DNA of 32,000 nucleotides from Guillardia theta nucleomorph. Lineage: Eukaryota > Protista > Cryptophyta. The stretch is from the NCBI GenBank assembly GCA_000002975.1, contig AF083031.2, positions 30,001 through 62,000 of the forward strand, read 5' to 3'. A program made the translations under genes and the position numbers. The notes beneath the pieces were generated by a model, which was not told the DNA's origin, made no database searches, and was given only the letters and a program-made list of their open reading frames with translations. Shown one piece after another: positions 1 to 32,000 of this stretch (the stretch's first letter is position 1; the number at the start of each line of letters is the position of its first letter).

Positions 1-257
1 GACAAGAAGCACAAAGATTGGGTAGAATTTTAAGACCTAAAACTAAATCAAAAAATGCTTTTTTTTATTCGTTAATAAGTTCAAGTACAGAGGAAATATA
101 TTATTCTTCAAAAAGACAACAGTTCTTAATAAGTCAAGGATATGATTTTAAAACTATTACTAATTTTGAATCTTTTAATATTTCAAAAAAATTAAACCAA
201 CATGAAAGTTTAAAAAAAACTGAAATTTTGTCTCAAATTCTATATAATAACAAATAA
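1..257 (+). CDS. rad25: TFIIH helicase XPB/Rad25, 3' end (partial)
   Basis: The frame from position 3 reads QEAQRLGRILRPK...AFFYSLIS..TEE.YYSSKRQQFLISQGY, which is XPB helicase motif VI plus the conserved C-terminal block. Confidence 0.93.
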   Translation, partial: QEAQRLGRILRPKTKSKNAFFYSLISSSTEEIYYSSKRQQFLISQGYDFKTITNFESFNISKKLNQHESLKKTEILSQILYNNK

Positions 258-279
258 TAATTTTTTAATTGTGTTATAA

Positions 280-954
280 ATGATATTAACTTATTCCTAT
301 ATGTACAGATTAAAAAAAAAAAAAAGATCACAAATTCAGTACGTAGATCATTCAAACTATTCTTTTTTTTTTTATCTCAATCTTTGTTTGAATAATGATT
401 ATTCACTATTAACATTTTTTTTTTTGAATATTTTCAAAAAATTATATAAGAATGATTATTTTATTCTTAAAAATAATAAAAATATGTTAAGCAATGAATA
501 TGGATTATTTTTTAAAATCTTTGTATTTATTGATAAACAATTCAAAAATTTCAAAAATTTTAGTTTGGGAGAATTTATTATATGGATATGTAAAAAAGAG
601 CAAACCGCAGTAGTTAGTAGTATTTTCATACTTATATTAAAAATTTATAACGCTGATTATAAAAATTTCTTTTGGAATAACCTATTACTGTTTAAACTTT
701 CTAAAATTTTAATATATTTTACTACCTTTCTTATATTAGAAAATATCTTAAATCATATTGATTATCTAAATGTATCAAATATAAAATCATATATCATAAC
801 CAAGAAATTCAATATCATTAAAGCTAGTGAGATTTTGAAGAATTATTTCAGTAATAATTATTTCATAAAAAAAAAATGTTTGATTATATATGAAAATTTG
901 AATTTTATTTTTTTGAAAAATATCATTATCTTAAACTTAATTGTTTCACTTTAA
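280..954 (+). CDS. Hypothetical protein, 224 aa (F/I/N/K/Y-rich orphan)
   Basis: ATG-initiated ORF that fills the gap between rad25 and rad51. No motif recognised. Confidence 0.6.
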   Translation: MILTYSYMYRLKKKKRSQIQYVDHSNYSFFFYLNLCLNNDYSLLTFFFLNIFKKLYKNDYFILKNNKNMLSNEYGLFFKIFVFIDKQFKNFKNFSLGEFIIWICKKEQTAVVSSIFILILKIYNADYKNFFWNNLLLFKLSKILIYFTTFLILENILNHIDYLNVSNIKSYIITKKFNIIKASEILKNYFSNNYFIKKKCLIIYENLNFIFLKNIIILNLIVSL

Positions 955-975
955 AAATAAATTTTCATTTAAAAA

Positions 976-1971
976 TTAAGCAACGGAATCACCGATTCCT
1001 GCCTCAGAAATAGAAAATAAACATTCTCCATTAGGTAAATTGGGTGAATCGTAAATTTTACATATTCTGTTAACTCCTTTTCCTTTTTTAAGATATAATC
1101 TCGTCTGGGATGCATGTGCAACAATGTTCCCCCCGACAGGCTTTTTTGGATCTGTCATAAAACTTGAGTTTCCATCTACTTGGGCAATCACTTGATTTGT
1201 TATCAAAACTGCAACTCCGAATTCATCAGCTAATCTTTGTAGACTTCTTAAAAATCTAGCCATATGTTGTTGTCTTGAAGCTAACTCACCTCTTCCTGTA
1301 TAATCAGTACGATATAATGATGTTGCGGAATCTATTACTAACAGTGCATATCTACTTTCAGACATGAGAGCAGAAGCTTGATTTAATAATTCTAACTGAT
1401 GATCAGTATTGTAGGCCCTTGCATAAGCAATATTGTCTAAAACATCTTGTCTATTAAGGTTAAATCTATCTGCTATAGAAACTATCCTTTCAGGCCTAAA
1501 AGTACCCTCTGTGTCGATATAAAGAGCTCTACCTTCACCTCCACCTTTAGAAACAGATAATTGACATGTTACACATAATGTATGACACAATTGTGTCTTT
1601 CCGGTTCTAAACTCTCCAAATACTTCGGTAATACTTCCCGTTTCTATCCCTCCTCCCAATATTTTATCCAATTCTTTTGAACCACTTGTAAGATATATCA
1701 AATCCTGTCTTATTTTGTAGCATTCTGTGGCAGAACAAAAACCTAGTGGTACAAGTCTAGACACTTCTAATAGAATTTTTTCAGCTTTTAATTCAGATAT
1801 GCCTCTTATTTCAATCAATTTCTTTTTAGGTATATAGGCTAATGATTCTATTGTATGGAATCCGGAATCTTGAAGTTTCTTTATATCAGTTAAAGATATT
1901 CCTTTTGATTCCAATATCGATATATGTTTCCATTGTTCGTTAGAAGTAGAAGGCATCTCTATATTGTTCAT
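976..1971 (-). CDS. rad51: DNA recombinase Rad51
   Basis: GEFRTGKT Walker [24 protein letters not shown] and [36 protein letters not shown], which is Rad51-type rather than Dmc1-type. Confidence 0.97.
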
Positions 1972-2012
1972 AGGTTATCACTAGGGTTCCTAAATATTTT
2001 ATAAATTTATTT

Positions 2013-3077
2013 ATGTCACTTGTTGGAAATCAGAGATACTCAGTTATAGGACGCGTTGTAGGAAGCGGATCATTTGGAGTTGTTTTTCAAGCAAAATGTA
2101 GATCAAATGAAGAAACAGTTGCAATTAAAAAAGTTTTTCAAGACGACAGGTATGAAAACAGAGAAGTTGAGATAATGTCCATGTTGGTTCATTCAAATAT
2201 TTTAGATTTAAAACACTGTTTTAATTTTTCTGAAGGAAATGATTTATATTATAATCTTGAATTAGAATTTTTTGCTGAAAATATACATAGAGTATGCCAA
2301 CATTATTCAAATCATAAACAAACCTTACCTACGATTTATGTCAAGTTATACATGTATCAGGTACTTAGAGCATTAGGATACCTTCATTCGATGGGGATAT
2401 GTCATAGAGATATTAAACCACAAAATTTATTGATAGATCCTGCTACACAACATTTAAAATTAGGTGACTTTGGATCAGCAAAATTATTAACTCTTAATGA
2501 ACCCTCTATATCATATATTTGTTCACGTTATTACAGAGCGCCTGAGTTACTGTTAGGGGCAATTGATTACACTAATAGCATCGATATGTGGTCAGTTGGT
2601 TGTGTTATGGGAGAACTTGTCATTGGATTTCCTTTTTTTAGAGGAGAAAGCGGAACAGATCAACTTGTTGAAATAATTAAAGTATTAGGCACTCCGACGA
2701 AAGCTCAAGTGCGAGCAATGAACAACGACTATTTGGAATTTCAGTTTCCTAGATTATCTTCTCACCCTTGGGAAAACGTATTTCATGGAAAACATTTAGA
2801 GCCTGAAGCAATAGACTTGATACACAAAATGTTAGATTATTTACCTTCACGACGAATTACAGCGATTAAAGCAATATCACATCCTTTTTTTAAACAATTA
2901 AAAATTAAAGGGGCAAAATTGCCAAATTCAAAGAATCTTCCATTGTTATTTGATTTTTCGAAAAAAGAATTTGAATATTCATCTCGATTCACGACCGAAA
3001 TTTCTACCCAAAAGTATTTATTATTTTATTGTAAATCATTTCTATGTAAATGGTATTTTGGAATATCTATCTGTTAA
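2013..3077 (+). CDS. GSK3/shaggy-like Ser/Thr kinase
   Basis: GSGSFGVVFQA, VAIKKV, HRDIKPQN, DFGSAK, SYICSRYYRAPE and GESGTDQLVEIIKVLGTPT. Confidence 0.96.
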   Translation: MSLVGNQRYSVIGRVVGSGSFGVVFQAKCRSNEETVAIKKVFQDDRYENREVEIMSMLVHSNILDLKHCFNFSEGNDLYYNLELEFFAENIHRVCQHYSNHKQTLPTIYVKLYMYQVLRALGYLHSMGICHRDIKPQNLLIDPATQHLKLGDFGSAKLLTLNEPSISYICSRYYRAPELLLGAIDYTNSIDMWSVGCVMGELVIGFPFFRGESGTDQLVEIIKVLGTPTKAQVRAMNNDYLEFQFPRLSSHPWENVFHGKHLEPEAIDLIHKMLDYLPSRRITAIKAISHPFFKQLKIKGAKLPNSKNLPLLFDFSKKEFEYSSRFTTEISTQKYLLFYCKSFLCKWYFGISIC

Positions 3078-3110
3078 AAAATTTATATATTTTAATAAAT
3101 TATTAACTTA

Positions 3111-3814
3111 ATGTTTATCAATGTCTATTTGATTAAATCATTTAAAATCAAAAAATATTCTAATACAAGAATTTATAGTAATATTTGTTCAAAAATGTCA
3201 ATGAAAAAAAATTACAAACTAATATTATATTCAGAAAACTCGATAATGTTTAATCTTTATACAAATGTTATGTCATTAAAAACTACAAAGAATTATTTTA
3301 GAAAACACATTTTAGATTCATTGTCCCTAGTACTTTTATCAATAGTTTCTACCTGAGAAACACAGAATGTAATATTATTGACATTGGTTCTGGAAGTGGC
3401 ATACCTGGTATAATTATTTCAATAAGTTTTCTAAATTTTTTTTCAATATTAATAGATTCCGTTATGAAAAAAACTGTTTTTCAAAAAAAGATTAAAAACA
3501 TATTATACCTAAAAAATTTTTTTCCTTTATGTGCTAGAATTGAAAAATTAAAAACTATTAAAGGGAAAATACAAATTAATTTCATTTTTTCAAGAGCGTT
3601 TAGTGACTTGAAATCTTCGATATTGTATATATCAGATTTTGATGAAAAAATTACAAAAAGTTTGTTTTTAAAAAAGATTGAAAGTTCTAACAAAGAATTC
3701 TCTTCTTCATTAGCAAATCTTAACGATTTTAAATATAAAATAAAAGTATTAGTCAAAATTGATAAAAAGAGTAAAGGTAGAATGCTTGTGATGATTGAAA
3801 AATCCAATCTTTAA
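3111..3814 (+). pseudogene. gidB: GidB/RsmG 16S rRNA m7G methyltransferase (plastid-type), split by a -1 frameshift near 3330-3340; pseudogene or sequence error
   Basis: The frame from 3111 gives NLYTNVMSLK...RKHILDSLSL and stops at TGA 3354-3356. The -1 frame continues FINSFYLRNTECNIIDIGSGSGIPGI...LIDSVMKKTVF...ARIE...SRAF to 3814. An N-terminal extension precedes the domain. Confidence 0.85.
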
Positions 3815-3849
3815 TAAAGTAAATAATTCAATAAAATCATTATAATTAA

Positions 3850-5646
3850 ATGTTATTGTTATCTTCAGAAAATGTATCTGACAGAATTGCAGTAATTAGA
3901 GAAGATAAATGCAATCCAAACAAATGTAATAAAGAGTGTAAAAAAAATTGCCCTGTCGAAAAGGCTGGAAAACTTTGCATTAAAATTGAAGATTCGAATA
4001 ATATTGTAAATATTCATGAAATTAACTGCATAGGCTGTGGAATTTGTGTAAAAAAATGTCCATATGATGCAATAAAAATAATAAATTTACCTTTTATGAA
4101 AAAAAAACCAATTCATTCATTTGGATTGAATTCTTTTCGTTTATATTCATTACCAATTCCTAAAAAGAATTTGATTATAGGTTTAATTGGTGCAAACGGT
4201 ATTGGAAAATCTACTTCATTTAAAATTATTGCAGGTGAACTTTACCCTAATTTTGGAGAAATAGGTAAAAAAAATAGCTATAAAGAAACAGTTAAACTCT
4301 TTAAAGGAAGTGAACTGTTTTATTTTTTTCAAGAATTTGAAAAAAAAAAAATTACAGTTTCAATTAAAACTCAAAATGTCGAAAAACTAAGAGAAACTTT
4401 TAATGGAAAAGTAAAAGAAAACATTAAAAATTATTATGATCTGTTCAACTTATTAGATTTGTCAATTTATGATGATATATTAGAAAAAGATATTGAATTT
4501 TTATCAGGTGGAGAACTCCAAAAATTTGCAATGTTAAAAACATTTATTGAAAATAGTGATATTTTACTGATTGATGAATTTACATCTTTTTTAGATATTA
4601 AACAACGAATTGAAATGACAAACTTCATTAAAATGTTTCACAAATTGAATCAAAATAAATATTGTATAACAATAGATCATGATTTGACAATAATTGAATT
4701 CTTATCAGATATGATTTCAATAACTTATGGCGAATCTGGAGGATATGGTAATATATCATTGCAATATAAACCCAAGGATGCTCTAAATATGTATTTTGAT
4801 GGATATTTGCCTTCTGAAAACATCAGGTTTAGACCATTTTCATTTGAATTTTCGATTAGAAATAAATCAGTAAATTCTATATCATCTAAAAAAATACAAA
4901 TAGAATATGAAAATATGAATATTAAACTTGGAAAACTTAAATTAAATATTAAATCAGGTACTTTGAATAAATCTGAATCAATAATTTTTTTAGGTGAAAA
5001 TGGAAAAGGGAAAACTAGTTTATTGAAAATTTTTGCAGGAATTCTAAAAACAGAAAAATATGAAATTTTTAAAAAAAATCAAATTTCATACAAACCTCAA
5101 ATGATATCCCCCAGATTCATTGGAACGGTTGAAGAGCTTTTTATTAAAAAAATTCCATTCGTTTTCACTGATGAATATCTAAAGGATTTGTTAATAAAAC
5201 CATTAAAAATAAATTCTTTGTTAAAAAAAGATCTTTCTTATTTATCTGGTGGAGAATTACAAAGAATCGCAATAACTTTATGTTTGGCTCAAGATGCAGA
5301 TTTATATCTAATCGATGAGCCATCAGCATATTTGGATATAGATCAAAGAATTGTTATATCAAAAATAATAAGAAAAATGTGTTCAAATTCTAATAAAACT
5401 TTTTTGATAATAGAACATGATTTTTTAATGGCAAGCTCAATAGGTGATAAAGTTATTAATTTTAAACCAGAAAATTCAACTTTAATAGAAGTTTCATCTC
5501 CAATTGAAATTAATCGAGGTATTAATGAATTTCTTGAAATAATGGAAATAACATATAGAAGTGATTCGATGACTAATAGACCTAGAATTAATTCAAAAAA
5601 TTCGCTAATTGACAGAGAACAGAAAAAACAAAAAAAATTTTTTTAG
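3850..5646 (+). CDS. rli1: ABCE1/Rli1 ribosome-recycling ATPase
   Basis: N-terminal Fe-S motifs CNPNKCNKECKKNCP and CIGCGICVKKCP; two ABC domains (GANGIGKS, LSGGELQ, GENGKGKT, DEPSAYLD). Confidence 0.97.
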   Translation: MLLLSSENVSDRIAVIREDKCNPNKCNKECKKNCPVEKAGKLCIKIEDSNNIVNIHEINCIGCGICVKKCPYDAIKIINLPFMKKKPIHSFGLNSFRLYSLPIPKKNLIIGLIGANGIGKSTSFKIIAGELYPNFGEIGKKNSYKETVKLFKGSELFYFFQEFEKKKITVSIKTQNVEKLRETFNGKVKENIKNYYDLFNLLDLSIYDDILEKDIEFLSGGELQKFAMLKTFIENSDILLIDEFTSFLDIKQRIEMTNFIKMFHKLNQNKYCITIDHDLTIIEFLSDMISITYGESGGYGNISLQYKPKDALNMYFDGYLPSENIRFRPFSFEFSIRNKSVNSISSKKIQIEYENMNIKLGKLKLNIKSGTLNKSESIIFLGENGKGKTSLLKIFAGILKTEKYEIFKKNQISYKPQMISPRFIGTVEELFIKKIPFVFTDEYLKDLLIKPLKINSLLKKDLSYLSGGELQRIAITLCLAQDADLYLIDEPSAYLDIDQRIVISKIIRKMCSNSNKTFLIIEHDFLMASSIGDKVINFKPENSTLIEVSSPIEINRGINEFLEIMEITYRSDSMTNRPRINSKNSLIDREQKKQKKFF

Positions 5647-5669
5647 CAGGTTGCGCTTAATTTAATATA

Positions 5670-5984
5670 ATGTGGGGTGACGGAAACGTTTCGGTTATAT
5701 CATGTATACTATCGATATTAATTTTGAAAGAAAACAAAATTAAAATAACAAAGGATTTAATATCATTAGTTCTAAAAACATCTAATAATAACGTTGAAGA
5801 TTATTTTTTGTCATATTTTGAAAGAATCTCTGCTTCTTTGGATGAAAAAGAATCAGATTCTGTGAAAAAAAACGAAAATACAAATGTTAATATTGAAAAT
5901 AATAATAAAATTGAAAATAAAAAAATCGTAGAAAAAGAAAAAGAAGAATCTGATATGGATTTAGGAATTGGACTATTTGATTGA
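5670..5984 (+). CDS. rla1: 60S acidic ribosomal stalk protein P1
   Basis: N-terminal SCILSILIL..KIKIT motif and C-terminal EESDMDLGIGLFD. Confidence 0.9.
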   Translation: MWGDGNVSVISCILSILILKENKIKITKDLISLVLKTSNNNVEDYFLSYFERISASLDEKESDSVKKNENTNVNIENNNKIENKKIVEKEKEESDMDLGIGLFD

Positions 5985-6046
5985 AAAAATTTAAATTAAT
6001 TATTAACGTAATTTTATTAAATATTATTAATAATTATTAATTAAAA

Positions 6047-6979
6047 ATGAAAAATGTAATGTTAATTGTCATAGACAAACCAATAGGACTAAATTCAATT
6101 GAATTGATAAAAATATTAAACTCCAAATTTCCATCATATGCTATTTTTAATATAAATTATCTTAATACTAATACTAGCGGTTGTGTTATTTACAGTATTT
6201 TTGATTATTCAAATAAATTTAAAGAAATTTTAAATGAAATTTTGAAAGAATTTATTATATTTATAAATTTAAAAATTTTTTGTTATAATCTTTTAATAAA
6301 AAAAATAATCAGTTTTTCTTTATTAAAAAACAATACAATGATAAGAAATTCAATAAAATTTTTAAGGGTCATCAATAAAATTTTTCTTTCGTTAATAGAG
6401 ATTCAAACTATTGATAGATTTATAATTTTCATCATTTCAAGTTACAATAATTTATGTTACAATTCTATATTTCAAGTTATCAAAACAATATTTGGAAATA
6501 ATCTAAACTACTTAGAATATAGACAAGTAAAAATTGGATCTATTTCTGAAGATAATTTTTCTATAACCTTTTATGAATTCTTAGACATATTATCAATTCA
6601 TTTTTTTTACAAAAATACTAAAGTAGTTGAAAATGTGATAATTAGTCTTGAGAGTATATATAGGTTTTTAAAAAAAGTGATAATAAAAAAATCATGCATT
6701 AACACAATATACTATGGTTCTAGAATATATGTACCAGGAATAATTAAAATCAGTAAGAGTTTAAAGAGTGGTGATAAAATAAAAATATTAGACATTGATA
6801 TGAATTTTATAGGAATAGGAAAATTGTATTTTACTCATAAATCTAAAAATTTCGTAAAGTTGCAAATTATTCCTTCAATAGTAACAAGTGATAAGAATTC
6901 AATAAAATATACTTGGAAATTCGGTAAAAAATCTATTTTTAGAAATTTAATATTTAAAACTAAAACATTTGAAATATAA
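6047..6979 (+). CDS. Divergent Cbf5/dyskerin-like protein (TruB + PUA domains), catalytic Asp replaced by Asn
   Basis: IDKP...S.E...YLNTNTSGC aligns without gaps to LDKPSNPSSHE...TLDPKVTGC. PUA-like KKVIIKKSCINTIYYGSRIYVPGI and C-terminal YTWKFGKKS are present. Confidence 0.8.
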   Translation: MKNVMLIVIDKPIGLNSIELIKILNSKFPSYAIFNINYLNTNTSGCVIYSIFDYSNKFKEILNEILKEFIIFINLKIFCYNLLIKKIISFSLLKNNTMIRNSIKFLRVINKIFLSLIEIQTIDRFIIFIISSYNNLCYNSIFQVIKTIFGNNLNYLEYRQVKIGSISEDNFSITFYEFLDILSIHFFYKNTKVVENVIISLESIYRFLKKVIIKKSCINTIYYGSRIYVPGIIKISKSLKSGDKIKILDIDMNFIGIGKLYFTHKSKNFVKLQIIPSIVTSDKNSIKYTWKFGKKSIFRNLIFKTKTFEI

Positions 6980-6984
6980 ATTTT

Positions 6985-7039
6985 ATTTCAGTAATAATTA
7001 TTGTCAAATATATCAAAGACTCTAGTCTGCATCATTTTA
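6985..7039 (-). ncRNA. Box C/D snoRNA, snR78/SNORD52-like (LSU rRNA Um2421, yeast numbering)
   Basis: Minus strand: box C ATGATG(C) 7035-7029, guide CAGACTAGAGTC 7029-7018 complementary to conserved LSU GACUCUAGUCUG, D' TTGA 7016-7013, C'-like TTGACAA, box D CTGA 6991-6988. The D'+5 rule lands on the U of GAC-U-CUAG. Confidence 0.85.
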
Positions 7040-7109
7040 TTTCTCACTAGTTAAAACAATGTAAAAAAAGTATTATAAAAGTTTATTAAAATAATGATAT
7101 TAAAAAATC

Positions 7110-8438
7110 ATGTTAAGTTTTGATAATCTACCTATTAATGAAAATTTAACAAGTAATTTAACTAGATTAGGTTATAAATTTTTGACTAAAGTACAAGAGT
7201 TGTGTTTTCCCTTAATAATTAACGGCAAAAATTTAATACTATCCAGTCCAACAGGATCAGGTAAAACCCTAGCTTTATTAATTCCAATAATAGAAAAATG
7301 CCATAGAATGCAATGGAATTTAAATGACGAAATGATTGGGTGTATTATTACTCCATCTAGGGAATTAAGTTTTCAAATTTTTGACATTTCAATCAATTTA
7401 ACTAAATTTTCACGAATAAAAATTTCTCTAGTTATTTCTAAAATTAATTGGAAATTAAAAAATAATTTTACTTTTATTATAGGAACACCAGGTTGTATTT
7501 TTCTTGTTTTTAAACAAGAGCAAAAAATAAACTATGGATCATTATATTTTTTGATGTGCGATGAATATGATAAAATTTTAGATCTAGGCTTTTTTAAGAT
7601 ACTATTTGCTATATTTAAAATGACATCGAATAAAAAGCAAATTTTGTTTTCAAGTGCATCTCTTAAAATTGATTTCAAAATTTTTCATAGTTTTGCAATT
7701 AACTTTCCAATCAATTTTCTAGATCTTAATAAAAAAAAGAGTTCAACCAAAATTAAAAATTTATGTGTTCCTATTTGTATAAGCCAATATTATATATTAA
7801 TTAAATTGGAAAATAAAACTAATTTCTTGAAGTTTTTCTTAGAATCTCATCTAAAAAAAAAAGGTATTATTTTTTTTTCATCAAAAGTACATGCAAAATT
7901 TTACTATGAAATTTTTTTAAAGATGAGAATAAAAACCAAACTAATTTTATTTATTAGTTTTAAGAATCAGAATAAAAGATTTCAAACTTTGATTAATTTT
8001 GATGAACTTGACAATGGATTTTTGTTTACTACCGAATTGCTATCAAGAGGAATAAATTTTAAAAATTTAGATTGGGTTATTCAAATTCCCAATTTTTTTA
8101 ATTTAAATGAATATATTCATAAAACGGGTAGAACAGGTAGACTTTATCAACATGGAAAATCTTTATTGGTTGTTTTTGAATATCAGCTTGATTTTATCAA
8201 CAAAATATTATATTCAGGTATTCCTATAACAAAACTTTCTACAAAAATTCCAGAGAAAGAATATTCGATAAACAGAATTAAAAAAATAATCAATGAAGAT
8301 TCTAATATAAAAACTTTATCGTTTAAATCTTTTTGTGAAGACGTGAAAGAATTAATTCTGAATGTGAATAAAATAAAAAAAGGTATTATTATTTCTTTTA
8401 TAAAAAATTTAGCCAAAAATTACGGAGTCGAATTGTAA
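7110..8438 (+). CDS. dbp4: DEAD-box RNA helicase Dbp4/DDX10
   Basis: SPTGSGKT, TPSRELSFQIF, DEYD, SAS, SRGINF and HKTGRTGR; the block FLESHLKKKGIIFFSS is typical of Dbp4. Confidence 0.85.
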   Translation: MLSFDNLPINENLTSNLTRLGYKFLTKVQELCFPLIINGKNLILSSPTGSGKTLALLIPIIEKCHRMQWNLNDEMIGCIITPSRELSFQIFDISINLTKFSRIKISLVISKINWKLKNNFTFIIGTPGCIFLVFKQEQKINYGSLYFLMCDEYDKILDLGFFKILFAIFKMTSNKKQILFSSASLKIDFKIFHSFAINFPINFLDLNKKKSSTKIKNLCVPICISQYYILIKLENKTNFLKFFLESHLKKKGIIFFSSKVHAKFYYEIFLKMRIKTKLILFISFKNQNKRFQTLINFDELDNGFLFTTELLSRGINFKNLDWVIQIPNFFNLNEYIHKTGRTGRLYQHGKSLLVVFEYQLDFINKILYSGIPITKLSTKIPEKEYSINRIKKIINEDSNIKTLSFKSFCEDVKELILNVNKIKKGIIISFIKNLAKNYGVEL

Positions 8439-8472
8439 GATATTAAACATTCGTGGTCCCTACATCTTAGAT

Positions 8473-9378
8473 ATGTTCACGTTTATATCTAATGTGTTAA
8501 ATTTTAAAGTTAATGTTAACGAAAATTTTAAAAGTTTAAATTACTGCAGCCACATTCTTAAAATAAGCTCAAAAGAAAATGTTGATTATGTGAAAATGAA
8601 TAAACTTCCCATTCAAATTGATTATAATAGCATTATTAAAAAATTTTCCAATGAAAAGTATGAAAATATCTTAAGTTTCGTAAAAATTAATCGTGAATTT
8701 TTTTCGTATCAATTACTTGTTCAACTTACTTTCCTTAAAATAAAACTTGAAAATGAATATGATGAATTCAATCAAATCGCTTCATTTTATAAACTTAGAA
8801 GTCATATTAACAAATCAATTAATTACATAGATCGTAATATAAATAATTTTATTTTGAAATCAGAGAAAATAATCAAAACTATGGTAGATAACGAATCCAT
8901 TGACTATATTGAAATTATAGGAGATATTGAATTAAATAGAATCTCTGTGAATGCATTTTGGATCGTTATAACATCTGCAATTATTGCATGGGAAGAAAAA
9001 ATAAAAAACGAGTCATACATTGATCAAAAAACTTATTTAAGATTACTCGACATAAAAAAAAACCTTTTCCAAAGCATTGAACATTCCCTTCTCATATCTC
9101 ATGAGTTAAAAATTCTTGATGCTAAACTTTTCAGTAAGGATGTAAATCATAATATTGAAATTTCCGACATCGAAGGTATACGGTTATTAATTACTATAGC
9201 TGAGAGATTACAAATCTCATCTTATGGTGTGTTAGTAAGAAGACTAAAATTAATTTTAGATGAAGTTAATCCTAAATATTATGGATTTAAATTTAATGAA
9301 TTGACAAATAATTCAGGATTTTTGAATATTAAAAAAACTGATGTACCGTCAAGACTTTCTAATATTAAAATTAAATAA
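8473..9378 (+). CDS. Hypothetical protein, 301 aa, possibly plastid-targeted
   Basis: Long ORF with ordinary globular composition. The start MFTFISN (Phe near the N-terminus, S/N-rich) resembles red-lineage transit peptides (inference). Confidence 0.75.
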   Translation: MFTFISNVLNFKVNVNENFKSLNYCSHILKISSKENVDYVKMNKLPIQIDYNSIIKKFSNEKYENILSFVKINREFFSYQLLVQLTFLKIKLENEYDEFNQIASFYKLRSHINKSINYIDRNINNFILKSEKIIKTMVDNESIDYIEIIGDIELNRISVNAFWIVITSAIIAWEEKIKNESYIDQKTYLRLLDIKKNLFQSIEHSLLISHELKILDAKLFSKDVNHNIEISDIEGIRLLITIAERLQISSYGVLVRRLKLILDEVNPKYYGFKFNELTNNSGFLNIKKTDVPSRLSNIKIK

Positions 9379-9391
9379 AACTTTATTTATT

Positions 9392-9871
9392 ATGATAGAA
9401 ATTTGTAGAAGTCAATTCAAGGTTGAACACATAGAAAACTATTCATTTGGTAACGACAAACAAGGAAATAATATGCAAAATAATTTCTTCAAAGTTTCAA
9501 AAATATTTTCAAAAGAAATCTATGGGCAAAGTGAGTTTTTCTTAGATTATAACAGTGAAATATACAAAATTCAGAACGAAGATATTTTAGATGTATTGAT
9601 TATTGGTTTTTCAAATCAAATTTCAGATTTTAATTCGTTTGAATTAGAAAGTAACAATGAAAATATTAACTTAATCAAGGAATACATTCGAGAATTTGAA
9701 TATGTAATGCAAGGAATGATTTTCCACACAGGATTAGAGAAAAATCTGTTTTTTTTTTACACTAGTTTTGGTGGATTAATATTGAAGTTTTATTCTAACA
9801 GGAATTATTCGAAAGATCCACTTTTAATGGACTATAATATTTTTTTGTTTATTCGTAAAGCTAAAGTATAG
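9392..9871 (+). CDS. rpb8: Shared RNA polymerase subunit RPB8 (RPABC3)
   Basis: FFKVSKI, LDYNSEIY, EFEYVMQG and YTSFGGLILK. ATG 9392 is preferred over 9341, which overlaps the upstream gene. Confidence 0.88.
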   Translation: MIEICRSQFKVEHIENYSFGNDKQGNNMQNNFFKVSKIFSKEIYGQSEFFLDYNSEIYKIQNEDILDVLIIGFSNQISDFNSFELESNNENINLIKEYIREFEYVMQGMIFHTGLEKNLFFFYTSFGGLILKFYSNRNYSKDPLLMDYNIFLFIRKAKV

Positions 9872-9943
9872 ATCAACTATTACTTAGATATATGAATAAA
9901 TCAATAATATTTAAAAATATATAATTGAAGAAAATAATTTTAG

Positions 9944-11056
9944 ATGTGTGATATCAATTATAATTACGATGATAGTACATCTTTAAAGAAATACATCAAA
10001 AGACAGAAAAACATAAAGAAAAAGGTTTATATGATTTTGAAGACTTTGAAGAGTAATTTAAAAATTAAAATTATTTATTTCTTAAATTGTAACCCCAATC
10101 AAAAATTTATTATTCAAAACCTTTTCTCTAAGTATTATGTCACGGAGTTTCTTTATCTTGAACAAGATCAATTTTATAATTCTAATATAATTGAAAAAAA
10201 AAAAAGATCTTGCATAGAATTAGTTTTTAAAAAAAAAAATTCAATTATATTGGGCAACCTATTGAATGTAATATTTCGTAAAAATGAAAAAAATGTTACA
10301 ATCGACGGTATTTTAACAATCAAAATGAACGAAAAGATCATTTCATTTAAAATAAATCAGATAATTATTAAAGATATATTAAAAAATGATATTAAAATAG
10401 GTGACAGAATCATAATTGATAGAATCAAAAATAAAATATCAAAGTTTTTTTACAATTATAATGAAAATTTATATATTAAAGAAAAAATTAAACTGAATAG
10501 CCTTGATGAATTTTATTACGATGTTAATAATTTTAATTTAAAAAAATGTAAAAATCATAAAACAGATGAAATTGATTATAAGATTGTAGAATTAAAAAAT
10601 AAAAAAAAAATTTTAATCAAAATTGGCGTCTTGTTTATACATTTTAATAATTTAATAAACTTGAGTATAATCAGATCTAGGTCAGTTTTAACTCCAAACT
10701 TAATTTACTCATGCACTAATGTGATTTTAAAAAATTTCGTGAATATAAGATCAAATTTATTAGATATATTAAAAGATTTAAAATTTGTGAAGATAAATAA
10801 TTCTAGTTTAGAAATTTCTAAAGTAGAAATGAAAAAATATATAAAAAAAACAAAACCAGATTTATGTTATGAAGATTTTCATTTGATTCATAAACTGGTA
10901 ATTGATTATAATTACAATTTGATTATAAATATAATCAAAATGTATTTTCTTGCTAGATTTGAATACAACCATAACTTTAGCAGCGTCAAAGATATTTTAA
11001 AGCTCTTTTTAGATCCTTCAAAAACTATAAGAGTACACCACGAAATTATATCTTAA
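9944..11056 (+). CDS. Highly degenerate RuvB-like 2 (Rvb2/reptin), ATPase motifs lost
   Basis: GILTIK...IKIGDRIIIDRIKNKISK (domain II), EIDYKIVEL...IGVLFI and C-terminal LFLDPSKT match RUVBL2 blocks. Confidence 0.75.
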   Translation: MCDINYNYDDSTSLKKYIKRQKNIKKKVYMILKTLKSNLKIKIIYFLNCNPNQKFIIQNLFSKYYVTEFLYLEQDQFYNSNIIEKKKRSCIELVFKKKNSIILGNLLNVIFRKNEKNVTIDGILTIKMNEKIISFKINQIIIKDILKNDIKIGDRIIIDRIKNKISKFFYNYNENLYIKEKIKLNSLDEFYYDVNNFNLKKCKNHKTDEIDYKIVELKNKKKILIKIGVLFIHFNNLINLSIIRSRSVLTPNLIYSCTNVILKNFVNIRSNLLDILKDLKFVKINNSSLEISKVEMKKYIKKTKPDLCYEDFHLIHKLVIDYNYNLIINIIKMYFLARFEYNHNFSSVKDILKLFLDPSKTIRVHHEIIS

Positions 11057-11095
11057 AAAAATAAAATCAAATAATTAAAAAAACATTAAAATAAA

Positions 11096-11422
11096 TTAAG
11101 ATGAAAATTCTAGATTTGTTTGAATATAACTTAAATCCACGTATATTTCTTTGATAGCCCATTCAAGTTCAAGCACAGGGTCCGTAAAAGAGTTTGTTTT
11201 AATTTTAAGGAATATGTTGTTATCGAGTGGATGCAATTTTTTATAGCCACAAAATAATACATTTTTATGATTTTCAAGCTTGTAAACTAATATTTCTCCC
11301 ATTGTCGCATCTTCATTCTCGAATAAAAACTCCTTTGTATTTTTATTGTTAGAAAAATTTAATATTTTTATTTTCTCCGAAGTAGAAGGAACTTCATCAA
11401 ATGAACTTGTGTAATTTTGCAT
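11096..11422 (-). CDS. rpb11: RNA polymerase subunit RPB11 (RPB11/AC19 family)
   Basis: FENEDATMG...VLFCGYKKLHPL...IKT. The GYK motif favours RPB11 over AC19. Confidence 0.8.
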   Translation of the reverse strand: MQNYTSSFDEVPSTSEKIKILNFSNNKNTKEFLFENEDATMGEILVYKLENHKNVLFCGYKKLHPLDNNIFLKIKTNSFTDPVLELEWAIKEIYVDLSYIQTNLEFSS

Positions 11423-11480
11423 AAATTTATATTTATAATGTTTAGTTTTTAATACAATAAAAATATTACTAAATATTTCG

Positions 11481-11792
11481 ATGAAAAATAATCGACTATC
11501 ATGTCATCGTAATTCCCATTCAAAAAGAAAGAATACGAAAACTCCTGGTGGTAGATTAGTATCAATATTGCTAAAAAAAAAAATCAAAAAGAAAAGATGC
11601 CCAGTCAATGGTAAAATTTTGAATGGTATAGATTCAGATATTGTAAGGAAAACTGGTAAAACGCATATTTCAAGACATTCGAGTGGTGATCTGTCAGCTT
11701 CAGCTTTAAAAGATAAGATTATTAAATCTTTTTTAAAAGAAGAAAAAAAACTTGCTAAAAAAATTTTCAGCAAAAGAGGGAAATTGCTCTAA
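11481..11792 (+). CDS. rpl34: 60S ribosomal protein L34 (eL34)
   Basis: KTPGGRLV, CPVNGKILNGI, ISRHSSG and IIKSFLKEEKK. Confidence 0.93.
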   Translation: MKNNRLSCHRNSHSKRKNTKTPGGRLVSILLKKKIKKKRCPVNGKILNGIDSDIVRKTGKTHISRHSSGDLSASALKDKIIKSFLKEEKKLAKKIFSKRGKLL

Positions 11793-11827
11793 TCTTACTT
11801 AGCGTTTAAAATTTAATTGCCTTAATT

Positions 11828-13498
11828 TTAATCTACTGATAGAATAAACACTAACCCTGAACTAATAAATAAGTGGATTGATGCAAATATTCTAGTATTA
11901 CATGAAATGTAGTAATCAAATAATAATTTTAAAGAACAAGTTTCTCTTTTAAAATAATTAATTTGTTTTTTAGTATTTATAAAAACTATATAATTATACA
12001 TTTTTAAAACTAATGCTAAAAAAATTTGATTTTTTAAACAAATTAACAGATTTTTTTCATTTTTACGAATGAAAAAAATGATGTTAGTAAAGCGTAACTT
12101 TAATAAATAAAACTTAATATCTTTACAATAAATCTGAATTGGTATTAAAAAAGAGGGATATAATAATACACAATTGTTATTTAAATTTATTATTACATTT
12201 TTTAAATATCCCTCTTTTTGAATCATTAAAGATATATATTTTCTACATAATTTTTCACCAAAATCGTTAGATTTATTATAGATTTTAGGTATTTGATTAT
12301 ATGAATAGTTTAAATCAAGATATAAAATTTTTTTTTTAATTGAATGAATTAATTTGAAGTTTGACCTAAGATAATCTGGAGTTCTGTATATTTCATTATA
12401 ATTGCGTATTAAATTAAAAATTTTTTCCTGATTAATCATATAAAGTATTTTAAAGAACTTTTTTTTTATATTTACTGAATACACACATCCGTTTACTAGT
12501 GAAAAATATGCAATTAAACCATTTGAATTCCAACTAATTTCAGTGATTGTCTGCTTACTAAAATTTTTAATTTTTATTACACTAGAAGGGGAATCTGATC
12601 TGAAAAAAATTAGAGATCCTTTTCTAGTTCCTAATACTAATAATGTAAAAAATTTACGCTTGTATAAATCAAAAAAAATTTTCGGACTTCCTTTAATTGT
12701 ACTCATTTTTTCAACATTTATGCAAATATTAAATTTAAAATCGAAAGATCGTTTCATATCAAGTACTCTGAATAAAATTTTTTTTTTTTTCTTAATACAA
12801 TCTAAAATCCAAAAATATTTTCCACAACTAGACCATATAGATCTATTATGCGAGCCCAATTTTTTATATTTTTTTGATTTATAAATTAAAATTTTAAAAG
12901 AATTCCAGTTATTTAACTTCCAAAAGACTAGCATTTTATCAGAGGAATGAGTACATATATATTTTCCAAGAGGGTCCCAGTTAACTCCTCTTACCCAAGA
13001 TGAATGACCAAATAACTTCACAATTGGATTTCTTTTCTCTAAACTCCATATGTGTACAATGGCATCTAAAGATCCAGTTGCTATGAAACTAGAATCAAAT
13101 GACCAATTCAAATCGATAATATCTGAGAAGTGTGCGTTGTAATATTTTACAATTTTTAATTTATTTTTTTTGAAGTTCTTATTCATTATCGCAATAAATA
13201 AATTTCCATCATTTGTTCCAAGTGCTAGATACTTTCCATCTAAACTCCACCGCAAAATGTTAGTAACTTTTTTTTGTATTTCCAAAAACTCATATAATTG
13301 CAGGACATTGTATTCTTCAAGATTAATTTTATCATCTTTTAAACAATAGTATTTACGCATTTTCCAAACTTTGATGACATTATCTTGACCCGTAGTGGCA
13401 ATTATATCACTATAAGGCTTAAAATCTATAGAATGTATTATAACTCTATTTGATTCAGATTTACCGTGATATATTTTTAGTTTTTTCAAATGTAACAT
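11828..13498 (-). CDS. hira: Histone chaperone HIRA/Hir1-like WD40 protein
   Basis: IHSIDF, ATTGQD, RWSLDGKYLA, HFSDIIDLNWS and GHSSWVRGVNWDPLGKYICTHSSDK. Confidence 0.88.
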   Translation of the reverse strand: MLHLKKLKIYHGKSESNRVIIHSIDFKPYSDIIATTGQDNVIKVWKMRKYYCLKDDKINLEEYNVLQLYEFLEIQKKVTNILRWSLDGKYLALGTNDGNLFIAIMNKNFKKNKLKIVKYYNAHFSDIIDLNWSFDSSFIATGSLDAIVHIWSLEKRNPIVKLFGHSSWVRGVNWDPLGKYICTHSSDKMLVFWKLNNWNSFKILIYKSKKYKKLGSHNRSIWSSCGKYFWILDCIKKKKKILFRVLDMKRSFDFKFNICINVEKMSTIKGSPKIFFDLYKRKFFTLLVLGTRKGSLIFFRSDSPSSVIKIKNFSKQTITEISWNSNGLIAYFSLVNGCVYSVNIKKKFFKILYMINQEKIFNLIRNYNEIYRTPDYLRSNFKLIHSIKKKILYLDLNYSYNQIPKIYNKSNDFGEKLCRKYISLMIQKEGYLKNVIINLNNNCVLLYPSFLIPIQIYCKDIKFYLLKLRFTNIIFFIRKNEKNLLICLKNQIFLALVLKMYNYIVFINTKKQINYFKRETCSLKLLFDYYISCNTRIFASIHLFISSGLVFILSVD

Positions 13499-13555
13499 TT
13501 TGTAAATAAAAATATAATATATTTTTTAATTTAAATTATTACCAAGTTATAGTTT

Positions 13556-13619
13556 TTTTTTCAAATTGCAGTTAAAATTTGATGATGGGTTTATTTATCA
13601 TCAATAAAAGTAATTTGAA
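13556..13619. ncRNA. Candidate structured ncRNA (long hairpin, or possible minus-strand C/D snoRNA)
   Basis: Stems 13560-69/13610-19 and 13579-86/13597-604. The minus strand has box C TTGATGA and a 12-nt 18S-complementary segment upstream of TTGA. Confidence 0.4.
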
Positions 13620-13628
13620 TAAAATTTT

Positions 13629-14258
13629 CTAGATTAAACCCAGAGAATAATCAAGTAGAGACTTTCTATAATTCTCTATTCTCTTAAGTTTTTTCCTAAT
13701 ATTTTCTTTTTTTTTTTGTATTTTTATAGGTGTAATTAATCTTTGTATTTTAACTTTATTTTTAAAATCTTTAGCAATTTTAATGTAATGTTTTCTAATA
13801 TCGTCGGTTTTAGTTAGGCATAATACTTTTCGTAGATTACTGGATCTTTTATGCGTTAAAGTTTTTTCAGAATTTTTATTAGTAATTAATAAATCATCAT
13901 TCTTATTCGTTAATAGTTTAATATTTAACACTGATATTTCCGGTGAAACTATACATCCTCTTACTGATTTTCTACATCTTTCACCCTTTTTCATTTTGTA
14001 TCCTCTACAGCCCGTTGATCCTTTTTTTAACAAAATTTTTACCCTAGAGGGAGATAGAATACCTTCTTTCATGGGGAATCCTTGTTTATCCTGACCTCCC
14101 GTAATAATAAAAATAGATTTATCCCATTCTTTTCCTATAATTTTTCCATCGATTTTAGAAGTCAATTTCTTTCCATAAAGAATTCTTAGTTTATCTTCAT
14201 CATCAATTTCAATTGTATGTTGCACTCCTGTAGAAGGATTTGCTATATTAAACTTCAT
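13629..14258 (-). CDS. rps6: 40S ribosomal protein S6 (eS6)
   Basis: MKFNIANPSTG.Q, GGQDKQGFPMKEG, GER.RKSVRGCIV and KIQRLITP. Confidence 0.97.
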   Translation of the reverse strand: MKFNIANPSTGVQHTIEIDDEDKLRILYGKKLTSKIDGKIIGKEWDKSIFIITGGQDKQGFPMKEGILSPSRVKILLKKGSTGCRGYKMKKGERCRKSVRGCIVSPEISVLNIKLLTNKNDDLLITNKNSEKTLTHKRSSNLRKVLCLTKTDDIRKHYIKIAKDFKNKVKIQRLITPIKIQKKKENIRKKLKRIENYRKSLLDYSLGLI

Positions 14259-14355
14259 AAGTAATTATCGGAAACAACTTTATTGTTGAATAATTTCTCA
14301 ATTCTAAAAAATTTTTAGACTTAAATTTATTTATCAGACATTTGATATAATTATT

Positions 14356-15141
14356 ATGTATTTATCATTTAATATTGCTAGATCAGTTTATGAATCATTG
14401 ATTAAAGAATTCGAATCCCTAATTCAACCCTGGAAGATTTGTTGTAACGAAGGTGCATTAATTCAAAACTTTGGAGTTGAATCTAATCAATTGTGTTCAA
14501 AATTCATTAAAGAATTTGAAAATAATCTTAAGTTATTCGAAAACGATCCTAGCTATAAAACATTTTTTAGTCTTTTTTTAAACTACCTACACTCCGAAAT
14601 TGAAGGATTATTTTATAAGCAATTATCGAGACTTAAAGAACTAGCATTTAATAGCTTTAAAGAGTCATTATCTCCCATTCAAATAACAGAAAAGGTCGAG
14701 AGAGATGTTAAACTGGCTATTAAAGCAGCTGAGAACTATTTTACCACGAAAGCAGAGATACTTAGGGGGACAAAATTCTCCAAAGATTTTAGTTATTCCA
14801 ACGAAAAAAAAGAATTAATTAAGGCAATTCGTGAACTTGCAACTGAAAGATTACAAATGGCAAGATTACAAGGTATTTATCAGAAAAAAAATAAAAATCC
14901 TGTCTCAATTTCATTTCACTATTTGCATCCATCTCCTTTCGGTAAAGACGCAAGATTCGAACATTTTTCTTTTAATGATTCATTTGATTTTGATTCAAAT
15001 ACAAAAGCAAGTCTTATGAGGCAGTTTGTTGAAAATAACAACAATTCTAAAAAAATTAAAAACAATTCTTTAAATCAATCACAATCAACCGATAATTTTG
15101 TGTATAATTTAAATGCTTCGAAACTTTTTAATAATGATTAA
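14356..15141 (+). CDS. Conserved hypothetical protein, 261 aa, resembling the Sey1/RHD3 helical stalk
   Basis: IQNFG....L....IKEFE...LF..QL..LKELAFNSFKESL resembles the RHD3 middle domain. No P-loop or TM segment is visible. Confidence 0.7.
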   Translation: MYLSFNIARSVYESLIKEFESLIQPWKICCNEGALIQNFGVESNQLCSKFIKEFENNLKLFENDPSYKTFFSLFLNYLHSEIEGLFYKQLSRLKELAFNSFKESLSPIQITEKVERDVKLAIKAAENYFTTKAEILRGTKFSKDFSYSNEKKELIKAIRELATERLQMARLQGIYQKKNKNPVSISFHYLHPSPFGKDARFEHFSFNDSFDFDSNTKASLMRQFVENNNNSKKIKNNSLNQSQSTDNFVYNLNASKLFNND

Positions 15142-15979
15142 GATTGAACAGACTCCCGCACATAATGCAATTCGATCTTAGGAAATTTTTTTGAAAACAA
15201 TTACTACATATTATAAGGTTACAATATCTTTCGTTTTCACTATACGATATTTTTTTTTTTAATGGTTTTTTGAATAAAGATCTAATGTGTTTTTTCGGAA
15301 ATAAAACACCTAAAAAAATGAATGCTAGGTTTTTTTTATAACCGTGGTATTTTAATGAATATTTGAAATAATATAAGGTATTTTCAATTCCACCCCAAGA
15401 TTTGGTAAATATAGGATTTAAATTAAAATCTAGTTTAATAATTTGTATTTTTCTGAGAAAATAATCGTTAAATTCAAATTCATAATCCTTTTTGCTATGT
15501 GATTTATTAATATTATAATTTACTATGTTTATATCATTTAAATGTAAATTTGAATTTATAAATTTCTCAATACTGTAAAAAATAGGTAATAATATTATTA
15601 GAATAGTTTTACTATCCACTAGGCTACGATGAAATTGAGATTCAATGCTATCAACATAATTTAATATAATCTTTCTTAAAAAAAAGTTTGTAGTATAGAA
15701 TGATATATTTTGGTTATTGAATTTTAAGAATCTTTCTTCTTCAAATATTTTTATTAAAATAAAATTTTGAATGTCTGGAATAAACATAACGAATAAATTA
15801 TCAATAAATAAATTTATTAATATGATATAAAGAAATATATTTTCAAAAAAAAGAAGTATAGTTTTGAATATAACATTAAAATTTGAATCATGAAACATCT
15901 TACATTTTTTATTTATTAAAAATTTATACTCTAATTTAATATATAAATACTGAATGCTAATTTTGGATCTATTAAACAT
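15128..15979 (-). CDS. Probable divergent TFIIH subunit Tfb4/p34
   Basis: The C-terminus GVLFP...IRSLFKKP....ISY...ICSNC.......CIMCGSLF matches p34 VFLP...RSQL.LP....VDY...VCSVC.......CTTC..F. Confidence 0.6.
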   Translation of the reverse strand: MFNRSKISIQYLYIKLEYKFLINKKCKMFHDSNFNVIFKTILLFFENIFLYIILINLFIDNLFVMFIPDIQNFILIKIFEEERFLKFNNQNISFYTTNFFLRKIILNYVDSIESQFHRSLVDSKTILIILLPIFYSIEKFINSNLHLNDINIVNYNINKSHSKKDYEFEFNDYFLRKIQIIKLDFNLNPIFTKSWGGIENTLYYFKYSLKYHGYKKNLAFIFLGVLFPKKHIRSLFKKPLKKKISYSENERYCNLIICSNCFQKNFLRSNCIMCGSLFNLNHY

Positions 15980-16056
15980 TTAAAAAAAATGTCAAAATAC
16001 TTTTAAAAATTAATTTAAAATATATAGTATTCATAAACATGATTTAATCTTTATAT

Positions 16057-16314
16057 CTAAGACAATAAATAGATAAAATTGTATTTAGCGATATACGTAA
16101 TAAAACTTCTAAAAAAAAATAGATTAATGTGATAATTTTTTCTTCCAAAACATTCATAAATTTTATAATTGTTTGAAAACAATATATAATTACTCCTTAT
16201 TAGAATTTTACATAAGTTAAATGGAATTGTGTAGTTTTTATATGTGTAAGATCTTTTTTTAGCAGGACATTTAAAACGTCTTACTTGTAAAATAAAATAT
16301 AGCAAGACATTCAT
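16057..16314 (-). CDS. Small hypothetical ORF, 85 aa (the locus may instead be an ncRNA)
   Basis: The only ORF in a ~385-nt gap. No motif recognised; flanked by inverted repeats. Confidence 0.35.
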   Translation of the reverse strand: MNVLLYFILQVRRFKCPAKKRSYTYKNYTIPFNLCKILIRSNYILFSNNYKIYECFGRKNYHINLFFFRSFITYIAKYNFIYLLS

Positions 16315-16365
16315 TGATGTAAAACAACTATAAAAAGATAATAATCATAAATTTAATTTTTTAAT

Positions 16366-16713
16366 ATGAATACATGCAATATGTTAAATGATTTACAATT
16401 GAAAATAAATATAAAATTTGATAAAAAAATATTTGGAAAAATAATAGAACTTAATGATAATAAAAATCTAATTGAAAACAAATTTTTAAGAGGAGGTGGA
16501 AAAAAAAGAAAAAAAAAAAACTATACCAAACCTAAAAAGATAAAAAAACGCAAAAATAAAGTTAAATTAAGAGTGTTATCATATTATCACCTCGATCAAA
16601 ATAAAATTACTAGGATTCTTAAAGAATCACCCGATTCGCCTGGTTGTTTCATGGCAAATCATTTTAATAGAATAACTTGTGGAAAAACTGGTCTTACTTT
16701 TTTAAAAACATAA
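16366..16713 (+). CDS. rps27A: Ribosomal protein S27a (eS31) with a vestigial ubiquitin leader
   Basis: [20 protein letters not shown]...[10 protein letters not shown]...[11 protein letters not shown]. The leader is 44 aa. Confidence 0.92.
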
Positions 16714-16764
16714 CTTTTACTTATACAATTATTTAGATTTTAAATTAAATTATATTCAATAATT

Positions 16765-17193
16765 ATGAAACATTTTAAAAATAATTTTCATATTTATACC
16801 AAGATAGGTCCAAAAAAAAAAAATAAAAAATTAATTGATTATAAAATGGAAAACTTAACTTATAAATCGATCTGTGAATTAACTAATCTATTTGGTTTCC
16901 TAAAAAAAAGAACAGATCATGAGTTTATTTTTTTTTCAAAATCTATTTTTTCCAACTGTAGTATTATTTCAAATCCTTCCACATATCAAACGATGTTTAT
17001 GATAAAAACATTTGAAAAAATTTTAAATATAAAATTTACTGCTTCTAAGAACTTAATTTTTTTGATAAGATATAATAAAAATTTTCTAGTGAATATATTT
17101 TTCGTTAAGATAACAAATAAATTTAATGATTTTACTAGATTCAAAACAACATTTCAAAGCTTTGAAAATAAGATCATCCTAAACAAATGGTAA
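16765..17193 (+). CDS. Hypothetical protein, 142 aa; possibly Pop5/Rpp14 (RNase P/MRP) family
   Basis: Length, the MKHFKNNF start and the SI...LFG block loosely match Pop5. The product call is weak. Confidence 0.55.
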   Translation: MKHFKNNFHIYTKIGPKKKNKKLIDYKMENLTYKSICELTNLFGFLKKRTDHEFIFFSKSIFSNCSIISNPSTYQTMFMIKTFEKILNIKFTASKNLIFLIRYNKNFLVNIFFVKITNKFNDFTRFKTTFQSFENKIILNKW

Positions 17194-17224
17194 TTTTCAG
17201 ATATTACTTTTTAATAATCCTAAT

Positions 17225-17788
17225 TTAAATCGTAATCAATGTTTTAGAATCAATTAAATTTTTGTAGAGTCTAAATGAACCAAAAAAAATTATTTTATGT
17301 TTTAAATATATGAATTTTCTCAAAGATTTGAAAAATACAAAAAAAAAAAAAATATTTTTTAGTCCAGCATTTTTTAATTCCGATAAATAATCATTTATTT
17401 TTTTACTATTGAAATCATGTAAAAAAATTCTAGAAAAATTTGAATATAATTTTTTTAAAGAATACATGAATTGTATTTCACAAAGATTTTTATTAAATTT
17501 ATAATATTTGGCATTTAAAAAATCTATACATTCGTTTTCAATTTTCCATAATCTCATCCTCGTATGTGATTTTATTAGGTATTTGATCCTATCAATCTCA
17601 ATTTCTTTTATTATTTTATTTAACGTTGAAAAGTAGTTTATTATTTTATAATGATGTAAGAAATTTTCTTGATAATTTATCATTTCGATCAAAAAATTTA
17701 AATCATTATTTTTTTGATTTAAAAGTATCATAACACCTTTTTCATTGAAAATAAAAAGTAGCTTCTTGATAAACACTGAATAGTACAT
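17225..17788 (-). CDS. sld5: GINS complex subunit Sld5 (divergent)
   Basis: NEK...LL and EIEIDRIKYLIKSHTRMRLWKIE match the Sld5 consensus MEMERIRYVLSSYLRCRLMKIE. Confidence 0.8.
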   Translation of the reverse strand: MYYSVFIKKLLFIFNEKGVMILLNQKNNDLNFLIEMINYQENFLHHYKIINYFSTLNKIIKEIEIDRIKYLIKSHTRMRLWKIENECIDFLNAKYYKFNKNLCEIQFMYSLKKLYSNFSRIFLHDFNSKKINDYLSELKNAGLKNIFFFFVFFKSLRKFIYLKHKIIFFGSFRLYKNLIDSKTLITI

Positions 17789-20700
17789 TAATTATTAAAA
17801 TTTAGTCTAGCAATTATATTCATCGATTGTAATTCTTGTAATAGCAGTTTACAAGCATAAGGTATCTTTACTGCAACCACATTAGTGTTAGAATTTGAAG
17901 TATGAATAATTCCAGAGTTTTTATCAAATTTGGCTTCATAGCAATCGGAATTAAGAAGTAATCTGTCTAAAGCTAACTCAGATGCACCGAAACTTATTAA
18001 ACAATCTCTTTCCATCTCACCAAACCTTAACCCGCCTCCTTTACTGCGCCCCTCAACTGGTTGATATGTTAGCTTAGATTTTATTCCAGTTGCTCTCGAA
18101 TGAATCTTATCCTTAACCATATGTTTGAGTCTTTGATAAAAAACAATTCCTGAATAAATTTGATTATTTATCAAATTTCCTGTAATTCCATTATACATAA
18201 AATCCTCTCCATTGGATACAAATCCAAAACTTCGCAAAGATTTAACAATTGTATTTATGTTTATTTTTTTAAAAATTGAACCGTCTTTAAATTTACCAGA
18301 AATACAACCAGATTTTGATAAAATAATTTCAATCGTTTTACCAATCGTCATTCTACTTGGGAAACCATGAGGATTCATTATTATATCAGGACAAATTCCT
18401 TTTTCTGAAAAAGGCATATCCTGTTGTGGTTTAATAAAACCACAGATTCCTTTTTGTCCATGTCTAGATGAAAATTTATCGCCAATTTCAGGATTTCTAC
18501 ACTCTCTTATCAAAAATTTTGCTAATGTTAAATCTAAACCATATTTAACAACAACCAAGTTGTCAGAATATTTCAGATTACTAGTAATTTTTTGATTATT
18601 GTTATTACTTTTGTTTAAGAATTCAAATACTTCTTTGTTATTGTGATTTACTTTACTGAAAAGCTGAGTTAAATGTCTAAAACTACTTATTTCAATTTTG
18701 GTTTTTCTTAAAAAGGCAGTTTTGAAAAAGCCCCTTTCTACACTTGACTTATTTAAAATAATTGCATCTTCTACATCATAACCAGTAAAAGACATTATAG
18801 AAATACATGTATTGATACCAGTTGGACATTTACCGGCTCCTATTAAATTTAATATCTTTGTTTTTAGTATGGGTTTTTGAGGATAAATTAACAGAGATAA
18901 TGTGATATCAATTCTTGAATTCTGATTAAATCCCAAAAAACTCGCAGATTGTTTCCCCATCGAACATTGATATGTGTTACGAGGAGATTGATTATGATCC
19001 GAAAATGGAATTAAAGATGCTGATATTCCTAAAATATTACCTTCGGAAATCTCTAAATGAGAACTTCTAAAATTAATAGCTTTTAATGAGTCTGCAATTA
19101 TTGTGTTGTTTTCTTCATTACTATCAATATATTCAATGAAACCAAACTTCGTTAAAATATTCCAATTAATAATTTTTTTACTATACAATTTAAGATGTTT
19201 TTTTTTTGATTTCAGAATTCCATTTTCAATTATGTATAAGGGCCTACAGAGTCTACCTTTATCTGATAAAATCCAAATTAGTTTCATAGTAGAATCCCAG
19301 TATATCGAAACTGAACTTTCTATCAAATTAGATCTTCTCATATTTCTAAAGCAAAAGAGAAATTTTGACGGAAATTGATGAAATCCGATCAATTTTTGAT
19401 TTAAAAATATTTTAGTCATATTCAGATAATTTTTTATTGTTTTTATCGAACTCAATTTCGAGTCAACACCAAGAATATTGCAGACTTTAGCTAGAAAATA
19501 GTCATTTTCCTGGATAGAAATATGAGAAAGTAGTGCCAAATTTTTAATTAATCCACAAGATTCTCCTTCGGGGGTATCAGAAGTACATATAAACCTCCAC
19601 TGTGTTGGATGAAGATTTCTCGGAGAAATTGATTTTCTTGTTTTTTCAAAATTACTTGATGTTTTTAATAGCATACTAAAACTTGACATAAAAGATAATC
19701 TAGATAAAATTTGTGTTATTCCGTTTTTATCAATCCCATATTTATTTATCTTCCAATTCCCAGTAATAAAAGCATTCTCTATACCATAACTGATAAAATC
19801 AGATTTTATAAAATGATGATAAATAGTTTCATTAACTTCAATTTTTTTTTTTTCTATGAATTTTTTAGACTCAATCCATGATTTGTGCAATAAATCTTCT
19901 AACAAAATTTCTACTAAATCACCTGAAAGTTCTAACCTTTTATTACCGTAATAATCTTTTGAATCCAATAAATCAGGAATCTGTAAAGCGTATAAAAGTT
20001 TTCTAATCATCATTGTCATGAATATCCCTTTTTCTAAATTTTGACTAACTGGATTTTTGTTAACAATAATATGAGAAAGTATATGATCTAAAATTTGATA
20101 ATTCGATTCATTATAAAAAAATGTTATTTTATTAGTTTCTATGAATCTTATATCCAATTTTTGCATCAGATAACATACTGATTGAAATTGATTTACAAAT
20201 CCTATTTTTAAAGATTCGGTTAAGCTATAAAATAATGTTGATTCAAATTCATATCCTATAAGATCGATAATATCCAAATTATTTTCAAATCCAAAAGCTT
20301 TTAGAATTATGAATATTGGTATGTCTTCGATGAAAATTTTGTTTCTGAAATAAATTTTATTTTCTTTGATGATTATAAAACTTTTAGTGTTTCTTTTTTT
20401 ATACGATGAAATTACATATGAATAAAAGTTTCCACTTTTGTCTTTTTCTATTCCTATCCTATTAAGTACAAGTTTTTCTTGTATTAATATGACCTTCTCA
20501 GTACCTTTAATTATAAAATATCCACCAGGGTCTAATGGACATTCATTAATTTTTATATAAAAATCTTCTTTTTTTCCATATAAAATACATCTATTACATT
20601 TTAACATAAGAGGGATTTTAAATATTAAATTATTGTTGATAAATTTTTTCTTGTTATTTATTCTGATAAATAAATCGGAATAGATATCAATACTGTATGT

Positions 20701-20937
20701 GGTATCTTTAATCCTAGAATGAAAAGGGGTGACTGTATTGCCAATATTTTTTTCAAAAAAAGTTCCAATACTCATACTTGTGTTTATAAATTTAATTTCT
20801 AGAAATGAATTGTAGTTCCATATTTCGTTTTCGATTTTCTTAAGGATCGATATTAGTTGGTAATTTATAAGTTTGTTATAAGATTCAATCTGTTGCCAAA
20901 TTAAACCTCTAGATATTAAATACAATCTTAAATTCAT
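17788..20937 (-). CDS. rpc2: RNA polymerase III second-largest subunit
   Basis: DPGGYFIIKGTEKVILIQE, DYYGNKRLELSG, FEKTRK, DTPEGESCGL, GDKFSSRHGQKG and IPYACKLLLQEL. Confidence 0.96.
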   Translation of the reverse strand: MNLRLYLISRGLIWQQIESYNKLINYQLISILKKIENEIWNYNSFLEIKFINTSMSIGTFFEKNIGNTVTPFHSRIKDTTYSIDIYSDLFIRINNKKKFINNNLIFKIPLMLKCNRCILYGKKEDFYIKINECPLDPGGYFIIKGTEKVILIQEKLVLNRIGIEKDKSGNFYSYVISSYKKRNTKSFIIIKENKIYFRNKIFIEDIPIFIILKAFGFENNLDIIDLIGYEFESTLFYSLTESLKIGFVNQFQSVCYLMQKLDIRFIETNKITFFYNESNYQILDHILSHIIVNKNPVSQNLEKGIFMTMMIRKLLYALQIPDLLDSKDYYGNKRLELSGDLVEILLEDLLHKSWIESKKFIEKKKIEVNETIYHHFIKSDFISYGIENAFITGNWKINKYGIDKNGITQILSRLSFMSSFSMLLKTSSNFEKTRKSISPRNLHPTQWRFICTSDTPEGESCGLIKNLALLSHISIQENDYFLAKVCNILGVDSKLSSIKTIKNYLNMTKIFLNQKLIGFHQFPSKFLFCFRNMRRSNLIESSVSIYWDSTMKLIWILSDKGRLCRPLYIIENGILKSKKKHLKLYSKKIINWNILTKFGFIEYIDSNEENNTIIADSLKAINFRSSHLEISEGNILGISASLIPFSDHNQSPRNTYQCSMGKQSASFLGFNQNSRIDITLSLLIYPQKPILKTKILNLIGAGKCPTGINTCISIMSFTGYDVEDAIILNKSSVERGFFKTAFLRKTKIEISSFRHLTQLFSKVNHNNKEVFEFLNKSNNNNQKITSNLKYSDNLVVVKYGLDLTLAKFLIRECRNPEIGDKFSSRHGQKGICGFIKPQQDMPFSEKGICPDIIMNPHGFPSRMTIGKTIEIILSKSGCISGKFKDGSIFKKININTIVKSLRSFGFVSNGEDFMYNGITGNLINNQIYSGIVFYQRLKHMVKDKIHSRATGIKSKLTYQPVEGRSKGGGLRFGEMERDCLISFGASELALDRLLLNSDCYEAKFDKNSGIIHTSNSNTNVVAVKIPYACKLLLQELQSMNIIARLNFNN

Positions 20938-20942
20938 ACAAA

Positions 20943-21041
20943 GCGGTATTAGCTCAGCTGGAAGTATTTCAACAGCGCAGGTCTCATATTGTACGCGATC
21001 CTGAGGTCATGAGTTCGAGTATTATTTTCTCATATACCGCA
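20943..21041 (+). tRNA. trnM(CAU): Elongator tRNA-Met(CAT) with three introns (20965-20973, 20989-20997, ~21020-21027)
   Basis: Acceptor GCGGTAT/ATACCGC plus A73; D-stem GCTC/G|AGC; anticodon arm CAGGT-CTCATA|A-TCCTG with U31:U39; T-arm ATGAG-TTCGAG|T-CTCAT. Removing 9+9+8 nt gives a 73-nt cloverleaf. Confidence 0.92.
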
Positions 21042-21042
21042 A

Positions 21043-21555
21043 TCAGAGTTTTCCAAGGTATTTATCATCAATGCAACCAATTGCCTGAATTGATCCGGTG
21101 TTATATTTTAAATTAAGAATTTTACATCTTATTATATCGTTTTTTTTAATATTGATTGTAGAATTTTTAAAATTAAACAAAGTTTGGGATTGTTGTGAAA
21201 TTAAATCTTGGGAAATAAATTTATTTGATATAAAGATGTTTAATATTCCAGCAGATGCAAATATACCAAAAGATGTAATGTTCTTTACAATAGCATCAAT
21301 TATTTCACCTTTGAAAATTTTTAATACAACTGCCTGGAAATTCACTTTAAACAAAACGCTAGAAAAACCTGGTAGAATTTTACCATATAATTTCTGATTA
21401 TCAATGTTAATTATCATAATAATAGATCCTACATTACCAAATGGCAATCCTTCAGTTAATGTTATTAGCTGTGCAATAAGTGTAGATTTTAGTTGATTAT
21501 TTAACAATTTTGCAGGAATAAATAAGTTTTGATTCAATGTCATAATTGCATACAT
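21043..21555 (-). CDS. rpb7: RNA polymerase II subunit RPB7
   Basis: VNFQAVVLKIFKGEIIDAIV, GIFASAG and AIGCIDDKYLG. Starting at ATG 21555 gives 170 aa; the longer ORF just reads through the tRNA-Ala antisense. Confidence 0.92.
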   Translation of the reverse strand: MYAIMTLNQNLFIPAKLLNNQLKSTLIAQLITLTEGLPFGNVGSIIMIINIDNQKLYGKILPGFSSVLFKVNFQAVVLKIFKGEIIDAIVKNITSFGIFASAGILNIFISNKFISQDLISQQSQTLFNFKNSTINIKKNDIIRCKILNLKYNTGSIQAIGCIDDKYLGKL

Positions 21556-21630
21556 GGGGAAATGACGCAGTGGTAGCGTGTTTGTTTTGCAAGCAAAAGG
21601 TCGTGGGTTCAAAAACTCCCACTTTCTCCA
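21556..21630 (+). tRNA. trnA(UGC): tRNA-Ala(TGC) with a 3-nt T-loop insertion/intron (~21614-21616)
   Basis: Acceptor GGGGAAA/TTTCTCC with G3:U70 and A73; D-arm ACGC/GCGT; anticodon arm TTTGT-TTTGCAA-GCAAA; T-stem GTGGG/CCCAC with a 10-nt loop TTCAAAAACT. Confidence 0.93.
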
Positions 21631-21633
21631 CAT

Positions 21634-23754
21634 ATGATAATTCTAATTGACAATCTTAAAATATTTTTACCATTTAAAAAAATTTATCCAGAGCAAATTC
21701 AATTATTGCATTTAATTAAAAAATTATGGGATATGAATGATAATATTTATTTTAAAATTCCAAAAGGGGTAGGGCTGAGTATTATTTTGTTTTTGTTATT
21801 TTATTATTATTTTACGTTAATTTCCAATGAATATAAATTTATATTCGTAGTTGAAAATTCAATTGAGAAGGAAAATATATCTACTCAAATATTATATTTA
21901 AGAACGAAGGGAATAAATTTAAATAATAGAATTTTAAATTTTCCTGATAGAAATGATTTATGTATAAATTCTAAAGTAAACTCTAATTATATTAATAAAG
22001 AGATTGATAATTTATGTACAAATTTGATTAAATCATCATTGGATGTTATTCGAAGTTCTTTAAATTCTAAATTTGACTTCGTAAATAAATTCAAACTTAA
22101 ACCAAACTGCAATTTTTATATAAACTTTCTATTAAAAAAAAGAAAAATTTATAAAAATTATATTGATACAAGAAAAATTTTAAAATTTAGTAGAAACAAT
22201 AAAGTTTGCCCATATTTTTTTATTCTAAATAATGTAGAAGATTACAATTTTTTGATTTTAAAATTTGATCAAATTATACATTCTTCTAAAAATTATAATT
22301 TAACAAAAAATAAAAAAAAGATTTTTTTACTATTTAGTAATTTTGAAAGTTTTTCTGCTTTACTAAAATCTAAATCAATTATAAGCCTCTCGTTGAAAAC
22401 AATTATCGATTCATATCGAAGTTTGATTATAGTAGAAAGGGATATCATTAAAAAAAAAATTTTCCAAATTAATGTTCTAAAAACATTTAATAATTTCCAT
22501 TTAAAAAAGAATTTTTTTTACATTAAAAAAAATAAAAAAATTTTAAACAACTATTTAGTTACAAAATTAAATTTTCAAAATAAATTTCTACATGAATTAT
22601 ATTATTTAAATTCTTATAGATTTTTCTTAGAAACTCTGCTAAAATTGATTTCAAAAAAGGAAGAAAAATACATATCTTCAATAAATATTTATAAAGACAT
22701 TTTTTTAGATGAGAATGAGATTGAGATAGCACCTGTTTACTTTCAAAATTTTAATGATAATATCTCTCATTATTGTAAGACATATTCATTTTTTGACAAT
22801 AAATCTTTAAACGGAATAAAAAAAATATCCAATTTTTTGATTTTAACCAAATTTTTTTTAAACTATCAAAATAATTTTATAAATATAAAAAGTGAACTTG
22901 ACAAAAATAATTCAGAAAAATTTAAATTAACTTTAGAAATTGATTTTAATTTTGGAATTTTTGAATTTTTTTTTGAACTTTTTAGATCAATTTTTATAAC
23001 AATTAATAATGATTTCGAAATTTCTAAAGCAAATAATTTTTTTAATTGTAAAAATATGTTCTTGGGAAGTATAAAAAATTATCAAAAAAACAAGAATTGT
23101 AATTATATTTTGACAAAATATGTAAACCAAAACAACAAAGCTTCGAAAAAAGATTTATACGAAGATTATGATTTTATAGGTTCAATTCTAAAACTTCAAA
23201 TTTTAGTGGTATTATTTATATTTGATTCAAATAACATTATTGATGATTTTACGAAAAAATTTTTAAAACCTAATATGGAAGATATACTTAATTTTAGAAA
23301 CATAATTATTTATGAAAATTCAAACATTCAAAATTCAAAATTTTTTGATCTTTTTGTGTTGAATTTTGAGTTAGGTTTAAAATGTTTAATAATAACTGAT
23401 GAAAAATCTTACACAGACTTTAATTCGTATTTTTTAAAACATGCTAATATTATAGTAAAGTTTTCATGCGAAAGAAAAAAAAATTGCAGTAGAATAGGAA
23501 TTTTTGGTAAAAATTTTAATTTTTTACCAAAAAATCATAAATTTTTAACGATTTCTTGTACAATAAACGATATTAATTGTTATTCTTTTAAAAAAAAATA
23601 TATTCCAATTGTGATTATAGATTATTTCAAGGAAAATTTTTTTTCAAGCCAATTTTTTTTTTCGTTTTCTGAAGAAAAACTATGTACAAAAAAAAAAAAA
23701 CAAAATATAGTGAATGAGATTAAAAATTTTTTAATTAAATGGTTGTCAATTTAA
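21634..23754 (+). CDS. rad3: Degenerate XPD/Rad3 TFIIH subunit
   Basis: IDNLKIFLPFKKIYPEQ (Q motif); four Fe-S cysteines in RNDLCIN, DNLCTNL, CNFY and CPYF. Confidence 0.85.
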   Translation: MIILIDNLKIFLPFKKIYPEQIQLLHLIKKLWDMNDNIYFKIPKGVGLSIILFLLFYYYFTLISNEYKFIFVVENSIEKENISTQILYLRTKGINLNNRILNFPDRNDLCINSKVNSNYINKEIDNLCTNLIKSSLDVIRSSLNSKFDFVNKFKLKPNCNFYINFLLKKRKIYKNYIDTRKILKFSRNNKVCPYFFILNNVEDYNFLILKFDQIIHSSKNYNLTKNKKKIFLLFSNFESFSALLKSKSIISLSLKTIIDSYRSLIIVERDIIKKKIFQINVLKTFNNFHLKKNFFYIKKNKKILNNYLVTKLNFQNKFLHELYYLNSYRFFLETLLKLISKKEEKYISSINIYKDIFLDENEIEIAPVYFQNFNDNISHYCKTYSFFDNKSLNGIKKISNFLILTKFFLNYQNNFINIKSELDKNNSEKFKLTLEIDFNFGIFEFFFELFRSIFITINNDFEISKANNFFNCKNMFLGSIKNYQKNKNCNYILTKYVNQNNKASKKDLYEDYDFIGSILKLQILVVLFIFDSNNIIDDFTKKFLKPNMEDILNFRNIIIYENSNIQNSKFFDLFVLNFELGLKCLIITDEKSYTDFNSYFLKHANIIVKFSCERKKNCSRIGIFGKNFNFLPKNHKFLTISCTINDINCYSFKKKYIPIVIIDYFKENFFSSQFFFSFSEEKLCTKKKKQNIVNEIKNFLIKWLSI

Positions 23755-23808
23755 ATCTCTAACTTCAGATCAAATTGCTTTCTTTATATACTTATTATTT
23801 AATTATTT

Positions 23809-24630
23809 ATGAGAAAAGGGACATTTTCAATTAGTGAACAAACTCAAATTGATTATGCTATAAAAAGTATAATCGATGAGGAGAAAAAAATTGGAAATTT
23901 ATTTTTATTCAAAGATTTAAGTACTTATAGTAAAAATAAACTTCCAAAAAATTTTTGGAGTAGAGTGGCAAGTTATATTCCATTTAGATCAGTCGAATCC
24001 GTGTATGATCATACTAGGAGAAGATTATCAATCGTGAATTATAAAGGCAGATGGACAGAAAACGATTTATTAAAATTAAAAATTCTAATAGAAAAATATG
24101 GAAAACAGTGGAAAATTATCGGAAAAAATTTAAATAGACTTCCTAGTGCTTGTTACGATAAATGGAGAGATGCGCTAAAAAATTATGAATTTAGAAATAA
24201 AGGAAAATGGACACAAGAAGAAAAATTTAAATTAATACAATTAGTTACAATTCAATCAAAACATAAAAAACTGAATCATATCTATTTTAGAAAAATAGAA
24301 TGGACAAGAATTTCTGAAAGATTGAAAACGAGAAGCTATTTACAATGTAGAAACGAGTGGAATAGATTTTTTATATATGGATGCAAGAATAAATTATCTT
24401 CAAACGATATTTTTAAATTTATAGACTCCATTTTTGCATTTAAAATAAAAGATATTAGTGAAATAAATTGGAATTCAATATTGAAAGGAGTTCCAGGACA
24501 TAAGCTTTATAACAAGTGGAGGTATTTATCCAAAAAATTTTTAATATCACTTAAAGATATAAATTATCCTGTGTCTTTTAAAACTTTAACAAATATAATA
24601 AGACTAAATTTAACTAATCAATTGATTTAA
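23809..24630 (+). CDS. reb1: Reb1/TTF1/DMTF1-like Myb-repeat DNA-binding protein
   Basis: NFW....IPFRSVESVYDH.RR, KGRWT....W..IG..LNR.P..C.DKWR and GKWTQEE...WT.ISE....RS..QCR.EW. Confidence 0.85.
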   Translation: MRKGTFSISEQTQIDYAIKSIIDEEKKIGNLFLFKDLSTYSKNKLPKNFWSRVASYIPFRSVESVYDHTRRRLSIVNYKGRWTENDLLKLKILIEKYGKQWKIIGKNLNRLPSACYDKWRDALKNYEFRNKGKWTQEEKFKLIQLVTIQSKHKKLNHIYFRKIEWTRISERLKTRSYLQCRNEWNRFFIYGCKNKLSSNDIFKFIDSIFAFKIKDISEINWNSILKGVPGHKLYNKWRYLSKKFLISLKDINYPVSFKTLTNIIRLNLTNQLI

Positions 24631-24669
24631 TGTTTAAAATAATATATAAATTGAAATACATTTACTGTA

Positions 24670-26208
24670 ATGAGCTTTGAATTAAAAGATTCGAAATCAT
24701 ATCAAACTTTATCACAAAATATTTCTAGAATAGAAAAAATTATAAAAATATTAAAAACTTCATTCGGACCGTATAGTATGAATAAGATAATCACTAGAAA
24801 AAATGGTAGGGATGTAATTACTAGTGACGGAGCAACGATTGTTAGTAATACAATATCAGAAGATTCGATCGAAAAAATATTGGTTGAAATGGTGAAGAGT
24901 CAAGATTATGAAGAAGGCGATGGTACTACTAGTGTATGTTTATTAACATATGAAATACTGATAGAAAGCTTTAAACTTATTCAACAAGGTTTTGATACAA
25001 AGGATATCATCAAAAATTTGAAGAAATGTGGACTTCTGTGTCAAAAGATACTAAATGAAATTGCAGAAGATAATAAAATTAAAAATTTTTGCAGTTTAAG
25101 ACAATTTTTATTATTTTGTTGTAGTACTTCATTAAAATCCAAGTCGATTTCATCTAAAAGGCACATTTTTTCTAATATACTTGTTGATATTGTATTATCC
25201 ATGGGAAATAAATTTAACAAGAATTCTATCATAATTCAAGAAATCATGGGAGGAAGTTCAGTAGATTCTTTTTTTTTTAATGGAATCTGCTTCAAAAAAC
25301 CTTTTTCTTATGCTGGGTACGAAAAACAAAAAAAAAAATATTTTGACGGAAATTTACTATTAATAAATTTTGAATTGGAATTGAGTGCTGAGAAATTTGA
25401 ATGTGAGTTTAAAATAAAAAATGTGTCTTTTTTTCGAAAATTTATAGACTCAGAATGGAGTATATTTTATGAAAAATTAGATTCAATTGTGTTTTCTGGA
25501 TGTATTGTTGTATTGTCATCACAATCAATCGGTGATTTAGCGACTCAATATTTTTCTGAAAGAAATATGTTGTGTGGAGGAAGAATAGAAATTACAATTT
25601 TAGAAAAAATTTCATCCATTACCAAAGCTAATATAATTCCTTCAGTTTATGAAATTTCTAAAAATTCAATAGGATTTTTTAGAATAATAGAAGAAAAACA
25701 GATTTCCTCGGAAAAATATATCTTTATTAATAGTTATACTTCTAAGACTCTTACATTAATCATAAGAGGAGGCAATGACAATTTGATCAAAGATACAATT
25801 AGAAGTGTTAATGACGGATTGATGGTTATAAAACATATTTATCACACTAATAAATTTGTTGGCGGGGCAGGATCTTGTGAAATGAAATTATCGGAAAAAT
25901 TAAGAAAATATGCAAAAACATTGACAGGAACTGATCAATATATAGTTTCAAAACTATCAAAAGTATTCGAAATAATTCCTAAGACTTTAATAGAAAATTC
26001 AGGAATGGATCCTTTGGAAATAATCGCAAAACTCAGAAAATTAAATTCTAGTTCGGAAAAATGGTATGGAGTCGAATTGTCTAGAGGCAATATAATAGAT
26101 AGTCTTGCTAATTTCGTTTGGGAGCCATTATCCATGAAAATGAACATAATTAAGACTGCATTGGGAACGTGTGATCTAATAATCAATACTGACAATACAA
26201 TTGTTTAA
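24670..26208 (+). CDS. tcpH: Chaperonin CCT subunit eta (CCT7)
   Basis: ITSDGATI and GDGTTSV; eta-specific FKKPFSYAGYEKQ, IGDLATQYF and FVWEP. Confidence 0.92.
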   Translation: MSFELKDSKSYQTLSQNISRIEKIIKILKTSFGPYSMNKIITRKNGRDVITSDGATIVSNTISEDSIEKILVEMVKSQDYEEGDGTTSVCLLTYEILIESFKLIQQGFDTKDIIKNLKKCGLLCQKILNEIAEDNKIKNFCSLRQFLLFCCSTSLKSKSISSKRHIFSNILVDIVLSMGNKFNKNSIIIQEIMGGSSVDSFFFNGICFKKPFSYAGYEKQKKKYFDGNLLLINFELELSAEKFECEFKIKNVSFFRKFIDSEWSIFYEKLDSIVFSGCIVVLSSQSIGDLATQYFSERNMLCGGRIEITILEKISSITKANIIPSVYEISKNSIGFFRIIEEKQISSEKYIFINSYTSKTLTLIIRGGNDNLIKDTIRSVNDGLMVIKHIYHTNKFVGGAGSCEMKLSEKLRKYAKTLTGTDQYIVSKLSKVFEIIPKTLIENSGMDPLEIIAKLRKLNSSSEKWYGVELSRGNIIDSLANFVWEPLSMKMNIIKTALGTCDLIINTDNTIV

Positions 26209-26249
26209 ATCAAAGTTCATTGATTTTTTAATTTGAAAAATAATAAATT

Positions 26250-28484
26250 TCAATAAAATAATTTTAAATATAATCCAATTTTAAATTTAAGCTTATTAAT
26301 TCTTAAATTTATCAAATAAATAATTTTTTTTTCATCTTTATTCTTAAATGAATTTTTTGATTTTGTCAAGATTATTTTAAGAAAATTTTTTAAAATTATA
26401 GAATCGTCTAAGTTTAGATTCTCGAGATTAAGTAAATAAAACAAAAATTTACTTAACTTGGAGCACCAAACGCGAATAAATTTCTTGAATAAAGATATAA
26501 AATTCTTATTCAAAAATTTTATTAATTTCCACAAAAGATTATAGTTTTGAGTAATGATGAATATTTCGAAGATTTTAAAAAACCAATCACCCCATGAATT
26601 TTCATTGAATTTTTGAATTACAAATTTCACAAATTTTAAATTTTTTTTTTTTATGTAGTTAATCTCTCTACTGATTTCTTTTAGAGCTAAAAAATTGAAG
26701 TCTTTATCAATACAAAGAATATAGCTATTATCTTTATTAACTTTTGCAAACAAAATAAATTTACGAAGATGATCAATCCTACTAATAACTTCATAATTTG
26801 GATATTTCAAAATATAAATCATTCCATGCTTAAAAAATATAATAATTAGTTTGTGATTTAAACATTTTAATTCAATAATAAATTTTCCATAAAAACCTTT
26901 TTTGATCAATGATAGTTTTGATATGTCAAATTCAAACAATTCACCTTTTTTATTAACAAAAATTACAATATTTAAATCATTGATTATTTCTATAATTTTA
27001 ATTCTAGTAAAATTATTAATTAAAATTTTTGGTTCTTTTTCATTGAATTTCCATATAAACAGTTTTGAATTATCTAAAATAATAATACTTTCAGAATTCA
27101 AAAAATTTGCATAAATTATTTTATTATCAAAATTTTTTTTCGAATATTTTATTGAATATTTAACTGAATCTGAAGATTCGATATTAAAAACCATTGTTTT
27201 AAGACATCGATCTGTATCTAGGTATAAAACTTTAATGGTTTGTTTTGGATCAGAAGAACCACTATTTCTAAAGTTAAAAATTACAAATAATTTTATTTTT
27301 ACTAATAATTTTTTTGTTGATATATTCATCATGAAAAAATAATTTTTACTCATGATTCCATATAATAAAAATTTTACTGAGTGCATTTTTGTAATTATTT
27401 TCTTGTTTTCAATAAAACCTAGTATATTATACGAAGTCCTTCTTAAAAATAAGAAGTTGCCATTATTTAGCGAAATACATATTGAAAATTTATTACCAAA
27501 ATATGTTATACTATCTATATTTTTTAAATTTAATTTAAAAATATTAAAAATTTGGATTCGATGGTTCTTCTCATTGACTATTTTTAAGATTTTAAAATTG
27601 TTATAATTGTAATCGATGATTCCATAAACATTTTCATTTTTAAATAGATCAATATATTTATTGATGAAATTGAAATAATATATTTTTTCTGGATTATCAT
27701 ATTCAGAAAATTTTTTGAATACATCAATTCGTTGTTTTTTATTTTGATTTGTTTCAAATATAAAAAATGAAAACATATTTTTAAATTTTATTTTGTAATT
27801 TATTTTATCTTTAATTACATATTTAAAAATATTAATATGATTAAGAAATTCAAATCTCCCTTTTTTTGTGGAAATATCGAAGAAATATTTCTTGATAAAA
27901 AATATGTAAATTTTTAAAAGTATTTTAGAATTTTTTTTTAAAATAGCATTAAAAAAATAAAAATGAATAGAATTTATATTAATAAATATAGAATTTTTTA
28001 TGTTCATGATGCAAACCTTTTTTGATATTATATTTTTTATTAATAATTTATTATGACTTAAATACATCAATAAAAAATTCTCACTTCTATCAAATTTTAT
28101 GCTAATAATATCCATCTTTTCTAACTGAAAATTGTCAATCAGTGATACAACTAAATCTTTTTTTTTTAACAAATTAATTCTATAGATGTATATAATTCTA
28201 TTTTCTAATTCAAAAACAAACATACTACCAGACTTACTATTTGAAATATTTGAAATATTTTTTTCTAATTTAAATTTTTTGATAAAATTAAAATCAGAAA
28301 AATTATAAAGTGAAAATAGCAAAACATTATTATATGATAATATGAAAAAAAAAAATAAATTTTTTACAAAAAAAAAGTTGAAAGGATGTATTTTTATTAT
28401 TTCTTTGATATTTTTAAAATTTGATAAAAGAGTATAATTACATTTTTCTTGTGATTTGAAATCTTCACAGAATGTTTTGGGCAT
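26250..28484 (-). CDS. Hypothetical protein, 744 aa; probable degenerate beta-propeller (possibly Utp13-like)
   Basis: Long ORF with repeated beta-strand/WD-like patterns (KFDRSENFLL, LFIWKF) and a helical C-terminus. Confidence 0.65.
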   Translation of the reverse strand: MPKTFCEDFKSQEKCNYTLLSNFKNIKEIIKIHPFNFFFVKNLFFFFILSYNNVLLFSLYNFSDFNFIKKFKLEKNISNISNSKSGSMFVFELENRIIYIYRINLLKKKDLVVSLIDNFQLEKMDIISIKFDRSENFLLMYLSHNKLLIKNIISKKVCIMNIKNSIFININSIHFYFFNAILKKNSKILLKIYIFFIKKYFFDISTKKGRFEFLNHINIFKYVIKDKINYKIKFKNMFSFFIFETNQNKKQRIDVFKKFSEYDNPEKIYYFNFINKYIDLFKNENVYGIIDYNYNNFKILKIVNEKNHRIQIFNIFKLNLKNIDSITYFGNKFSICISLNNGNFLFLRRTSYNILGFIENKKIITKMHSVKFLLYGIMSKNYFFMMNISTKKLLVKIKLFVIFNFRNSGSSDPKQTIKVLYLDTDRCLKTMVFNIESSDSVKYSIKYSKKNFDNKIIYANFLNSESIIILDNSKLFIWKFNEKEPKILINNFTRIKIIEIINDLNIVIFVNKKGELFEFDISKLSLIKKGFYGKFIIELKCLNHKLIIIFFKHGMIYILKYPNYEVISRIDHLRKFILFAKVNKDNSYILCIDKDFNFLALKEISREINYIKKKNLKFVKFVIQKFNENSWGDWFFKIFEIFIITQNYNLLWKLIKFLNKNFISLFKKFIRVWCSKLSKFLFYLLNLENLNLDDSIILKNFLKIILTKSKNSFKNKDEKKIIYLINLRINKLKFKIGLYLKLFY

Positions 28485-28556
28485 AATTTAAAATAATAAA
28501 TTAAATAAAATTTTATATATAAATTTTATTCTATAAATATACCCCTAATTTTAAAT

Positions 28557-28617
28557 TTAAATGATTAAAAGTGGGCGGAATGATATTTGATTAAATTTAC
28601 TAATTGATTATGAATCT
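28557..28617 (+). ncRNA. Box C/D snoRNA, snR70/SNORD43-like (SSU rRNA Cm1639 in yeast, E. coli C1402)
   Basis: Box C ATGATTA 28561-67; guide GTGGGCGG 28571-78 pairs with 18S CCGCCCGU; D' ATGA 28580-83; C' TTGATTA 28587-93; D ATGA 28610-13. The D'+5 rule lands on the C of CCG-C-CC. Confidence 0.75.
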
Positions 28618-28619
28618 AT

Positions 28620-30881
28620 TTAAATTATTTTTGAAAAGTATAAGAATTTATAATTAACTTTCATTTTCAATAACAATTTTTCATTTAATATTCTAATTTG
28701 ATTCAAAATACCTCTTACCTCTGGGTAGAAATAGTATCTAAGGTCTTTTCTTAGATTGATTAAGAGAAAATCGGCTTGAATTGATATTGTTCCTTTTAGT
28801 ATTCTATTCAGCATAGAATCGCAAGAGTATATATGATCATCATCTAAACTATATTTCACCATTAGATTTTTGGTTTTAAATTTTTCGTTCAGAAAGGTCG
28901 TCAATTTGTAGATTTTTAAATTTTTATTTAACATATAAAGATTATTTTTTTCTTTATGTAAATTAAAAAATTTCTTGATCAATAAACTACTAAAAAAATT
29001 TAATTTAGAGAAAATAATTATATCAATTTTTCTGAAAAAATTTCTTAATTCTTTTTCTGATAAAAAAAAATTTTTGTTAAATAGTGATGTAAATAAAAAA
29101 TTATTAAATTTCATAATTATATAGAAATTTAATTTTTTTGAACAAAATTCTCCGGCAAACTGAAATAATATCTCGCTATTTATTATTTCCCAATTAATTT
29201 TGAAAACCTTGAAATCTATGCAAATTTTAGACATTTCACAAATTTTAATGTATCTTAGGAAATTATAAGTTAATAAATAAGAAAATTTTTTTACTTCAAA
29301 TTTATCTTGATAAAATATTAGATTATTTTTTCTTATTTTTTCATACACAATAAAATCCTGAACATAATTTATATGAAATAAATTTTGATTAAAATAACTA
29401 TAAAAAAATTTTTTATTATCAAAATACTCTATTGAAAATATATATTTATTTTTATAATGAAATAGTATTCTACTAATTGAAAAACCGAAAAATTTCAAAA
29501 TTCTGATTTTAAGTGTGGATAAATTTACCGGTATGTTACTATTTTCTTCGTTATGAATTTTTGGAAAAGTTGATCTGTATATTTTAATCTCAGAATTTTT
29601 AGATTTTTCATTTTCATTGTTATTATAAAAGAGTACTAAGAAAACGATAAAAAAAATTGTTGATAATAACTTAAAAGGTAAAACACTTTTAAAAGAACCT
29701 TGTTTTACTATGAAAGATAAAAATAATTTAATAGAGTTTAAAAATTCATTTTTTATAATTAAAAATTTGATGATATTAATTTTCATAATTCTTAAAATCA
29801 AAAGGTATATCTGTTCTTTTAATAATGAATGGTTTAAAAATATTAGTAATCGGATGTTTTTTTGTATTGTTTCGGTTTGTTGAAAAAATAAAAAATTATT
29901 TGAAAATAATGAGATAGGTAAATTTGTTAAGATTTTGGAAATCCATAATAAAGTATGAAAAAAAATAAATCTTGATTCTATTGTAAAAAATTTTAATTTC
30001 AAATCTTTAAGTTTTTGTGTGATAAGTGATAATTTTATAATTTTAAATCTAATTTGTTTAAAATTTTTAATTTTAAACATGAATCTACATAATGTATATT
30101 TTATGTTTTTTTTAATAAATTGAAAATAAAGATTTATAAAAATTTTGTCATTAATAAATTTATTAAAACTGGATTTAATTGATAAAATTTTTGAAAAATA
30201 ATTATAATGTTGACTATCATTTAGTTGATTAAAAATGATTGCTATATTATAATTAGAAATTTCAAAAATTTTTGAATTCAACGCAGTACAAGTAGAGTAA
30301 AACATATTTATTAAAGTTGAATTAACTTTATTGCTTTTTTTAGAAAGATTATTAAAAAAAAATTGATTTGTAAACATTTTGGAAAAAAAATAAAATTTAT
30401 AAAAGTCAAATAAATATTCTAGGTTTAATAATAAATCACTATTTTTATCGTGACATAAAATTAATTTTTTTTTAAATTTATGGAAATTTTTTTTTTTTTT
30501 TTCAAAAAATTTTAATTCAACATTGAATCTATATAATTTAGATCTAAATAAATCAATATTAGTTTGAAATGATAATAAAATTAAATTTGCAAAATACTTT
30601 GTTTTTAGCAAGTGATTATTTATTTTTATGAACAATTGTAAAATTGTTTTTTCATAACTATTTTGATTGGAGTATAAATCTCTTAAAATTCCAATAAAAA
30701 TAAAACTTTTAATATATTCAAAAATAATGCAAATATTAATAAATAACATAGTTTTTCTATATCCATTGAAGTAATCAAAAAGACTTAAAAATTCTTGTGA
30801 CCAAATTAGTGTTGAATTTGATAAATCATAAATATTTAACCAGAGTGTAACTAACAAAAACTCAACTGTATGATTATTCAT
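28620..30881 (-). CDS. Hypothetical protein, ~753 aa; possibly very divergent eIF3c/Nip1 (PCI domain)
   Basis: Long ORF with its first ATG at 30881 (the track starts at a TTG). The C-terminal half has eIF3c-like blocks in the expected order. Confidence 0.65.
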   Translation of the reverse strand: MNNHTVEFLLVTLWLNIYDLSNSTLIWSQEFLSLFDYFNGYRKTMLFINICIIFEYIKSFIFIGILRDLYSNQNSYEKTILQLFIKINNHLLKTKYFANLILLSFQTNIDLFRSKLYRFNVELKFFEKKKKNFHKFKKKLILCHDKNSDLLLNLEYLFDFYKFYFFSKMFTNQFFFNNLSKKSNKVNSTLINMFYSTCTALNSKIFEISNYNIAIIFNQLNDSQHYNYFSKILSIKSSFNKFINDKIFINLYFQFIKKNIKYTLCRFMFKIKNFKQIRFKIIKLSLITQKLKDLKLKFFTIESRFIFFHTLLWISKILTNLPISLFSNNFLFFQQTETIQKNIRLLIFLNHSLLKEQIYLLILRIMKINIIKFLIIKNEFLNSIKLFLSFIVKQGSFKSVLPFKLLSTIFFIVFLVLFYNNNENEKSKNSEIKIYRSTFPKIHNEENSNIPVNLSTLKIRILKFFGFSISRILFHYKNKYIFSIEYFDNKKFFYSYFNQNLFHINYVQDFIVYEKIRKNNLIFYQDKFEVKKFSYLLTYNFLRYIKICEMSKICIDFKVFKINWEIINSEILFQFAGEFCSKKLNFYIIMKFNNFLFTSLFNKNFFLSEKELRNFFRKIDIIIFSKLNFFSSLLIKKFFNLHKEKNNLYMLNKNLKIYKLTTFLNEKFKTKNLMVKYSLDDDHIYSCDSMLNRILKGTISIQADFLLINLRKDLRYYFYPEVRGILNQIRILNEKLLLKMKVNYKFLYFSKII

Positions 30882-30926
30882 CCTCAAATGATATTTACCA
30901 AATTAATATGTTTATTAGTATATTAT

Positions 30927-31450
30927 TTATAAAAAACGGCTTTTTTGTACAAAATGTTGTGTTATTGGGTAATTTATCTTTTTACCAAGAAATTGCTTAA
31001 CGTTACTTTTTGATGATTCTATTTCTTTGATTCTTTCAACTCTTAAAATTGTGACATCCTTAGGCTTTATTTTGAACCTTCCACCCAATTCTATATAAAA
31101 TTGTTCAACTGCTCCTGTCATCATGAAATCTCGATATTCTTTAAATAGATTAACATAACCATTCTTAATTTTAACTTTACTCCATATTCCATAAGTTTTG
31201 ACAAAGTTATTTTTTTTTTCATAGATTTTTTGCGCTATGATAATTGATCCATTTTTTTTTTTTAATTTTTGTGTTTTTTTTAAAACACTCCAAAATTTGG
31301 ACTTTGCAGTTATTTTGTTAGGAGAAAAATTCTTCATAAAATAAATTGAATCTGATTTATTAGTGTTATTATTAGCCAAACATAAATATTGTTTCAACCA
31401 GCTCTTTAATTATTTTCTGAACAAACAAAAAAACTATTAATACTTACCAT
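30927..31450 (-). CDS. rpl18A: 60S ribosomal protein L18a (eL20), two exons: 31450-31448 and 31403-30927
   Basis: FSPNKITAKSKFW, VKTYGIW and FKEYRD...GAVEQFY. The ATG is followed by a GTAAGT intron; the spliced start reads MSWLKQY. Confidence 0.94.
31404..31447 (-). other. 44-nt spliceosomal intron immediately after the rpl18A start codon
   Basis: GTAAGTATTAATAGTTTTTTTGTTTGTTCAGAAAATAATTAAAG; this is the only nearby AG that restores the reading frame. Confidence 0.88.
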
Positions 31451-31514
31451 TTTTACAATTCAACACAATAATATATAAATAATTTTATATATTTAAATAA
31501 TATTTTTAATTTTA

Positions 31515-31931
31515 ATGTTTATCATCAAAGGTAATGATACAAGAAATAAAAAAATTAAAAAAAAACTTAAGAATATAGGCTTAGATATAAAAATTAGAAA
31601 TGAAGGTAAAAACATAAGCTTCATAGATAAAAAATGTCCATTTACCGGCAATATTTCGATTAGAGGTAGGATTATGAAAGGAAAAATAGTTTCCACTAAA
31701 ATGGAAAAAACTGTAATTGTAAGGAGAGATTATTTACACTGGATTCCAAAGTATAAAAGATTTGAAAAGAGACACAAAAACATTCCTTGTCACTGCTCGC
31801 CTTTATTTAGAGTTAAAGAAGGCGATTTTGTAACAATTGGACAATGTAGACCACTTTCTAAAACAGTTAGATTTAATGTTATTCACGTTGAAAAGGATAG
31901 GAGAGCTCGTAATAAAAAAATTTATAGCTAA
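31515..31931 (+). CDS. rps11: 40S ribosomal protein S11 (uS17)
   Basis: [36 protein letters not shown] and [14 protein letters not shown]. Confidence 0.97.
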
Positions 31932-31955
31932 ATAATGAATTTTTAATTTAATTCT

Positions 31956-32000
31956 ATGTCAAACTCAATCACTGGAGTAGTTTATATTGAAAATATTCCC
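31956..32000 (+). CDS. 5' end of an RRM protein (Esf2/Nop15-like), partial
   Basis: MSNSITGVVYIENIP is an RNP2-type motif like Esf2 TGVVYLSRIP. The ORF runs off the window. Confidence 0.55.
   Translation, partial: MSNSITGVVYIENIP

Follow-up and report, generated by a model that had tools for sequence, protein, structure and literature searches.

The nucleomorph of the cryptophyte Guillardia theta is of red-algal origin. Its genome, reported as 551 kbp (PMC3017389), amounts to 551,264 bp in 3 contigs in the assembly used here, and the window that we analyzed is the 32,000-nt stretch from position 30001 to 62000 of contig 3 (C3; 174,133 bp), which is very AT-rich (G+C content of about 22%). 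On the forward strand, at 20943-21041, the window contains an elongator tRNA-Met gene that is split by inserts of 9, 9, and 8 nt. The gene lies between rpc2, which has its start codon 5 nt away from the 5' end of the tRNA, and an Rpb7/Rpc25-like open reading frame (ORF) that is flanked by two tRNA genes and has its stop codon 1 nt beyond the tRNA-Met 3' end. The features of the locus are as follows.

17788-20937 (-): rpc2, RNA polymerase III second-largest subunit, divergent from tRNA-Met
20943-20964 (+): tRNA-Met exon 1, positions 1-22 (5' strands of acceptor and D stems, U8 A9, D loop, G22); near-invariant in 16 orthologues
20957-20976 (+): predicted relaxed bulge-helix-loop (hBH) around intron 1, with its geometry taken from the sequence and pair counts from orthologues
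20965-20973 (+): intron 1, 9 nt, TATTTCAAC, in the D stem between G22 and A23
20974-20988 (+): exon 2, positions 23-37 (D stem 3' strand, G26, anticodon stem 5' strand, CAU loop)
20989-20997 (+): intron 2, 9 nt, TTGTACGCG, at the canonical 37/38 site; G20995 pairs with C32
20998-21019 (+): exon 3, positions 38-59 (anticodon stem 3' strand, AGGTC, T stem 5' strand, TTCGAG)
21020-21027 (+): intron 3, 8 nt, TATTATTT, in the T loop at 59/60
21028-21041 (+): exon 4, positions 60-73 (U60, T and acceptor 3' strands, discriminator A)
21043-21633 (-): 196-aa Rpb7/Rpc25-like ORF with S1 and SHS2_Rpb7-N domains
21050-21053 (+): candidate Pol III terminator, a TTTT run 9 nt downstream of the discriminator
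21556-21630 (+): tRNA-Ala(UGC)

When the three inserts are removed, ARAGORN calls a 73-nt tRNA-Met(cat) in which all stems are paired except for U31.U39 (the joined sequence was built in a script from the window coordinates and served only as input for ARAGORN and ViennaRNA). The 7-bp acceptor stem, GCGGTAT/ATACCGC, is followed by U8 and A9; the D stem, GCTC/GAGC, is broken in its 3' strand, after G22, by intron 1; the anticodon loop reads CTCATA, then intron 2, then A38; and the T loop reads TTCGAG, then intron 3, then U60. The spliced model has the features of a eukaryotic cytosolic-type elongator (stems of 7, 4, 5, and 5 bp, a CAU anticodon, and U33), together with the conserved bases U8, A14, G18 G19, T54 T55 C56, and A58, which are invariant in the alignment of orthologues described below. 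The marks of an initiator, namely, A1:U72 and three G:C pairs at the foot of the anticodon stem, are absent, and we classify the gene as an elongator because the terminal pair is G1:C72, position 54 is T, and the anticodon stem, CAGGU/UCCUG with U31.U39, lacks the GGG/CCC run. An elongator tRNA-Met interrupted by three short introns, at 22/23, 37/38, and about 59/60, is what the initial annotation had proposed from the sequence alone, and both the ARAGORN call on the spliced sequence and the 16 orthologous genes described below agree with this proposal.

In its unspliced form, the gene is invisible to the standard tools. ARAGORN finds 0 tRNAs across the window, and none at the locus when introns are allowed or the threshold is lowered, and the Rfam tRNA model yields no match to the unspliced region even at E<=10, as is to be expected given the presence of three inserts. 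Our statements on the tRNAs of the entire genome cover chromosome 3 together with 3-kb loci around 30 of the 34 Rfam tRNA hits, the other four being weaker. Within this scope, the sole other CAU tRNA, at C3:105407-105479 (+), appears initiator-like because it has A1:U72 and GGG/CCC, and 20943-21041 is the only predicted elongator tRNA-Met gene detected. The initiator-like tRNA carries C33 and T54, as opposed to the A54/A60 that are usual in eukaryotic initiators.

The boundaries of the introns are constrained to different degrees. For intron 1, 20965-20973 is the sole boundary model that restores GCTC/GAGC. The boundary of intron 2 may alternatively be slid by one base to 38/39, which would yield A37-U38 rather than A37-A38. 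A one-base slide of intron 3 (21021-21028) leaves the product identical; we favor 59/60 because, among the orthologues, TTCGAG and a pyrimidine before C61 are kept, and the base after G59 varies.

To place the gene in an evolutionary context, we examined contigs encoding RPC2 homologues (44-47% identity), including two with source names, Cryptomonas curvata and Hemiselmis tepida, and scanned one metagenome with an unspliced tRNA-Met pattern in which gaps replaced the first two introns. The resulting alignment, A1, consists of 16 distinct complete tRNA-Met genes, that of G. theta and those of 15 relatives. In every orthologue whose flank is covered, the tRNA-Met gene is located just upstream of rpc2, in divergent orientation. 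All 16 genes have inserts at the same three sites, with lengths of 9-11 nt at 22/23 in the D arm, 8-12 nt at 37/38 in the anticodon loop, and 7-12 nt in the T loop; the exons are near-invariant, and the introns diverge in both sequence and length. The cells of the cloverleaf stems are 95.2% paired, compared to 27-52% in slid controls, and compensatory two-sided changes occur at 2:71, 6:67, and 27:43, so that, judged from the alignment, both the conservation of the exons and the predicted pairing of the stems are far beyond chance. The three predicted intron sites are of ancient origin and do not shift among cryptophyte nucleomorphs. The U31.U39 non-pair at the foot of the anticodon stem is also invariant, in 16/16 genes (columns 42 and 62 of A1).

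Given that standard tRNA finders reject the locus and that import of tRNAs into the periplastidial compartment is conceivable, one could suppose that it is a decaying tRNA pseudogene and that the elongator methionine tRNA is imported from the host. Such decay is hard to reconcile with a cloverleaf that becomes perfect once the three inserts are removed, with compensatory changes in the stems across 16 lineages, in which RPC2 shares only about 45% identity with its G. theta counterpart, and with the finding of no other elongator Met gene among the 30 of 34 Rfam hits that were read. Compensation in the stems and invariant exons combined with freely changing inserts form the pattern expected of removed sequence and therefore argue against a pseudogene, an explanation that we find scarcely credible.

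In one RNA run (reads <=60 nt, 3'-biased), the sense depth is 4-6 over 20942-21005, and no joints or deletions above the threshold are present at the locus; three contig-type RNA runs contributed no matching sequence. The lack of spliced reads in this short-read run, at this depth, is compatible with the possibility that the D-arm and T-loop inserts are retained in the mature tRNA-Met and only the 37/38 intron is spliced. Against such retention, however, the exons are invariant, yet the adjoining inserts differ in sequence and in length (9-11 and 7-12 nt), as is typical of removed sequence, and a 9-nt insert in the D stem would break the G22-C13 stacking. Moreover, according to a 2014 review (PMC4090602), which cites Kawach et al. 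2005 (Mol Biol Evol 22:1694), the excision of the tRNA inserts of this genome was confirmed by sequenced RT-PCR products. We consider retention very improbable. Taken together, we are highly confident that 20943-21041 is a functional, single-copy elongator tRNA-Met(CAU) gene, the 99-nt-plus precursor of which would yield the 73-nt cloverleaf through the removal of three protein-spliced introns.

The three-intron gene itself is already known, having been published in 2005. The same review, again citing Kawach et al. 2005, counts nine tRNA genes in the G. theta nucleomorph that are interrupted at non-canonical sites by inserts of 3-24 nt and attributes three introns each to elongator tRNA-Met and to tRNA-Cys(GCA) (PMC4090602). 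Because this account reports the same gene, the detection of the three-intron tRNA-Met is a correct rediscovery, and the mention, in the initial annotation, of reports from cryptophyte nucleomorphs was accurate, the gene at hand being itself the published case. Judging from what that source relays, the genome and the gene are the same, and the D-arm, T-arm, and anticodon-loop inserts fall within the 3-24 nt range; what goes beyond the relayed account is the recurrence of all three intron sites in a further 15 cryptophyte-like contigs, together with the comparative case for a D-loop/intron helix. The conservation of the three predicted intron sites and of this putative helix across relatives is the addition made here, and it is a small one. 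In later papers on nucleomorph genomes (including PMC3017389), tRNAs were annotated by means of tRNAscan-SE only, and, for this reason, the tRNA-Met gene is probably unannotated in other nucleomorph genomes; elongator tRNA-Met is thus probably absent from the annotations that relied on tRNAscan-SE alone.

The initial annotation assigned to the D-arm intron an archaeal-type bulge-helix motif, with an outer GC/GC helix, a central 4-bp helix, and two 3-nt bulges, AG|U and AC|A, that contain the cuts. The outer pairs (G15-C25 and C16-G24) are indeed available, as is the helix that U17 G18 G19 A20 can form with intron bases 20968-20971 (U17-A, G18-C, G19.U, and A20-U, corresponding to intron positions -3 to -6), followed by the 3' bulge A20972 C20973 | A20974. 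The supposed 5' bulge, AG|U, is instead a part of a hairpin loop: the 5' cut falls two bases after the helix, within the 5-nt loop AGUAU (20963-20967), and because these five bases are all that remain after the 4-bp helix, the inner helix of a strict bulge-helix-bulge (BHB) motif is impossible. We accordingly rejected a strict archaeal BHB (hBHBh') at intron 1, for which 9 nt is too short and for which there is no second outer helix. The archaeal-type label thus survives with respect to the in-register geometry, with all 4/4 pairs in G. theta, but the predicted motif is a relaxed hBH, without a second outer helix and with a marginal energy; its register, as judged from the sequence comparison that follows, is real.

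In the G. theta precursor, the hBH has an energy of -0.8 kcal/mol, compared to -4.8 kcal/mol for a competing GCUG/CAGC helix, with a pair probability of 0.06; it is not part of the minimum free energy (MFE) structure, the z-score of which is -0.99, and a 4/4 D-arm match is found in 5-8% of shuffled G. theta introns. The outer helix, G15-C25/Y16-G24, is built of bases that are conserved for other reasons and competes with the D stem. In most orthologues, the hBH is favored only when the D stem (10-12/23-25) serves as the outer helix, with a lower energy, an arrangement that would place the 3' cut at the edge of the helix, not in a 3-nt bulge.

When the partners of the D-loop bases are counted from the 3' cut in all 16 genes, the mean is 3.0 of 4 pairs, compared to 1.84 after shuffling (0/5000 as high), although the shuffle tests overstate the significance because the orthologues are related; slid registers score 1.4-2.1 of 4. 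At least 3 of the 4 pairs are present in 12 of the 16 genes, and the orthologues in L047 (2/4) and L067 (1/4) fit poorly. Pair 18:i-4 is present in 16/16 genes, 19:i-5 in 15/16, 17:i-3 in 10/16, and 20:i-6 in 7/16, the last as C-G, U-A, and A-U, that is, three Watson-Crick types. Unprompted, RNAalifold predicts the pairs of positions 18 and 19. Considered in G. theta alone, then, the putative D-arm helix is weak, and it is the comparison of the orthologues that lends it support.

The only other unambiguous 22/23 intron that we found on chromosome 3 and around 30 of the 34 Rfam hits is the 10-nt intron of tRNA-Asn(GTT) (C3:120393-120476, +), which also has 4/4 pairs in register (GGUU/AACC). Because the D loop of this tRNA is one base longer, it is the spacing from the cuts, and not the position in the tRNA, that stays constant. 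Two further genes, tRNA-Cys(GCA) (C3:23172-23260, -) and tRNA-Val(UAC) (C1:177574-177654, -), have 8-9 extra D-loop bases, and under the natural parse, with the D loop AGTGGTTA, there is a 4/4 in-register helix. We discarded these genes as additional tests of the helix because each admits 14 boundary models, several of which reach 4/4, so that the match is uninformative.

The other two introns of tRNA-Met differ in the pairing that they can offer. At 37/38, the initial annotation had noted a canonical A-I pair of C32 with an intron G, and this pair, formed by G20995 in G. theta, is borne out in 16/16 genes, with the G at intron position -3 throughout. The helix at this intron has a mean of 3.06 of 4 pairs over the 16 genes, about the same as the D-arm helix; two of the four possible pairs are left in G. 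theta, and relatives have three or four. A corresponding helix at the T-loop intron is unsupported, with 2.1 of 4 pairs as against 1.6 in shuffled and up to 1.9 in slid controls. The layout of the T arm nevertheless matches that of the anticodon arm at 37/38: in each, a stem of 5 bp leads into six loop bases, and the intron is followed by a single base before the stem resumes. The neighboring tRNA-Ala(UGC) gene (Rfam score of 64 bits; missed by ARAGORN) has a 3-nt T-loop insert at the same 59/60 site, TTCAAA|AAC|T, and its orthologue in L047 (3287-3360, -) contains about 12 extra bases at this place.

With regard to the enzyme, the nucleomorph Sen proteins to which the initial annotation referred are indeed represented, by two ORFs on chromosome 2 that contain the catalytic domain of the tRNA-intron endonuclease (PF01974), one of them Sen34-like.

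C2:33693-33917 (L071 1045-1782, + in L071): endonuclease-domain ORF 1, with the best alignment to human Sen34
C2:74008-74280 (L072 1423-1938, - in L072): endonuclease-domain ORF 2, matching an archaeal EndA-like chain

In the alignment with human Sen34, the Sen34-like ORF retains the three catalytic-site residues, Tyr, His, and Lys. When the genome was searched with the Pfam models of Sen15 and the Sen54 N-domain, nothing was detected, which is a weak negative given that the controls barely registered. Nucleomorph-encoded endonucleases are mentioned by Zauner et al. 2019 (PMC6559170).

These observations suggest the following mechanism. The tRNA-Met gene would be transcribed, presumably by Pol III, as a 99-nt-plus precursor, from which the 9-nt intron at 22/23, the 9-nt intron at 37/38, and the 8-nt intron at 59/60 would be removed to produce the standard 73-nt cloverleaf, the likely cutter being a tRNA-splicing endonuclease with the two catalytic-type subunits encoded on nucleomorph chromosome 2. 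The 37/38 intron would be presented in the ordinary eukaryotic manner, with the pair between C32 and intron position -3 and the 3' cut in a 3-nt bulge. The D-arm intron would adopt the same local geometry through pairing of bases 17-20 with intron positions -3 to -6, by virtue of which both cuts would lie two bases from the 4-bp helix. The T-loop intron could be regarded as the T-arm equivalent of the 37/38 intron, without a supporting helix, and its recognition is left unexplained by this scheme.

Combining the mechanism with the comparative data, we propose, tentatively and as something a little short of probable, that the D-arm introns of cryptophyte nucleomorph elongator tRNA-Met and tRNA-Asn are presented to a nucleomorph-encoded Sen2/Sen34-type endonuclease by a conserved bulge-helix-loop, and that the three-intron architecture of tRNA-Met predates the cryptophyte radiation and was missed by tRNAscan-SE annotations of other nucleomorph genomes. 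Should this joint reading be true, G18/G19 and the 3' end of the intron would guide archaeal-like, structure-guided cutting at ectopic sites. This would run against the published view of Soma et al., who stated that most introns of the G. theta nucleomorph are unable to form a BHB.

Alternatively, the gene and its introns could be real but the D-arm helix might not be a recognition element, the endonuclease, or another activity, locating the D and T introns by measuring from the folded tRNA body or with the help of an unknown cofactor; the pairing of G18/G19 with the intron would then prevent misfolding of the precursor, serve in some other way, or be inherited sequence. It speaks for such body-based measurement that neither the T-loop intron of tRNA-Met nor its 3-nt counterpart in tRNA-Ala can form a helix, although both must be removed, that the G. 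theta hBH is marginal in energy (-0.8 kcal/mol), and that the published opinion of Soma et al. denies a BHB to most of these introns; furthermore, given the common ancestry of the orthologues, the conserved YC(C/U)-A tail of the intron could reflect descent. Yet, the pairing bases stay at a fixed distance from the 3' cut while the intron otherwise diverges, and slid registers score lower; the changes among A-U, C-G, and U-A at 20:i-6 are compensatory; and in tRNA-Asn the helix shifts by one D-loop base and the distances to both cuts remain the same. On balance, we consider it rather unlikely that the helix plays no part in recognition.

A close parallel to the arrangement in G. theta is tRNA-Ile(UAU) of the red alga Cyanidioschyzon merolae, which contains introns in the D stem, at 37/38, and in the T loop (Soma et al. 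2013, PMC3728597) and where BHB-type processing is carried out by a eukaryotic-type endonuclease with an unusual subunit make-up (PMC3728597). The C. merolae introns, however, are longer and form strict hBHBh' motifs, whereas those of G. theta, at 8-9 nt, are too short for an inner helix; in place of strict motifs, the G. theta tRNA-Met introns would include one relaxed hBH, one with a minimal A-I pair, and one without a helix. There is also a likeness to the archaeal BHB and its relaxed forms, hBH and HBh', as described by Marck and Grosjean 2003 (cited in PMC4090602): a 4-bp helix with the cuts two bases from its ends, a 3-nt bulge at the 3' site, and non-canonical intron positions that include 22/23 and 59/60. 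Unlike the archaeal BHB, the putative G. theta motif has no second bulge closed by an inner helix and is of very low stability, and the enzyme would be of the eukaryotic Sen2/Sen34 type as opposed to archaeal EndA. Intron 2, in turn, fits the canonical eukaryotic 37/38 intron in its position, its pair between C32 and intron position -3, and its 3' cut in a 3-nt bulge. The gene counts among the textbook curiosities of nucleomorphs, and our comparison extends this knowledge modestly; the combination of fixed sites with a fixed-distance D-arm helix offers a testable handle on how a eukaryotic-type endonuclease would cut non-canonical sites.

The initial annotation further held that introns in or next to the A and B boxes imply an altered Pol III promoter. 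As stated, this claim is not supported, because the A-box stretch, positions 8-19, TAGCTCAGCTGG, is unbroken and the B-box core, GTTCGA, is intact; introns 1 and 2 merely widen the spacing between the A and B boxes, like ordinary introns, and the 3' edge of the B box alone is displaced. At the 3' side, T runs trail most of the tRNA-Met orthologues, as does the candidate terminator at 21050-21053 in G. theta. A stretch of four T's is able to terminate Pol III transcription in many eukaryotes. A TTTT run is also located inside the transcribed gene, at 21025-21028, spanning the end of intron 3; therefore, unless the nucleomorph polymerase requires a longer stretch of T's, a fraction of the transcripts would terminate prematurely.

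In the same RNA run as above, the antisense depth is 30-69 over 20942-21197, and these reads appear to represent the 3' end of the Rpb7/Rpc25-like mRNA, which crosses the tRNA-Met gene to about 20942, with a tail to about 20850. At the other end of the 196-aa ORF, if its first ATG is taken as the start, the initial codons overlap the tRNA-Ala(UGC) gene (21556-21630, +).

What the first reader, a model, noticed from the sequence alone, without database searches (positions are those of the whole stretch)
21608..21617. Three-nucleotide intron in the T-loop of tRNA-Ala
Seen: an otherwise perfect tRNA-Ala has a 10-nt T-loop. Removing AAC (21614-21616) at 59/60, the same position as the tRNA-Met T-loop intron, restores TTCAAAT. 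It is too short to form any bulge-helix-bulge, so the excision mechanism is unclear. I recall a 3-nt tRNA intron being reported from the G. theta nucleomorph, so this may be known.
Basis: partly seen in the sequence, partly recalled or inferred. Interest (0 to 1): 0.75.

Follow-up and report, generated by a model that had tools for sequence, protein, structure and literature searches.

The report
Three-base intron in algal alanine tRNA
An alanine tRNA gene in the tiny leftover nucleus of a cryptophyte alga carries three extra bases exactly where its relatives carry 7-17-base inserts, so it is likely one more of the three-base introns already reported from this genome, whose removal is still unexplained.

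Summary
tRNA-Ala(UGC) at 21556-21630 has a 10-nt T-loop, identical in three other assemblies. The window is chromosome 3 of the Guillardia theta nucleomorph. A 2014 review says Kawach 2005 confirmed 3-nt T-arm introns there by RT-PCR in tRNA-Cys, -Val and pseudo-Leu; Ala is not named, and I could not read the original. New here: 12 of 12 syntenic nucleomorph orthologs from metagenomes carry an AT-rich 7-17-nt insert at the same place. Site 59/60 gives the same mature loop in 11 of 12 distinct genes. So AAC is likely a shrunken ancestral intron. Likely mechanism (inferred): its first A pairs with U54, leaving the 3-nt bulge that tRNA splicing endonucleases cut; two successive cuts and ligation follow. 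Against: 33 RNA reads showed the insert kept and no spliced form, although the three-intron tRNA-Met control showed no splicing either. Removing AAA instead also gives a valid loop. The scan had not noted this before, only a D-loop intron on other DNA.

The parts
21556..21630 (+). tRNA-Ala(UGC) gene; anticodon 21588-21590; G3:U70 pair; no encoded CCA
   Evidence: Rfam RF00005 64 bits; cloverleaf fold; stems counted
21556..21613 (+). 5' exon, through T-loop position 59
   Evidence: alignment with 12 orthologs
21614..21616 (+). 3-nt insert AAC, predicted intron at 59/60; could slide to an AAA triplet within 21611-21615
   Evidence: Rfam insertion; orthologs have 7-17 nt here; site test
21617..21630 (+). 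3' exon, positions 60-73
21608..21617 (+). 10-nt T-loop of the unspliced RNA; U54 (21608) could pair with the first insert base A (21614), leaving a 3-nt bulge 21615-21617 (inferred)
   Evidence: sequence; constrained energies -1.7 vs -6.0 kcal/mol
20943..21041 (+). elongator tRNA-Met with three inserts: 22/23 (20965-20973), 37/38 (20989-20997), 59/60 (21020-21027); comparison case
   Evidence: all three present in 8 of 8 orthologs found
21043..21555 (-). rpb7 (170 aa), starting directly beside the tRNA; the 196-aa version from 21633 that covers the tRNA antisense is likely a start-codon artefact
   Evidence: Pfam S1 and SHS2_Rpb7-N; homologs align from the 21555 start; extension not kept in orthologs
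21634..23754 (+). DEAD_2 (Rad3-like) helicase gene, downstream synteny marker
   Evidence: tblastn hits beside the tRNA in 12 of 12 ortholog loci

Best explanation
The three bases AAC at 21614-21616 are likely a real tRNA intron at position 59/60, the shrunken remnant of an insert that is 7-17 bases long in related nucleomorphs, and are predicted to be cut out by the nucleomorph's tRNA splicing endonuclease and the ends ligated to give a normal TTCAAAT loop. Shown: the insert, its position, and longer unconserved inserts at that position in orthologs. Inferred mechanism: 59/60 is the same place in the 7-nt T-loop (between loop bases 6 and 7) as the canonical 37/38 site is in the anticodon loop. 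U54 would pair with the third-last intron base, as base 32 does in the anticodon-intron pair, leaving a 3-nt bulge (two intron bases plus U60) closed by G53-C61, which is the usual 3' splice-site shape. In a 3-nt intron that partner is the first intron base, so 3 nt would be the shortest intron that keeps this shape. The two cut sites are too close to sit in both active sites at once, so the cuts would be made one after the other, probably the 3' site first.
For: 12 of 12 syntenic nucleomorph loci (of 38 pattern matches) carry an insert of 7-17 nt, 69-100% AT, while exons match the window at 56-68 of 72 bases. The search pattern did not include the T-arm, so intronless orthologs could have appeared; none did. 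21 other tRNA-Ala-like matches outside nucleomorphs have 7-nt loops (read by eye). Site 59/60 gives TTCRAAT in 11 of 12 distinct Ala genes (58/59 and 60/61 give TTCGAAT in 9 of 12) and TTCGAGT in 8 of 9 Met genes. The third-last insert base is A in 11 of 12 Ala genes; in Met anticodon introns it is G, pairing with C32, in 9 of 9. Review PMC4090602 reports RT-PCR-confirmed excision of 3-nt T-arm introns in three other tRNAs of this genome. A predicted tRNA endonuclease, Gt2_171, is nucleomorph-encoded (PMC6559170).
Against: No spliced read was seen: of 33 reads of run X21 laid on 21551-21640, sense depth is 18.3 at 21611-13, 11.7 at 21614-16, 6.7 at 21617-19 and 6 at 21620-22, with no gap or joint reaching the 3-read listing threshold. 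So most molecules sampled at that place keep the insert. The review's list of 3-nt introns omits Ala. The U54:A signal is weak: A is 57 of 142 insert bases, the last base is also A in 10 of 12, the genes are related, and only 6 of 9 Met T-loop inserts fit, the window's own Met not among them. The paired shape costs 4.3 kcal/mol against the open loop. None of the 12 orthologs forms a full 4-bp helix with 54-57 (best 3 of 4). Validated T-loop introns of Chondrus crispus are given as 58/59 (PlantRNA 2.0 preprint).
Confidence: 0.65

Rival explanations
1. The intron shrank below what is spliced, or was lost imprecisely, and the mature tRNA works with a 10-nt T-loop. The extra bases would enlarge the 59-60 bulge and leave the T54-A58 and D-loop contacts intact.
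For: Unspliced RNA is what the reads show: depth continues through 21614-21616 and about 6 reads reach 21620-21622 with no listed gap. Many sense reads start at 21562-21567, near G9, which could be stops at a modified base and so partly matured molecules (inference). Ala is absent from the review's list of confirmed 3-nt introns.
Against: The control has no power: tRNA-Met, with three introns, also gave no joints at sense depth 1.5-6.2. Only about 6 in 100 of the run was read, reads are at most 60 nt, and modified mature tRNA is poorly copied in ordinary RNA-seq (established knowledge). 3-nt T-arm introns are reported as excised in the same genome. All 12 orthologs need a cut at this site.
Confidence: 0.2
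2. It is spliced, but the triplet removed is AAA (58/59 or earlier), giving a TTCAACT loop.
For: Three registers give TTCAACT. T-loop introns validated in Chondrus crispus are placed at 58/59. The recalled abstract of Kawach 2005 says some spliced products differed from predictions (recalled, not seen).
Against: 58/59 gives four different loops among 12 Ala genes and three among 9 Met genes, whereas 59/60 gives near-uniform loops.
Confidence: 0.1
3. The gene is dead or the insert is an artefact: a pseudogene replaced by imported tRNA, a sequencing error, or an in-frame insertion kept by the overlapping antisense reading frame of rpb7.
For: The databases hold a 196-aa Rpb7 that runs antisense across the tRNA, and a 3-nt insert keeps that frame. 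tRNA import into this compartment has been proposed (PMC6461891 passage).
Against: Three other assemblies show the same letters. All stems and G3:U70 are intact and the RNA is transcribed. Rpb7 homologs start at the 21555 ATG, and in orthologs the upstream frame differs and often holds stops. No other Ala tRNA is listed for this nucleomorph.
Confidence: 0.05

Closest known systems
3-nt T-arm introns of G. theta nucleomorph tRNA-Cys(GCA), tRNA-Val(AAC) and pseudo-tRNA-Leu(UAA) (Kawach et al. 2005, as summarised in PMC4090602)
   Same: Same genome, same arm, same length; no bulge-helix-bulge; removal unexplained as of that 2014 review.
   Different: tRNA-Ala(UGC) is not named among them in the review. 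Their excision was shown by RT-PCR; for Ala I saw no spliced form. Whether the original paper covers Ala could not be checked.
T-loop introns of red algal nuclear tRNAs (Cyanidioschyzon merolae, PMC3728597; Chondrus crispus, PlantRNA 2.0 preprint)
   Same: Protein-spliced introns in the T-loop, in the lineage from which the nucleomorph derives; splicing validated by RT-PCR.
   Different: C. merolae introns are 11-69 nt and mostly form bulge-helix-bulge or relaxed motifs; C. crispus sites are given as 58/59. Here the insert is 3 nt and best placed at 59/60.
Canonical eukaryotic 37/38 introns cut by TSEN (PMC10485636)
   Same: Equivalent position in a 7-nt loop; a single proximal pair plus a 3-nt bulge could mark the 3' site.
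   Different: TSEN measures from the tRNA body to the anticodon loop, which cannot apply to the T-loop; canonical introns are 6 nt or longer (PMC4090602).

Membership tests
Non-canonical nucleomorph tRNA introns (Kawach type) | Lies in a cryptophyte nucleomorph tRNA gene | tested here: met
   Window ORFs of 261, 283, 187 and 744 aa match Gt3_261, Gt3_283, Gt3_187 and Gt3_744 in name and accession order (4 of 6 names asked were found); record length 174133 equals the recalled length of chromosome 3.
Non-canonical nucleomorph tRNA introns (Kawach type) | Insert at a fixed non-37/38 position whose removal restores a standard cloverleaf | tested here: met
Non-canonical nucleomorph tRNA introns (Kawach type) | Length and sequence free to vary while exons are conserved | tested here: met
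   3 nt here, 7-17 nt in 12 of 12 orthologs; exons 56-68 of 72 identical.
Non-canonical nucleomorph tRNA introns (Kawach type) | Absent from the mature tRNA | tested here: inconclusive
   No spliced read among 33; the tRNA-Met control also showed none.
Non-canonical nucleomorph tRNA introns (Kawach type) | Removed by a tRNA splicing endonuclease and ligase | not testable with these tools
   A predicted endonuclease is encoded; no activity data seen.
Archaeal-type bulge-helix-bulge introns | 4-bp central helix flanked by two 3-nt bulges | tested here: not met
   Impossible with 3 nt; best 3 of 4 pairs in orthologs. Not filed here.
Canonical eukaryotic TSEN introns | Position 37/38 | tested here: not met
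   Insert is in the T-loop. Not filed here.
Canonical eukaryotic TSEN introns | Proximal pair between first loop base and third-last intron base, leaving a 3-nt bulge | tested here: inconclusive
   U54:A possible in 11 of 12 Ala genes but inserts end A-rich; 6 of 9 Met T-loop inserts fit; 9 of 9 Met anticodon introns fit.

The most novel reading that the evidence does not exclude
The intron shrank past the point of being spliced, and the nucleomorph's only alanine tRNA decodes all four GCN codons on 80S ribosomes with a 10-base T-loop: an intron caught halfway through loss and turned into permanent tRNA structure.
Probability: 0.2. Interest if true: 0.65.

Novelty: new member of a known kind. 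Interest (0 to 1): 0.4.

Why it matters
Three-base tRNA introns are known from this genome, and a 2014 review says it is not known how they are spliced. This gene is a clean substrate for that question: one intron only, a tRNA listed as the sole reader of alanine codons, and a natural length series at the same site (3, 7, 11, 13, 15, 17 nt) from relatives. It also gives a testable reason why 3 nt could be the floor: one pairing base plus two bulge bases. If the insert is instead kept, a 10-nt T-loop works in eukaryote-type translation. The class is not new, and this very intron may already be in Kawach 2005 or PlantRNA, neither of whose gene tables I could see.

Tried and rejected
No whole genome was held, so the other G. 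theta nucleomorph tRNAs, including the three reported 3-nt introns, could not be compared; the U54:A idea is untested on them. Kawach 2005 is not in the library. Paper searches for 'tRNA + 3-nt intron + nucleomorph' and 'smallest intron + tRNA + Guillardia' gave 0 papers; searches gave reviews and genome papers, and none of the passages I read names a nucleomorph tRNA-Ala intron. That covers only this library and those passages. The EMBO J 2026 figures with intron counts and structures are images and could not be seen. Pattern and protein scans of viral contigs and of prokaryote genomes found nothing. Rejected: sequencing error; protein-frame constraint from the 196-aa rpb7 annotation; bulge-helix-bulge. 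ARAGORN is blind to these genes (0 in the window; 2 genes in 12 loci). Earlier scan notes: none for this genome or this sequence.

Full report
Observation. The window holds tRNA-Ala(UGC) at 21556-21630 on the + strand. Rfam scores it 64 bits against a gathering score of 29 and models 21614-21616 as an insertion; ARAGORN finds no tRNA in the window. All 7 acceptor and 5 T-stem pairs form, G3:U70, the alanine identity pair by established knowledge, is present, and the RNA folds as a cloverleaf with a 10-nt T-loop (z -1.93). Contigs from runs X1, X2 and X9 cover 20800-21800 without a differing letter or gap (X2 may be the window's source). The insert is real. The triplet is ambiguous from sequence alone: AAC removal gives TTCAAAT, AAA removal gives TTCAACT.

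Source. The window is AT-rich and densely packed with eukaryotic housekeeping genes. Its proteins are in NCBI on a record of 174133 bases, which from recall is chromosome 3 of the Guillardia theta nucleomorph. This was checked: the supplement of PMC6559170 lists Gt3_261, Gt3_283, Gt3_187 and Gt3_744 (4 of 6 names asked), whose lengths and accession order match the window's ORFs, with five accessions between Gt3_187 and Gt3_744 and five ORFs between them here.

Neighbours. An elongator tRNA-Met lies at 20943-21041 with inserts at 22/23, 37/38 and 59/60, matching the review's statement that this tRNA has three introns. An open frame of 196 aa runs antisense across tRNA-Ala and is the version held in databases. 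Rpb7 homologs align from the second ATG at 21555, and in orthologs the upstream frame differs and often holds stops. So protein coding does not explain a 3-base length.

Orthologs. A pattern from the D-arm and anticodon arm, blind to the T-arm, matched 38 metagenome loci. Twelve are nucleomorph-like and syntenic, with rpb7 divergent upstream and the Rad3-like gene downstream. All 12 carry a T-loop insert: 7 nt (1), 11 (3), 13 (6), 15 (1), 17 (1), 69-100% AT, with exons 56-68 of 72 identical to the window. Their Rpb7 proteins are 34-37% identical to the window's and fall in three deep groups; two pairs of loci are near-duplicates. Of the other 26 loci, by eye, 21 are tRNA-Ala-like genes with 7-nt T-loops outside nucleomorph context and 5 are not whole tRNAs. 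The N-terminal extension of protein P0153 reads as the antisense translation of one more ortholog with a 13-nt insert (inferred).

Which site. Among 12 distinct Ala genes (L026 dropped as identical to L024), removal at 59/60 gives TTCRAAT in 11; 58/59 and 60/61 give TTCGAAT in 9, with three other loops each. Among 9 Met genes, 59/60 gives TTCGAGT in 8; the other sites give three or more different loops. This favours AAC. Validated T-loop introns of Chondrus crispus are given as 58/59, so the alternative stays open.

Mechanism. Position 59/60 in the T-loop is equivalent to 37/38 in the anticodon loop. In eukaryotic pre-tRNAs only the proximal anticodon-intron pair is conserved and critical, and the 3' site resembles the archaeal bulge (PMC10485636 passages). 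The nucleomorph keeps this rule for its anticodon introns: the third-last base is G, pairing with C32, in 9 of 9 Met genes. For the Ala T-loop the third-last base is A, able to pair with U54, in 11 of 12 genes. This is weak support: A makes up 57 of 142 insert bases, the last base is A in 10 of 12, the genes are related, and only 6 of 9 Met T-loop inserts fit, the window's own not among them. No ortholog forms a full 4-bp helix, in line with statements that most of these introns lack a bulge-helix-bulge. In the window the paired shape is 4.3 kcal/mol less stable than the open loop, so it would need the enzyme. I infer that AAC is the minimum that keeps a 3' splice-site shape, and that the cuts are sequential because sites 3 nt apart on one strand cannot fill both active sites. 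A predicted endonuclease, Gt2_171, is encoded in this nucleomorph. None of these steps is shown.

RNA evidence. Raw reads came from one entry, X21, found by species label; about 6 in 100 of it was read. First mates are sense, judged from rpb7. On 21551-21640, 33 reads were laid, 21 of them at 99% or more; sense depth peaks at 29 and falls 18.3, 11.7, 6.7, 6 across 21611-21622, with no gap, joint or 3' loose end at the 3-read threshold. The fall fits the 60-base read length. Most molecules that reach the site keep the insert. This counts against splicing, but weakly: tRNA-Met, with three introns, also showed no joints at sense depth 1.5-6.2, and mature modified tRNA is poorly copied in such libraries.

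What is known. PMC4090602 (passages and section 5 read) says the G. theta nucleomorph has 9 tRNA genes with non-canonical inserts of 3-24 nt, that excision was confirmed by RT-PCR including 3-nt T-arm introns of Cys(GCA), Val(AAC) and pseudo-Leu(UAA), and that the mechanism is unknown. Ala is not named. Kawach 2005 itself was not seen. PMC13578239 (passages and part 1 of 2 of its appendix; figures not visible) lists Ala(UGC) for all four GCN codons of the nucleomorph. Passages only were read of PMC3017389, PMC3514955, PMC3728597, PMC3978253, PMC6461891, PMC9548191, PMC10485636 and the PlantRNA 2.0 preprint (its supplements not seen); passages and supplement rows of PMC6559170. The unseen gene tables may already list this intron.

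Verdict. A real feature, likely a 3-nt intron at 59/60 (0.65; 0.75 counting the AAA variant), of a kind already reported from this genome. The added value is the ortholog length series and a testable minimal-bulge model. A retained 10-nt loop (0.2) is not excluded. Interest 0.4.

Noticed in passing
window 20943-21041 (+); L002 9373-9472, L027 9375-9473, L025 360-458, L011, L023, L030, L015, L026: Elongator tRNA-Met has the same three introns (22/23, 37/38, 59/60) in 8 of 8 orthologs found; lengths 8-10, 8-11 and 7-12 nt. Most D-arm introns hold a CC or CT near the 3' end that might pair with the D-loop GG.
   Followed up: partly
window 21043-21633 (-): The database Rpb7 (196 aa) likely starts 26 codons too early, reading antisense through tRNA-Ala; homologs start at 21555. 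P0153 shows the same artefact in another species.
   Followed up: yes
window 3099-3814 (+): gidB is split over two frames: 3099-3356 ends just after a HILDSL motif and 3302-3814 holds the glycine-rich motif and the Pfam GidB match. Could be a frameshift, a short intron or a sequence error (motif names recalled).
   Followed up: partly
window 6987-7039 (-): Intergenic box C/D snoRNA-like stretch, weak match to SNORD52 (24.7 bits, E 0.3, below the gathering score). Nucleomorph snoRNAs are described in PMC6461891.
   Followed up: no
window 21589-21590: In run X21, 7 of 29 sense reads show G>T and 5 of 29 show C>G at anticodon positions 35-36, while A37 shows no listed misreading. Unexplained: slippage, modification or foreign reads.
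   Followed up: no
L002 14271-14373 (+), L027 14386-14486 (+): A long-variable-arm tRNA with apparent inserts in both the D-arm and the anticodon loop, missed by ARAGORN and by Rfam at gathering score.
   Followed up: no
L001, L003, L004 and 18 more loci: 21 non-nucleomorph tRNA-Ala(UGC)-like genes share the unusual ACGC/GCGT D-stem with a short D-loop; several sit in tRNA clusters. Origin not examined.
   Followed up: no
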